DNA of 46,960 bases from Bacilli bacterium (GTDB taxonomy: Bacteria; Bacillota_I; Bacilli_A; RFN20; CAG-826), in contig JAFXWH010000034.1 of the NCBI GenBank assembly GCA_017542885.1, forward strand, positions 1 to 46,960, written 5' to 3'. Shown here in pieces: positions 1 to 46,960 of this stretch. The notes below the pieces were generated by a model that did not search any database, was not told the origin of the DNA, and worked only from the letters and a program-made list of their open reading frames with translations. The position numbers and the translations under genes were made by a program. Numbering within the stretch: the stretch's first letter is position 1; each line of letters begins with the position of its first letter.

Positions 1-265
1 CAGCGTCAGGATGGGCTGCGTCCCAAGCGGCAAAGCCATAGATGGAAATCATCATGACGATAGCGGAGCCAGTCGCGACAAGGATGTGGGTTCTTAGTCC
101 AGCCGCGTGGCCATTATATTCACGTTCCAAACCGATGATGCCGCTGAAGGCGATGGCAAGGATGATGGAAAGAAGGACAAGGCAAAGGTTACCAACCCAC
201 GCTGGGGCAGCACCGTTAAAACCGCTGTTGAACCATTCTGTGATGATTTGATCAATCGTCGTCAT
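1..265 (-). CDS. MgtC/SapB-family membrane protein, N-terminal part (gene runs off the left edge)
   Basis: Hand translation of the reverse strand from ATG 263-265 (AGGAGG 8 nt upstream) gives MTTIDQIITEWF...IIGLEREYNGHAAGLRTHILVATGSAIVMMIS. This is the GLERE...AGxRTH signature of MgtC/SapB proteins. It is absent from the ORF track because it is open-ended. Confidence 0.7.
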   Translation of the reverse strand, partial: MTTIDQIITEWFNSGFNGAAPAWVGNLCLVLLSIILAIAFSGIIGLEREYNGHAAGLRTHILVATGSAIVMMISIYGFAAWDAAHPDA

Positions 266-288
266 GCTTCTTTCCTCCTATAAGGGCA

Positions 289-1635
289 TTAGAAAATGCC
301 TTTTTCGATCATCTTCGCTCTAAGGGCGTCGCTCTTAGCGAAGTCTTTGTTGGCTTTTGCCTCATCATACTCCGCATAGAGTTTTTTGTCTTCCTCGGTG
401 AGGTGAGGAACGTTAATGGCAATGCCAAGGACTTCGCAGTATGAACGAACTTTGGCAAAGCTATCGCCTAAAGCGTTCATATCAAGAGGTCTTGTTCTAA
501 GGCACTGGTTAAGGGTCTTGTTCTCTTCGTAAAGAACCGCGAGAGCGTTTGGTGTATTTAAGTCATCGCACATCGCATCAAGGAAAGCGTCCTCGCTTGA
601 TGGCTTGAGCGTATCAATATCCACTCCGTTAAGCTGAAGGGTGACCGCACTCTTACGGAGAGACATGGTGAGTTGGTTGATCTTGGTTTGGGCTTCTTTG
701 ATGGTATCGACGCTGAAAGATGCTGGGGCTCTATAGTGGCAAGCAAGAAGCATAAGCCTAAATGCAGCGCCGCCATACTCTTTGACAACATCCTTCATGA
801 GGATGACGTTGCCAAGAGATTTGGACATCTTCTCGTTGTCGATATTGATGAAGCCGTTATGCATCCAGTAACGGGCAAGCTTGTTATGGTTATGGGCTTT
901 GGACTGGGCCATCTCATTCTCGTGATGAGGGAACTTGAGGTCGAATCCACCGCCATGGATATCGATATAACCGTCTTGGTTTCTGAAGATGGAATCAATC
1001 ATGACGCAGCATTCACTATGCCAGCCAGGTCTTCCTTCTCCCCATTTGGTTTTCCATTTGATTCCTTCTTCGGTCTTTTTCCAAAGAGCGAAATCAAGAG
1101 GATCTTCTTTCTTTGATTCGACAGCGATTCTGGCGCCTGATTCAAGGTCTTCGACAGCGTTGCCGCTTAATTCACCGTATTCAGGGATGTTCTTAACGCG
1201 AAGATAAACATCTCCATCAACTGCATATGCTTCACCTTTTTCTTCAAGTTCTTCGATGTACTTGATGATCTCAGGCATGTACACAGTTGGTTTTGGAGTC
1301 TCATCTGGTTGAAGAGCCCCTACTTCATCAACGAGTCTACGGTATTCGGCGATAACACTTTCGGTTAATTCTTTCTCAGTGATGCCAAGCTCTTTGGCTC
1401 TATTGATGATCTTGTCATCAACGTCAGTGTAATTGCTGACAAACTTAACTTCATATCCAAGATGGATGAGAAGACGACGAAGAACATCAAAAGTAACGAC
1501 TGGTCTGAAGTTACCAACGTGTGGATCGTTATAGACGGTAGGTCCGCAGCAATAGATAGAGACTTTACCTGGTACTAATGGCGTGAAGGTCTCTTTCTTC
1601 ATGCCTAAGGAGTTGAAAATCTTAAGTTCTCTCAT
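289..1635 (-). CDS. cysS: Cysteine--tRNA ligase
   Basis: 448-aa ORF with class I aaRS motifs HVGN (HIGH) and KMSKS. It has a CysRS-typical N-terminus (YCCGPTVYNDPHVGN) and WHSECC. Confidence 0.95.
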   Translation of the reverse strand: MRELKIFNSLGMKKETFTPLVPGKVSIYCCGPTVYNDPHVGNFRPVVTFDVLRRLLIHLGYEVKFVSNYTDVDDKIINRAKELGITEKELTESVIAEYRRLVDEVGALQPDETPKPTVYMPEIIKYIEELEEKGEAYAVDGDVYLRVKNIPEYGELSGNAVEDLESGARIAVESKKEDPLDFALWKKTEEGIKWKTKWGEGRPGWHSECCVMIDSIFRNQDGYIDIHGGGFDLKFPHHENEMAQSKAHNHNKLARYWMHNGFINIDNEKMSKSLGNVILMKDVVKEYGGAAFRLMLLACHYRAPASFSVDTIKEAQTKINQLTMSLRKSAVTLQLNGVDIDTLKPSSEDAFLDAMCDDLNTPNALAVLYEENKTLNQCLRTRPLDMNALGDSFAKVRSYCEVLGIAINVPHLTEEDKKLYAEYDEAKANKDFAKSDALRAKMIEKGIF

Positions 1636-1703
1636 AACGGATATAGTTTACTCTCGTGAATGAGAGTAAGCCACAAAAGAGATAAGCGACAGAACAACAT
1701 GCT

Positions 1704-4700
1704 TTATTTCTCTGGTCTCATATACCCTTCAATGGCAGCTATTTGGGCATCGTCAACCATTTCCTGGCCAAGTTCAAATATTTCGTAACCTTTACTGTCT
1801 TTTGTCTTTTTGAGAATTTCGAAATCGATAAGCGCTTTTAGAAGCAAATAGACATAGCTATTGGACTTTTCTTTCAACATCCCAAAACTTTCGTTTTCAT
1901 TTAACTTAAATGAAGTGATAGCCTTGTTCTCTTCGCCTTTAACAAACTTTGACAACGCTGTGTAAGTGAAGCGGTATATAGACCTTTTGTAGATTGAAGA
2001 TATGGAGGAAAGAAGAAGGTTTACATCATGTTTGACTTCACTATTCCTGACGCGCCCTTTTTCATCTTTCAGCATTCTTGTCTTGTCTTGTGTGAAGGTT
2101 GTTGGATCCATCATAAAATTACAGCCGCTTCCGTCAGGTTTGTAATTCGTGCAGCCAAGCATCCTCGCACTACTATTGGCACGTCTGTTTTTAATAGGTT
2201 TGACAACCAAATAACCGTCATGGCAATCAGGGCACTTTGAAATGGATAGATTGTAGAAATTGCCATTCAAATCGTTAGTTAAGAAACCACACACTTCAGG
2301 GTCGTTTGAGCAAATCCAGAGGCGTTTTACCGAGGATTTTAGTTTTAACTTAGTCTCTCTAAGCTGGAGAGGATAGCCACAAATTGGGCACGAATGTTTC
2401 CTGTCATTCCATTCATTTGGCGACAGTTCAACGCCACGAAGTGTGACGCTAGTAAACTTGTCTTTGATTTCAGTAATGAATTTGGATGGTCTATTTTGCG
2501 GCGTGATGATGTAAACCCTATTCTTGGTTCTGGTAAGAGCTACGTAGAATAGGCGTCTCTCTTCCTCAAAGTCTAGGGTCTCGTCATCTTTCACAACCAG
2601 CTTCATCACAGGGTCATCTTCAATCTTGGATGGGAATCCCAAAATATCGTCTTTGCCATTAATGATGATAACGTTGTCTCGCCCAAGACCTTTCGATGCA
2701 TGGGCAGTCATGAAAGAAAGGTCTAATTTTGGGTATTTGTTGCAGATAAGGCGGTTGCCGTCCCAAGTGAACAAATCCTCAAGTTTCGCTAGATTTTTAC
2801 CATCGAAATTGTATCTTCCAATTAGCAAAACACTCTTATCCTCGCCGCATTGTGTAACAATGTCATCGATCGCTTTGACAACGGCTTCACCCATTCGATA
2901 GAAAGGTCCTTTTTGATTGTCATCTTTTTCATAGGAGTCATCGTAGCTCATCAAGATAACAGGGTCTTTTATTGATTTTTCTGAATGGAGATCTTTCTTA
3001 ATTTGCTTTTGGTTTTCCATTACAAAACCACCAGCGATATCAATAAGCTCCTGGGAGTTTCTGTATGTCTTTGTGATTTTAAGGACGTCCGCATAACCCA
3101 TCTTCTCGGAGAATTTAGTGAAAAGATCGATTTGAGCTCCGGCGAAACGGAAAATCGATTGCCAGTCATCGCCCACCGCTACAATCTTGGCCTTACTGGC
3201 CTTCGAAAGTTTCTCACAAAGGTCAAAACGCTGAAGCGAAATATCCTGATACTCATCTACAAGAATGTAGTCGTAAGGGAGAAGGTCATGATCAGCAATT
3301 TTCTTGTCTAAAACATTAACGGCATTGTTAATCATGTCCTCGAAATCGATAGCCTTTGCCTCCATGCGTCTAGCCTCGTAGATGTGGAAGCATTGCTTTG
3401 CGATCTCAAGGAATAACTTTGTCCTCTCGTTCTTTATAGCGATCTGCCATTCATCGAATTTGGTGTTTATGTCGTAGTTGCAGACTTTGAAGCGATTAAT
3501 GAAATTGCAGACCAACTGGATGAGTTTGTTGAAATACTTTTCTTGGGCGCTTTCTGCGAGCCTTTTGTATATCTCGGCATTACTTCTCGTAGTGCCTTCA
3601 ACACCAACGCTCTTTAGTTTTTCCTCAAGATGGACAATCAAGTCACGATTGTCTTTGTATTTGGAGAATGTATAGATGAGTTTCGTCCCGTGTTGACGAT
3701 GGAGTAGAACTTTATCGTTAATGTGCTTTTTGTATTCGGCAGTTTCTTTAGCGTTGAATCGATTGTTGATTCCTTCTTCCGAAAGACCAAAGTGTTCAAG
3801 GTAGATGTCCTGCCCGTTGTAATGGATTAAGAAATCAGGGCAATAAGGTTTCGTAGTGTCTTTAAAAGCATACGGGTAGACCGGTTCATACTCGTAATCA
3901 ATGCCGTGAATAAAAAGCCAGTTAGCGATACGACATTCATCTGCACTCCTGACCCTCTCGTCATTAATAGTGACTTTTCTAACTGTTTGATCTTTGCGGT
4001 AATTGTCTAAAGCCGTGGTCAAATCTGACCTCATGGTAATGTTGTCGTTGGCCGATAAGGTTTTGAAAAGAATTACTGCGTTTTCTGCTTCGAAAGGCAT
4101 ATTTAGGTATGAAGCGAAGAAGAGCAAAACTTTCTTGATGAACCATTCGTCGTCTAGCTTCGATACGAGGTAATCTTCAATCACTTTATACATGAAGCCC
4201 TGATCGACAACTATTCTTCTTTGGGCTTCGTTTTCATTGATGATGGTATTACCAACAGAGTGGAATGTGGATATGTGAGCCGGAATGCCCAGCTTTCCAA
4301 AACGATCCTGAAGTTCTTGGGTAGCTTTCCTTGTGAAAGAAACAATAAGAATGCGATCTGGATCGACGCCTTTCTTATCTACCAAATACTTAACCTTGGC
4401 TTCAATGGTCGTTGTTTTGCCTGCGCCAGCACCAGCAATAACGAGTGTGTAATCCTCGTCGGACAAGACAACTCGACGCTGCTCGTCATCTAAAAGAATG
4501 TTCGGATCATCTTTTTCAAGAATATGGTCAAGGTATTCCTTATCCTCTTTGAGATGGCGTTTTATATATGATTCGTTATGGCTTTTTACTCTCTTCTCTG
4601 TGTCCTTGAAATCAGACATGAGTTTTAGAAGCTTTTTGTAATCGGTTTTATTCCTCTTGCACCAATCAACAAGAACCCCTTTTTGCTCCATAAGGGAAAG

Positions 4701-4850
4701 CTCGTCAAAGGTTGGCTTAAGGTCGTCCTTTTGTGCAGAAAAAGTTTTCTTTGAAAGGAAGTCGTCTTCTAAAAGAAGTTTTTCCACGAAAGCGGAGAAA
4801 CCCTCTAAAGATTGATATTCAGAAGCTTCGTTTTTAGTGAATAAGCCCAT
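1704..4850 (-). CDS. SF1 UvrD/Rep/helicase IV-like DNA helicase with a nuclease-like insert, two topoisomerase-type zinc ribbons and a winged-helix-like C-terminus
   Basis: 1048-aa ORF with Walker A AGAGAGKTTT, DEYQD, TYRNS and VALTRTK helicase motifs. The insert reads RIANWLFIHGIDYEYEPVYPY..YCPDFLI..IYLEHFG. The zinc ribbons are CPICG..CSNDPEVCGF and CPDC..GCTNYKPDGSGCNF. Confidence 0.8.
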   Translation of the reverse strand: MGLFTKNEASEYQSLEGFSAFVEKLLLEDDFLSKKTFSAQKDDLKPTFDELSLMEQKGVLVDWCKRNKTDYKKLLKLMSDFKDTEKRVKSHNESYIKRHLKEDKEYLDHILEKDDPNILLDDEQRRVVLSDEDYTLVIAGAGAGKTTTIEAKVKYLVDKKGVDPDRILIVSFTRKATQELQDRFGKLGIPAHISTFHSVGNTIINENEAQRRIVVDQGFMYKVIEDYLVSKLDDEWFIKKVLLFFASYLNMPFEAENAVILFKTLSANDNITMRSDLTTALDNYRKDQTVRKVTINDERVRSADECRIANWLFIHGIDYEYEPVYPYAFKDTTKPYCPDFLIHYNGQDIYLEHFGLSEEGINNRFNAKETAEYKKHINDKVLLHRQHGTKLIYTFSKYKDNRDLIVHLEEKLKSVGVEGTTRSNAEIYKRLAESAQEKYFNKLIQLVCNFINRFKVCNYDINTKFDEWQIAIKNERTKLFLEIAKQCFHIYEARRMEAKAIDFEDMINNAVNVLDKKIADHDLLPYDYILVDEYQDISLQRFDLCEKLSKASKAKIVAVGDDWQSIFRFAGAQIDLFTKFSEKMGYADVLKITKTYRNSQELIDIAGGFVMENQKQIKKDLHSEKSIKDPVILMSYDDSYEKDDNQKGPFYRMGEAVVKAIDDIVTQCGEDKSVLLIGRYNFDGKNLAKLEDLFTWDGNRLICNKYPKLDLSFMTAHASKGLGRDNVIIINGKDDILGFPSKIEDDPVMKLVVKDDETLDFEEERRLFYVALTRTKNRVYIITPQNRPSKFITEIKDKFTSVTLRGVELSPNEWNDRKHSCPICGYPLQLRETKLKLKSSVKRLWICSNDPEVCGFLTNDLNGNFYNLSISKCPDCHDGYLVVKPIKNRRANSSARMLGCTNYKPDGSGCNFMMDPTTFTQDKTRMLKDEKGRVRNSEVKHDVNLLLSSISSIYKRSIYRFTYTALSKFVKGEENKAITSFKLNENESFGMLKEKSNSYVYLLLKALIDFEILKKTKDSKGYEIFELGQEMVDDAQIAAIEGYMRPEK

Positions 4851-5011
4851 TTGGAAATATGCGGCGAATTGAATTACTTCAATTATCCCTCGTTTGTTCG
4901 AACACCATTATATAGTTTTGGAAGGGCGTTTTTCAGTTGTTTTATAAAACAATCTCCTTTGTTTGAGGAGGCTTAATTAATGAAAAAATGGCTGATTTGT
5001 AGGCAAATAAA

Positions 5012-5043
5012 TCAAAAAATCCACTGCAAATCTGCGGTGGATT
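5012..5043 (-). terminator. Rho-independent terminator after the 291-aa membrane protein gene
   Basis: On the minus-strand RNA the stem is AATCCACCGCA-GATT-TGCAGTGGATT (one G.U), followed by TTTTTGATTT. It begins at the stop codon. Confidence 0.7.
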
Positions 5044-5918
5044 TATTTTTTGTACTGCCTGTAAATGATTCCGTAATATACGATTGCAGCAATCCTAAGA
5101 ACGTTGTCAAACGGATATACGAACATCGCCCAGTAGAACTCACGATAGACAAGAGGGTCAAGCTTCTGATTGTAGAAGTAAACCATCATGAGGGTGAATA
5201 TGACAAACAACACGGTTGTGATGATCGAAGCGACAAGACCAAAGACAGGACCTTTGATCTTTTCATCAGCGAACATCTTAAGGAAGAATGGAGCGGCGAT
5301 CATGATGACGTCGACACCAATGCAGATGAAGTTGGTGACAAGGCCATATGTGTTGTTATTTCTAGCAAGGACGGTCCACATCATCATGTGATTGACTAAA
5401 CCGATCAATCCAAGGATGGTGAGGTAGATAAGCATCTGAGCGTGGCCTTGGATCAATTCTTCAAAATCTCTGAACTTAGGGACTCTCGAAAGGATATTCA
5501 CACCCATGACGAGATAGATGACGATCATGGTGACAATACGGAGAGCGAACTCAAAGGTTCCCCTCTCACCCTGCCAGTTGATGATATAGATGAGTGAGCA
5601 GGTAAATACCCAAAGCCACTCCAAAGAGGCAGCAGAGAGACCAATGATATCGACTAGGCGGCGTTTCTCTTTCCTATCGAAGGAGAAAGAAAGACCATAG
5701 TCGAGAATGAGAATAAGAGCAAAGCCCCCTGCCATGAAGGAAGTCTGTCCGATGATGTTCTTCTCGAACTCTCTTCCCATGACATCCGCCATATATTCTT
5801 TGTTGCCATAGCAAATCGAGAAGACGATCATGGCTAAGAAGAAGGCAGTCGCCAAAACGATCCCATATGGGAGAGCGTATTTGTTCTCTTGGTATGTCTT
5901 CTTACCGAATAGACTCAT
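5043..5918 (-). CDS. Polytopic membrane protein, family not recognised
   Basis: 291-aa ORF with about 8 hydrophobic segments. It overlaps the upstream HAD gene by 4 nt, which suggests translational coupling. Confidence 0.6.
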   Translation of the reverse strand: MSLFGKKTYQENKYALPYGIVLATAFFLAMIVFSICYGNKEYMADVMGREFEKNIIGQTSFMAGGFALILILDYGLSFSFDRKEKRRLVDIIGLSAASLEWLWVFTCSLIYIINWQGERGTFEFALRIVTMIVIYLVMGVNILSRVPKFRDFEELIQGHAQMLIYLTILGLIGLVNHMMMWTVLARNNNTYGLVTNFICIGVDVIMIAAPFFLKMFADEKIKGPVFGLVASIITTVLFVIFTLMMVYFYNQKLDPLVYREFYWAMFVYPFDNVLRIAAIVYYGIIYRQYKK

Positions 5919-6574
5919 TTAGCTAGGTTAAGGAGCTCCTTAGGCTCTTTGATATTATAATCACTCTTCGCGATGAATTCGCTCGTGTAATTTCCATATC
6001 CATAGACGCAAAGGCAGAAAGCAAGCCCTCCGTTTCTTGCGGTGTTGTAATCAGTCATAGAATCCCCGACGAAAAGGGTCTCTTTTGGATCAAGGTGGTA
6101 TCCGTTCATGATGACATCAACGTTATGCTTGTCTGGTTTAGGCGCTTCCCCTTCTTTTAGTCCTTTGATGAAGTCGAAGGTGTTAGGGCCAAAAATGTTA
6201 TCAAGGACCTCTAAAGCGAGGTGATTCGGTTTGTTCGTGCAGACATAAAGTCCACAACCCTTGTTTTTGAGGCTAGAAAGGGTCTCCTTGCATCCTTTCA
6301 TCGCTTTGGTGGTCTTTGTCTGGTATTCCTGATAAAGAGGCATGAAGACCCGTTTTATCGCTTCAAAGTTCTCAGGTGTGTCTTTATCCTTCAAAGCGCG
6401 ATGCATTAAGTTAGCGACACCATCGCCAATGAGCTTCTTCCCTGATTCGATGTCATAGACATAATCGAACCCGCATTCTTTGAGAGCGGCGTTAATCGCC
6501 GTAACGATATCTGGCAAGGTCTCGAGGAGGGTACCGTCGAGATCGAAAATGAAATTCTTATACATACGGCACAT
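5915..6574 (-). CDS. HAD-superfamily phosphatase (phosphoglycolate phosphatase/PpaX-like)
   Basis: HAD motifs are present: FDLDGTL (I), VCTNKP (II) and VGDSMTDYNTA (IV). The true start may be the ATG at 6563-6565 (MYKNFIFDLDGTL), because a TATAAT box abuts the first ATG. Confidence 0.85.
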   Translation of the reverse strand: MCRMYKNFIFDLDGTLLETLPDIVTAINAALKECGFDYVYDIESGKKLIGDGVANLMHRALKDKDTPENFEAIKRVFMPLYQEYQTKTTKAMKGCKETLSSLKNKGCGLYVCTNKPNHLALEVLDNIFGPNTFDFIKGLKEGEAPKPDKHNVDVIMNGYHLDPKETLFVGDSMTDYNTARNGGLAFCLCVYGYGNYTSEFIAKSDYNIKEPKELLNLAK

Positions 6575-6580
6575 ATTATA

Positions 6581-6610
6581 AACAAAAAGCCCCTCTATAA
6601 ATAGAGAGGC
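6581..6610 (-). terminator. Rho-independent terminator closing the ribosomal supercluster (after rplQ)
   Basis: On the minus-strand RNA the stem is GCCTCTCTAT-TT-ATAGAGGGGC (10 bp, one G.U), followed by TTTTTGTTTAT. Confidence 0.85.
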
Positions 6611-6628
6611 TTAGTTGTTGCTTATCGC

Positions 6629-7030
6629 TTAGTCAACCCACTGGACGAGTTCAACTTCGGCATTGTCGCCACGACGGGCGCCAAGCTTGTAGACACGGGT
6701 GTAACCACCGTTTCTGTCTTTGAACTTTGGTCCGAGTTCTTTGAAAAGCTTATCGATGGCCTCGACGCCGTTAGCATCGACGATGCCTGGGCGGATGACC
6801 TTCATGGCTTCACGACGGCCAGCGAGATCGCCCTGTTTGGCGAATGTGACCATCTTTTCGGCGAGAGTGACAAGCTCTGGGGTAACTCCGCTGGTGACCT
6901 TGACCTGGCCGTGGACGATGAGCTCGCTCACGACATTGCGAAGCATTGATTTGTTTTTAGAGGCGGTATAACCGGCTCTGAAGCGAACACCGGCTTTGCC
7001 GTGGACGTTCTTTCTACCTTGTGCTGGCAT
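6629..7030 (-). CDS. rplQ: 50S ribosomal protein bL17
   Basis: 133-aa ORF in the conserved position after rpoA, with the MLRNVVSELIVHG core. The N-terminus is about 14 aa longer than usual. Confidence 0.93.
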   Translation of the reverse strand: MPAQGRKNVHGKAGVRFRAGYTASKNKSMLRNVVSELIVHGQVKVTSGVTPELVTLAEKMVTFAKQGDLAGRREAMKVIRPGIVDANGVEAIDKLFKELGPKFKDRNGGYTRVYKLGARRGDNAEVELVQWVD

Positions 7031-7032
7031 TG

Positions 7033-8040
7033 TTATTCTCCTACGTAATCACGGAAGTGAAGCCCATAAGTGGCGAGCTTCTCTTTGACTTCTTTGAGCG
7101 ACTTCTTGCCAAGGTTACGGACTTTCATCATCTCATCCTCGCTCTTCTGAGTGAGTTCCATGACGGTGCTGATGCCCGCACGCTTAAGGCAGTTGTTGCT
7201 TCTGACACTGAGATCGAGTTCTTCGATCATCATGCCCTGATATTTGTTTTCCTCCGGTTTGACTTCCTCTTTGACGAGACGGTAGTTCTTAACCGCTTCA
7301 TCAAGGTGGGTGAACTTATCGAAGTGGGCCGCAAGAAGCTGGGCGGCCATGGCAACGGCCTCATGAGGTTTGATGGAACCGTTGGTGGTGACCTCAAGGG
7401 TCAATTTGTCGAACTTGGAATCGTGCTCAACACGGGTTGGCTCGACGTTGAAGGCGACTTTGATGACAGGCGAGTAGTTGCTGTCGGTTGGGATGACGCC
7501 GATGGTGTCGATCTTGCGTTCAAGCTTGTTGCCTTCGCTAGTGATATAGCCACGGCCCTGGCCGACGAAGATGGACATCTCGAGGTGGCCTTCGCTATTG
7601 AGGTGGGCAATCTCTAAGTCTTTGTTGACGACGCTCACCATGCTTGGGAGCTTGAGATCGCCAGCCTTAAGGACGCCTGGGCCCTTGAAATCGACGGTAA
7701 GGGTCTTGACATCATTGGTGGTGCTATCGACCTTGAGGACGAGGTCCTTGAGGTTGAGGATGATGGCGGTCACATCTTCTTCAACGCCTGGGATGGCGGT
7801 GAATTCATGACGGACGCCTTCAATCTGAACCGCGAAGACGCTGGCTCCTGGAAGGGCGCTTAGCAAGACACGGCGAAGGGAGTTGCCGATGGTGAGGCCG
7901 AATCCTCTTTCGAGAGGTTCAACCACGAAACGGGCGTAGTGCTCGTTCTCATCGTTGACATCGATCTTGAGATCGAATGGTTGGAAAGGGTTAGGAAGAC
8001 GAATTTCTTCCGCTTTGACGTCATTGGTTTGGTTAGCCAT
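7033..8040 (-). CDS. rpoA: DNA-directed RNA polymerase subunit alpha
   Basis: 335-aa ORF with VEPLERGFGLTIGNSLRRVLLS in the N-terminal domain and a C-terminal domain containing LSVRSNNCLKRAGI. Confidence 0.97.
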   Translation of the reverse strand: MANQTNDVKAEEIRLPNPFQPFDLKIDVNDENEHYARFVVEPLERGFGLTIGNSLRRVLLSALPGASVFAVQIEGVRHEFTAIPGVEEDVTAIILNLKDLVLKVDSTTNDVKTLTVDFKGPGVLKAGDLKLPSMVSVVNKDLEIAHLNSEGHLEMSIFVGQGRGYITSEGNKLERKIDTIGVIPTDSNYSPVIKVAFNVEPTRVEHDSKFDKLTLEVTTNGSIKPHEAVAMAAQLLAAHFDKFTHLDEAVKNYRLVKEEVKPEENKYQGMMIEELDLSVRSNNCLKRAGISTVMELTQKSEDEMMKVRNLGKKSLKEVKEKLATYGLHFRDYVGE

Positions 8041-8090
8041 TAATTAATTTCCTCCTATTAGTCTTTCCTTACATCAGTTTCTGTAAGGGA

Positions 8091-8498
8091 TTAGCCACGC
8101 GGCCTCTTTGGAGGACGGCAACCATTGTGAGGGATTGGAGTGGTATCGACAATTGATAAGACCTGAAGACCAACGTTCGCTAAAGCGCGGACGGCGCTCT
8201 CACGGCCTGGGCCTGGGCCCTTGACGTCGACATCGACCTGACGGAGGCCCTGATCATAGGCGCTCTTGCCAGCGGCTTCGGAAGCGAGCTGAGAGGCGAA
8301 TGGAGTGGCCTTCTTGGCACCCTTGTAACCAAGAGCACCGGAGCTGGACCAGGCGATGACATTGCCTTTTTCGTCGGTAACGGTGACGATGGTGTTGTTG
8401 AAGGTGGCGTGAATGTGGACGACACCTTTGGTAAACGTGCGCTTAACTTTTTTCTTGCGAGCGCTAGTCTTTTTGGACTTTTTCTTAGCTTCTGCCAT
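8091..8498 (-). CDS. rpsK: 30S ribosomal protein uS11
   Basis: 135-aa ORF with [18 protein letters not shown] and a C-terminal [11 protein letters not shown]. Confidence 0.97.
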
Positions 8499-8516
8499 TT
8501 ACGTGTCCTCCTTTCA

Positions 8517-8891
8517 TTACTTAGTAGCCTGCTTCTTGTTGGCGATGGTCTTTCTCTTACCTTTGCGGGTACGGGCATTGGTCTTGGTGTTCTGACCTCT
8601 GACTGGAAGACCTTTTCTGTGACGGACGCCACGGTAGCAGTTGATTTCGGTGAGGCGCTTGATGTTCATAGCGATCTCACGGCGAAGGTCGCCTTCGGTG
8701 TGATGCTTGGCGACTTCGGTTCTGAGGGCGACGAGCTGTTCATCAGTTAAGTCTTTGACTCTGATGTCCTCGCTGACGCCGGCAGCTTTGCAAATTTCTG
8801 ACGCGGTTGTGTCACCGATACCATAGATGTAGGTAAGGGCGATAACAACGCGTTTCTCGGATGGGATATCCACCCCGACGATACGTGCCAT
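8517..8891 (-). CDS. rpsM: 30S ribosomal protein uS13
   Basis: 124-aa ORF starting [10 protein letters not shown]..., with [15 protein letters not shown]. Confidence 0.97.
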
Positions 8892-8910
8892 ATTCTTTTA
8901 ATCTCCTTAA

Positions 8911-9024
8911 TTAGCCTTGTCTCTGCTTGTGCTTAGGATTTTGGCAGATGCACATGACCACGCCATGACGGCGGATGATTTTGCACTTATCGCAGATCGG
9001 TTTGACGGATGGTCTGACTTTCAT
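8911..9024 (-). CDS. rpmJ: 50S ribosomal protein bL36 (zinc-binding type)
   Basis: Not in the ORF track. Hand translation gives [37 protein letters not shown], 37 aa, in the canonical slot between infA and rpsM. Confidence 0.93.
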
Positions 9025-9071
9025 AAGTTTCTCCTAATGCTTTTTTTTGGTTTTTACTAGCTTCTGTTGAG

Positions 9072-9293
9072 TTAGTTTTTGTAACGGAAAGTGATGCGGC
9101 CGCGTGTTAAATCATATGGCGAGAACTGAACGGTGACTCGATCACCGGGAAGAATACGAATGTAGTGCATTCTGATTTTTCCCGAAACGCTAGCCAGAAC
9201 CACCGCTCCATTGGCGAGTTTGACTCTGAAGGTAGTGTTTGGAAGGTTTTCCAAGACTGTGGCTTCAACTTCAATGCAATCTTCTTTACTCAA
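9072..9293 (-). CDS. infA: Translation initiation factor IF-1
   Basis: S1-fold IF-1 sequence [26 protein letters not shown] place the start at TTG 9291-9293, 8 nt after AGGAGG, which gives 73 aa. The ORF-track GVG-type extension to 9317 would overlap the SD. Confidence 0.9.
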
Positions 9294-9306
9294 ATGAAGA
9301 TACCTC

Positions 9307-10065
9307 CTACTTCTCACTATGAAGGGTTAATACTTCATAGCCATCCTTGGTGACAAGGACGGTGTTCTCGTAATGTGCGTTGAGCTTACCGTCTTTTGAG
9401 ACAGCGCTCCAACCATCGCCTAGAACCCTTATCGCCGGTTTTCCAGCCATTACCATCGGCTCGATGGCAAGGGTCATTCCCGCTTTGAGGATCGGACCGG
9501 TTCCGGCCTTTCCGTAGTTCGGGATGTAAGGGTCTTCGTGCATTTCGTGACCTATTCCATGTCCGGTGTACTCTCTGACGACTGAGTATCCGTTGCTCTC
9601 AGCGGTCTTTTGAATAGCCTCTTGGATATCTCCTAGGTGCACGCCCTCTTTGATGAGGCTCACGCCGTTCCAGAAGCACTGTTCGGTTACTTCTATGAGG
9701 CGAAGCGTCTCTTTGCCGCATATTCCTACTGGGTAAGTGCGGCAAGCATCTCCCATATAGCCGTTAAGAAGGGAGACAACATCAAGAGAGACAATATCCC
9801 CATCCTTGAGCACCTTCGTTTCGGAAGGCACGCCATGGACCAAGACGTTATTGACTGATGTGCAGATCTCGCCAGGGAATCCCCCATATCCTTCCTCGAC
9901 GCAGATGCCACCGGCATCCTCGATGACTTTTTTGGCCATCTTTGCGAGGTACTTGGTGGTGACGCCAGGTTGGACGAGGGGTCCGACGACTTCGAAGACT
10001 TTTGCGGTAAGCGCTCCAGCCTTCCTCATCAGCTCAATCTCACGAGGGGATTTGATGATGATCAT
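9307..10065 (-). CDS. map: Type I methionine aminopeptidase
   Basis: 252-aa ORF with the metal-ligand context VHGVP, DIVSLDV, GHGIG and LAIEPM. It sits in the conserved adk-map-infA position. Confidence 0.95.
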
Positions 10066-10718
10066 TTATGTTCCTCAAGGAAGGCAACAAGCGCTTTCTT
10101 AAGGTCAGCTGCTCCGATGGAACCATCGAAGTCAGTGAGTAAGCCCTCACCCTTATAGAATTCCATAAGAGGGGCTGTGCTCTTGTAGTAATTGGCAAGG
10201 CGGACTTTGAAGCTTTCCGCATTGTCGTCTTTGCGTTGCACGATTGGTGTTCCGCATTCGTCGCAGATGCCTTCTTGTTTCTTAGGAGGCATGAATGTGA
10301 CGTTATATGAAGCGCCGCATTTTGGGCAAACCCTGCGTCCGGCGATTCTTTCGATCAGAAGCTCATCTGGGCAAGAGATGTTGAGGATGGTGTTGACCTC
10401 ACGGTTGATCTCTTTCCCAAACGTTTTGAGGGCCTCGGCTTGGGCGATGGTGCGTGGGAAGCCATCAAGGAGGTAGCCATTCTCGCAGTCTTTGCGGGAG
10501 AGTCTTTCCTTAACTAACGCGCAGGTGAGGTCGTCGGAGACGAGTCCACCACCGTTGACGATAGCCTTGATTTTGTTTCCTAGCTCGCTGCCACTTGCCA
10601 TAGCCTCACGGAACATGTCGCCCGTGGAGATATGGGGAAGGCCATAATCTTTGGCGATCCAAAGGGCATGCGTGCCTTTGCCCGCGCCAGGCGGGCCCAT
10701 CAGAACGATATTGAGCAT
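10062..10718 (-). CDS. adk: Adenylate kinase (zinc-lid type)
   Basis: 218-aa ORF with P-loop GPPGAGKGT and a lid with CPKCG...CDECG. Confidence 0.96.
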   Translation of the reverse strand: MLNIVLMGPPGAGKGTHALWIAKDYGLPHISTGDMFREAMASGSELGNKIKAIVNGGGLVSDDLTCALVKERLSRKDCENGYLLDGFPRTIAQAEALKTFGKEINREVNTILNISCPDELLIERIAGRRVCPKCGASYNVTFMPPKKQEGICDECGTPIVQRKDDNAESFKVRLANYYKSTAPLMEFYKGEGLLTDFDGSIGAADLKKALVAFLEEHK

Positions 10719-10720
10719 CT

Positions 10721-12082
10721 TTATTGTTGAATTCCTTTCACTTTGTCAAAGGACTTGCCAGCGAGAAGGCCATCGATCTGGGCGTTGATTTCAAGAGCAA
10801 CGCCGACGATGATGATGAGACCGGTGCCGCCAAGGGCAAGAGTGTTGTCGCCATCGAAGACATTGGCCCAAACGAGGATGACTGGGAGAGCTGCGATGAT
10901 GGAGAGTGACATAGCACCGATGAAGGTGACTCTGTTAAGGACTTTCCTGACGTATCTCTCGGTTTCTTTTCCTGGGCGGATGCCTGGGATGTAGGAACCA
11001 TTCTTCTGGAAGTTATCCGCAAGGTTCTCCGGGTCGATCTGCATCTCCGCGTAGAAGAAGCAGAAGGCGATGATGAGGGCTAAGTAGATGAATAAGCCCC
11101 AGTTCATCTCCCAGTGGGTTCCATCGAACCATGGCATGGAGAAGGTCCTGTTGTAGTTGAAGATGTTAAGCCACTCTGCACTGGCCGCCTCACTTGAGAT
11201 GAAGCTGGCGATGATGGCAGGTGCGCTTAGGATGGAGCTAGCGAAGATGACAGGGATGACACCTGCGCTATTGATCTTGATCGGTAAGAAGGAGGCGCGC
11301 GCCATAGCGGCGGAACCACCACCTTTTCCTGCGTGCTGGACTGGGATTTTTCTCTTCGACAACTCGATGAAGACGACGAAGCCGATGATGAGGACCATCG
11401 CGAGGATATATAAGGCGAACTGGAAGGCACCTCTGATCATTTCGCTAGAAGAACGGGTGACAGTGTCTGTGACCCACTTCTTCCAAGCGGTTGTGATCTG
11501 GGTCGGCAGCGATCTGACGCAGCCGGCGAAGATGATCATGGAAATACCATTTCCGAGGCCTTTCTCGGTGATCTGGTCACCAAGCCACATGGTAAGCATG
11601 GCACCCGCGAGGATGACGGTTACGATGTAGGCGTAAGTCCAGAAATTGCTCTCGAGATTTAAGGTGATGAAGCTGCTGTTCTCCATGGTGCGGATGATGC
11701 CGTAGCCTTGTACAGCACCGAGAAGAAGCGTGAGATAACGCGTGGCCATCTCGCTCTTCTTACGTCCGTACTCGCCTTGCTTGCTGAGTTCAGTAAGCGC
11801 TGGCAAGACATCCTTGGAGAGAAGCTGAATGATAATCTGAGCCGTGATGTATGGCGAGACACCGAGGGCAAACACGGAGAAGTTGGAGAGAGCTCCACCT
11901 CCGAGCAAGTCCATGATAGCGAGCGAGTTGCCGCTCTTCATGAGATCATCGAGCTGTTTCTCGATGTGGACCCCCGGTACCGTAATGGCCGCCCCGATCC
12001 TGACGACGAAGAGGATCATGATCGTAAAGAAAATACGATTGACAATCTCTTTATTTTTGAAGATCGAGACGAACTTTTTCAT
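10721..12082 (-). CDS. secY: Preprotein translocase subunit SecY
   Basis: 453-aa 10-TM ORF between rplO and adk, containing LGVSPYITAQIIIQLL. Confidence 0.96.
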   Translation of the reverse strand: MKKFVSIFKNKEIVNRIFFTIMILFVVRIGAAITVPGVHIEKQLDDLMKSGNSLAIMDLLGGGALSNFSVFALGVSPYITAQIIIQLLSKDVLPALTELSKQGEYGRKKSEMATRYLTLLLGAVQGYGIIRTMENSSFITLNLESNFWTYAYIVTVILAGAMLTMWLGDQITEKGLGNGISMIIFAGCVRSLPTQITTAWKKWVTDTVTRSSSEMIRGAFQFALYILAMVLIIGFVVFIELSKRKIPVQHAGKGGGSAAMARASFLPIKINSAGVIPVIFASSILSAPAIIASFISSEAASAEWLNIFNYNRTFSMPWFDGTHWEMNWGLFIYLALIIAFCFFYAEMQIDPENLADNFQKNGSYIPGIRPGKETERYVRKVLNRVTFIGAMSLSIIAALPVILVWANVFDGDNTLALGGTGLIIIVGVALEINAQIDGLLAGKSFDKVKGIQQ

Positions 12083-12528
12083 TACTTAATAACCTCGGCA
12101 ATGCCACCTTTTTCCTCAATGGCAGCTTTGGCCTTCGCGGAGAAGGCGTTAGCTTTGACAGTGAGTTTTTTGGTTAATGCACCAGTACCAAGGATTTTAA
12201 CACCATTGGTGAGGCTCTTCACTAAACCTTTTTCGACAAGGGCTTTTCCATCGACGACGGAACCCTCTTCGAAGGCGTTGAGATCATCGAGGTTGACGAC
12301 AGCCTTGATGACTTTGATGTTGTTGTTGAAACCATACTTTGGAATACGGCGAGCTAAAGGCATCTGACCGCCTTCGAAGCCGTTCTTCTTGGTATGGGCA
12401 TGAGCGCCTTGGCCTTTCTGGCCACGGCCGGCGGTCTTGCCATTGCCAGAGCCTAAGCCCTGACCTTTGCGGAAGTGCTCTTTGCGGGAGCCTTCGACCA
12501 CCACGATAGTATGAAGATTCTCAGCCAT
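12082..12528 (-). CDS. rplO: 50S ribosomal protein uL15
   Basis: 148-aa ORF with a Gly-rich GRGQKGQ N-terminal half. Its ATG overlaps the rpsE stop (TAATG), so no rpmD lies between them. Confidence 0.95.
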   Translation of the reverse strand: MAENLHTIVVVEGSRKEHFRKGQGLGSGNGKTAGRGQKGQGAHAHTKKNGFEGGQMPLARRIPKYGFNNNIKVIKAVVNLDDLNAFEEGSVVDGKALVEKGLVKSLTNGVKILGTGALTKKLTVKANAFSAKAKAAIEEKGGIAEVIK

Positions 12529-13316
12529 TATTTATCTCCTTTTGGCTCTTTGGCTTCGTGAGCGCGTGGAGCGCGTCTTTCGAAGTTACGTGGAGCTCTT
12601 TCGGCTCTCTCGGCCTTTGGGGCTGGGGCTGGATGCATGGCTTTGATCTCCTCTTCGGTCTTAAGACCGCGGAGAACCATGACCTTGTCATAGCTCTTAA
12701 GGGACTGGAGAGCGGCGTCGGTGGCACGGACCACGTTGAGGGCGGTACGGGAGCCATAGACTTTGGAAACGACGTTCTTGATGCCAGTGAGCTCAAGGAC
12801 GGCACGGACGGCGCCACCAGCGATGATACCAGTGCCAGCTGGAGCTGGTTTGAGGATGACCTTGGTGGAGGTCCAGCTGCCTTCGACTTCGTGAGCGATG
12901 GTGCCTTTGGTAAGGTGGACGCTCTTGAGGTTCTTCTTAGCAGCGGTTAAGGATTTTTTGATGGCATCCGGGACTTCACCGGATTTTCTCATGGCAAATC
13001 CATAGTGGCCTTTGCCATCGCCGACGACGACGAGGGCATCGAAACGCATATGTTTGCCACCCATGACGACTTTGGTGACCTTGTTGATGTCAACAACGCG
13101 ATCGTTGAAGTCATCTTCTTCGCGACGGAATCCGCCACGGCCACCACGTCTCTCGCCTGGACGGCCACGGTGGTCGCCGAATTTGCGGGAGCCTGGACGG
13201 TCGCTAGTGCGGCTACCGGCTGGTTCACGTTCTGGGTTGCCAGTAGGATTACGCTTCGCCTCTGGAGCATTGTTAGCGGCTTCTTGAGCCACAACTTCTT
13301 TATTTTCTTCAGCCAT
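12528..13316 (-). CDS. rpsE: 30S ribosomal protein uS5 with long N- and C-terminal extensions
   Basis: 262-aa ORF with a uS5 core RVVDINKVTKVVMGGKHMRF...GTGIIAGGAVRAVLE. It is flanked by an RG-rich N-tail of about 60 extra aa and a P/A/R/E-rich C-tail of about 36 aa. AAGGAG lies 7 nt before the ATG. Confidence 0.93.
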   Translation of the reverse strand: MAEENKEVVAQEAANNAPEAKRNPTGNPEREPAGSRTSDRPGSRKFGDHRGRPGERRGGRGGFRREEDDFNDRVVDINKVTKVVMGGKHMRFDALVVVGDGKGHYGFAMRKSGEVPDAIKKSLTAAKKNLKSVHLTKGTIAHEVEGSWTSTKVILKPAPAGTGIIAGGAVRAVLELTGIKNVVSKVYGSRTALNVVRATDAALQSLKSYDKVMVLRGLKTEEEIKAMHPAPAPKAERAERAPRNFERRAPRAHEAKEPKGDK

Positions 13317-13327
13317 AGTTTTTCTCC

Positions 13328-13684
13328 TTAGAACACGAGGCCGGCTTTACGTGCGGCTTCGGCGAGGGCGGCAATACGCCCATGATATTGGTAACCACCA
13401 CGGTCGAAGACGACCTTGGAGATGCCTTTATCTTTGGCTTTATTGGCGATAGCTTCACCAACTTTGGCAGCGGCTTCGCAGTTGGAGCCGTTAGCAAGCT
13501 TGAGTTGGACACTCGAAGTGCAAGCCAAGGTCATACCTTTGGTATCGTCGATGAGCTGGGCTTCGATGTGTTTGTTGGAACGGAAGACCACAAGACGTGG
13601 GCATTCCGCGGTGCCGGAGATCTTCGCTCTGACTCTGAGGTGACGACGGGCTCTGACCGCCGAACGGGACTCTTTCTGAATCAT
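13328..13684 (-). CDS. rplR: 50S ribosomal protein uL18
   Basis: 118-aa ORF with [30 protein letters not shown]. Confidence 0.96.
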
Positions 13685-13698
13685 ATGTTCTCTCCTCC

Positions 13699-14259
13699 TT
13701 ATTTCTTAGCACCGGTGGCAGCGGCACGCTTACCAACCTTCTTGATGAGGTGCTGGCCTTTGTAGTGGACGCCTTTCTGACCGTAGACGTCTGGACGGTG
13801 TGAATCATAGATGAGGGCAGCGGTCTGTCCAACATCGTGCTTGTCGCAGCCTTCAACGACGACGTGGGTGTCATCTGGGCAGGTGATCTTGGTGAACTTT
13901 CCGACTGGCTCGACACGGATTTCGTGAGAGTAGCCGAGGAACATGCAGACAGCGCCGTTCTTGACGGAGGCGCGGTAACCGGTTCCGTTGATTTCGAGTT
14001 CTTTCTTCCAGCCTTCGCTCACGCCCTTGGCGGCATTGTGAAGGTTAGCCGCGAAGGTACCGTGGTTTTTATGGGCTTGTCTGCTCTCGGTATCTTCGAG
14101 AACGCAGTGCAAGGCTCCGCCTTCCTCATGGACGCTGACGCCAGCTAAGAGCTTGACGCTTACTTCGCCCTTTGGACCTTTAACGGAGACAGCGCCATCT
14201 TTGATTTCATAGGTGACGCCCTCAGGAAGAGAGATGGGTTTTAATCCAATACGTGACAT
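13699..14259 (-). CDS. rplF: 50S ribosomal protein uL6
   Basis: 186-aa ORF starting [22 protein letters not shown]. Confidence 0.96.
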
Positions 14260-14282
14260 AAATGTACTTTCTTCTCCTCTAA

Positions 14283-14678
14283 TTACCAGACGTAGCAGAG
14301 AACTTCGCCGCCGACGTGCTCTTTGCGAGCTTCAGCGTCGGTGAGGATGCCTTTGCTGGTGCTGATGATGGCGATGCCAAGACCTTTGAGGACCTTTGGA
14401 AGCTTCTCGCATTCCATGGTCACGCGAAGACCTGGCTTACTAATCCTCTTGAGATTAGTGATAACGCGCTCGCCGTTCGCGCCATACTTAAGGGTTAAAG
14501 TGAGGGTTTTGCTCGCGCCTTCACCTTCGGCAACGAAGGAACTGATGTAACCTTCGGAGAGAAGGATGCGGGCGATTTCTCCCTTGACCTTGCTATAAGG
14601 CATGGAGACAGTCTCGTAACGAAGCGCGTTGGCGTTTCTGATGCGAGTGAGCATATCGGCAATTGGATCTGCAATCAT
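14283..14678 (-). CDS. rpsH: 30S ribosomal protein uS8
   Basis: 131-aa ORF starting [13 protein letters not shown] and ending GGEVLCYVW. Confidence 0.96.
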
Positions 14679-14697
14679 TTTTTATCTCCTTTCCTTA

Positions 14698-14883
14698 TTA
14701 CCATGAAGCCTTCTTCATGCCTGGGATCTCGCCTTTGTAGGCCATCTCCCTGAGGCAGATACGGCAAAGTCCGAATTTACGGAGGACACCGTGTGGGCGG
14801 CCGCAGCGCTGGCAACGGGTGTAGTTGCGGGTGCTGAACTTCTGTGGGCGGCTCGCTCTGACGATTAAACTAGTTTTGGCCAT
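14698..14883 (-). CDS. rpsN: 30S ribosomal protein uS14, zinc-binding type Z
   Basis: 61-aa ORF with [20 protein letters not shown] (C4 site). Confidence 0.95.
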
Positions 14884-14895
14884 GTTCGTTTCTCC

Positions 14896-15621
14896 TTAAC
14901 GTTTGAATGGCATGCCGAGGAGTTCAAGAAGCTTGAAGGCTTCGGCATCGCTCTGAGCGGTTGTGACAATGACGATGTCCATGCCACGGATCTTCGAGAT
15001 CTTATCGTAGTCGATCTCAGGGAAGATGAGCTGCTCACGAACGCCCAAGGTGTAGTTACCATGACCGTCGAAGGCGTTCTTGGAGACGCCACGGAAGTCA
15101 CGGACGCGTGGGAGAGCGATGGAGACGAGCTTATCGTAGAACTCGTACATTCTCTGACCACGAAGGGTAACTTTGGTGCCAATGGCCTGTCCTTCACGGA
15201 GTTTGAAGTTCGCGATGGACTTTCTGGCTTTGGTGATGACTGGCTTCTGGCCAGCGATAGCGGTCAATTCAGCGACGCTGTCTTCGAGGGCTTTGCCGTT
15301 TGAGGTGGCATCGCCGACGCCGATGTTGATGACGATCTTCTCGAAGCGTGGGGCTTGCATGATGGAGGTGTATCCGAACTCTTTGATGAGAGCTGGAACA
15401 ACTTCGTTCTTATATTTGGCAAGAACGCGGTTGAGCTCTTTTGCAGGAGCGGCTGGTTTCTTGCTGGCTTTTGGGGCCTCGGCCTTTGGGGCTTCCTCTT
15501 TTGGAGCTTCTGCTTTTGGAGCAGCGGCTTTAGGAGCGGCAGCCTTAGTGGCTTTAGGAGCGGAGGCTTTCTTAGCGGTAGTAGTTTTCTTAGCGGTAGC
15601 TTTCTTTTCTTCTTCTGCCAT
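14896..15621 (-). CDS. rplE: 50S ribosomal protein uL5 with an A/K/P-rich N-terminal tail of about 60 aa
   Basis: 241-aa ORF. The uL5 core begins near [27 protein letters not shown] lies 8 nt before the ATG at 15619-15621, and there is no internal in-frame ATG near the core. Confidence 0.93.
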
Positions 15622-15638
15622 TGTTATGTCCTCCTTCC

Positions 15639-15947
15639 TTACTTATCGAGGTTGGCTCCGCTCTTGGCGGTGCGAACCTTCTTGCCATTCTCGATGGTCA
15701 TATGGACACGAGTGGCTTTCTTTGTCTTTGGGTCAATGAGAGCGACCTTAGAGGCATCAAGCGGGACATAGATGTCGAGGATGGAGCCTTCTTGGACGTT
15801 CTGATTTGGCTTCTTGTGTTTCTTGTGGACGTTCACGCCTTCGACGACGACTTTGTTAAGCTTTGGGTAAACCTTCTGAACGGTGCCCTGCTTGCCTTTG
15901 TCATCACCGGAGAGAACGATGACTTTATCACCTTTTTTGATGTTCAT
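15639..15947 (-). CDS. rplX: 50S ribosomal protein uL24
   Basis: 102-aa ORF starting [23 protein letters not shown] (KOW motif). Confidence 0.96.
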
Positions 15948-15958
15948 ATCTCTTCTCC

Positions 15959-16327
15959 TTACAAGACCTCGCTGGCAAGGGAGATGATTTTCATGAATCC
16001 CTTTTCACGAAGCTCACGGGCGACCGGTCCGAAGACACGGGTGCCGAGTGGGTTATGATCATCATCGACGATGACCACGGCATTATCATCGAAGCCAATG
16101 GAGGAGCCATCTTTGCGGATGACCTGTCTCTTGGTGCGGACGATGACGCCTTTGACGACTTGACCCTTCTTGACCTTTCCATTTGGGGCAGCGTCCTTGA
16201 CGGCGCAGAGGACGATGTCACCGATGGAGGAGACCTTCATACGGGCTCCGCCGAGCTGACGGAAGATGCGGACGATGCGGGCACCGCTGTTATCGGCGAC
16301 CACGAGATTCGATTCATTCTGGACCAT
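15959..16327 (-). CDS. rplN: 50S ribosomal protein uL14
   Basis: 122-aa ORF starting [16 protein letters not shown] and ending SLASEVL. Confidence 0.97.
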
Positions 16328-16341
16328 TATCCGTTTCCTCC

Positions 16342-16695
16342 TTATTCAGCTTTCGCTTCTTCGGCTGGGGCAGCGACGATCTCATCGGAACCTTCCTTCT
16401 TCTCGAGGGCGGCTTCGATGGCTTCGACTGACTCACCGGCTAAAGCGGCTTTATCAATGGAGACGAGTCTCCATCTCTTAAGACGGGAGAGTGGGCGGCA
16501 AGCCATGATGGTGACTTCATCACCGAGCTTGGCCTGCTCGTTCTCATCGTGAGCGTAATACTTCTTGGAGTATCCGACTCTCTTCTTGTAAAGGGGATCA
16601 TTACGCTTGGTGCTGACGGTGACGATGATGGTTTTGGCCATCTTGGTTCCGGTCACAACCCCTTGAAGAGAAGTTCTTCTATTTCTTTCTTCCAT
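16342..16695 (-). CDS. rpsQ: 30S ribosomal protein uS17 with an acidic C-terminal tail
   Basis: 117-aa ORF with a uS17 core [16 protein letters not shown]...RWRLV. This is followed by an A/E-rich tail of about 33 aa ending AEEAKAE. Confidence 0.93.
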
Positions 16696-16712
16696 GGTAT
16701 TGGTCTCCTTTC

Positions 16713-16919
16713 TTATTTGGCCTCATGAAGGTGGAGGGCTCTCTCACGCTTCACGGTTTCGGCCTTAGCGATGTCCTTGCGGACGTAGTGTAATTCGTCT
16801 GGGTGCTCAATCTGTCCCACCGCTCTTTGGCGGGAGAGCTCGAAGAGCTTCTGACGAAGGCTGGCAAGCTTCTCGTCTAACTCTTTTGGAGATAACTCGC
16901 GGAATTCTTTGATATCCAT
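16713..16919 (-). CDS. rpmC: 50S ribosomal protein uL29
   Basis: 68-aa ORF in the conserved position, containing ELDEKLASLRQKLFELSRQRA. Confidence 0.94.
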   Translation of the reverse strand: MDIKEFRELSPKELDEKLASLRQKLFELSRQRAVGQIEHPDELHYVRKDIAKAETVKRERALHLHEAK

Positions 16920-16921
16920 GC

Positions 16922-17332
16922 TTATTCTCCTTTCTTAACGATCTTGCAGTTGATCGGAAGTTTGAAGGAAGCCTGACGAAGGGCCTTCATGGCGACTTCT
17001 TCGGAGACACCGCCGATCTCGAACATGACTCTGTTCTTCTTGACGACGGCGACCCATCCTTCTGGTGAACCTTTACCGGAACCCATACGGACTTCGGCTG
17101 GCTTCTTGGTGAAGGCGAGGTGAGGGAAGATTCTGATCCAAACCTTGCCAGAACGGTCGGTGTAACGGGATAAGACGATACGAGCGGCTTCGATCTGGTG
17201 GTCGGTGATGTAGGTTCCTTCCAACGCGGCTAAGCCATACTCACCGAAGGCGACCGTGTTGCCTTTGGTGGCGACACCCTCATAGCTGAGGCCATGTGGG
17301 CGGCGGTATTTAGTTCTACTTGGCTGGAGCAT
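16922..17332 (-). CDS. rplP: 50S ribosomal protein uL16
   Basis: The canonical N-terminus [13 protein letters not shown] starts at ATG 17330-17332, with GGAGG 6 nt upstream. The ORF-track extension to 17389 lies inside rpsC. The gene overlaps the rpsC 3' end by 17 nt. Confidence 0.93.
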
Positions 17333-18029
17333 TTCTGTTTCCTCCTTCTGCTTTTGGAGCTTTCTTCTCTTCAGCGGCGGCGATTCCAACCTTGTTGGTG
17401 CCTCTGCAGCACCAGACCTTCACGCCAATACGGCCATAGGCGGTAGCGGCGCTGACGGCGGCGAAGTCGATATCCGCACGGAGGGTTTCGAGTGGGACAA
17501 CGCCCTCTTTGTAACCTTCGCGACGAGCGATTTCAGCTCCACCAAGACGTCCCTGGCACTGGGTTCTGCAACCGGAAGCGCCAGCTTTTCTCATACGCTG
17601 GATGGCTTTCTTCTGGGTGCTACGGAAGGACTGACGGTTCTCGAGCTCAGAAGCGATCCATTTGCCGATGAGGGTAGCATCGACGTCTGGGTTTTTGACC
17701 TCAACGACCTCAAGATGCGGATTGCCGCTCTTGACGATCTTCTTAAGACCATCGTTGAGAAGTTTGGTGTTGGCACCATCCTGGCCCATGACGACGCCTG
17801 GACGGGCGACGTAGAGGGAGACGGTGACTTTGTATTCGGAATCGGTTTTGACACGCGCGATGTCGATATGGCTGAGAAGGGCTTCCTTGAGTTTTGGCTC
17901 TAAGAAGTTTCTGATGGCGATATCTTCACCAAGGAATGTTGCGTAGTCTTTCTTGGAAGCATACCAATTGGCTTCCCAGCCGCGGTTGATACCAATTCTA
18001 AGACCGACGGCGTTAACTTTCTGACCCAT
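17316..18029 (-). CDS. rpsC: 30S ribosomal protein uS3
   Basis: 237-aa ORF starting [24 protein letters not shown], with a short K/A/E-rich C-terminal tail. Confidence 0.96.
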
Positions 18030-18041
18030 TGATATTCCTCC

Positions 18042-18578
18042 TTACCTTTCTTTCACGGTGACTCTCATGAAGCTGGTGCGCTTGATGATTGGGGAGCTTG
18101 CGCCCTTACCGCGTGGTTCATAACGTTTCATTCTGACACCATCGCTGGCCTGGATCTCGGCGACATAGAGTTTGTCACCGGCCATGCCGAAGTTGTTGGT
18201 GGCATTGGCGGCTGCGCTCTTGATGAGCTTGGCGACTGGGTCGCTAGCAGCTTTGTTGACGTGGAAGAGGAGCTCAAGGGCATCGTTGACGTTCTTGCCA
18301 CGGACGAGATCCATAACGAGACGGACCTTACGTGGGGTGACGCGAACATCACGGGCGATGGCGTGGGCCTCAGTGACCTTAGCCTTGACTGGCTCGGCCT
18401 TGACCTCAGCCTTTTTCTTGGCTGGTTTCTTCTCTTCAGCCTTTGGAGCGGCCTCTGGAGCAGCTTCTTTCTTTGGGGCTGCGGCTTTCTTAGCAGGAGC
18501 CTTCTTGGCGGCTGGTTTCTTCTCAGCCTTGGCTTCTTCTTTGACTTCCGCAGTAGCTTTCTTTTTGGTTTCTGCCAT
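18042..18578 (-). CDS. rplV: 50S ribosomal protein uL22 with an A/K/P/E-rich N-terminal tail of about 65 aa
   Basis: 178-aa ORF. The core begins near EAHAIARDVRVTPRKVRLVMDLVRG. AAGGAG lies 9 nt before the ATG at 18576-18578. Confidence 0.93.
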   Translation of the reverse strand: MAETKKKATAEVKEEAKAEKKPAAKKAPAKKAAAPKKEAAPEAAPKAEEKKPAKKKAEVKAEPVKAKVTEAHAIARDVRVTPRKVRLVMDLVRGKNVNDALELLFHVNKAASDPVAKLIKSAAANATNNFGMAGDKLYVAEIQASDGVRMKRYEPRGKGASSPIIKRTSFMRVTVKER

Positions 18579-18591
18579 AGTTGCTTACTCC

Positions 18592-18879
18592 TTACTTACC
18601 GCTGGCCTGATCACCGGCGTTGTTGCCGTGATGGCCTTCGAATCTTCTAGTTGGGGCGAATTCGCCGAGCTTGTGACCGACCATATCCTCAGTGACGAAG
18701 ACGGTGATGTGCTCTTTGCCGTTATAGACGGCGAAGGTGTGCTCGACGAAGGCAGGATAGATGGTCGAACGTCTCGACCAGGTCTTGATGACTTCTTTTT
18801 TGCCGGCTTTATCGAGATCCTCGACCTTCTTGAGAAGGTAAGCATCTACGAACGGGCCTTTTTTGCTAGAACGTGACAT
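18592..18879 (-). CDS. rpsS: 30S ribosomal protein uS19
   Basis: 95-aa ORF starting [12 protein letters not shown], with [13 protein letters not shown]. Confidence 0.97.
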
Positions 18880-18897
18880 GTGTTCGATCTCCTTTCC

Positions 18898-19728
18898 TTA
18901 TCCATTGCGGCGTCTCATGATGAGGCGGCTGCTGTTCTTCTTGATGCGACGGGTCTTGACGCCCATAGCTTTCTTTCCCCATGGGGTGCGTGGGGCATCG
19001 CGTCCGACAGGACACTTACCTTCACCACCACCGTGAGGGTGGTCACATGGGTTCATGGCGGAACCACGGACGGTTGGGCGGATACCCATGTTGCGGTTGC
19101 GACCGGCCTTACCGATGTTGACAAGGTTCCAGTCGTCATTGCCAACGATGCCGATTGTAGCGCGGCAGACGCTTAAGACTTTTCTGACTTCACCAGAGGC
19201 AAGGCGAAGGATGGTGTATTTGCCATCGACGCCAAGGACCTGAGCCATGGAACCGGCAGCGCGGCACATCTGTCCGCCTTTGCCTGGCTTAAGCTCGATG
19301 TTGTGGATGAAGGTACCTTCTGGGATGTTCTTAAGAGCTAAGTTGTTGCCGTTTTTGATATCGGTGGCCTCGCCGCTGATGATCTTGTCACCGACGTTGA
19401 GGTCTTTTGGTCTAATGATGTAGCGCTTTTCGCCATCAGCATAGGTGATGAGGGCGAGGAAGGCGGTACGGTTTGGATCGTATTCGATCGCCGAGACAGT
19501 TCCTGGGATCTCGTCTTTGTTACGACGGAAATCGACGATTCTGTAACGGTTCTTGTTGCCACCGCCGTGGTGACGGCAGGTGATCACTCCTTGATTGTTT
19601 CTGCCACCAGTGTGTTTCTTGGTGAGAAGAAGGGATTTTTCAGGAGTGGCTTTGGTGATTTCCTCATACGAGAGGGTCTGCATGGCGCGACGGCTCTTGG
19701 TATAAGGCTTGTAAACTTTGATTGCCAT
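18898..19728 (-). CDS. rplB: 50S ribosomal protein uL2
   Basis: 276-aa ORF with [15 protein letters not shown] and HPHGGGEG. Confidence 0.97.
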
Positions 19729-19805
19729 TTCTTTTCTCCTATAGTGGTTTTCTTTTTAAGATTTTTTCTTATTTATATATAAGGATTAAGTCTTAAGGGT
19801 GTTTC

Positions 19806-20261
19806 CTACTCTTTGAAGAGGTCGACAGCCTCGCCTTCGGCGATGGTGACGATCGCTTTCTTGTAGCCGCCGATGAAGCCTTTGTAACGTCCGCCACGGG
19901 ATTTCTCCTTGGCGCTCACGTTGACGATCTTGATATCAACGACTTTGACCTGATAGAGCCTCTGGAAGCTGAGTTTGATCTCATCTTTGTTGCTCCAATC
20001 AGCAACCTTGACGGTCACTTTGTTCTCATTCTGGAGAAGAGCCATACTCTTTTCGGTGATGACTGGTTCCAAGATGACTTTGTAATCGTGCTCATTTGGA
20101 AGAGCGATAGGTTTCTTAGCAGCTTTTGGGGCTTCCTTCTTAGCCTCGGCTTTTGGGGCCTCAGCCTTTGGGGCGGCTTCCTTCTTAGGAGCAGCCTTCT
20201 TAGCAGGAGCTTTCTTGGTAGCCGTCTTCTTCTCGGCGGCGACTTTCTTTTCTTCGGCCAT
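19806..20261 (-). CDS. rplW: 50S ribosomal protein uL23 with an A/K/P-rich N-terminal tail of about 56 aa
   Basis: 151-aa ORF. The core begins at DYKVILEPVITEKSM. The ATG overlaps the rplD stop (TAATG), with GGAGG upstream. Confidence 0.93.
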   Translation of the reverse strand: MAEEKKVAAEKKTATKKAPAKKAAPKKEAAPKAEAPKAEAKKEAPKAAKKPIALPNEHDYKVILEPVITEKSMALLQNENKVTVKVADWSNKDEIKLSFQRLYQVKVVDIKIVNVSAKEKSRGGRYKGFIGGYKKAIVTIAEGEAVDLFKE

Positions 20262-20893
20262 TATTTAAGTCCTCCTTCGAGCGCTTTGACGTCATCCTCG
20301 CTGATGACCATGGTGTTGGCATTGAGGACGTCATAGACGCTGATGTTGTTAAGGGCGCGGATCTCGAGGGCATCGATGTTCGTAGCGCTCTTGACGAGTT
20401 TCTCATCGCTTCCGACCAAGAGAACTTTGCCTTCAGCCTTGATGGTCTTGAGGGACTCAGCCATGGCTTTGGTGCTGATCTTGGCGAGCTTGAGGCTGTC
20501 CACGATGAGGAGGCCTTTGGCGGCCTTCTGGGAGAGGACGGTCTTCATGGCAAGGGCGTGGGCCTTCTTGTTCTGAGAAACGGTGTAGTTCTGATTGCCA
20601 TCTGGTCCGAAGACGGTTCCACCGCCAACCCAGATTGGGGAGCGGCTGCTACCCGCACGGGCGCGTCCGGTACCTTTTTGACGATATGGCTTCTTGCCGC
20701 CACCGGAGACTTCGTGTCTCTTCTTGGTTTTGGCAGTGGCCTGACGGGCGTTGGCGCTCTGAGCGACGACGGCGTCATGGATGGCTTGTTCGTTTTTCTC
20801 GGTGATGCCGAATACCTCGGCGCTGAGTTTGACGTCTCCGACTTTTTCGCCGGCGAGATTAACGACTGGCAAACTGATTTTCTTTTCCGCCAT
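20261..20893 (-). CDS. rplD: 50S ribosomal protein uL4
   Basis: 210-aa ORF with GGGKKPYRQKGTGRARAGS. Confidence 0.96.
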   Translation of the reverse strand: MAEKKISLPVVNLAGEKVGDVKLSAEVFGITEKNEQAIHDAVVAQSANARQATAKTKKRHEVSGGGKKPYRQKGTGRARAGSSRSPIWVGGGTVFGPDGNQNYTVSQNKKAHALAMKTVLSQKAAKGLLIVDSLKLAKISTKAMAESLKTIKAEGKVLLVGSDEKLVKSATNIDALEIRALNNISVYDVLNANTMVISEDDVKALEGGLK

Positions 20894-20895
20894 TG

Positions 20896-21579
20896 TTATT
20901 CTCCTTTCTTCGTAAGATCAACAAGCGGCTTGACCTCTGGCTTTCCGAACTGCTTGAGGATAGCGCTTCTGATCATGACGAGACCTTTCTTGGCTCCTGG
21001 GATGCCACCCTTAACAAGGATGTAGTTCTTCTCGGCGCTCGTCTCGATGACGGTGACGTTGAGAAGGGTGGTCTGTTCATCACCCCAGTGTCCGCTCATT
21101 CTCTTGCCTGGAATGACGCGGTTGTTGTCACGACCGTTGTTGGCCAAGGAACCGATCTGACGGTGATAGCCAGAACCGTGACCCTTTGGACCGATGTGGG
21201 CGCCGTAGTGTTTGATGACGCCACTGTAACCGTGACCTTTAGAGGTGCCGATGATGTCAACGACTTCACCAGCCTGGAAGAGATCGGCGGTGAGGTTCTC
21301 ACCAACGTTCTTTCCGTAGATTTCCTCACCCTTTAATTCGAAGAGGTGAGCTTTGGCAGCGACGCCGGCTTTCTTGTAAACACCAAGCTCAGGTTTGTTG
21401 AGACGGTGCTCGGCGATGTCTTCGTAACCAACTTTGAGGGCTTCATAACCATCTTTCTCGATGGTCTTCTTTCCGACGATGACGTTTGGAAGGACTTCGA
21501 TGACGGTGACTGGATACATAGTTCCGTCAGCGGCGAAGACTTCAGTCATGCCCATTTTTCTTCCGATGATGGATTTCAT
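20896..21579 (-). CDS. rplC: 50S ribosomal protein uL3
   Basis: 227-aa ORF with MKSIIGRKMGMT and GTSKGHGYSG. Confidence 0.96.
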   Translation of the reverse strand: MKSIIGRKMGMTEVFAADGTMYPVTVIEVLPNVIVGKKTIEKDGYEALKVGYEDIAEHRLNKPELGVYKKAGVAAKAHLFELKGEEIYGKNVGENLTADLFQAGEVVDIIGTSKGHGYSGVIKHYGAHIGPKGHGSGYHRQIGSLANNGRDNNRVIPGKRMSGHWGDEQTTLLNVTVIETSAEKNYILVKGGIPGAKKGLVMIRSAILKQFGKPEVKPLVDLTKKGE

Positions 21580-21592
21580 TCTTCAGTCCTCC

Positions 21593-21907
21593 TTATTTCG
21601 CTGTGACATCGATGTCTACGCCGTTTGGAAGATCAAGCTTCCTGATGGCATCAATGGTCTCTTTGTTTGGACCGACGATGTCGATTAATCTCTTGTGAGT
21701 TCTGATTTCGAACTGCTCGCGGCTATCCTTGTACTTGAAGGTAGCACGGAGAATCGTGTAGACCTGCTTCTCGGTTGGGAGCGGGACAGGACCGACGATT
21801 TTCACATTGAAGTGATTCGCTATTTCTACGATCTTCTGGACGGCGACGTCGAGAATCTTGTGATCGTAAGCCTGCAAACGAATGCGCAGTACTTGCTGTT
21901 TCGCCAT
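21593..21907 (-). CDS. rpsJ: 30S ribosomal protein uS10
   Basis: 104-aa ORF with [14 protein letters not shown]. It is the first gene of the S10 operon and has an AAGGAGG SD. Confidence 0.97.
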
Positions 21908-22040
21908 GAATTTTCCTCCTTATTTCTTCAGGCTTGCTTTGCCAAGCTCCATGCGAGTTCCCTGACTAAGTCGAAGGCCTTAACAACGGCATTCGGCGTG
22001 TCAGCAACATCGCACTTCATCGCTGGCGTCAGCGTGTATG

Positions 22041-22070
22041 AGTATATTCCCGCGTATGAGAGCGCGTCAA
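22041..22070 (-). promoter_or_regulatory. Candidate sigma-70-type promoter of the S10 operon
   Basis: The minus strand reads TTGACG-N18-TATACT. This would give a structured leader of about 125 nt before rpsJ. Confidence 0.4.
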
Positions 22071-22314
22071 CAAAAAAATGAAAAATATTTTCGATGGTTA
22101 TGGCACTTTTGCAAAAATCTTCAAGATATGGTCGGAATTTGATCAAAATGGCCTGTTTTTTGTCTATTTCTTATGCACAATGCACAAATTTGTTAATTCT
22201 AGAAGGGCAAAAACATGTATTTTCACCCCTGCTGCTTTATCCCTTTTTTTATGATTTTCTAACCGAGATTATCCTTTTTGGGCAATAATATGAGGGACCT
22301 TAGGAGGGAAGCGA

Positions 22315-23487
22315 ATGGATATCTTTGGATACTTGGATAAATATGGCAAAACGAGTTTCGAGGAGAGACCTTTCTCTGAGACCGACAGCCTTGTCTTTTC
22401 CCAGTTAAGCTACCTCAAGTTCGAATATGGCTTCTCCGCATTAAGCGGAGGCGACGAGTATGTCGAGCTCAGTAAGTTCGCCCACCTCTCCGATAAGACT
22501 TTGCTTGCGCACGGCACGAGCGATCCGGCCAAATACAACGAGTTCTGGCTCAAGATTTTGGAGTGCCCACGTTTCTCCACTTTGAAGATCGGGCATATCG
22601 AATCGCATTTCAGCGTTGATGATTGCATCCAATACATGTCGATGGTCTTCATCGGGAGCGGTCCAATGAGATACATCGTCTTCCGCGGAACAGATGGAAG
22701 CCTTGTCGGCTGGAAAGAAGACTGCAACCTCGCAACCATGAAGGAGATCCCTTCCCAGAAGCTTGCGAAGGATTACGTCACCAAAGTCGTTAAACACCGC
22801 TTCTTCCCGTTCGTCATCATCGGCCATAGCAAAGGCGGCAACCTCGCCATGTACGCGACCTTAATGATGAAATGGAGATATTATGGTCGCTTCAAAGGCT
22901 GCTATTGCCACGATGGCCCTGGATTCAATGACACCAAGGTCTTCAGTAAGAGAGCCCTTACCAAACTCACTCCGAAAATCCATAAAGTCGTTCCAGGCGA
23001 ATCCCTCATCGGACTTCTTCTCAACCAAGTCACTTCATATAGAGTCATCTCCGCGAACGAGAAAGCCTCTTTCTTCCAACACAGCATCTTCAAATGGGAT
23101 CTTGATGAAGAAACTGGTGAGCTTGTTGAGCTTGAGAGGAATTCGAATGCCTCAAAGACCAAGCAGACGATGTTCCAGAATTGGCTTGCTTCACTTTCGA
23201 GAGAAGATCTTGTCCAGATGACTGAGTGCCTCTTCGATATCCTTCAGGCCAAAGACAGGAAGACCATCTATGAGGTTATGGCTCTAGGCAAACTTGACCT
23301 TGGAATCACCCTCATCAAGAGTTGGATGAAGTATGACGAGGAGACAAAGAAGAAGCTGAAGAAGAACCTCTTCTCTGCGTTCACCTTCTACAAGGAAGCC
23401 AAAGAGGAAATCGCTGCCTCTTATGGCCCGAAGAAAGAGAAGAAGCCAAAGAAGAAAATATTCGGTTTATTCAAGAAGAAAAAATAA
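22315..23487 (+). CDS. DUF2974/Mbeg1-like alpha/beta hydrolase (lipase-like)
   Basis: 390-aa ORF with FRGTDGSLVGWKED and the nucleophile elbow GHSKGGNLAMYA. It has a GGAGGG SD and a Lys-rich C-terminal tail. Confidence 0.7.
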   Translation: MDIFGYLDKYGKTSFEERPFSETDSLVFSQLSYLKFEYGFSALSGGDEYVELSKFAHLSDKTLLAHGTSDPAKYNEFWLKILECPRFSTLKIGHIESHFSVDDCIQYMSMVFIGSGPMRYIVFRGTDGSLVGWKEDCNLATMKEIPSQKLAKDYVTKVVKHRFFPFVIIGHSKGGNLAMYATLMMKWRYYGRFKGCYCHDGPGFNDTKVFSKRALTKLTPKIHKVVPGESLIGLLLNQVTSYRVISANEKASFFQHSIFKWDLDEETGELVELERNSNASKTKQTMFQNWLASLSREDLVQMTECLFDILQAKDRKTIYEVMALGKLDLGITLIKSWMKYDEETKKKLKKNLFSAFTFYKEAKEEIAASYGPKKEKKPKKKIFGLFKKKK

Positions 23488-23491
23488 AAAA

Positions 23492-23520
23492 GGCCTGCAA
23501 ATCGCAGGTCTTTTATTTAT
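23492..23520 (+). terminator. Rho-independent terminator after the DUF2974 gene
   Basis: Stem GCCTGC-AAAT-CGCAGG(TC), followed by TTTTATTTAT. Confidence 0.6.
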
Positions 23521-23533
23521 AATTTCATACCTA

Positions 23534-23563
23534 TTGAATTTAAAAAGCGAAAAAGAGTATGAT
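23534..23563 (+). promoter_or_regulatory. Candidate promoter of the secreted-protein/ABC operon
   Basis: TTGAAT-N18-TATGAT, about 38 nt upstream of an AGGAG SD and the ATG at 23602. Confidence 0.5.
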
Positions 23564-23601
23564 TGGTTCATAAAAGGCTAATGAACTAGGAGACAATTAA
23601 T

Positions 23602-24360
23602 ATGAAACGCCTTTCTTTGTTGTTGTGTGCCGCTTTTATCTATTCGAATACCCCATCACAAGAGAAATCCCTCAAACACGGGGATTCTCTAATCCCAACA
23701 GACATTAGAGGGTTGTTAGGAAGTTCAGGTCATAGTGAGCTCATAATCAATGGAACAGAGGATTATGATTTCAATACAACAAACATGTACACTCATCTCT
23801 CTCCTGACCATAGAAGGACAGTTGCCTTATACGGACAAACCGGCGACCCTTCTTCTTTAACCGCGGTCAATGAAACGTCGTATTTCGTCTCTGGGACCGA
23901 CAGTACAAACGTGACGTATACATTTAACTGCTCTTATAGCCTCTTGCCGGAAACCAATCTTAACAGCGAAGGCACGTGCAGCGTAAGCGTCAATCTTCAA
24001 GCGCATTTGCCCGACAACTGTGAGATTGAATACGATAACAGAACCTTAGATGACTTATCATCGTACTTCCAATTAAGCAACTACCAAGGAAACACGTACC
24101 CAGAAGTCGGCCACGGCATCTTGTTGCATAGGTCGAACGGGACCGGCAATTTCACAACATGGGATGGCTTTGTCCCCCTCGATAGTTTTATAACAACGCC
24201 AACACTGCAAATCCAATTTAGCGCGGGGCTTTATGTCCAACTCGCCATTTTATATGAAATCCACAACTGGGATAATGGTTGGTGGATATTCCAGAATCAC
24301 AAATACTACCATAACATCGGAATATACAGCTTTAGAACATCTTATAATCATCTTTACTAA
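23602..24360 (+). CDS. Secreted protein of unknown function (N-terminal signal peptide)
   Basis: 252-aa ORF with an MKRLSLLLCAAFIY signal-like N-terminus. The mature part is N/S/T/Y-rich with 4 further Cys and an aromatic-rich C-terminus (NWDNGWWIFQNHKYYHN). No family recognised. Confidence 0.6.
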   Translation: MKRLSLLLCAAFIYSNTPSQEKSLKHGDSLIPTDIRGLLGSSGHSELIINGTEDYDFNTTNMYTHLSPDHRRTVALYGQTGDPSSLTAVNETSYFVSGTDSTNVTYTFNCSYSLLPETNLNSEGTCSVSVNLQAHLPDNCEIEYDNRTLDDLSSYFQLSNYQGNTYPEVGHGILLHRSNGTGNFTTWDGFVPLDSFITTPTLQIQFSAGLYVQLAILYEIHNWDNGWWIFQNHKYYHNIGIYSFRTSYNHLY

Positions 24361-24362
24361 AA

Positions 24363-25058
24363 ATGTTTGAGGTCAAAGGGATAACAAAAAAATACTGGAG
24401 AAAGACTGTTTTAGATGACGTTTCTTTCGAAGTCGACAAAGGAAAGATCTGTGCGCTCTGTGGTGTAAATGGAGCTGGAAAAACAACCTTGCTCAAGATT
24501 ATGGCAGGCCTGACGATCCCACAATCTGGCATGTTGCTTGTTGATGGCAAACCTTTCGTTTATGGCGAAGCACCAGTCGTTTCTTGTCTTATAGAAGATC
24601 CTAAGTTTTACCCCCATTTAACCGGCTTTGATAACCTATGGCTTTTGTATCAGCTTTCTGGCGGAAAAGACAAAGAAGTCATCCATTCAGCAATGGAAAA
24701 AGTCGGTCTTAAAGCCAAGGAAAACATAAAATACAGCAAGTATTCTCTAGGAATGAAGAAGAGGCTTTATCTCGCTTTTTCAATAATGAGAGATTCCGAT
24801 TTGGTCCTTTTAGATGAACCATTCAACGGGCTTGACCCTCTTGCAGTCAAAAAGATAAAAGAAATCGTTGTCGATTTAAGCAAACAAGGCAAAACAATCC
24901 TTCTAAGCAGCCATATGATCGTGGAACTCGAAGATATAGTCGACTCAGCAATATTCATCGACCATGGCAAAATCATCTACAACAACAAAAACGCTTCTGG
25001 GATCGAACTACACAAACTGTTTCTTGAGATGGTCCCAGCAGAAGGTGAAGCCGAATGA
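24363..25058 (+). CDS. ABC transporter ATP-binding protein (ABC-2/bacitracin-lantibiotic-immunity-like subfamily)
   Basis: 231-aa ORF with Walker A GVNGAGKTT, signature YSLGMKKRL and Walker B LVLLDEP. Confidence 0.9.
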   Translation: MFEVKGITKKYWRKTVLDDVSFEVDKGKICALCGVNGAGKTTLLKIMAGLTIPQSGMLLVDGKPFVYGEAPVVSCLIEDPKFYPHLTGFDNLWLLYQLSGGKDKEVIHSAMEKVGLKAKENIKYSKYSLGMKKRLYLAFSIMRDSDLVLLDEPFNGLDPLAVKKIKEIVVDLSKQGKTILLSSHMIVELEDIVDSAIFIDHGKIIYNNKNASGIELHKLFLEMVPAEGEAE

Positions 25059-26026
25059 TCATAAGGGTTGTTCGCCACGAACTAAAACTTGTTTGGAGTC
25101 GTTTTTGGGTCCTTCTTTTGGTCGTTGCGTTTATTGCCGGAGCTTTGACCCTACTATCGCATATACCAGATTTCTATGAAACAATCGTGACAGAAGCGAG
25201 ACCAGATGGAGTAGTGAAGGCCGAACTATTGAATCAGTATCGTGCCGCTCTCGAGGCGCTCGACCCAACAGAGAAAAGCAAAATCGCCCTTTTGAATTTC
25301 TTTCTAAAAACAAACACAGATCAATTTGAATATTTTGAATTGGCCAACATCACCACCCACTATCTAGGGGCGGAAAGCCTAGCCACCTCTTACTCTTTCA
25401 TAGAAGGTGCAGCGTTGTTAACGGCCCCACTAGGCATTGTGCTAGGTTTGTTATTGTTCGTGATTCCTTCTAAAAACGGTTCAATTCAGATGGAGCTTTC
25501 CTCAGGAATAAAAAGAAGTAGTTTATTGTTTGGAAAAATAATTGTTGGCTTTTCTGCGTTGCTACTCTATTGCTTAATCGCCGTTTCTGTTTCTCTTATC
25601 GCGGCAAAAGATAATCTCAATCAGTTATTCCTATTTGCGTATAGGGATGGTTATGCTTCCGCAACGTTTAGTTCACTGTTAGGTATGAAATCTTTAGGAA
25701 TGTTAACAGGGGGCGTTTTCTACTTTGCGGTTTCTTCACTATTAGGAATCGTTCTTCCTCGCTCATATCTAGGTCCGTCGATCCTTTTCGCTGTTTTTTT
25801 GCTTTGCTTCCTCTTTTCAAATGTCGAGATGCCAAAATGGGGCTATTATGGGGAGCCGTCTGGATTATCTTTAAAGACGCTTTTTCTAATCCCGTTCTCA
25901 AATGTATTTCTTGCTTCAAATTTTGGTTTCCTCGGCGAGAGCGCAATCGTATCTGCCGTATACCTATTATTGACAGCGGGATTGGTATCCGGGCTCTTTG
26001 TTTATATCAAAAAGGCTAATGTATGA
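25055..26026 (+). CDS. ABC-2-type transporter permease
   Basis: 323-aa polytopic ORF. Its start overlaps the ATPase stop by 4 nt. Confidence 0.7.
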   Translation: MIIRVVRHELKLVWSRFWVLLLVVAFIAGALTLLSHIPDFYETIVTEARPDGVVKAELLNQYRAALEALDPTEKSKIALLNFFLKTNTDQFEYFELANITTHYLGAESLATSYSFIEGAALLTAPLGIVLGLLLFVIPSKNGSIQMELSSGIKRSSLLFGKIIVGFSALLLYCLIAVSVSLIAAKDNLNQLFLFAYRDGYASATFSSLLGMKSLGMLTGGVFYFAVSSLLGIVLPRSYLGPSILFAVFLLCFLFSNVEMPKWGYYGEPSGLSLKTLFLIPFSNVFLASNFGFLGESAIVSAVYLLLTAGLVSGLFVYIKKANV

Positions 26027-27111
26027 AACAAATAGGAAGCGTTTTTTCATTTGAATGGAACAAATTTAGGAAGGATTTGCCGAGGATAATCCTATTTGGG
26101 GTTATCTTTGCTTCAATCATTCTTGTAACGTTCTATTTCGTTTTTATGAGAATGGGCACAAACAGCTATTGTTCTGGAGAAAGCTATTCTTTGGAGTGGA
26201 CCGCTGAAATTGAGGTCCAATACAAAGAGCGGATGGACTATTACTATTTGAATTATCTTATCGCCACGGGAAAAGAGAATCCTCCAGAGGGTGGTTTTAT
26301 CATTCTTCCGCCTGAGTTGAGCTTGAAAGAATACCTGTACTACAAAACGTTGTTAGAAACAAAAGTGCCTTATACCATTAGCGGTTTTTCAGAACCAGGC
26401 AATTATTTATTCCCAACTCACTCAGTAGACTGCTCGGATTATCCTTTCCTTCCTTCTTTCAGGATGTTTATGTACCAAGATATTGCCTATGTTCTCATGC
26501 CAGTTCTTTTCTGGATCGAAATCTTTTTTGTCTTCCGTTATGACGGTTTCCTAAAAACCGACAAAGTCATTGCAAGCATGGGCATAAAAAGGAAGAATCT
26601 TCTTTTCGGGAAAATTCTTCACTGTTTGGTCGTTTGTTTTTCCAGTATGCTCGTTTTTTGCTTATTCGGACTGATCTTCTATCAAAACGTTCCTTTCGCG
26701 TTCTATAACGGGGAAGCGTGGCATATAACAAACACCATCGCGGTTTACTTTGAACGCTGGCTTGAGATGGGCTTATCTCTCTTTGCGATGATGTCTTTGA
26801 TGATGGCTCTGGCAACAATCATCCCATCAGGTGTTGCTTACTTAATTTTGGGAGGAGCGTTGTCCTTTGCTTTCACCCCTGCCATTCACTTCATTCAGTG
26901 GTCTTTACAAACCGATTCCGGCTTCCCAGAGCTTTATGACATACCTTTTATAAATCTTATAGCTAGCGATGGCTTCACGGATCCCAATGCGTCGCTGAAA
27001 TACCCGACTATCCTGCTATCCTTGCTGGGATGTTGGGCGGTGATTGGTTGCGTAATCCTTTTCGCGCACCTCAAAGACAGAAGATTTGCCTTGAGATATA
27101 AAAAACCTTAA
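26023..27111 (+). CDS. ABC-2-type transporter permease (second subunit)
   Basis: 362-aa polytopic ORF with a large first extracytoplasmic loop. It overlaps the previous gene by 4 nt. Confidence 0.65.
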   Translation: MKQIGSVFSFEWNKFRKDLPRIILFGVIFASIILVTFYFVFMRMGTNSYCSGESYSLEWTAEIEVQYKERMDYYYLNYLIATGKENPPEGGFIILPPELSLKEYLYYKTLLETKVPYTISGFSEPGNYLFPTHSVDCSDYPFLPSFRMFMYQDIAYVLMPVLFWIEIFFVFRYDGFLKTDKVIASMGIKRKNLLFGKILHCLVVCFSSMLVFCLFGLIFYQNVPFAFYNGEAWHITNTIAVYFERWLEMGLSLFAMMSLMMALATIIPSGVAYLILGGALSFAFTPAIHFIQWSLQTDSGFPELYDIPFINLIASDGFTDPNASLKYPTILLSLLGCWAVIGCVILFAHLKDRRFALRYKKP

Positions 27112-27145
27112 ATGCTAATTCCAATGTGATTTTGCTTGCGTTTTT

Positions 27146-27166
27146 GGGGCCTAAAGGCCCTTTTCT
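27146..27166 (+). terminator. Possible terminator of the ABC operon, overlapping the queH stop codon
   Basis: Stem GGGCC-TAAA-GGCCC followed by TTTTCT. The stem is short. Confidence 0.35.
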
Positions 27167-27804
27167 ATTCTGCGGCGTTCGCCTTCTTCGTAGGTGTATT
27201 TGCACCCACAGCAGAGTTGCTGATAGAGGCCATATTTATCCCTAAGGGCTTTGCCTTTTTCAATGCCGTCATCCTTCTTGAAATCACTATAGAAGTACTT
27301 GGTTTTGGAATGCTTTGCTTCAAGCTCTTTGCCAATGCTGTTAAGGATGAGGGAATTCTTTTGTCTTGAGATGGTCATTACCGTGGTGAAGTAATCAAAG
27401 CCATTCTCTTCAGCGTAGTCATAAGCCTCACCCATTCTCTTGCGGTAGCAAATCATGCAGCGGCGGCCACCTTCTCTTTCGTTCCCGTATGGAGCGAGGT
27501 CTTTATCGAATTCGTCGTTGTCATATGGGGTGACGACGAGGCCAACATCAAAATTGAAATCCCTTTTGATGCACTCAAGAAGTCGCTTTAACTCTTCGAG
27601 TCTTTTAGTATATTCCGCCTCAGGATAGATATTGCTGTTATTGAACATGATGGTCACATCGAAATGCGGGCAAAGGAAAAGGAGAGGCCAGCAAGAGCAA
27701 GGACCGCAGCAGCCATGAAGAAGAAGCCTTGGTTTCTTGTCGCCATGGAGGTTTTTTATCTCCTCAAGACTGATGTTGTAATAGTTAGGCTTCTTGATGT
27801 TCAT
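27151..27804 (-). CDS. queH: Epoxyqueuosine reductase QueH (DUF208)
   Basis: 217-aa ORF with the QueH hallmarks LLLHGCCGPCS, GGRRCMICYRKR and a C-terminal CCGC. It is adjacent to queA and tgt. Confidence 0.88.
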   Translation of the reverse strand: MNIKKPNYYNISLEEIKNLHGDKKPRLLLHGCCGPCSCWPLLFLCPHFDVTIMFNNSNIYPEAEYTKRLEELKRLLECIKRDFNFDVGLVVTPYDNDEFDKDLAPYGNEREGGRRCMICYRKRMGEAYDYAEENGFDYFTTVMTISRQKNSLILNSIGKELEAKHSKTKYFYSDFKKDDGIEKGKALRDKYGLYQQLCCGCKYTYEEGERRRIEKGL

Positions 27805-27806
27805 CC

Positions 27807-28865
27807 CTAATCCTCGAGGTTTTTGGAATAGTCGTATTTGCCATATATGAACATGGCGTCTCCAAAGGAGAAGAAACGATATCTCTCTTTGACCGCTTCC
27901 TCATAGACGGAAAGGGTGAACTTTCTGCCCATGAAGGCGCTGACGAGCATAACGAGGGTGCTCTTTGGGAGATGGAAGTTCGTGATGAGAGCATCCACCG
28001 CTTTATATTCGTAGCCAGGCTCAATGAAGATTGAGGTGGCTTCTCTAGTGGCAACGAATTTGCCGTATTTCTGATAATTGGCTTCTAAAGTTCTGACTGA
28101 TGTCGTTCCAACAGCGATTATTCTCTTTCCTTCGGCCTTGGCTTTGTTGAGTTCCTCTGCAGCTTCTTCGCTGATCTCAAAGACCTCGCTATGCATGACA
28201 TGGTCTTTGGTGTCGGTTACTTTGACCGGACGGAAGGTTCCTAAGCCGATGTTGAGAGTGACGTCGATGATTTTGGCGCCTTTGGCTTTGATTTCATCAA
28301 AAAGCTCATTGGTGAAATGGAATCCTGCGGTTGGAGCCGCTGCGCTTCCAGGGATCTTCGCATAGACGGTTTGGTAATCGTCTTTGTTCGCGCACATCTG
28401 CTTGATGTATGGAGGGAGAGGCATCTGCCCAAGCATATCAAGGACTTCTAAGAAGATGCCTTTATAGATGAACCTCATGTTCCTGAGGCCTTCAGGTTTG
28501 ACGGCTGTGCAAACACACTTAAGCTCACCATTTCCGAAGACGCAGACAGAGCCTTCTCTGACGCTATGAGCATTGCCAACAAGGCACTCCCACTCGTCGC
28601 CTTCAAGCTGTTTTAAAAGAAGGACTTCCACCGCTCCGCCAGTCGCCTCTTTTGTGCCGATGAGTCTAGCTGGAATGACCTTTGTGTTGTTTCTTACGAG
28701 AACATCATTTGGGCCAATATAGTCAATGATGTCGTGAAATTTCCTATGCAAAAACTGCTTATTTTCCCTATCGACGACGAGCAAGCGGCATTCGTCACGC
28801 TGCTGCATCGGGGATTGGGCAATAAGTTCTTCAGGAAGGTTATAGTCAAATAATGAGATGTCCAT
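27807..28865 (-). CDS. queA: S-adenosylmethionine:tRNA ribosyltransferase-isomerase
   Basis: 352-aa ORF with FDYNLPEELIAQSP, LPPYI, GSAAAPTAGFHFT and a C-terminal FSFGDAMF. Confidence 0.95.
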   Translation of the reverse strand: MDISLFDYNLPEELIAQSPMQQRDECRLLVVDRENKQFLHRKFHDIIDYIGPNDVLVRNNTKVIPARLIGTKEATGGAVEVLLLKQLEGDEWECLVGNAHSVREGSVCVFGNGELKCVCTAVKPEGLRNMRFIYKGIFLEVLDMLGQMPLPPYIKQMCANKDDYQTVYAKIPGSAAAPTAGFHFTNELFDEIKAKGAKIIDVTLNIGLGTFRPVKVTDTKDHVMHSEVFEISEEAAEELNKAKAEGKRIIAVGTTSVRTLEANYQKYGKFVATREATSIFIEPGYEYKAVDALITNFHLPKSTLVMLVSAFMGRKFTLSVYEEAVKERYRFFSFGDAMFIYGKYDYSKNLED

Positions 28866-30031
<1,166 letters not shown>

Positions 30032-30038
30032 ATGCCTA

Positions 30039-30590
30039 TTACCACTTAACGTCTTGATGGCGAGTCGGCATGAAAACCGTATTGAAGGCTTTTAAATGCG
30101 CAAGACCGACCCACAAAGCGTAGCCGGCAGCCATGGCGATTGTTTCGCCAATACCGACATAAAGGATGTTCTGCCAAAGAGTTAGATCACCCATGACTCC
30201 TAAGAGATAAAGCTCAGTGCCAACGATGACGGCATTGAAGAGCACTGGCCAAATCCAAGCGATGAAAAGCCTCTTGGAGAAGAAGGAAATGAGTAGGCAT
30301 GAAAGGAGCGTGGCTAACGTTCCGAACACCATATCGATTGCGAAGTTAACACCAAGCGCTGCACCGATGCCGTTTGAGATAAGACAGCCGATCGTTAAAC
30401 CGATGGTGATGTCCGGTCTCCAGAAGCAAAGGAGAACGAGCGCTTCAGAGAAGCGACATTGGATTGGTCCAAAGGACAATGCGGGAACTAGTAAAGTAAG
30501 CACCACATAGAGAGCGGCGATGATAGAGTTCTCAGCTATCATGCGAACGGTGAAACGTCCGCCAGAAGGTTTAGATTCATTATGAGCCAT
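30039..30590 (-). CDS. queT: Queuosine-precursor transporter QueT (ECF S-component-like)
   Basis: 183-aa protein from ATG 30588-30590 (MAHNESKPSG...IIAALYVVLTL..SFGPIQCRFSEAL..FGTLATL..YVGIGE). The 55 extra codons in the ORF track cover the promoter and riboswitch and are rejected. Confidence 0.85.
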   Translation of the reverse strand: MAHNESKPSGGRFTVRMIAENSIIAALYVVLTLLVPALSFGPIQCRFSEALVLLCFWRPDITIGLTIGCLISNGIGAALGVNFAIDMVFGTLATLLSCLLISFFSKRLFIAWIWPVLFNAVIVGTELYLLGVMGDLTLWQNILYVGIGETIAMAAGYALWVGLAHLKAFNTVFMPTRHQDVKW

Positions 30591-30595
30591 TGTAA

Positions 30596-30642
30596 GGCCC
30601 TCCCTGTTTTTTATACGTGGAGCAAGAGGAGCAACACGTTGG
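30596..30642 (-). promoter_or_regulatory. preQ1-I-like riboswitch (translational, SD-sequestering) in the queT leader
   Basis: The minus-strand RNA reads ACGUG-UUGCUCCUCUUGCUC-CACGU-AUAAAAAAC-AGGGAGG. This is a 5-bp P1, then a tail AUAAAAAAC identical to the B. subtilis queC aptamer tail. The loop CUCC can pair with GGAG of the SD as a pseudoknot. It sits directly at the predicted TSS and 8 nt before the ATG. Confidence 0.6.
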
Positions 30643-30646
30643 AGAA

Positions 30647-30675
30647 ATCTTAATATGAAAGCCAAATAGTTGCAA
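30647..30675 (-). promoter_or_regulatory. Candidate queT promoter
   Basis: The minus strand reads TTGCAA-N17-TAAGAT. The predicted TSS coincides with the 5' end of the riboswitch P1. Confidence 0.5.
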
Positions 30676-30748
30676 AGAAAAGTAAAAACAAGCGGTTTTT
30701 GCAATGGATTTTTGGCTTTTTGTCCAGGAAAACGAGTCCTAGGGCATC

Positions 30749-30777
30749 TAGGCAAGAGTGGCGAACGAAGATATAAT
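30749..30777 (+). promoter_or_regulatory. Candidate promoter of the flippase-like/GT8 operon (leaderless-type spacing)
   Basis: TAGGCA-N17-TATAAT, then 8 nt to the ATG at 30786. Confidence 0.4.
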
Positions 30778-30785
30778 CTTCAGGT

Positions 30786-31937
30786 ATGAATGAGCAAGGC
30801 GAAGTCAAAACCACTCAGAAGAAGAACAAGAAAAGCTTAATCAGCAACATCATATTCCTCGTTCTCCTAAGCGCTCTCGTGCTTACTCTTTTCTTATCCT
30901 TAGGTGAGATCCAGAAGATTGGCGAAACCCTATCTCAGATTGCAGAGGGAACCAATTGGCTTTGGTTGCTTGCCGCCTTTGGCGCAGTCATCGTCTACTT
31001 CCTTCTTTGGCCAATCACTTTGAACCTCTTTGCCAAAGCAGCAGGATCAGATATTTCCAAAACGGATGCTTATCTTATCGGCTGTTCCGAACATTTCTAT
31101 AACGGCGTCACTCCATTTGCTACAGGAGGACAACCATTCCAGATTTATTCGTTTACCAAGAGAGGCACTTCCGCATCTGTTGCTACCAGTGCTGTCTTAG
31201 CTAACTTTGTTACCTTTATGATCGCGACCAATTTGATCGCTTTCGTTTCCTTATTCTTCTATCCGCAAATCACTCAAGGTTTAGCCGCTTTGAATATGGA
31301 GTGGGCCAAGTACGTTGCCATCGTTGGCTACACCATCAACTTCTTGGTTCTTCTTTTCATGATTGCCTTAGGAACCAGCAAGCATCTAAAGAATGGAATC
31401 ATCGCTATAATCAAATTCCTTACCAAGCCTAAATTCCTTAATAAGCATTTCGCCAAGCTCATTCCTTCCTTTGAAGCGTACTGCGAAAATGCTCAGATCG
31501 GATTCCGTTCTATCTGGGTTCACAAGAAGACCTTCATCTTCTCTCTCCTTATCAAGATAGTGACGATGCTCGCTTACTATCTCATCCCTTATTTCCTTAT
31601 TAAGGCAGTCGGCCTCAATATCACTTTGGGTAATAACGAGTTCGTTAATCTCATGATCGTCTTATTCTCGACTTCGTTTGCGATCACCGCTGTTGTTTGG
31701 GTTCCAACCCCAGGAGGAACAGGAGGCATTGAGTACGCATTCTCAATCGTCATCTCCTCTGTCTGCTTAATGACCACTGCTTCTGGAGCGGCCTTGGCCT
31801 TATCTCTCCTTTGGAGACTCGTCACTTATTACTTCACCCTTCTTATCTCATTCGCCTTCGTCTGCGTCTTCCAAGCCCGTGACAAGAAAGCCTTGTCGCA
31901 GTTAGAGGAAACACCAAAGGAAACCACTAATGTATAA
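30786..31937 (+). CDS. Flippase-like / lysyl-phosphatidylglycerol-synthase-TM-region family membrane protein (UPF0104)
   Basis: 383-aa polytopic ORF with the family motif VPTPGGTGGIEYAF. Confidence 0.7.
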   Translation: MNEQGEVKTTQKKNKKSLISNIIFLVLLSALVLTLFLSLGEIQKIGETLSQIAEGTNWLWLLAAFGAVIVYFLLWPITLNLFAKAAGSDISKTDAYLIGCSEHFYNGVTPFATGGQPFQIYSFTKRGTSASVATSAVLANFVTFMIATNLIAFVSLFFYPQITQGLAALNMEWAKYVAIVGYTINFLVLLFMIALGTSKHLKNGIIAIIKFLTKPKFLNKHFAKLIPSFEAYCENAQIGFRSIWVHKKTFIFSLLIKIVTMLAYYLIPYFLIKAVGLNITLGNNEFVNLMIVLFSTSFAITAVVWVPTPGGTGGIEYAFSIVISSVCLMTTASGAALALSLLWRLVTYYFTLLISFAFVCVFQARDKKALSQLEETPKETTNV

Positions 31938-32769
31938 AGGTCCATTACACATCTTATACGCAGGAAACAAAGGCTATACTATGGCACTTTTCCTTTCCCT
32001 CGAAAGCATGGCCAGAAGAACCAAAAACCCTATCAAAATCCATGTATTTTCTATGACCATGGGCAAAACCATCGGTATGGACGAAGAAGATAGAGCCCTT
32101 TTGGAGAAGATGCTCAAAGACTTCAACGAAGAGAATGAAATCACCCTCTATGACGCTTCAAAGATGTTTGAGGAAGAATTCAAAAACAGCCCTAACAACA
32201 AAAACGTCTTCTTCCCTCCAATGTGTTTATTAAGACTCTTTGCCGAGAGGATCCTTCCAAAGGATATAGATGAGCTTCTCTATCTTGATGGCGACACCCT
32301 TATCTATAACCCAATTGAGAACATCCGCGAGAATGATATAGCCGACCATGAATTTGGTGCCGTCCTTGATTACCTAGGAAAGACTTGGAAGAACAAGAAC
32401 TATTTCAACTCAGGCGTCCTCTACTTCAATATGAAGAAATGCAGAGAGACCGGCCTCTTCGAGAAGTGCATTGAATTCGTTAAGACGAAGAAGGCTTTCT
32501 TCCCAGACCAGGACGCTCTAAATAAGAAAAACGTTTCTCACATGGTCATGCCTACCAAATTCAATGATCAAAGGGACGTCTTAGAAGACACAGTCATCAG
32601 CCATTATCCTAGAAGGATATGGAAGTTCTATAACCCTGTTAAGCCATGGATGATCGGCAGGATGCATAAAGAATTCAAACGCCACTGCTTCGACATCGAT
32701 TATGACTATTACCTTGAACACTTCCCATTCGACAAATACGGAATGGAGAAGCCAAAGAAAGATTGGTAA
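31930..32769 (+). CDS. Family 8 glycosyltransferase
   Basis: 279-aa ORF with the DxD context LYLDGDTL, plus NSGVLYFN and FPDQDALN. It overlaps the upstream gene by 8 nt. Confidence 0.85.
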   Translation: MYKGPLHILYAGNKGYTMALFLSLESMARRTKNPIKIHVFSMTMGKTIGMDEEDRALLEKMLKDFNEENEITLYDASKMFEEEFKNSPNNKNVFFPPMCLLRLFAERILPKDIDELLYLDGDTLIYNPIENIRENDIADHEFGAVLDYLGKTWKNKNYFNSGVLYFNMKKCRETGLFEKCIEFVKTKKAFFPDQDALNKKNVSHMVMPTKFNDQRDVLEDTVISHYPRRIWKFYNPVKPWMIGRMHKEFKRHCFDIDYDYYLEHFPFDKYGMEKPKKDW

Positions 32770-32806
32770 AAGAAAAACGCCTCAATGCGAGGCGTTTTGT
32801 TTTTCT
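32770..32806. terminator. Bidirectional rho-independent terminator between convergent genes
   Basis: Stem AACGCCTC-AATGC-GAGGCGTT, flanked by an A-run on one side and TTTTGTTTTT on the other. Confidence 0.8.
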
Positions 32807-32814
32807 AATTTCGA

Positions 32815-33786
32815 TTAGGCTCTTTTGGTGATCTCGGCTTTGGCTTTGCTGCCAGCGATCATGACGTATCCGCCAAGGGCGCAGGTAACAGCACCGACGA
32901 CGAGGTTCATGATTGGGAAGCCGAATCCCCACTTAGCACCGAAGACATAATTCTTTCCGCTTTCGAGAGCGTAGTTGAGGTGGATTCCATTGTCTCTCCA
33001 GACGATGGTGAGAACACCATAGATGATGAGACCGATGCCAACGGCAATGACGGCACCACCAGCCATGAAGCCTGGGAGTTTGTTTCCCTTCTTGAAGTTG
33101 TTGAGCCAAGCAAGAAGGAGAAGGACAAAGGCGGCTAAGTTAGCAAGGGTAACGGTAAGGAGAAGGAGGTTGATTTCACTCTGCTTCCAAACATTGAGGG
33201 AAGTATTGGTAGCGTTGACCAAGAGGCTGAGGCCAGCTTCAAGGGCAATGGCACAGGTGAAGACCATAGCACCACCGATGAAACCCCGGAGAAGAGGTTT
33301 CTGATCCTTGCCATCGTAGAGCTTAACCATCGGGATGTTGGTAGCGATGAGAAGGATGATGGTGATGAGAAGAGACATGATGATGACGAAGACTAAGTTG
33401 CTGTCAGCACCATTGCTTCCGGTGAGGTCAAAGAATAAAACAGCCTGGAGGAGGAAGAAGATCGCGGCGGCCCAGCCTTCAACGATAAGAGTGGTAAGGG
33501 CTTTGACGACTGGTTCATCATCACGTGGGTTCATAAGACCTTTGACGGCATGGAAGAGGCCATAGCCGGAGATGACAGCAAAGCTGAGACCGACAACAGC
33601 AAGTTCTAGGTAAAGGAGATAAGCACCATCGAACAAGAATTCGGCAAAGTATTTTGGATCGGTTCCGAAGTACTCAGGAACAACGAAAGCGCCGAAGTAA
33701 AGGCCAAGGGCACCAAAGGCGAGAACGATGAGAAGGTGTGCTAAGAAGCTCAAGGTTCTGGATGTGTTTGCATATTTCATAAACAA
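32815..33786 (-). CDS. Polytopic membrane protein, family not recognised
   Basis: 323-aa ORF with about 9 hydrophobic segments. A GAGG SD lies 7 nt before the ATG. Confidence 0.6.
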   Translation of the reverse strand: MFMKYANTSRTLSFLAHLLIVLAFGALGLYFGAFVVPEYFGTDPKYFAEFLFDGAYLLYLELAVVGLSFAVISGYGLFHAVKGLMNPRDDEPVVKALTTLIVEGWAAAIFFLLQAVLFFDLTGSNGADSNLVFVIIMSLLITIILLIATNIPMVKLYDGKDQKPLLRGFIGGAMVFTCAIALEAGLSLLVNATNTSLNVWKQSEINLLLLTVTLANLAAFVLLLLAWLNNFKKGNKLPGFMAGGAVIAVGIGLIIYGVLTIVWRDNGIHLNYALESGKNYVFGAKWGFGFPIMNLVVGAVTCALGGYVMIAGSKAKAEITKRA

Positions 33787-33871
33787 CCTCGCTCGCAGGG
33801 GGCTTCAAAAAATTACGGGAAGCCGTGCAACTTCATTATTTAAGTCTATCTTGAAAAGATAGTCAATTATC

Positions 33872-33898
33872 AAAGGGGAATTTCTTTTAATTCCCCTC
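33872..33898 (-). terminator. Likely terminator after the flavoprotein gene
   Basis: The minus-strand RNA has stem GGGGAATT-AAAAGA-AATTCCCC followed by TTTGATAATT. A TTGACT -35-like box for the next gene follows immediately. Confidence 0.5.
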
Positions 33899-33967
33899 AA
33901 AAAATTCCTTCGCAAAAATCGAGCATTTTCTGAATTTTAAGCGGTTTTTGCCAAGGATTTTGGGGTT

Positions 33968-35125
33968 TTATAAAGATTTGAAGACAATGATTGCGCTGAG
34001 TAACGACCAAGTGAGATTGTAACCACCGCAATCGCCATCAACGTCAAGGAGTTCGCCGATGAGATAGACGCCTTTTTCTTTTATCGAAGAAAGATTCTCA
34101 TCGACCTCATTAAGGGAAAGGCCACCAATCGTGACCTGAGAATAATCGAAACCGTAATGATCCTTGACCGAATATCTAAGGTTCTTCATCGAGGTAGCGA
34201 TGCATAAAGCATCGTTTCCTTTTGAACGACTAAGAATATGTTTCTGAAGAGGCTCTACTAAGTAGGAGTCGAGATAGAACTTACTATTAAGAGCTTCATC
34301 ATGGGCAAGCCTTCCCATGAGTTCTTCAAAACTCCATTCCGGGAAGAGGTCCACCACTAACTCGATGTCTTTTGGGTTCTTGTGACGGTAGATTGCGCTC
34401 TCAGCATTGAAGATGACGATGCCAGAGATGCCATCGTTCTTATAAAGAACCTCGCCATTCTCATCGAAGATCTTCTCTTTACCAAGGAAGGCTTTGACGT
34501 TGGCTTTATGACGGACACCAGCAAGAGGCTTGATGTCTTTGTCGTTAAGAGTAAGAGGGGTTAAACCAGGGATCGGCTCAACGATTGAATATCCGTGCTT
34601 CTTAAGAATCTCATAGAAGCTTCCATCGCTTCCGAGTTTAGGATCGCTCTTTCCACCGGTGGCGATGACGAGTTTATCAAAGATAAAGCTCTTCTTGTCT
34701 GTCTTGACCTCAATCTCTTTTTCTTCGGCTTTGTAATCAAGGACTCTGGTCTCCGTTACAAAAGTAACGCCGACCTTCTCAGCGAGCTTCTTGAGATATA
34801 AAGCATATGAAGGCGCGCTCTCAGAGAGAGGGTAAACGTAGTCGCCATTAGCGGTTAGTTCGATGCCAAGGCTCTTAAGAACGCCTTCAAGGAATGGGTA
34901 TCCATATTTCTCAAGGATAGGCGCCATGAAATCAGGGTGGTTATACTTATCCTTGGTGAGGTTTTTGTTGAGTAAATTGCAGTGTCCGTTTCCGGTCGCA
35001 TAAAGCTTCTTCGAAAGCTTGCTTTCCTTTTCGAAAACCACCACTTCTGATTCAGGGTGTTTGATTTTCAAAAAGATGGAGAGATAAAGCCCGCTTGGAC
35101 CACTGCCGATAATACCGATTTTCAT
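33968..35125 (-). CDS. HI0933/YhiN/BaiN-family FAD-dependent oxidoreductase
   Basis: 385-aa ORF with a GIIGSGPSGL dinucleotide fold and the ATGNGHCNL and ATGGKS motifs typical of this family. Confidence 0.8.
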   Translation of the reverse strand: MKIGIIGSGPSGLYLSIFLKIKHPESEVVVFEKESKLSKKLYATGNGHCNLLNKNLTKDKYNHPDFMAPILEKYGYPFLEGVLKSLGIELTANGDYVYPLSESAPSYALYLKKLAEKVGVTFVTETRVLDYKAEEKEIEVKTDKKSFIFDKLVIATGGKSDPKLGSDGSFYEILKKHGYSIVEPIPGLTPLTLNDKDIKPLAGVRHKANVKAFLGKEKIFDENGEVLYKNDGISGIVIFNAESAIYRHKNPKDIELVVDLFPEWSFEELMGRLAHDEALNSKFYLDSYLVEPLQKHILSRSKGNDALCIATSMKNLRYSVKDHYGFDYSQVTIGGLSLNEVDENLSSIKEKGVYLIGELLDVDGDCGGYNLTWSLLSAIIVFKSL

Positions 35126-35132
35126 CGTATGT

Positions 35133-35161
35133 ATTTTAGTCTAGATGGAGAGGATAGACAA
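35133..35161 (-). promoter_or_regulatory. Candidate promoter of the flavoprotein gene (leaderless-type spacing)
   Basis: The minus strand reads TTGTCT-N17-TAAAAT, then 7 nt to the ATG at 35123-35125. There is no SD. Confidence 0.4.
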
Positions 35162-35190
35162 AAAGAAAAGCAGCCGTTTTGGCGGCTGCT
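35158..35190 (-). terminator. Rho-independent terminator after the GtrA-like gene
   Basis: The minus-strand RNA has stem AGCAGCCG-CCAAAA-CGGCTGCT followed by TTTTCTTTTTG. Confidence 0.8.
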
Positions 35191-35202
35191 AATTTCTCGG
35201 GA

Positions 35203-36069
35203 TTATTTTTCTTCCTCTTTTTTCTCTTCTTCCTTTTTGCCGTGCTTCTTATCGTACACATCGATCTCTTCATCGATGATGGATTGAGCTTGGCTATGGT
35301 AGACGTATTTCTTCTTTGAGGTATAGAACTTGTCGAGTTCCTCTTTGACGATCTGACGGAAGGAAGCGTGGGTAAGATATTTCTCTTCCTTTGGCTCTTC
35401 TTCTACGACCTCTTCTTCTTTCTTGACGGCTTTCTCGCCTTTGAAGACGAAGAAGTATCTGATCAAGAAGCTGTAGACCATCGTGATAACAAGAGCAATG
35501 GCAAGGATTCCAAGTCCGCTTGGGGTGGATTTGCCACCATGAGCGATGACGTGACCAATGCTAAGAGCGGTAAGGCTGTAATGGAGAGGGTTGGTTGGAA
35601 CGATAAGTTTAGTGAGCAAGATGCCAACATGAATAAGAGCCATGCAGATGACCCATCCAAGGAAAGCGCTCAAAAGGAATTTCGGGAAAGTGGCCTTTCC
35701 TTTGCCTTTGAAGACGATGAGATGGTTAAAGAGATAACCGGCGACTAAGTAAAGGACAAATGCGCCGACTGTCATGATCGCCCATTCCAAGACTTCGTCT
35801 AATTCCATAAGAGGAGCAACGAACTGGAGCAAGCAGAAATGCGCGCCTAAAGCGATGATGAGGGTGATGAGCTCAAAGATGATGAACTTAAGGACAAGAG
35901 GCATTCCCTTCTTTTCCTTCTTTGGTTCCTCTTCTTCGGCGACAGGTTCAGAAGCTTCTTCGACCTCTTTTGGTTCTTCAGCTTCTTTTGGTTCTTCAAC
36001 AGGTTGTTCTAACTCTGGCTGTTCTAATTCTGACTGTTCAGACTGAACTTCTTCTTTTTTCTTTTTCAT
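35203..36069 (-). CDS. GtrA-like 4-TM membrane protein with highly charged N- and C-terminal tails
   Basis: 288-aa ORF. The central 4 TM segments carry YLFNHLIVFKG and FLIRYFFVFKG (GtrA-type motifs). The N-tail has the repeats EQPELEQP and EEPKEAEEPKEVEE. The C-tail is K/E-rich. Confidence 0.6.
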   Translation of the reverse strand: MKKKKEEVQSEQSELEQPELEQPVEEPKEAEEPKEVEEASEPVAEEEEPKKEKKGMPLVLKFIIFELITLIIALGAHFCLLQFVAPLMELDEVLEWAIMTVGAFVLYLVAGYLFNHLIVFKGKGKATFPKFLLSAFLGWVICMALIHVGILLTKLIVPTNPLHYSLTALSIGHVIAHGGKSTPSGLGILAIALVITMVYSFLIRYFFVFKGEKAVKKEEEVVEEEPKEEKYLTHASFRQIVKEELDKFYTSKKKYVYHSQAQSIIDEEIDVYDKKHGKKEEEKKEEEK

Positions 36070-36101
36070 GGCTAAAATACCATTCCTTTATATTTAGGAT
36101 A

Positions 36102-38204
36102 CTAGAGTGATTCGATTTCTTTAAGATAATCCTCACAAATTGCATCACTTGGCATCACAAGGTCACCTCTAGGTGAGAGGCCAACGGTGCCGATTTTTAT
36201 GCCATCAGGAGTGCAGTTTCTCTTGAATTGACTCTGGAAGAAACGCTTGAAGAAGGTTCCTAACCATTTCTTCAAAGTTTCGTTGTCGTACTTATAGTTG
36301 AAGGCTTGCTGCGCAAGGAAATAGAGCTTCTTAGGAGAGAATCCATAGCGGAGATAATGGAAGATGAAGAAATCCTGGAGTTCGTATGGCCCAACTTTAT
36401 CCTCGGACTTCTGGACGATTTCTCCTTTGCTGGAAGGTGGCAAGAGCTCTGGGCTGATTGGCGTGTCGATGATACCAAGCAAAGCAGCCTTAGCTTCTGG
36501 ATGCATGATCGCATATCCCTCAACAACATATCTAACTAAAGTCTTTGGAACGGAGATGTTGAGGTCATAGAAGGACATATGGTCACCATTATAGGTGCAC
36601 CACCCAAGAGCGGCTTCGCTTAAGTCGCCGGTGCCGACCATCAAAGCATCCTCATCGTTAGCAAGATCCATCAATACCTGGGTCCTCTCGCGAGCTTGGG
36701 CGTTCTCATAGGCGACATTGTGGTTTTGTTCATCGTGCCCAATGTCTTTGAAATGTAAACGCACTGACTCACCGATGTTTATTTCGCGGAAGGAGACGCC
36801 AAGCGATTCTGAAAGAAGGACTGCGTTGTTATGCGTTTTCTTGCTTGTTCCGAACGATGGAAGAGTGATGGCGATGATATCTTTCAGGTCATAACCAAGT
36901 TTTTTGAAGGCTTCTACGGAAACGAGAAGCGCAAGAGTTGAATCAAGACCGCCAGACAAACCTAAGACCACTTTCTTCTGATGGACGGTTTTGAGCCTTT
37001 TCACAAGCGCCATGCTTTGCATTGTGAGGATGAGATTGACTCTTTCAAGGTCAATTTCTTTGGTCTCCGGGATGAATGGGTTCTTTGAATAGTGACGGGT
37101 TAAGGCTTTAGGTGTTTCTAAAGGCATTGAGAAGAAGACCGTTTGATATTCGTTTTCGTATCTGGCTTTGAATGAATGGTTTTTGTTTCTTTCGGCTTCA
37201 AGAAGTTCAATATCAATCTCAGAAATTGCCTTTTCCATCTTGAATGGGGCAGCCTCGCAAAGAATCTTTCCGTTCTCTGCGATTATGTTGTGGCCGCCGA
37301 AGATCATGTCGGTGGTGCTTTCACCATCACCAGCGTTGGCAAGGATGTAAGCGGCCGTCATTTTGTCGGAAGCCGTCTTCAAAAGGCTCGTGGTGTATTC
37401 GGCCGAACCAATAAGCACAGGGGTCGCGCATAAATTAAGAATGACATTCGCGCCTGCCTGCGACGCTTTCGCGGAAGGGACTTCAATTGAAGAGATATCT
37501 TCAGATAGTTCAACGGCGATTCTGAGTTTTGGGTAATTGGAGTCAACAAAGATCAAATTGGTTCCAAACGGGATCTTTTCTCCTAGGAGGTTGATGTAAC
37601 CCTCTTTCGGCCCCTCAGAGAAGTATCGATTTTCGGATGGATAGGATTTTGGAACAATACCAAGAATCTCTCCGCCATAGTAAACGACACCGCAACTATA
37701 AAGTTTTCCATTGGTTTTGATTGGAGCGCCAACGGTGAATAGAAGGTCATTCTCTTTGGAGATTTCTTTAAGCTCAACAAGGGCTTTCTCAACCAATTCT
37801 TCGATTGTTTTACTGAAAATCAAATCGCCTAAAGTGGCAGATGTAAGACATAATTCTGGCAAAACAAGAATTCTGACACCTTCACTGCTTGCCTCGCAAA
37901 CAGCCTTGATTATTTCTTCTTTGTTATGGGTGATTCCAGCAATCTCTACATCGATCGATTGAGCTGCAACCTTAACATAGCCAAGCGGGTCACTAAGCTC
38001 ATTTTTGCCAGAAATCCTTGCAAATCTTGACTTTTCTTTGGCAGAACCCCCTTCGTTTAGGAGTTTTTGGTGAGCTTCATCAGAAAGGATAACGAAGTCT
38101 TTTTGGCCGTTTTTGGTGATAATGATCCTACCTTCGTTCTCCTCTAATTCCTTCCTTAACTTATCCGTATTTCGTAGCAATGTGATTGGTTTGATGTCGT
38201 TCAT
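36102..38204 (-). CDS. nadE: Glutamine-dependent NAD+ synthetase (CN-hydrolase + NAD-synthase domains) with an N-terminal Phd/YefM-like domain
   Basis: 700-aa ORF with a CN-hydrolase region (VLPELCLTS), a PP-loop GLSGGLDS and the NAD synthase C-domain. The first ~50 aa (ITLLRNTDKLRKELEENEGRIIITKNGQKDFVILSDEAHQKLL) fit the antitoxin fold pattern. An AGAGG SD precedes the ATG at 38202-38204. Confidence 0.88.
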   Translation of the reverse strand: MNDIKPITLLRNTDKLRKELEENEGRIIITKNGQKDFVILSDEAHQKLLNEGGSAKEKSRFARISGKNELSDPLGYVKVAAQSIDVEIAGITHNKEEIIKAVCEASSEGVRILVLPELCLTSATLGDLIFSKTIEELVEKALVELKEISKENDLLFTVGAPIKTNGKLYSCGVVYYGGEILGIVPKSYPSENRYFSEGPKEGYINLLGEKIPFGTNLIFVDSNYPKLRIAVELSEDISSIEVPSAKASQAGANVILNLCATPVLIGSAEYTTSLLKTASDKMTAAYILANAGDGESTTDMIFGGHNIIAENGKILCEAAPFKMEKAISEIDIELLEAERNKNHSFKARYENEYQTVFFSMPLETPKALTRHYSKNPFIPETKEIDLERVNLILTMQSMALVKRLKTVHQKKVVLGLSGGLDSTLALLVSVEAFKKLGYDLKDIIAITLPSFGTSKKTHNNAVLLSESLGVSFREINIGESVRLHFKDIGHDEQNHNVAYENAQARERTQVLMDLANDEDALMVGTGDLSEAALGWCTYNGDHMSFYDLNISVPKTLVRYVVEGYAIMHPEAKAALLGIIDTPISPELLPPSSKGEIVQKSEDKVGPYELQDFFIFHYLRYGFSPKKLYFLAQQAFNYKYDNETLKKWLGTFFKRFFQSQFKRNCTPDGIKIGTVGLSPRGDLVMPSDAICEDYLKEIESL

Positions 38205-38247
38205 AATTATTACCTCTTTGTCATTATACTGTCATTTTTCGTAATGT

Positions 38248-38275
38248 ATTGAAGATTTTGCTAGTTATCATAAAA
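38248..38275 (+). promoter_or_regulatory. Candidate promoter of the RimK-family gene (leaderless-type spacing)
   Basis: TTGAAG-N16-TAAAAT, then 8 nt to the ATG at 38284. There is no SD. Confidence 0.45.
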
Positions 38276-38283
38276 TTGTTGAG

Positions 38284-39168
38284 ATGTTAAAGACTGGCTT
38301 AGCGATTCTTAACGCTTATATCCAAACTCCAGCGTCTATTCACTACTACAAAAGGATGAAAGAAGAACTGGATTCTTTAGGTGTTTCGTTAGACTACAAA
38401 ACCAACGCCGAAATTTTGGCTTTAATTGGATCAAACGGTGATATTTTGGCTTCAGAAATGTCCAATTATGACTTTGTTTTATATTTAGATAAGGATGAAT
38501 ATGTCGCCTACATGCTCGAGAAGGCAGGCGTGAAGCTATTTGATAGCGCAGAGGCCATTAGGCTTTGCGACAACAAGATGCTTACCTACATCGCCCTGTC
38601 CAACGCCGGAATCAAGATGCCAAAGACCATCTCTGCCCCGCTTAACTATATTGGCAGCGATGATGACACCTTCATTAAAGAAGTAGCCAAAGAACTATCC
38701 TTCCCAATCGTCGCAAAAGACAATTACGGAAGCTTAGGAAAAGAGGTCTATTTAATTAAAAATTTCGATGAACTCGTAGAATTTGAGAAGAGCCATAAGT
38801 TCGGCGCCCACCTATATCAAGAGTTTATTGAGAGCAGCAAAGGACATGATTTCCGCATCATTGTAATCAATGGCAAGGTCGTGGCATCCATGAAGAGATG
38901 CAATGACAATGGAGACTTCAGAAGCAATGTCGCCCAGGGTGGTCACGGCGAACTAATAGATCTTCCAGAGTCCTTTAAAGAGACCGCCGAGAAAGCCGCC
39001 AAGTTACTTAAGTTAGATTATTGTGGCGTCGACCTCTTAGATGACAAAGACGGAAATCCAGTCCTTTGTGAAGTGAACTCCAACGCCTTCTTGCAAGAGA
39101 TTGAAAGAATCACCGGAAAGAACATCGCTGGCGTCTACGCAAAGCACATTGTGGACTCCATTAAATAA
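38284..39168 (+). CDS. RimK-family ATP-grasp ligase (alpha-L-glutamate ligase-like)
   Basis: 294-aa ORF with CDNKMLTY, FPIVAKDNYGSLGKEVYL, HDFRIIVINGKVV, GDFRSNVAQGG, GVDLL and CEVNSNA. These align by eye to E. coli RimK. Confidence 0.8.
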   Translation: MLKTGLAILNAYIQTPASIHYYKRMKEELDSLGVSLDYKTNAEILALIGSNGDILASEMSNYDFVLYLDKDEYVAYMLEKAGVKLFDSAEAIRLCDNKMLTYIALSNAGIKMPKTISAPLNYIGSDDDTFIKEVAKELSFPIVAKDNYGSLGKEVYLIKNFDELVEFEKSHKFGAHLYQEFIESSKGHDFRIIVINGKVVASMKRCNDNGDFRSNVAQGGHGELIDLPESFKETAEKAAKLLKLDYCGVDLLDDKDGNPVLCEVNSNAFLQEIERITGKNIAGVYAKHIVDSIK

Positions 39169-39175
39169 CACACTG

Positions 39176-39216
39176 AAAAAGAAAAGAGGCAGGTTTTGCT
39201 GCCTCTTTTTTAATTT
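39176..39216. terminator. Bidirectional rho-independent terminator (rimK-like / mscL)
   Basis: Stem AGAGGCAG-GTTTTG-CTGCCTCT, flanked by AAAAAGAAA and TTTTTTAATTTTT. Confidence 0.85.
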
Positions 39217-39225
39217 TTGTGCGGA

Positions 39226-39939
39226 TTATTCAGCCTTTTTGGCTTTTCCTTCGTTTTGTTTCTTCAACTCTCCGAGAATCTCTTTGAGAAGGTCGGCTTC
39301 GGTTGGCTCAGGGGTTCCTTCCTCTGGTGGGACAGGTCTCTCTTCTGGGTGCTTCTCGTAGTATTTCTCAAGGGCCTTAGCTTTGGCTTCGGCTTTCTTG
39401 GCTTCGATCTTGTTGGCGATCTTAACGATGATGAAGAGGGTTAAGCCAATGATGATGAAGGCGATAACGGCATTGATGAAGGTGCCCCAATCGATGATGG
39501 CAGACATCTTGTAGGTGAAGGTCGTGCCGTGCTGTTCATAAAGGCTAAGGAGTGAGTTCTTCCACTGGATGAAGGTGTCGCTTTCGACTTTCAAGTCGTT
39601 GACACCCTGCTGAGCGGCGAATTCGATAACACGATCGTTAACCTCGGCCATGGTGAAGGACTGAAGGTTGACGGTTTGGCCGTTCTGAAGGAATGCGGCA
39701 CCCTTTTGGGCATCAGTTAAGGCCGGAAGGACGGTAACGAGTCCTTTAAGACCTCCTGGAACACCCCAGGTCGCTAAGCTCATCAAGATGTTGACGAGTG
39801 AAGTGACAATGGCGTTGAACGCGCCGCCGATGACGACGCCGACGGCAAGCATGAAAGCGTTGCCTTTGTTGATGAATGCCTTAAATTCTGCAAAGAATCT
39901 CTTAAAAGCATTCGGCTTCTTTGGTTTATTGTCTCCCAT
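39226..39939 (-). CDS. mscL: Large-conductance mechanosensitive channel with an enlarged extracytoplasmic loop and extended C-terminus
   Basis: MscL N-terminus FKRFFAEFKAFINKGNAFMLAVGVVIGGAFNAIVTSLV. I place the start at ATG 39937-39939 (GGAGG 12 nt upstream). The ORF-track TTG at 39963 is an alternative. Confidence 0.85.
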   Translation of the reverse strand: MGDNKPKKPNAFKRFFAEFKAFINKGNAFMLAVGVVIGGAFNAIVTSLVNILMSLATWGVPGGLKGLVTVLPALTDAQKGAAFLQNGQTVNLQSFTMAEVNDRVIEFAAQQGVNDLKVESDTFIQWKNSLLSLYEQHGTTFTYKMSAIIDWGTFINAVIAFIIIGLTLFIIVKIANKIEAKKAEAKAKALEKYYEKHPEERPVPPEEGTPEPTEADLLKEILGELKKQNEGKAKKAE

Positions 39940-40023
39940 ATTTTTATTGTTCCTCCGAAACAATTGTTGATTTTATGATAGCGCGACATTCCAAAAAATG
40001 AATATGCCAAATATAAAAATATG

Positions 40024-40039
40024 TTGTGTACGCGCACAA
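40024..40039. repeat. Inverted repeat TTGTG-N6-CACAA
   Basis: TTGTGTACGCGCACAA in the mscL/nrdD intergenic region. It has Crp/Fnr- or Rex-like half-sites but non-canonical spacing. Confidence 0.5.
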
Positions 40040-40058
40040 GGAATATTGTTGCTTCGGC

Positions 40059-40100
40059 GTGTATCAAAACACCCCAAAAACTAGTAGATTTTTGATACAC
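40059..40100. repeat. Perfect 11-bp inverted repeat GTGTATCAAAA-N20-TTTTGATACAC
   Basis: The arms lie at 40059-40069 and 40090-40100. A third copy, ATTTGATACAC, lies at 40285-40295. Confidence 0.8.
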
Positions 40101-40267
40101 GAATTTATAGCGAAAACAGACCTCAAAAATGTTCATTTACCATCGCATTTTTTGGACTTTAAGTTTTCCACATTTTTGTTCGTCAATCAAAACGAAAATG
40201 TATTTTTCAAATTTTGATCGGTTTCTCCTCCAAACTCAGATTTCCAAACACCAAAATCGGCTATTGA

Positions 40268-40281
40268 ACGAATATATTCGT
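40268..40281. repeat. Perfect 14-bp palindrome ACGAATATATTCGT
   Basis: Read directly from the sequence, about 190 bp upstream of the candidate nrdD promoter. Confidence 0.8.
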
Positions 40282-40440
40282 ACTATTTGATACACTGTCA
40301 AAAATTGAGATTTTTCTTATTGACTTCGTAATTACTATTTCAGTGTTCGTCAAATCGGCAAAAATACTAGGGTTTTTTATTGTGGAAAACTCTGTGAAAA
40401 AGTTTTCAAAAATTTTCCCAAAAAATACGTTGCATTTTGA

Positions 40441-40468
40441 TTGCAATTTATATGCCGATATTTATGAT
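40441..40468 (+). promoter_or_regulatory. Candidate nrdD promoter
   Basis: TTGCAA-N16-TATGAT. This predicts a structured leader of about 100 nt before the AAAGGAG SD and the ATG at 40579. Confidence 0.45.
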
Positions 40469-40578
40469 TATCGGTGCAAGGGAGATGAGTAATCTCACCT
40501 CGAACATAAATCGGGTCGATAAGGTGGCGTTTTAAAAGCCCCTTATTAACAACTGTGCGAAGCGAAAGGAGCAGAGTT

Positions 40579-42969
40579 ATGTTGAAAGTTAGAAAAAGAG
40601 ATGAATCGATCGTTGAATTTGATTTATCGAGAATCGAAAAGGCTATTGAGAGAGCCTTTGTCGCAGAACACAAAGAAGCAGATAAGAACATCATTGAGCT
40701 TTTAGCTCTCCGTGTCACAGCGGAGTTCAATAAGAAGGTCGAAAATGGCATCGTGAACATCGAAGACATCCAGGACAGCGTTGAAATCGTCTTGATCCAG
40801 GCTGGCTATGTTGATGTCGCTCACAGCTACATGGACTACCGTAAGAAACATGCGGATATCCGTGAAATCAAGAAGACCGAGCTCAACTACGCCACCGTCG
40901 TCGATAACTATCTCAAGATCAGCGACTGGCGCGTTAAGGAGAACAGCACCGTCACCTATTCCGTCGGTGGTCTTATCCTTTCGAACAGCGGCGCCGTTAC
41001 CGCCAACTACTGGTTAAGCCAGGTCTATGACAAGGAAATCGGTGATGCCCACCGCAACGCCGACATCCACATCCATGACCTTTCCATGCTTACCGGTTAT
41101 TGCGCTGGTTGGTCCCTTAAGCAGCTTATTCAGCAGGGCTTAGGCGGCGTCCCAGGCAAAATCACCTCTACCCCAGCTGGCCATTTGAGCACTCTTTGCA
41201 ACCAGATGGTCAACTTCCTTGGCATTATGCAGAACGAATGGGCGGGAGCTCAGGCATTCAGTTCCTTCGATACTTATCTCGCCCCATTCGTTAAGGTCGA
41301 CAACCTTACCTACAAGCAGGTCAAGCAGTGCATCCAGTCCTTCATCTTCGGTGTCAACACCCCATCCCGTTGGGGAACTCAGGCTCCATTCACCAACATC
41401 ACCCTCGACTGGACCGTCCCAGAGGATCTTAAGAACCTCCCAGCCATCGTCGGTGGCAAAGAGATGGATTTCACCTATGGTGATTGCAAAGCCGAGATGG
41501 ATATGATCAACAAAGCCTTCATCGAAGTCATGATCGAAGGCGATGCCAACGGCCGTGGATTCCAGTATCCAATCCCAACCTATTCCATCACCAAAGAATT
41601 CGATTGGTCCGACACCGAGAACAACCGTCTCCTCTTCACAATGACCGCCAAGTACGGCACCCCATACTTCAGCAACTACATCAACAGCGATATGAAGCCA
41701 AGCGATGTCCGTTCTATGTGCTGCCGTCTCCGTCTTGACCTCCGTGAACTCAGAAAGAAATCCGGTGGTTACTTCGGAAGTGGCGAAAGCACCGGTTCCG
41801 TCGGCGTTGTTACCATCAACATGCCACGTATCGCCTATCTTGCCACCAACAAGGAAGACTTCTATGCCCGTCTTGATGCCATGATGGATATCGCTGCCCG
41901 CTCACTCAGCGTTAAGCGTAAGACCATCACCAAGCTCCTTGAAGCTGGCTTATATCCATACACCAAACATTACCTTGGCTCCTTCAAGAACCACTTCTCC
42001 ACCATCGGTCTTGTCGGTATGAATGAAGCTTGCCTCAATGCCCGTTGGGTCAGAAGCGACCTCACCACTCAGGCTGCTCAGGACTTCACCGTTGAGGTTC
42101 TCAACCACATGAGAGCCCGCCTCTCCGACTACCAGGAGAGATATGGCGACCTCTACAACCTCGAAGCCACCCCAGCCGAATCCACCGCTTTCCGTCTTGC
42201 TAAGCATGACCGTGAGAGATATCCAGACATCATCACTGCCGGCGGAAATGGTGAGACCCCTTACTACACCAACAGCTCACACTTACCAGTCGGTTACACC
42301 GACGATATCTTCGCCGCCCTCGACATCGAAGACAGATTCCAGACCCTTTACACCTCTGGCACCGTCTTCCACACCTTCTTGGGCCAGCGTCTTCCAAACT
42401 GGGAGAGCTGTATGAAGCTCGTCCGTAAGATCGCTGAGAACTACAAGCTTCCTTACTACACCATGTCTCCAACCTATTCGATCTGCCAGGATCACGGTTA
42501 TATCAATGGTGAAGTCCACACCTGCCCAATCTGTGGTAAAGAAGCTGAAGTCTGGTCCCGTATCACCGGTTACTACCGTCCAGTTAAGAACTGGAACGAT
42601 GGCAAAGCCCAGGAATACAAGGATCGTAAGACCTACATTCCAAACGAGAACAGCCGTCCACACGCTCACGACAGCGCTTGCGAGTGCCACGAGCACGAAG
42701 AGAAAGCTTCTGCTCCAAAAGTGACCAAAGTCATGCTCTTCACTTCTCCAACCTGCCCAAACTGCAAGATGGCGAAGATGATGCTTGATAAAGAAGGCAT
42801 CGAATACGAGCAGATTGACGCTGTTTCAAACAAAGAGACGACCACTGCATTCGGTATCACCAATGCTCCAACTCTCTTAGTTCCAAATGGTGAGGCCTAT
42901 GATGCGTACGAGAACGCTTCCGACATCAGAGGCTACATCCAGAAGGTGAAAGGCGGAAATGCTGCCTGA
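40579..42969 (+). CDS. nrdD: Anaerobic (class III) ribonucleoside-triphosphate reductase with an N-terminal ATP-cone and a fused C-terminal CPNC glutaredoxin/NrdH-like domain
   Basis: Start at ATG 40579 (SD AAAGGAG); the ORF-track GTG at 40555 is rejected. Features seen are the ATP-cone KVRKRDESIVEFDLSRIEKAI, HIHDLSMLTGYCAGWSL and SMCCRLRL. There is also a Zn site CQDH..CPICG and the glycyl-radical motif SRITGYYRPV. These are followed by about 105 extra aa ending in VMLFTSPTCPNCKMAK... Confidence 0.92.
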   Translation: MLKVRKRDESIVEFDLSRIEKAIERAFVAEHKEADKNIIELLALRVTAEFNKKVENGIVNIEDIQDSVEIVLIQAGYVDVAHSYMDYRKKHADIREIKKTELNYATVVDNYLKISDWRVKENSTVTYSVGGLILSNSGAVTANYWLSQVYDKEIGDAHRNADIHIHDLSMLTGYCAGWSLKQLIQQGLGGVPGKITSTPAGHLSTLCNQMVNFLGIMQNEWAGAQAFSSFDTYLAPFVKVDNLTYKQVKQCIQSFIFGVNTPSRWGTQAPFTNITLDWTVPEDLKNLPAIVGGKEMDFTYGDCKAEMDMINKAFIEVMIEGDANGRGFQYPIPTYSITKEFDWSDTENNRLLFTMTAKYGTPYFSNYINSDMKPSDVRSMCCRLRLDLRELRKKSGGYFGSGESTGSVGVVTINMPRIAYLATNKEDFYARLDAMMDIAARSLSVKRKTITKLLEAGLYPYTKHYLGSFKNHFSTIGLVGMNEACLNARWVRSDLTTQAAQDFTVEVLNHMRARLSDYQERYGDLYNLEATPAESTAFRLAKHDRERYPDIITAGGNGETPYYTNSSHLPVGYTDDIFAALDIEDRFQTLYTSGTVFHTFLGQRLPNWESCMKLVRKIAENYKLPYYTMSPTYSICQDHGYINGEVHTCPICGKEAEVWSRITGYYRPVKNWNDGKAQEYKDRKTYIPNENSRPHAHDSACECHEHEEKASAPKVTKVMLFTSPTCPNCKMAKMMLDKEGIEYEQIDAVSNKETTTAFGITNAPTLLVPNGEAYDAYENASDIRGYIQKVKGGNAA

Positions 42970-43861
42970 TATCCTAATCATAGGCGGAGGGGCTGCGGCA
43001 ATGACCGCGGCCCTTTATTCGCTTAGAGCCGGAAGAAGCGTCAAGCTCATCGAGAGGCAAGCGTTCGGCGGTCAAATCGCCGACTCTCCAAGAGTTGAGA
43101 ACTTCCCATCCATCAAAGAGATCTCCGGACTTGAATGGTCCAATAACCTTTTCGAGCAGATCACCGCTTTAGGTGCTGAGTTCGAAATGGACGAGGTCAA
43201 ATCCATCGAAAAGAAAGGCGACAACTTCGTTGCCCATTGCGAATATGGCGACTATGAAGGTAGAGCTGTCATCATCGCCAGCGGTGTCAAACACCGTCAC
43301 CTTGGCATCCCTGGAGAAAACCTCAAAGGCGTCTCCTACTGTGCAGTCTGTGATGGCGCTTTCTACACTGGCAAAGACACGATGGTCATCGGCGATGCCA
43401 ATAGCGCGCTCCAGTATGCTTTGCTTTTAGCAAAAACCTCCCGTCACGTTGACGTTGTCACCCTCTTCGACAAGTTCTTCGCCGACGATATCCTTGTGAC
43501 CGCTTTGAAGGCACTTCCAAACGTCTCGATCTACCACAACTACAATTCCGTCTCCTTCAATGGTACGGATAAGGTCGAAAGCGTCTCCTTCGAAGGCAGA
43601 TTAGACAAGAAACCAATGACGATTGAGATCAATGGTGTCTTCGTCGCCATCGGACAGGTTCCGGACAATGAGAGATTCTCCAACGTCGTTGATTTGGAGA
43701 AAGGCTTCATCGTTACCGATGAGAATATGGCCACCAAGACCGAAGGCATCTTTGCCGCCGGTGATTGCAGGGTCAAAAAAATAAGGCAGCTCACCACCGC
43801 TTGCAACGATGGAGCGATTGCTGCCTTAAATGCTAATACCTATTTAACGACTCATTCGTAA
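42959..43861 (+). CDS. Thioredoxin-reductase-like flavoprotein with a CxxC centre but a degenerate NAD(P)H-binding site
   Basis: 300-aa ORF with FAD motifs IIGGGAAAMTAA and FAAGDC and the redox centre CAVCDG. The second Rossmann motif reads VIGDANSA (canonical GGGNSA). The HRRxxxR position reads TLFDKFF. The start overlaps the nrdD 3' end by 11 nt. Confidence 0.8.
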   Translation: MLPDILIIGGGAAAMTAALYSLRAGRSVKLIERQAFGGQIADSPRVENFPSIKEISGLEWSNNLFEQITALGAEFEMDEVKSIEKKGDNFVAHCEYGDYEGRAVIIASGVKHRHLGIPGENLKGVSYCAVCDGAFYTGKDTMVIGDANSALQYALLLAKTSRHVDVVTLFDKFFADDILVTALKALPNVSIYHNYNSVSFNGTDKVESVSFEGRLDKKPMTIEINGVFVAIGQVPDNERFSNVVDLEKGFIVTDENMATKTEGIFAAGDCRVKKIRQLTTACNDGAIAALNANTYLTTHS

Positions 43862-44550
43862 CCACGAAGTTCGACGTGTTCGATATTCTTATCAAGAATG
43901 GCCTTCCAAATGAGGGCCTTTTCTTTTGGTACAGGATGGAAGCCGTGTTCGATGCAGCTATCCCTATCGACATACTGCTGAAGGAAGAGACGCTTGGCAC
44001 CGGCTAACCAAAGAGAGATCTTCTCAATGTCTTCGGTCTCATGGAATTCCTCAACGATGGTCGTTCTGAATTCGTAATCGACGAGATCGGTACTCATAAG
44101 ATATTCAATCGATTCTTCGATGTCTTTGATATCGACATTCTCGGTTCCGATCGTCTTGGCATACTTCTCTTTGCTGTTCTTGATGTCCATGGCGACATAG
44201 TCCACTAGACCCTGCTCAACCGCGAGCTTAAGAATCTCTGGACGAGAGCCGTTTGTATCAAGTTTGACCTTGTATCCTAATTCCTTGATTTCACCCAATT
44301 TCTCCAGCAAATCCGGCATTAAAGTGCATTCGCCGCCGGAAACGCATACGGCATCAAGGACGTTCTTCCTCTTCTCTAAGAAGGATTTGATGTCCTCCCA
44401 AGGGATGAAAGCAGGCTTCATGCCAGGAATGACCAAAGCCGCGTTATGGCAATACGGGCAACGCATGTTGCAGCCCGCGAAGAAAAGAGTGCAGGTGATG
44501 TTGTCGTCAAAATCTAGAAGCGAAAGCTTCTCCATTCCACTGAAATCCAT
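43852..44550 (-). CDS. nrdG: Anaerobic RNR activating enzyme (radical SAM)
   Basis: The CNMRCPYCHN CX3CX2C cluster lies near the N-terminus, with GGECTL also present. Start taken at ATG 44548-44550; a GTG at 44554-44556 (ORF track) is an alternative. Its 3' end overlaps the TrxR-like gene by 10 nt (convergent). Confidence 0.88.
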   Translation of the reverse strand: MDFSGMEKLSLLDFDDNITCTLFFAGCNMRCPYCHNAALVIPGMKPAFIPWEDIKSFLEKRKNVLDAVCVSGGECTLMPDLLEKLGEIKELGYKVKLDTNGSRPEILKLAVEQGLVDYVAMDIKNSKEKYAKTIGTENVDIKDIEESIEYLMSTDLVDYEFRTTIVEEFHETEDIEKISLWLAGAKRLFLQQYVDRDSCIEHGFHPVPKEKALIWKAILDKNIEHVELRGYE

Positions 44551-44558
44551 ATGCACAT

Positions 44559-44588
44559 ATTATAAACCCACGCAAAATAAAGTAGAAT
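44559..44588. promoter_or_regulatory. Back-to-back candidate promoters of nrdG (minus) and rarA (plus)
   Basis: On the minus strand a TATAAT (44559-44564) lies 8 nt before the nrdG ATG. On the plus strand a TAGAAT (44583-44588) lies 7 nt before the rarA ATG. Only 45 bp separate the two start codons, and neither gene has an SD. Confidence 0.45.
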
Positions 44589-44595
44589 TAATACG

Positions 44596-45924
44596 ATGAG
44601 CGAAACTATATCCATTTGGAACGACAATAACGAACCTTTGGCCGAACGCCTTAGGCCTACTTCCATCGACGAGATAGTCGGTCAGGATCATCTTTTAGGC
44701 AAAGGCAAGATCCTCAGGAACATGATCGAAAGCGACAAAGTCCCTTCGATGATCTTTTGGGGTCCGCCTGGAGTTGGCAAGACAACAATCGCCAAAGTGA
44801 TCGCCAACATGACCAAGGCTGATTTCATTACATTCTCTGCCGTCACTAGCGGAATCAAAGAAATCAAAACCGTCATGGAAGAAGCGGAGAAAAACCGCCT
44901 TTTCGGTGGCAAAACCATTGTCTTTGTAGACGAAATCCATAGATTCAACAAAGCCCAGCAGGATGCCTTCCTTCCTTTCGTCGAGAAAGGGAGCATTATC
45001 CTTGTGGGCGCTACAACCGAGAACCCTTCGTTTGAGATCAACAACGCTCTTTTGTCTCGCTGCAAAGTCTTCGTCCTCAATCCTTTAGGCGTTGATGATA
45101 TTGTCCTTCTTCTTAAGAAAGCCATCTCCGACAAACGTGGATTCGGCGGCATGAAGATCAAGATCAGCAAACAGATCCTTGAGACGATCGCCACCTTCTC
45201 TAATGGCGACGCTAGAGGCGCATTATCCACCCTCGAAATGGTTATCCTAAACGGAGATAGACAAGACGACACAATCACCGTCTCCAAAGAGATAGTTGAA
45301 CAAGTGACTTCAAAGAAGTCCTTCCTATATGACAAGAAAGGCGAAGAACACTATAACCTCATCTCCGCCCTCCATAAATCAATGAGGAACAGCGACCCTG
45401 ATGCAGCCGTTTATTGGCTAGCTAGGATGCTTGAAGCTGGAGAAGACCCTCTTTATATCGCTAGACGCGTCGTTCGTTTTGCTTCCGAGGACGTTGGTCT
45501 AGCCGATCCTAGAGCAATGGAAGTCGCAGTGTCCGCTTACCAGGCCTGCCACTTCATCGGCGTTCCTGAATGCAACGTCTGCCTTACCGAAGCGGTCGTC
45601 TACATGGCCATGTCTCCTAAATCAAATGCGATGGAAGTCGCCTACAATAGAGCGGCCGAAGACGCGAAGAAGATGATTGATGAACCAGTTCCTTTGGTCA
45701 TCAGAAACGCTCCGACCAAACTCATGAAAGAGCTTGGATATGGAGATGGGTATATCTACGCCCACGACACCAAAGATAAGATTGCCAGCATGCAGTGCCT
45801 TCCGGATTCGCTTGTTGGCAAAGAATACTTCACCCCTGGAACACAAGGCTTAGAAGCCAAATACAAAGCCCGCCTCGAAGAGATAAAGAAATGGAAAGAG
45901 GCGCACTCTAAGAAGCAAAAGTAG
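44596..45924 (+). CDS. rarA: Replication-associated recombination protein A (MgsA/RarA AAA+ ATPase)
   Basis: 442-aa ORF with LAERLRP, GPPGVGKTT, VDEIHRFNK and a C-terminal MgsA domain (HYNLISALHKSMRNSDPDAAVYWLARM). Confidence 0.93.
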   Translation: MSETISIWNDNNEPLAERLRPTSIDEIVGQDHLLGKGKILRNMIESDKVPSMIFWGPPGVGKTTIAKVIANMTKADFITFSAVTSGIKEIKTVMEEAEKNRLFGGKTIVFVDEIHRFNKAQQDAFLPFVEKGSIILVGATTENPSFEINNALLSRCKVFVLNPLGVDDIVLLLKKAISDKRGFGGMKIKISKQILETIATFSNGDARGALSTLEMVILNGDRQDDTITVSKEIVEQVTSKKSFLYDKKGEEHYNLISALHKSMRNSDPDAAVYWLARMLEAGEDPLYIARRVVRFASEDVGLADPRAMEVAVSAYQACHFIGVPECNVCLTEAVVYMAMSPKSNAMEVAYNRAAEDAKKMIDEPVPLVIRNAPTKLMKELGYGDGYIYAHDTKDKIASMQCLPDSLVGKEYFTPGTQGLEAKYKARLEEIKKWKEAHSKKQK

Positions 45925-45930
45925 GCCGTT

Positions 45931-45960
45931 TTGACTTGCCCTTCATAAAAGTTCTACAAT
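45931..45960 (+). promoter_or_regulatory. Candidate promoter of the YhhN-family gene (leaderless-type spacing)
   Basis: TTGACT-N18-TACAAT, then 6 nt to the ATG at 45967. There is no SD. Confidence 0.55.
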
Positions 45961-45966
45961 AAGGCC

Positions 45967-46671
45967 ATGTTTGATTTCACATCCCCACTTACCTATATCG
46001 GCTTTTTCTTTCTGTTGGCCTTTGTCCTTATCTCTTTGCAGCACATTTATTACTGCTACAAGGAATGGGAGCCCAAGAGAAAACTAACCAAAACCTTATG
46101 CGTTCCTGCTTTGGCGATCGCCGCGGTTTTCCTTGCTCCAATGAGGTGGCAGATCTATGTCGGAGCCGCTGTCGGAGCTATTGGCGATTACTTCCTTCTT
46201 AAGAAGCACTTCGTCAAATTCTTGGCCTTAGGAATGCTTTTCTTCTTCCTTGGCCATATCTTCTATATCAATGAGGCCATGTCCATCTTGGTTGAAATAG
46301 GTCTTCTTGAAGTCAAGAACATCCAAATCTGGGCGATTGTCTATTTTGTTGCCGCTTATGCGATCTTCTTCACGATTGCTTTTATCATCACGAAGAAAAA
46401 ATGGCTTATGAGTTTGGCAGGAGGCTTATACTGCGTAGCCCTTCTTACCGAGACCACGGTCGGTCTTGTCGGTGTGCTTCTAGGTCAGCCTCTCTTTTTC
46501 ATCTTCTTGCTATTAGGAGGACTCGTCTTCTTACTAAGCGATTCGATGCTCGTCTACTCTCACTTCTTCAAACCAATACCAAGGGAGCACTTCCCAATCA
46601 TGATTACCTATCTCCTTGGAGAGGTCTTGATTGTCGTAGGTTTAATCCTCACGAACGGAATGGTCAGATAA
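45967..46671 (+). CDS. YhhN/TMEM86-family (lysoplasmalogenase-like) membrane protein
   Basis: 234-aa 8-TM ORF with the family motifs AIGDYFLL and LLSDSMLVY. Confidence 0.7.
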   Translation: MFDFTSPLTYIGFFFLLAFVLISLQHIYYCYKEWEPKRKLTKTLCVPALAIAAVFLAPMRWQIYVGAAVGAIGDYFLLKKHFVKFLALGMLFFFLGHIFYINEAMSILVEIGLLEVKNIQIWAIVYFVAAYAIFFTIAFIITKKKWLMSLAGGLYCVALLTETTVGLVGVLLGQPLFFIFLLLGGLVFLLSDSMLVYSHFFKPIPREHFPIMITYLLGEVLIVVGLILTNGMVR

Positions 46672-46675
46672 AAGA

Positions 46676-46701
46676 AAATCCCTGAATTGCCAGGGATTTT
46701 T
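46676..46701. terminator. Bidirectional terminator between convergent genes
   Basis: Stem AAATCCCTG-AATTGC-CAGGGATTT, flanked by an A-run and TTTT. Confidence 0.75.
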
Positions 46702-46718
46702 AAATATTTGCTAGGGTT

Positions 46719-46960
46719 TTAACGTTCAAAGGTAAGTTCGCCGGCTTTTTTGAGAGCGGTCTTTGTGACAATAGGACCGATAAGCTCATAGACAAGCGTG
46801 GAGGTGAGGATGATGGCCACCACCATCGCTCCGATTAGAGGATTTCCGCCAGGACCGCTTAAGGCAGCGCCTGCGGTCGTCGATAAACCGATTGCGACAC
46901 CAGCTTGAGGGATAAGGCAGAAGCCAAGATATTTCTTAACGGTAGGCTCCGCTTTCGAGA
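46719..46960 (-). CDS. Cation:proton antiporter (CPA family), C-terminal part (gene runs off the right edge)
   Basis: Hand translation of the reverse strand gives ...YLGFCLIPQAGVAIGLSTTAGAALSGPGGNPLIGAMVVAIILTSTLVYELIGPIVTKTALKKAGELTFER*. This resembles the last TM helices of Na+/H+ exchanger-type proteins. Confidence 0.6.
   Translation of the reverse strand, partial: SKAEPTVKKYLGFCLIPQAGVAIGLSTTAGAALSGPGGNPLIGAMVVAIILTSTLVYELIGPIVTKTALKKAGELTFER

Follow-up and report, generated by a model that had tools for sequence, protein, structure and literature searches.

A class III ribonucleotide reductase with a C-terminal redoxin domain and a neighbouring thioredoxin reductase-like protein lacking NAD(P)H-binding motifs

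Introduction

The class III ribonucleotide reductase (RNR) NrdD3 of Methanosarcina barkeri is reportedly fed by an NrdH-like redoxin and a ferredoxin:disulfide reductase, which is said to be an Fe-S protein of the ferredoxin:thioredoxin-reductase type and no flavoprotein, with the components residing on separate polypeptides. The locus described here resembles this system in the apparent combination of a dedicated Grx/NrdH-like redoxin with a dedicated pyridine-nucleotide-independent reductase, but differs from it in the fusion of the redoxin to the enzyme and in the presence of a predicted flavoprotein instead of an Fe-S reductase. NrdD3 has a QCCR finger loop and possesses neither the Met nor the Glu (Burnim et al., 2022). 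A different relationship exists to the ‘NrdD2’ proteins of Neisseria bacilliformis and Thermotoga maritima, which reportedly (Wei et al., 2014) share with the protein studied here a Cys on strand βA, a double-Cys loop and a Glu, and whose disulfide, like the one proposed here, is re-reduced by a thioredoxin-fold protein and a thioredoxin reductase (TrxR). Redoxin and reductase of NrdD2 are reportedly separate housekeeping proteins with NADPH as donor and the finger loop contains an SCCR sequence without Met, whereas in the present case the redoxin is fused, the reductase is encoded in the operon and devoid of NADPH motifs, and the loop reads MCCR.

The covalent attachment of a redoxin to an RNR subunit has a precedent in the Grx::ATP-cone::NrdB protein of Facklamia ignava, where, as here, a glutaredoxin (Grx) with a CxxC motif is found together with an ATP-cone and where the fused domain acts as efficient reductant (Rozman Grinberg et al., 2018; PMC6187632). 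In contrast to our protein, this fusion concerns a class I (aerobic) enzyme, with a glutathione-dependent domain located N-terminally on the radical-generating subunit and no linked reductase gene. The only Grx-fused NrdD listed earlier (Glutaredoxin:NrdD, WP_082039398.1, subclass NrdDd) is from Lachnospiraceae bacterium TWA4, likewise a Bacillota host. Its entry in Table S1 of the 2018 survey (PMC6187632) shows no ATP-cone, leaves the protein uncharacterised and gives no details on where the Grx domain is located, which genes are adjacent or what it does.

Results

The locus, which encodes an oxygen-sensitive class III RNR of a gut bacterium, is part of a stretch of 46,960 nucleotides that was analysed as a whole (the window) and is organized as follows:

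40579..42969, + strand: nrdD-grx, class III RNR catalytic subunit with C-terminal redoxin domain, 796 aa
42959..43861, + strand: low-Mr TrxR-like flavoprotein, 300 aa (profile matches and alignments)
43852..44556, − strand: nrdG, radical-SAM activase (TIGR02495 NrdG2, 197.5 bits, cut-off 131)
40441..40468, + strand: sigma-70-like promoter match TTGCAA-16-TATGAT (consensus scan only)
43900..43928, + strand: terminator-like hairpin with T-run (consensus scan only)

The nrdD-grx frame extends from an ATG at 40579, with AGGAG located 8 nt upstream, to a TGA ending at 42969, and its product matches the NCBIfam profile NF006126 with 1127 bits (cut-off 548). Its stop shares 11 nt with the start of the TrxR-like frame, which is convergent to nrdG with a 3' overlap of 10 nt, and the CNMRCPYC motif of the activase is found at 44449-44472. 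The open reading frames, both overlaps and all other sequence features of the original prediction are located where it had placed them. The promoter match, about 110 nt upstream of nrdD, is weak evidence, because shuffled controls held more such sites than the region itself; the terminator-like hairpin is found 40 nt past the reductase stop, within the 3' end of nrdG.

The NrdD part of the protein contains the following elements:

40585..40854, + strand: ATP-cone, allosteric on/off domain, residues 3-92 (Pfam PF03477, 70.6 bits)
40939..42636, + strand: NRDD core including the glycyl-radical domain, residues 121-686 (Pfam PF13597, 643.7 bits)
41101..41103, + strand: Cys175 on strand βA, bottom-face redox Cys (aligned to the ‘PYC’ Cys of T. 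maritima NrdD)
41716..41727, + strand: finger-loop motif M380-C381-C382-R383, MCCR (direct reading; motif classes of Burnim 2022)
42163..42165, + strand: Glu529 (phmmer alignment of NLEATPAE with NIEQVPAE)
42484..42534, + strand: Zn-ribbon ligands C636, H639, C649 and C652 (direct reading; invariant in the alignment)
42568..42570, + strand: Gly664, glycyl radical site in SRITGYYRPV (direct reading)

The core aligns with the structures of NrdD from P. copri and T. maritima and covers positions 1-562 of the 562 positions of the Pfam model, which places the end of the canonical enzyme near residue 686. Cys175, contained in the motif HIHDL..GYC175AG, and Glu529, the equivalent of E495 in T. maritima and E438 in N. 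bacilliformis NrdD, are both invariant (81/81 sequences), as is the double Cys of the finger loop among the aligned sequences, and Met380 is kept in all but one of the 81. The MCCR motif combines the Met of formate-type enzymes, where it is needed for thiosulfuranyl chemistry in E. coli NrdD, with the double Cys of redoxin-type enzymes. Conversely, C175, the C381-C382 pair and E529 form the residue set which is reportedly associated with turnover by thioredoxin in N. bacilliformis NrdD, and the equivalent of Glu529 was proposed to act as proton source in formate-independent enzymes. Double Cys and Glu are absent from formate-type enzymes (Burnim et al., 2022). The core does not carry a full formate-type residue set but the Cys pair and Glu of redoxin-dependent NrdDs, with Met380 also kept. 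The codon of the radical Gly is found exactly at the predicted position; the predicted Zn site is also present, with Cys-His-Cys-Cys ligands instead of four Cys.

Beyond the NRDD core, the protein continues for 110 aa, which comprise a disordered linker followed by a thioredoxin-fold domain with a CPNC motif:

42637..42726, + strand: His/Cys-rich linker, residues 687-716 (predicted disordered, not conserved)
42727..42951, + strand: Glutaredoxin/NrdH-like domain, residues 717-791, β-α-β-α-β-β-α (Pfam PF00462, PF00085; AF2; Foldseek)
42754..42765, + strand: active site C726-P-N-C729 at the N-terminus of helix α1 (sequence and AF2)

The predicted thioredoxin fold is confirmed by Pfam matches above gathering thresholds to Glutaredoxin (PF00462, residues 718-754, 33.7 bits, cut-off 22.9) and Thioredoxin (PF00085, residues 705-782, 26.0 bits, cut-off 23.5), by an AF2 model of the tail with a pLDDT of 87.5 and by the correspondence of this model to structures of Trx, Grx and NrdH in Foldseek (probability 1.00, TM 0.6-0.7). 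Both Cys of the CxxC motif are retained in 81/81 sequences and the cis-Pro ‘APT’ of the domain is conserved. In the AF2 model of full-length NrdD, the pLDDT drops below 50 across residues 657-711, and with a value of 60 for the core this model is too poor for docking. The linker ranges from 17 to 69 aa in bacterial relatives and measures about 8 aa in phage L098. Of the 81 sequences, 54 contain a Cys in the linker and 35 a CxC-like motif. A variable, disordered linker next to a conserved domain is what one would expect of a functional module on a tether.

In the TrxR-like neighbour, two regions define its proposed properties:

43340..43351, + strand: redox-active C128-A-V-C131 (direct reading, alignment)
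43391..43486, + strand: degenerate pyridine-nucleotide site (alignments to TrxR structures)

The original assignment as TrxR homologue needs correction: the protein scores below the NCBI TrxR equivalog cut-off (286.5 compared to 343.45) and lacks NADPH-binding motifs: G145-DANSA replaces GGGxxA and V164-DVVTLFDKFFAD replaces VxxxHRRDxxRA, with TLFDKFF at the place of HRRDxxR (HRR to TLF). Loss of GGGxxA and HRR is the published criterion for non-NTRs, FFTRs and TRi, and by these motif criteria the reductase is classified as a non-NTR. The same pattern of a low-Mr TrxR fold with FAD motifs and CxxC kept but GGGxxA and HRRDxxR lost is found in clostridial and cyanobacterial FFTRs, TRi of D. vulgaris and TR of T. 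acidophilum, although TRi carries GEGxxA and TQGK instead of GDANSA and TLFDKFF. Alignments rank NADPH-TrxRs (E 3e-58) ahead of T. acidophilum TR (9e-43), solved FFTRs (1e-23 to 2e-25) and entry 5nii (7e-22) in similarity to the protein, which together with the differing replacement motifs suggests that NAD(P)H binding was lost independently. With both motifs lost, the module is probably not driven by NADPH and not fully self-contained, so that neither the autonomous three-gene unit that had been proposed nor, probably, the analogy to the NADPH-driven system of N. bacilliformis applies to this window. Use of NADH would, judged from sequence, be possible. Among reductases linked to NrdD we find three motif types, with the degenerate type of the window in 33 of 70 and the canonical HRR type in 15, which indicates that the donor is lineage-specific.

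A scan matched at least 599 relatives, and 80 related species-level genomes were examined. The source names of the relatives refer to gut and rumen habitats. The redoxin tail is located within the nrdD frame in 80/80 genomes, and synteny of nrdD-grx, TrxR-like gene and nrdG is conserved, with the reductase gene following within 150 nt in 63/80 and within 1.2 kb in 70/80, while it is absent from the neighbourhood in six, all with full downstream sequence. The fusion is also present in 27 of 48 related viral contigs, where it adjoins genes of nucleotide metabolism and is found without the reductase, which fits a reductant adaptor plugging into a host reductase. No biochemical characterisation of an NrdD-redoxin fusion was found in the literature searched, as had been anticipated; yet, in light of the 2018 listing, the 80 genomes and the phages, the architecture is neither unknown nor rare.

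Discussion

The fusion is genuine and conserved, and we class the protein as a putatively redoxin-dependent variant among class III RNRs. We consider it reasonably likely that its reductant is built in, with the redoxin tail being recycled by the TrxR-like flavoprotein. NrdG would generate a radical on G664, which would move to C381 or C382 of the finger loop, and C175 and the neighbouring finger-loop Cys would form a disulfide upon ribonucleotide reduction, with E529 as proton source. The CPNC domain, attached by a flexible linker past the glycyl-radical domain, would re-reduce this disulfide in every turnover, for which it would have to gain access to the buried active site of NrdD, and in turn be recycled via the FAD and the CAVC disulfide of the presumably co-transcribed and translationally coupled flavoprotein. 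In this lineage, the latter would most likely be supplied with electrons by ferredoxin, flavodoxin or a similar low-potential carrier rather than by NADPH. A low-potential carrier of this kind is also required by NrdG itself; no gene supporting such a donor was found among the neighbours of the window's reductase, and the greater similarity of this reductase to NADPH-TrxRs than to solved FFTRs also speaks against it.

Independence of formate, as originally proposed, is tentative, since Met380 is retained in 80/81 sequences and formate may be used. In an unlikely scenario, which would account for this Met and for gut and rumen habitats with occasional exposure to O2, formate would be the turnover reductant and act, as it does with E. 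coli NrdD, through Met380 and C175, and the redoxin pair would only maintain Zn-ribbon or active-site Cys in a reduced state, permitting activation by NrdG or recovery after transient oxidation. However, double Cys and E529, which formate-type enzymes lack, are invariant, and maintenance would hardly require a covalent 1:1 tether kept from bacteria to phages. With still lower probability, the enzyme might use either formate or its tethered redoxin depending on metabolic state, as MCCR enzymes apparently possess what is needed for both and are potentially competent for either (Burnim et al., 2022). The invariance of both residue sets (Met380 with its single exception) would agree with such dual use, but no NrdD has been demonstrated to work with both reductants and the gene content of the window includes no formate-supply gene at the locus.

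It appears very improbable that the Grx-like and TrxR-like proteins form a pair for general defence of thiols or against peroxide that is merely linked to nrdD, for which the TrxR-like/Grx-like system of Clostridium pasteurianum is the model. Although the YruB-type glutaredoxin-like family is among the best matches of the tail to the small-redoxin models of NCBIfam and a connection to stress response is reported in the literature for clostridial non-NTR reductases, the window contains no peroxiredoxin or other client gene, and NrdD is indicated as client by the covalent fusion, which occurs in all examined genomes and in the nucleotide-metabolism modules of phages. An artefact of assembly or a frameshift joining nrdD to a separate redoxin gene, as might be suspected from short stand-alone ‘glutaredoxin’ database entries with 57-77% identity to the tail, is rejected as virtually inconceivable, since more than 120 protein clusters, the 80 species genomes and the 27 viral contigs, from independent projects, all show a single frame, and the short entries stem from error-ridden assemblies, as nrdD and reductase are also fragmented on their contigs. 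The widespread arrangement suggests that electrons would reach this class III RNR via a protein relay rather than from formate.

Organization of the locus

In the ORF map three genes are closely packed, with nrdD and the following reductase gene sharing 11 nt and the reductase gene and the convergent nrdG sharing 10 nt, both overlaps being as described in the original prediction:

40579 (ATG) to 42969 (TGA), plus strand: nrdD, 796 aa, preceded by AGGAG 8 nt upstream
42959-43861, plus strand: TrxR-like gene, 300 aa, with its ATG 11 nt inside nrdD
43852-44556, minus strand: nrdG, 234 aa, whose 3' end overlaps the reductase gene by 10 nt

A cognate radical-SAM activase is encoded near NrdD, as the NrdG protein matches TIGR02495 (NrdG2) with 197.5 bits against a cut-off of 131 and contains the sequence CNMRCPYC. 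A terminator-like hairpin followed by a T-run, recognized as a consensus match only, is located on the plus strand at 43900-43928, 40 nt past the reductase stop and inside the 3' end of nrdG, and could mark the end of an nrdD-reductase transcript. Rfam families were found nowhere in the window, and a search allowing up to three mismatches detected no NrdR-box-like palindrome.

The flanks contain housekeeping genes encoding NadE, a RimK-like ATP-grasp protein, MscL, RarA/MgsA and YhhN. The glutamine-dependent NAD synthetase (36102-38204, minus strand, 700 aa, CN_hydrolase and NAD_synthase domains) carries an N-terminal extension of about 90 residues, the first 50 or so of which appear antitoxin-like by eye and have no Pfam hit. 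The MscL homologue (39226-39963, minus strand, 245 aa) exceeds the usual length by about 100 aa, with a Pfam match broken into two parts and a C-terminal tail rich in Lys, Glu and Pro; MscL genes are also located directly upstream of nrdD in two fragmented relatives (contigs L082 and L083). Between about 6000 and 22000, the G+C content rises to 0.50-0.54 compared with 0.42-0.45 elsewhere and small minus-strand ORFs are dense, which we would guess to reflect a highly expressed operon, for example one for ribosomal proteins.

Features of the NrdD core

The N-terminal part of the protein consists of an ATP-cone (residues 3-92, Pfam) and a complete NRDD domain (PF13597, 643.7 bits, model positions 1-562 of 562 covering residues 121-686), and the protein scores well beyond the cut-offs of both NrdD families (NF006126 equivalog, 1127.5 bits versus 548; TIGR02487, 534 bits versus 326). 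The NF006126 match stops at residue 686, and in an alignment the structurally solved NrdDs of P. copri and T. maritima likewise terminate close to this point, a few residues at most from position 686-690. All sequence motifs quoted in the original prediction are present, including the C-terminal glycyl radical motif SRITG664YYRPV, whose Gly664 codon is at 42568-42570, and the Zn-ribbon preceding it:

42484-42534, plus strand: Zn-ribbon with the ligands C636, H639, C649 and C652 (Cys-x2-His ... Cys-x2-Cys)

The Zn site that had been noted is thus present, with a Cys-His-Cys-Cys ligand set that is invariant in close relatives and differs from the four Cys found in the NrdDs of T4 and P. copri. 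Taken together, domain composition, motifs and the encoded activase identify the protein as a predicted catalytic subunit of a class III RNR.

The residues surrounding the active site permit a comparison with the described subclasses of the family. Cys175 aligns with the βA Cys of T. maritima NrdD, and Glu529 aligns with its E495, both residues being invariant in 81 of 81 sequences (80 related loci and the window), whereas the formate-type P. copri enzyme contains a Leu at this position. A Glu at the E495 position is the proposed proton source in formate-independent NrdDs. The finger loop reads M380-C381-C382-R383, with the last three residues invariant in all 81 sequences and Met380 retained in 80, the single exception being an Ile. 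In the classification of finger loops, MGCR denotes the formate type, SCCR in combination with Glu the thioredoxin-only enzymes of N. bacilliformis and T. maritima, QCCR the NrdD3 group and MCCR the commonest double-Cys motif, with Met kept in 83% of double-Cys sequences (Burnim et al., 2022). Scored against these sets, the window protein lacks the pattern of the formate-type NrdD1 (a single-Cys MGCR and no active-site Glu) and that of NrdD3 of the M. barkeri type (QCCR/A with neither Met nor Glu), since it combines MCCR with Glu529. Of the three residue features of redoxin-dependent NrdD2 (sensu Wei 2014, or the thioredoxin-only clades of Burnim 2022), it shares two, the xCCR double Cys and the Glu at the E495 position, and departs from the third, the absence of Met as in SCCR, by its Met380. 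By this residue pattern the window NrdD is an MCCR+Glu enzyme and belongs to the MCCR majority class.

A thioredoxin-fold domain at the C-terminus

The extension beyond the core was proposed to contain a thioredoxin-fold CxxC domain, and this proposal holds. Both Pfam thresholds are exceeded, by Glutaredoxin (PF00462, residues 718-754, 33.7 bits versus 22.9, aligning profile positions 1-37 of 60 only) and Thioredoxin (PF00085, residues 705-782, 26.0 bits versus 23.5), and an AF2 model of the tail alone (pLDDT 87.5) displays a β-α-β-α-β-β-α arrangement with CPNC at the N-terminus of α1. In a Foldseek search, this model retrieved thioredoxins, glutaredoxins, NrdH redoxins and PDI domains with a probability of 1.00 and TM scores of 0.6-0.7. 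The full-length AF2 prediction, based on a shallow alignment of sequences that are 80-100% identical, gave a confident tail domain (74-88) next to a poor core (mean pLDDT 60) and values below 50 for residues 657-711 including the linker, and with such a core it was set aside for docking or fold search.

The closer resemblance to NrdH or YruB that had been suggested holds for the general glutaredoxin/thioredoxin fold and fails at the curated family cut-offs. The tail scores 25.0 against 85.75 for NrdH-redoxin (TIGR02194) and 30.6 against 88.55 for the YruB family of glutaredoxin-like proteins (TIGR02196), in both cases with only its first 38 or so residues aligned, 28.7 against 92.75 for the MJ0307 thioredoxin (TIGR00411, about 52 residues aligned), and falls far under the curated cut-off of the Grx3 family (NCBIfam). 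True glutaredoxins bind glutathione by a signature consisting of a TVP cis-Pro loop and a GG-x-D-D motif. At the equivalent positions the tail reads N-A-P-T and Y-E-N-A-S-D, thus keeping the cis-Pro and missing the GG motif, which led us to reject a glutathione-dependent glutaredoxin sensu stricto. The low family scores and the missing GG motif together mark the tail as a putative distinct small-redoxin subfamily, for which a reductase is a likelier source of electrons than glutathione.

The linker, conserved neither in length nor in sequence, spans 17-69 aa in the bacterial proteins and about 8 aa in those of phages. Its richness in His and Cys, exemplified by ACECHEHEE in the window (linker at 42637-42726), is a frequent tendency only, with CxC-like motifs found in 35 and no Cys in 27 of the 81 sequences. 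These numbers rule out, as a general feature, a linker CxC that shuttles electrons like the C-terminal Cys pair of class I and II RNRs; where the linker is His/Cys-rich, it might bind metal or serve as an auxiliary thiol relay.

Conservation of the fusion

An assembly or frameshift artefact as source of the extension is excluded by its presence in a single ORF across independent assemblies. At least 120 protein clusters (at 90% identity), drawn from NCBI, ENA, JGI and Logan assemblies, are 79-100% identical to the window protein, and among those listed all but one are 787-812 aa long and all but one combine ATP-cone, NRDD and Glutaredoxin. Scanning a single genome for each species gave at least 599 relatives, and in the best 80 of these, which we analysed, tblastn covers the query from residue 1 to about 790, and tail and core share one ORF in 80 of 80 loci, confirming the extension as a genuine part of the gene. 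The CxxC is found in 81 of 81 sequences, mostly as CPNC and in a few cases as CPRC or CPKC, and the tails contain a conserved cis-Pro in the sequence APT and a C-terminal helix. The best 80 relatives, which originate from gut and rumen, carry MAG labels of Bacilli, Christensenellaceae, Oscillospiraceae, Lachnospiraceae, Ruminococcaceae and Erysipelotrichaceae; the relatives include a cultured host, Ruminococcus turbiniformis CLA-AA-H200, and the closest among the matches listed is a Bacilli MAG from water-buffalo rumen at 98% identity.

Searches with the tail alone returned mostly proteins of 70-250 aa from a library of representatives at 50% identity, which is uninformative on how widely the fusion occurs, as fused NrdDs are merged there into a small number of clusters, and only 14 hits from a word index. 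The apparent stand-alone 'glutaredoxins' among them turned out to be gene pieces on contigs with frameshifts, where nrdD and reductase gene are also split; a third was located at a contig end. Neither the tail-only searches nor the contigs of the short hits revealed a true split version of the module. In the many-frameshift assemblies L082 and L083 (proteins P0274 and P0123), entries of 78-100 aa that go by the name 'glutaredoxin' or 'ribonucleoside-triphosphate reductase' represent pieces of the fused gene and could mislead surveys of domain architecture.

The original prediction has to be corrected in that this architecture is widespread and had been listed once. In a survey of RefSeq of March 2018, a single Glutaredoxin:NrdD from Lachnospiraceae bacterium TWA4, without ATP-cone and of subclass NrdDd, was given without further comment, in a study establishing that a Grx domain joined to the class I subunit NrdB is a functional RNR reductant (Rozman Grinberg et al., 2018, PMC6187632). 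The class III reviews and later papers surveyed do not mention an NrdD-redoxin fusion, and a full-text literature search found no characterisation of an NrdD fusion or of a reductase linked to it in an operon. Fused proteins are currently annotated as 'ribonucleoside triphosphate reductase' or with the addition '(formate)', which may be wrong for NrdD-Grx proteins.

The neighbouring flavoprotein

The reductase gene is found at most 150 nt downstream of nrdD-grx in 63 and at most 1.2 kb downstream in 70 of the 80 genomes; six genomes in which 4 kb are available downstream lack it. The gaps of about 1 kb in the loci L047, L052 and L062 contain unrelated insertions and neither ferredoxin nor flavodoxin.

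The neighbour that had been assigned as TrxR homologue contains the FAD motifs GGGAAA and GDCR and the redox centre CAVC, and the assignment has to be qualified with respect to the electron donor. Its score for thioredoxin-disulfide reductase (TIGR01292, 286.5 bits) is below the cut-off of 343.45, and an alignment to TrxR structures reveals that both NADPH-binding motifs, GGGxxA(xE) and (Vxxx)HRRDxxR, are replaced, GGGNSA by GDANSA (reading GDANSALQ) and HRRD by TLFD (reading VDVVTLFDKFFAD). In the literature, NTRs are defined by GxGxxA and HRRxxxR, and the absence of these motifs marks enzymes that work independently of NAD(P)H, among them FFTR and TRi, a class whose defining lack of NAD(P)H motifs is displayed by the window reductase. 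By its motifs the protein is not a standard NADPH-TrxR, so the gene set probably does not form the autonomous unit that had been envisaged. The protein is nearer to NADPH-TrxRs (E value 3e-58) than to T. acidophilum TR or the solved FFTRs, with which it does not cluster in sequence (6gna and 6gnc, 1e-23 to 2e-25; 5j60, 2e-31), and its GDANSA and TLFD differ from the GEGxxA and TQGK of TRi. The NAD(P)H motifs thus look to have been lost independently in this lineage.

Among the 70 NrdD-linked reductases of the 80 related loci that were covered by motif typing, three types recur.

Motif types of NrdD-linked reductases
Type A: GD(A/G)NxA and (T/A)LFDxFF, 33 (window included)
Type B: GGGNSA and QNL/QDL, 21
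Type C: GGGxxA and HRR (canonical), 15

The type correlates with the position of nrdG, which follows the reductase gene in convergent orientation in 21 loci (type A reductase in 20, window included) and is upstream and co-directional in 38, the usual layout with types B and C. The reductase of the cultured R. turbiniformis CLA-AA-H200 (L060) is of type C. The three types point to a lineage-specific electron donor and imply that the same fused RNR would be served by different donors in different lineages. For the window reductase, ferredoxin or flavodoxin would be the natural guess and NADH a possible donor; a ferredoxin or flavodoxin gene is not found among the flanking ORFs of at least 80 aa.

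Fused NrdDs in phages

The fused tail is also found in 27 of 48 viral loci identified in a scan of IMG/VR. Many of the viral fusions, such as those of L098 and L102, have no ATP-cone, and their linker comprises only about eight residues. Examples of viral NrdD-Grx genes are:

L098, 3974-5992
L102, 4034-6052
L093, 3848-6088

In these three sampled loci, they are part of nucleotide-metabolism modules among phage genes, with neighbours encoding DNA polymerase, exonuclease, a phrog_4291 polymerase, head maturation protease, PhoH, a RuvC-like protein, dCMP deaminase and a small NrdG. None of the 48 viral loci contains a TrxR-like gene within 4 kb. In a neighbour-joining tree of the core, calculated without bootstrap, all fused sequences group in one large clade, with several non-fused viral NrdDs outside and a few non-fused phage genes nested within, which is consistent with a single gain of the fusion and secondary losses. 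Three further viral NrdD ORFs exceed 1000 aa (L127, 3956-7078; L128, 2861-7012; L129, 3950-7051), and in all three the match to the window protein is interrupted precisely at the finger-loop Cys, residue 381; the insertion looks like an intein at the catalytic Cys.

Discussion

On genomic grounds, NrdD-Grx is a real and conserved form of a known kind of system. We consider it probable that it operates as a redoxin-dependent class III RNR, in which the tethered reductant would be recycled by a dedicated flavoprotein. The best reading of the tethered redoxin is by analogy, as functional counterpart of the mobile C-terminal tail with its Cys pair in class I and II RNRs. The formate independence that was initially proposed is a possibility in line with the double Cys and Glu529, and the formate-type Met380, kept in 80 of 81 sequences, would be compatible with formate use. 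The same Met380 would be central to the main alternative, where formate still acts as turnover reductant and the redoxin only keeps the thiols of NrdD reduced for activation or repair; with a double Cys and a Glu that formate-type enzymes do not have, we regard this as unlikely. An enzyme using both reductants would be in line with the proposal that MCCR enzymes 'appear' competent for either (Burnim et al., 2022) and seems to us less likely still.

In a further-reaching and tentative reading, to which we attach clearly less confidence, gut and rumen Bacilli, together with Christensenellaceae-type Clostridia, might synthesize dNTPs by a pyridine-nucleotide-independent relay. Electrons would then pass from a low-potential carrier, either ferredoxin or flavodoxin, to the non-NTR flavoprotein as member of a new lineage, on to the tethered redoxin and finally to the NrdD disulfide. 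If so, MCCR+Glu enzymes would by extension be reduced by disulfide exchange and not by formate, and the tethered adaptor would also give phages access to the reductases of their hosts.

These results concern two questions on class III RNRs, the reductant of the large MCCR+Glu group and the route by which a redoxin gains access to the buried active site. MCCR loops are found in most double-Cys class III RNRs, and the characterised enzymes in the literature surveyed are of the SCCR, MGCR and QCCR types, with no MCCR among them. The natural 1:1 fusion in each of the 80 Bacillota species analysed from gut and rumen (the best 80 of at least 599) and in phages provides strong genomic evidence for a redoxin route. 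The partner flavoprotein would add a further TrxR-like lineage without NAD(P)H motifs, one whose physiological client is obvious, unlike the case of most such enzymes. As a ready-made and stoichiometrically defined construct, the fusion lends itself to biochemistry and cryo-EM, and the phage linkers of about eight residues constrain the docking site of the redoxin, so that both the reductant of MCCR enzymes and the access of the redoxin become experimentally tractable.

Follow-up and report, generated by a model that had tools for sequence, protein, structure and literature searches.

Most class III ribonucleotide reductases have a double-cysteine finger loop, and their electron supply is still open (PMC9669993). 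The NrdD2-type enzyme of Neisseria bacilliformis is reported to be reduced by thioredoxin, thioredoxin reductase (TrxR), and NADPH (Wei et al. 2014, described in PMC9669993 and PMC4493059). The TrxR of T. acidophilum (TaTR; 3CTY), which lacks the HRR motif, was at first considered independent of pyridine nucleotides but later turned out to depend on NADH (PMC6262447), so that loss of this motif alone is no proof of pyridine-nucleotide independence. D. vulgaris TRi (DvTRi), in which the NADPH motifs are replaced by GEGxxAxN and TQGK, was reduced experimentally by neither NADH nor NADPH, and its reducer is still unknown; the NADH-using TR3 keeps GGGxxAxE (PMC5627308). Here, we compare with these systems a TrxR-like gene adjoining nrdD in the window, i.e., the whole stretch of 46,960 nucleotides analyzed from contig JAFXWH010000034.1 of a Bacilli bacterium (GCA_017542885.1).

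Organization of the nrdD-trxR locus

The trxR-like gene lies between nrdD and nrdG (Table 1). The overlap between nrdD and trxR is preceded by the purine-rich stretch GAAAGGCGGAA, which, together with the 11-nt overlap itself, indicates translational coupling of the two genes. The nrdG gene is convergent to trxR, and the 3' ends overlap by 10 nt. Alignment to 4coi matched GYCAGW, MCCR, and YNLE of NrdD to C125, SCCR, and E495 of TmNrdD. NrdD carries the beta-A Cys, the MCCR double-cysteine finger loop, and a Glu equivalent to TmNrdD E495, as found in thiol-dependent NrdD2-like enzymes (for the meaning of these motifs, see PMC9669993). The N. bacilliformis NrdD2 system has the same double-cysteine loop, Cys, and active-site Glu, and a thioredoxin-fold reductant recharged by a member of the TrxR family. 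Unlike in that system, NrdD carries its redoxin as a fusion, a private paralogue acts as the reductase, and NADPH would not be the ultimate donor.

Table 1. Features of the nrdD-trxR-nrdG region, numbered from the first nucleotide of the window
Feature	Position	Strand	Evidence or remark
nrdD, class III ribonucleotide reductase (ATP-cone + core)	40555..42969	+	Pfam NRDD 3.6e-193, ATP-cone; NF006126 1128 bits
C-terminal Trx/Grx-fold domain of NrdD, CPNC motif	42691..42927	+	Pfam Glutaredoxin 4.4e-8, Thioredoxin 9.7e-6; PF00085 match C79:42691-42927
nrdD stop/trxR start overlap, 11 nt (ATGCTGCCTGA)	42959..42969	+	Sequence reading
trxR, TrxR-like flavoprotein gene, 300 aa, type c of the NrdD-linked clade	42959..43861	+	Pfam, NCBIfam, HMMER, AF2, Foldseek, dN/dS
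FAD dinucleotide motif GGGAAA (GxGxxA/G), residue 9	42983..43000	+	Intact; G9 and G11 invariant in alignment A1
Redox-active CAVCDG center, residues 128-133	43340..43357	+	Intact; CxxCD in 120/120 homologue clusters
Rebuilt pyrophosphate loop GDANSALQ, residue 145 on	43391..43414	+	Canonical: GGGxxAxE
GDANSA core of the pyrophosphate loop	43391-43408	+	Canonical: GGG(D/N)(S/T)A
Rebuilt 2'-phosphate site TLFDKFFAD, residue 168 on	43460..43486	+	Canonical: HRRDxxRAE
TLFDKFF core of the 2'-phosphate site	43460-43480	+	Canonical: HRRDxxR
FAD-binding motif GIFAAGDC (GxFAAGD), residue 263	43745..43768	+	Intact
nrdG, radical-SAM activase	43852..44556	-	TIGR02495 NrdG2 1.4e-58

Among loci sharing 50% identity or more, a fused nrdD upstream and/or nrdG downstream was present wherever the flank was long enough, the CPNC redoxin domain lay upstream of trxR in every related locus whose sequence reaches into nrdD, and 20 further fused-nrdD-trxR pairs were recovered from a sample of 200 Clostridia genomes. 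The preliminary description had linked the reductase to the NrdD-tethered CPNC domain, and the overlap and this conserved neighborhood bear out the proposal. The CPNC domain is the presumed substrate of the adjoining enzyme, and the sequence data support a reductase dedicated to it. Linkage to the NrdD redoxin at every locus with enough flank suggests that disulfide reduction is the conserved role. In two Clostridia MAGs (L023 and L031), the operon is extended as nrdD-trxR-flavodiiron protein-rubredoxin.

A TrxR fold with rebuilt NAD(P)H-binding motifs

The trxR product matched Pfam Pyr_redox_2 (3.4e-38) and NCBIfam TIGR01292 (thioredoxin-disulfide reductase), the latter with 286.5 bits, below the curated cut-off of 343.45. 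Its AF2 model (pLDDT, 93.4) superimposed on low-Mr TrxRs in the FO conformation with TM scores of 0.90 to 0.93 (Foldseek). The sequence places the protein in the low-Mr TrxR fold and shows both the FAD site and the CAVC dithiol to be intact. Many homologues are labeled "thioredoxin reductase (NADPH)" by JGI. Comparison with TrxB from Staphylococcus aureus (4GCM), Bacillus cereus (7AAW), and E. coli (1TDE) revealed a common fold (TM, 0.88 to 0.91), common FAD motifs, and a CxxC in the second domain, with 38 to 39% identity to 7AAW and 4GCM and 31% to 1TDE. The protein differs from TrxB by GDANSALQ in place of GGGxxAxE, by TLFDKFF in place of HRRDxxR, by the score under the TIGR01292 cut-off, and by its fixed operon association with a redoxin-fused NrdD, whereas TrxB serves free thioredoxin.

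Motif positions were set by HMMER alignments to solved TrxRs (4zn0, 7aaw, and 4gcm) and by aligning the protein globally with TrxB of E. coli K-12. Both placed the motifs where they had been located by eye, confirming that the FAD and CxxC motifs are kept and the NAD(P)H signatures replaced; the E. coli loop, given as GGGNSA in the preliminary description, reads GGGNTA in K-12 TrxB. None of the four 2'-phosphate positions (TLFDKFF versus HRRxxxR) is occupied by His or Arg. This His and all three Arg residues were replaced in 120 of 120 database cluster representatives, all of which contained GD[AG]N[ST]A and TLFxxF[FY], and the same type-c motifs were found in 26/26 related loci at >=50% identity (at least 50%). 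In the pyrophosphate loop, D146 (100%), A147 (93%), and Q152 (99%) stand in the clade for the canonical G, G, and E, and Y153 replaces Glu or Asp. At the 2'-phosphate site, T168, L169, F170, and F174, which are 97 to 100% conserved, stand for H, R, R, and R. Nine of the 16 clade-specific positions found belong to the two NAD(P)H motifs (D146, A147, Q152, Y153, T168, L169, F170, F174, and D176), and six more are located elsewhere in the same pseudo-NADPH domain. The pocket has turned aromatic and hydrophobic and is not simply degenerate. Judging from these alignments, every residue defining NADPH binding is lost.

Comparison with close orthologues gave dN/dS values of 0.03 to 0.09, which, with the invariance of the new residues, excludes decay. 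The pyridine-nucleotide pocket has been remodeled and has not decayed, with its new residues under strong purifying selection. Sequence and fold comparisons both gave NADPH TrxRs as the closest matches, in keeping with the JGI label, but that the protein is an ordinary NADPH-dependent TrxR or a decaying pseudo-enzyme is highly improbable in view of the universal replacement of the His and Arg residues, the subthreshold TIGR01292 score, the purifying selection, and the failure to find NAD kinase in the genome (see below).

A clade separate from FFTR

The preliminary description had drawn a parallel with the clostridial flavin thioredoxin reductase that depends on ferredoxin (FFTR) and the cyanobacterial DTR. 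The parallel holds for motif content: FFTR is likewise a flavin TrxR homologue of anaerobic Firmicutes with a ferredoxin-run metabolism, in which FAD and CxxC are kept and both NADPH motifs are absent. It does not extend to descent. The NrdD-linked TrxR scored 82 to 92 bits against FFTR (6gna, 6gnc, and 6gnd) and 113 bits against DTR (5j60), versus 195 to 200 bits against NADPH-type TrxRs. In the trees, the type-c clade (support, 100/100) was separate from FFTR (98/90), and the AU test rejected their union (P = 0.021). Membership of the FFTR or DTR lineage was rejected on the bit scores and, for FFTR, also on the separate trees and the AU test; distance to DTR, DDOR, TaTR, and DvTRi was judged by bit scores only. 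The FFTR replacement residues (GYNKEA...VPRYKDE) are unrelated to those of type c. FFTRs are also about 20 residues shorter (FFTR-type paralogues, 281 to 291 aa versus 300), and alignment of residues 4-296 of the NrdD-linked TrxR to 8-284 of 6gnc revealed no shortened second domain. The C-terminal feature of DTR from Gloeobacter (5J60) was not found either, since the last helix reaches residue 299/300 in the AF2 model and C-termini are short and variable in the clade.

The type-c clade was nested among NrdD-linked TrxRs, the basal members of which are of the ordinary NADPH type. The HRR-less branch of this clade splits into a GGGNSALQ/QNL type and a GDAN/TLF type, and type b is a sister clade in which GGGNSA is kept and mainly the arginines are changed. 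A pattern-based search of related loci for an NADPH-type sister returned only unlinked TrxRs or FFTRs; the search of Clostridia genomes succeeded. These sequences allow the evolution to be traced through three stages, the NADPH type giving rise to the QNL type and this in turn to the TLF type. Placement of the protein among TrxR families, as envisaged in the preliminary description, yielded a separate, supported clade within NrdD-linked TrxRs with an NADPH-type base. Because of this independent origin, the electron donor is not transferable by homology.

Electron donor of the NrdD-linked reductase

We estimate a probability of roughly 0.5 that the protein is a dedicated NrdD disulfide reductase whose FAD is reduced by a one-electron carrier, ferredoxin or flavodoxin, and not by NAD(P)H. 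The carrier would be reduced by PFOR, HydABC hydrogenase, or Rnf and would transfer electrons directly to FAD, NAD(P)H being bypassed. From FAD, electrons would reach the CAVC disulfide. Once the domains have rotated as is customary for the family, the resulting CAVC dithiol would reduce the disulfide at CPNC in the NrdD tail, and after every turnover the tail would return the pair of active-site cysteines to the reduced state.

Pyridine-nucleotide independence is likely because of the analogy with DvTRi. In both proteins, HRR is replaced, with Thr at the His position, the second loop residue is acidic, and the loop Glu is lost (GEGxxAxN in TRi, GDAxxAxQ in type c). Thioredoxin-contact residues are retained, in our protein partly so (LKG before CxxC and AFY after). 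The two differ by the replacement motif (TQ/NGK in TRi, TLFD in type c), and TRi is monocistronic and serves free Trx1 (PMC5627308).

A switch from NADPH to NADH in an NrdD-dedicated reductase, achieved by dropping the 2'-phosphate arginines and with F170, F174, and Y153 packing on the NADH adenosine, is a serious alternative, although we consider it less likely. The precedent is TaTR, also a low-Mr TrxR lacking HRRxxxR, to which our protein was compared on HRR loss and by score (150 bits); unlike it, TaTR is an archaeal general TrxR with no NrdD linkage. E. coli AhpF, which prefers NADH, has EFA where TrxR has HRR. Use of NADH would also fit type b, in which GGGNSA is kept, the second Rossmann unit, whose beta-alpha-beta is predicted to be intact in the AF2 model, and the nine of 120 type-c members in which Gly at position 147 formally preserves GxGxxA as GDGNSA; moreover, NADH would be the sole pyridine nucleotide in a cell devoid of NAD kinase. 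Against this, three of the five defining loop positions are altered (G to D, G to A, and E to Q), all in a conserved manner, the new Asp adds negative charge next to the site for the pyrophosphate, and the His position lacks the acidic residue of AhpF-type NADH sites. In addition, TR3 retains its loop, and DvTRi, with a similarly degenerate one, was not reduced by NADH (PMC5627308).

For the one-electron carrier, HydABC, Rnf, and one Flavodoxin_5 protein are encoded in the genome, and PFOR was found in 5/5 relatives tested. A search for PFL-like genes gave no match, which leaves no visible endogenous source of formate. Ferredoxin or flavodoxin is thus a plausible donor. A regex search of the 88%-complete assembly for CxxCxxCxxxC(P) returned no open reading frame for a small 2x[4Fe-4S] ferredoxin, the motif occurring only in HydB, HydA, and RnfC. 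When all linked loci were scanned by regex for ferredoxin or rubredoxin genes, only a rubredoxin gene emerged, together with one for a flavodiiron protein, in L023 and L031; neither a ferredoxin nor a flavodoxin gene is linked to the operon. The only flavodoxin of the genome (C97:10648-11184) was rejected as a dedicated partner, since its homologue is missing from five genomes (G203, G148, G031, G032, and G005) and does not co-occur with type c. The net charge likewise gave no hint of a basic face for docking: at about -9, the protein is as acidic as ordinary NADPH-type enzymes (NTRs), compared to about -3 for FFTRs.

The missing co-occurrence signal, the aromatic and hydrophobic pocket, and the still unknown reducer of DvTRi (PMC5627308) would also suit another partner or role, such as a different redox protein, direct contact with PFOR or hydrogenase, an O2-scavenging chain of rubredoxin and flavodiiron protein, or a small hydrophobic or flavin-like cofactor held in the aromatic pocket. 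The operon extension in the two Clostridia MAGs points in the same direction, but it was limited to these two among the linked loci examined. Rubredoxin potentials are generally too high for reducing a flavin/dithiol pair, which counts against a rubredoxin chain, and the linkage to the NrdD redoxin points to disulfide reduction. We regard such alternatives as improbable.

NAD kinase and supply of NADP(H)

NAD kinase (PF01513 and PF20143) was not found in the 88%-complete assembly. A convincing match was obtained for 3 of 18 genomes of the same genus and 3 of 22 other type-c genomes, versus 17 of 18 genomes with HRR-type or QNL-type NrdD-linked TrxRs. That loss of NAD kinase brought about the motif change was rejected: members of the genus that possess the kinase share both the type-c enzyme and the HRR-less housekeeping enzyme, and type-b genomes also have NAD kinase. 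The motif change therefore preceded its loss. Taken at the level of sequence, use of NADPH by the NrdD-linked TrxR may be considered effectively excluded.

The housekeeping TrxR of the genome, which is also HRR-less, branches as the sister group of the clostridial FFTRs, in line with a use of low-potential carriers. In a broader scenario that we put forward tentatively and hold to be rather unlikely in its entirety, small-genome rumen and gut Bacilli would lack NAD kinase and NADP(H) and would run thiol redox and dNTP synthesis on ferredoxin or flavodoxin through two TrxRs with separate losses of NAD(P)H binding, one housekeeping and FFTR related, the other dedicated to NrdD, with the aromatic pocket as a new donor site.

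Implications

The reductant chain of this class III ribonucleotide reductase is encoded in its operon as a fused redoxin and a private reductase, and the nrdD-trxR module occurs widely among uncultured Firmicutes of rumen and gut. Should ferredoxin or flavodoxin supply the electrons of the TLF type, this enzyme would add another independent origin of pyridine-nucleotide-independent flavin TrxRs to those of FFTR, DTR, DFTR, and TRi and would be the first tied to a single client enzyme. It may also explain DNA-precursor synthesis in bacteria that seem to be without NAD kinase. Because the NADPH-binding residues were exchanged for a strictly conserved set, the rumen and gut hosts probably draw the electrons for DNA-precursor synthesis from a source other than NADPH.

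Motifs and gene context of the NrdD-linked reductase

The 300-residue flavoenzyme encoded next to nrdD matched Pfam Pyr_redox_2 (3.4e-38) and scored 286.5 bits against NCBIfam TIGR01292 (thioredoxin-disulfide reductase), under the cut-off of 343.45. Alignments made with HMMER to solved thioredoxin reductases (TrxRs) and globally to E. coli K-12 TrxB reproduced the motif alignment made by eye in the preliminary description: the FAD motif GGGAAA, the redox center CAVCDG, and GIFAAGDC are all intact, and both NADPH motifs are replaced. The second dinucleotide loop reads GDANSALQ, versus GGGxxAxE in NADPH enzymes, and VDVVTLFDKFFA occupies the place of their VxxxHRRDxxRA. The sole slip in that observation was the GGGNSA given for E. 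coli TrxB, since the K-12 protein has GGGNTA. In a confident AF2 model of the reductase (pLDDT 93.4), the second Rossmann domain retained its beta-alpha-beta unit, and the model matched FO-state TrxRs with TM scores of 0.90 to 0.93.

The reductase gene starts 11 nt ahead of the nrdD stop codon, the two genes overlapping (ATGCTGCCTGA), and its 3' end overlaps that of the convergent nrdG gene by 10 nt. NrdD (804 residues) combines an ATP-cone and the NRDD core with a CPNC-bearing domain of the thioredoxin/glutaredoxin fold at its C terminus, at about residues 700 to 804. When aligned to T. maritima NrdD, it retains the beta-A cysteine (GYCAGW), a finger loop with two cysteines (MCCR), and a Glu corresponding to E495; such features go with thiol-based and not formate-based chemistry (PMC9669993). 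A search for PFL-like genes in the genome found none, leaving no visible endogenous source of formate. The NrdD core and the redoxin domain are separated by a His/Cys-rich stretch, HAHDSACECHEHEE. A grx::nrdD fusion was mentioned in passing in PMC6187632. In two Clostridia MAGs (loci L023 and L031), trxR is followed by genes for a flavodiiron protein (383 residues, ODP beta-lactamase and flavodoxin domains) and a rubredoxin (51 residues), an O2/NO-scavenging pair adjoining an oxygen-sensitive RNR, and then by a convergent nrdG.

Coordinates of the features discussed (C, contigs of the same genome; L, loci compared)
Feature	Location	Strand	Remark
TrxR-like reductase ORF	42959-43861	+	300 aa
His/Cys-rich stretch of NrdD	42661-42702
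HydABC-type [FeFe] hydrogenase (HydC/HydB/HydA)	C74:10615-14828
Rnf cluster rnfCDGEA	C123:2128-6461		cut by contig end
Flavodoxin_5 protein	C97:10648-11184		single
Housekeeping trxB, lgt-trxB-rapZ-whiA site	C21:2914-3795 (L002:1483-2394)	- (L002)
Near-duplicate lgt-trxB fragment	C71:9-521
Flavodiiron protein and rubredoxin genes after trxR	L023:5918-7243; L031:5918-7243		Clostridia MAGs

Origin of the reductase

In a sample of 200 Clostridia genomes, a TrxR gene commonly followed a redoxin-fused nrdD, and the linked reductases displayed three motif states.

Motif states of NrdD-linked TrxRs
State	Pyrophosphate loop	2'-phosphate site	Occurrence
a	GGGxSA	HRRxxFR	basal grade, including nrdG-nrdD-trxR of genome G033
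b	GGGNSALQEA	VVQNLDFLTGE	12 loci, 100/96
c	GDANSALQYA	TLFDKFFAD	clade of the window enzyme, 100/100

Maximum-likelihood trees recovered the clade of the window enzyme as monophyletic, state b as its sister (99/94), and both nested among state a, indicating that the ancestor of the window enzyme was an NADPH-type reductase that already served NrdD and that the arginines were lost independently of FFTR, the clostridial ferredoxin-dependent flavin thioredoxin reductase. The FFTR clade (6GNA, 6GNC, and two MAG paralogues) was separate (98/90), and its union with the window clade was rejected by the AU test (P = 0.021), in trees that left out the cyanobacterial DTR and DDOR, T. acidophilum TrxR (TaTR), and D. 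vulgaris TRi sequences. Bit scores of the reductase agree with this sequence-based placement, at 195 to 200 for Firmicute and archaeal NTRs, 139 to 146 for AhpF, 113 for Gloeobacter DTR, and 82 to 92 for FFTR. Unlike DTR, which has a C-terminal aromatic tail (PMC8154056), the window reductase has no such tail. Thus, kinship with FFTR or DTR was not borne out, and the earlier interpretation stands in part, for the retention of FAD and CxxC motifs, the loss of the NADPH residues, and the link to NrdD.

State b enzymes (Clostridia loci L091, L095, L098, L102, L104, L105, L108 to L110, L112, L114, and L115) keep the glycine loop and have lost the arginines and the loop Glu. One in-frame TAA was reported inside each of four TrxR homologue matches from Clostridia (L096, L108, G072, and G215), which may reflect a match overhang, a sequencing error, or a real interruption.

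Conservation of the NAD(P)H-motif domain

CxxCD, GD[AG]N[ST]A, and TLFxxF[FY] were found in all of the 120 best homologue clusters (56 to 97% identity), the majority from MAGs of rumen and gut origin with the label Bacilli or Erysipelotrichaceae, and in 26/26 genome loci at 50% identity or more. Where the flanks of the latter were long enough, a redoxin-fused nrdD immediately preceded the reductase gene and nrdG followed it closely; loci at 41% identity or less carried an ordinary trxB (GGGDSA/HRRDxxRA) and no nrdD. The two NAD(P)H motifs account for 9 of the 16 clade-specific conserved positions (D146, A147, Q152, Y153, T168, L169, F170, F174, and D176), and 6 others lie elsewhere in the same domain. 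The dN/dS ratio against close orthologues was 0.03 to 0.09. As judged from these sequences, the NAD(P)H pocket is rebuilt and maintained, with no decay.

NADPH and NAD kinase

Alignment revealed that the His and all three Arg residues binding the NADPH 2'-phosphate are gone from the window reductase, which excludes NADPH as the donor on the basis of sequence, and genome context excludes it as well. Neither half of NAD kinase (PF01513, PF20143) was found in the 88%-complete assembly, and G6PD was absent as well. Convincing NAD kinase matches were obtained in 3 of 18 same-genus genomes, those lacking one including a 95%-complete, 3-contig assembly, and in 3 of 22 other type c genomes; the type c genomes lacking it include assemblies 93 to 95% complete. 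The enzyme was present in 6/6 type a and 11/12 type b genomes, an association rather than a test because the genomes are kin. The NAD kinase-positive members of the genus carry the same HRR-less enzymes, indicating that the motif change preceded the loss of NAD kinase. The lineage may be NADP-free.

Electron donor

The genome encodes a HydABC-type hydrogenase, an Rnf cluster, a single flavodoxin, and one WCGPC thioredoxin. PFOR is missing from the 88%-complete assembly and present in 5/5 type c relatives tested. The housekeeping trxB also lacks HRR (GKGFQA...ITPEEEYEGE) and is sister to the FFTR clade (98/89). Hydrogenase, Rnf, flavodoxin, PFOR in the relatives, and this FFTR-related trxB together indicate that a ferredoxin- or flavodoxin-centered metabolism is in place. 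No carrier gene was linked to the nrdD-trxR operon, flavodoxin did not co-occur with type c, and the window reductase is as acidic as the NADPH types. A near-identical second lgt-trxB copy on contig C71 is probably due to strain heterogeneity in the MAG.

We favor, at a probability of about one-half, a private, pyridine-nucleotide-independent reductase that serves the NrdD-tethered redoxin and probably takes its electrons from ferredoxin or flavodoxin. The main rival, an NADH-dependent reductase, is in our view less likely. Two enzymes of D. vulgaris bear on the choice between NADH and a protein donor: the NADH-using TR3 retains GGGxxAxE, and TRi, with GEGxxAxN and TQGK, accepts electrons from neither NADH nor NADPH (PMC5627308). 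Type c resembles TRi in its acidic second loop residue, in the loss of the loop Glu, and in the Thr that takes the place of the His. Some weight is left to NADH by the T. acidophilum TrxR, devoid of HRR and later shown to use NADH (PMC6262447), and by the formal GxGxxA kept in 9 of 120 type c members.

No paper describing an NrdD-linked type c reductase was found among the papers searched, and a motif search gave nothing relevant. With pyridine-nucleotide independence as the preferred reading, the enzyme is placed by its predicted properties among the NAD(P)H-independent low-Mr TrxRs, with its own origin, its own motif, and a single client.
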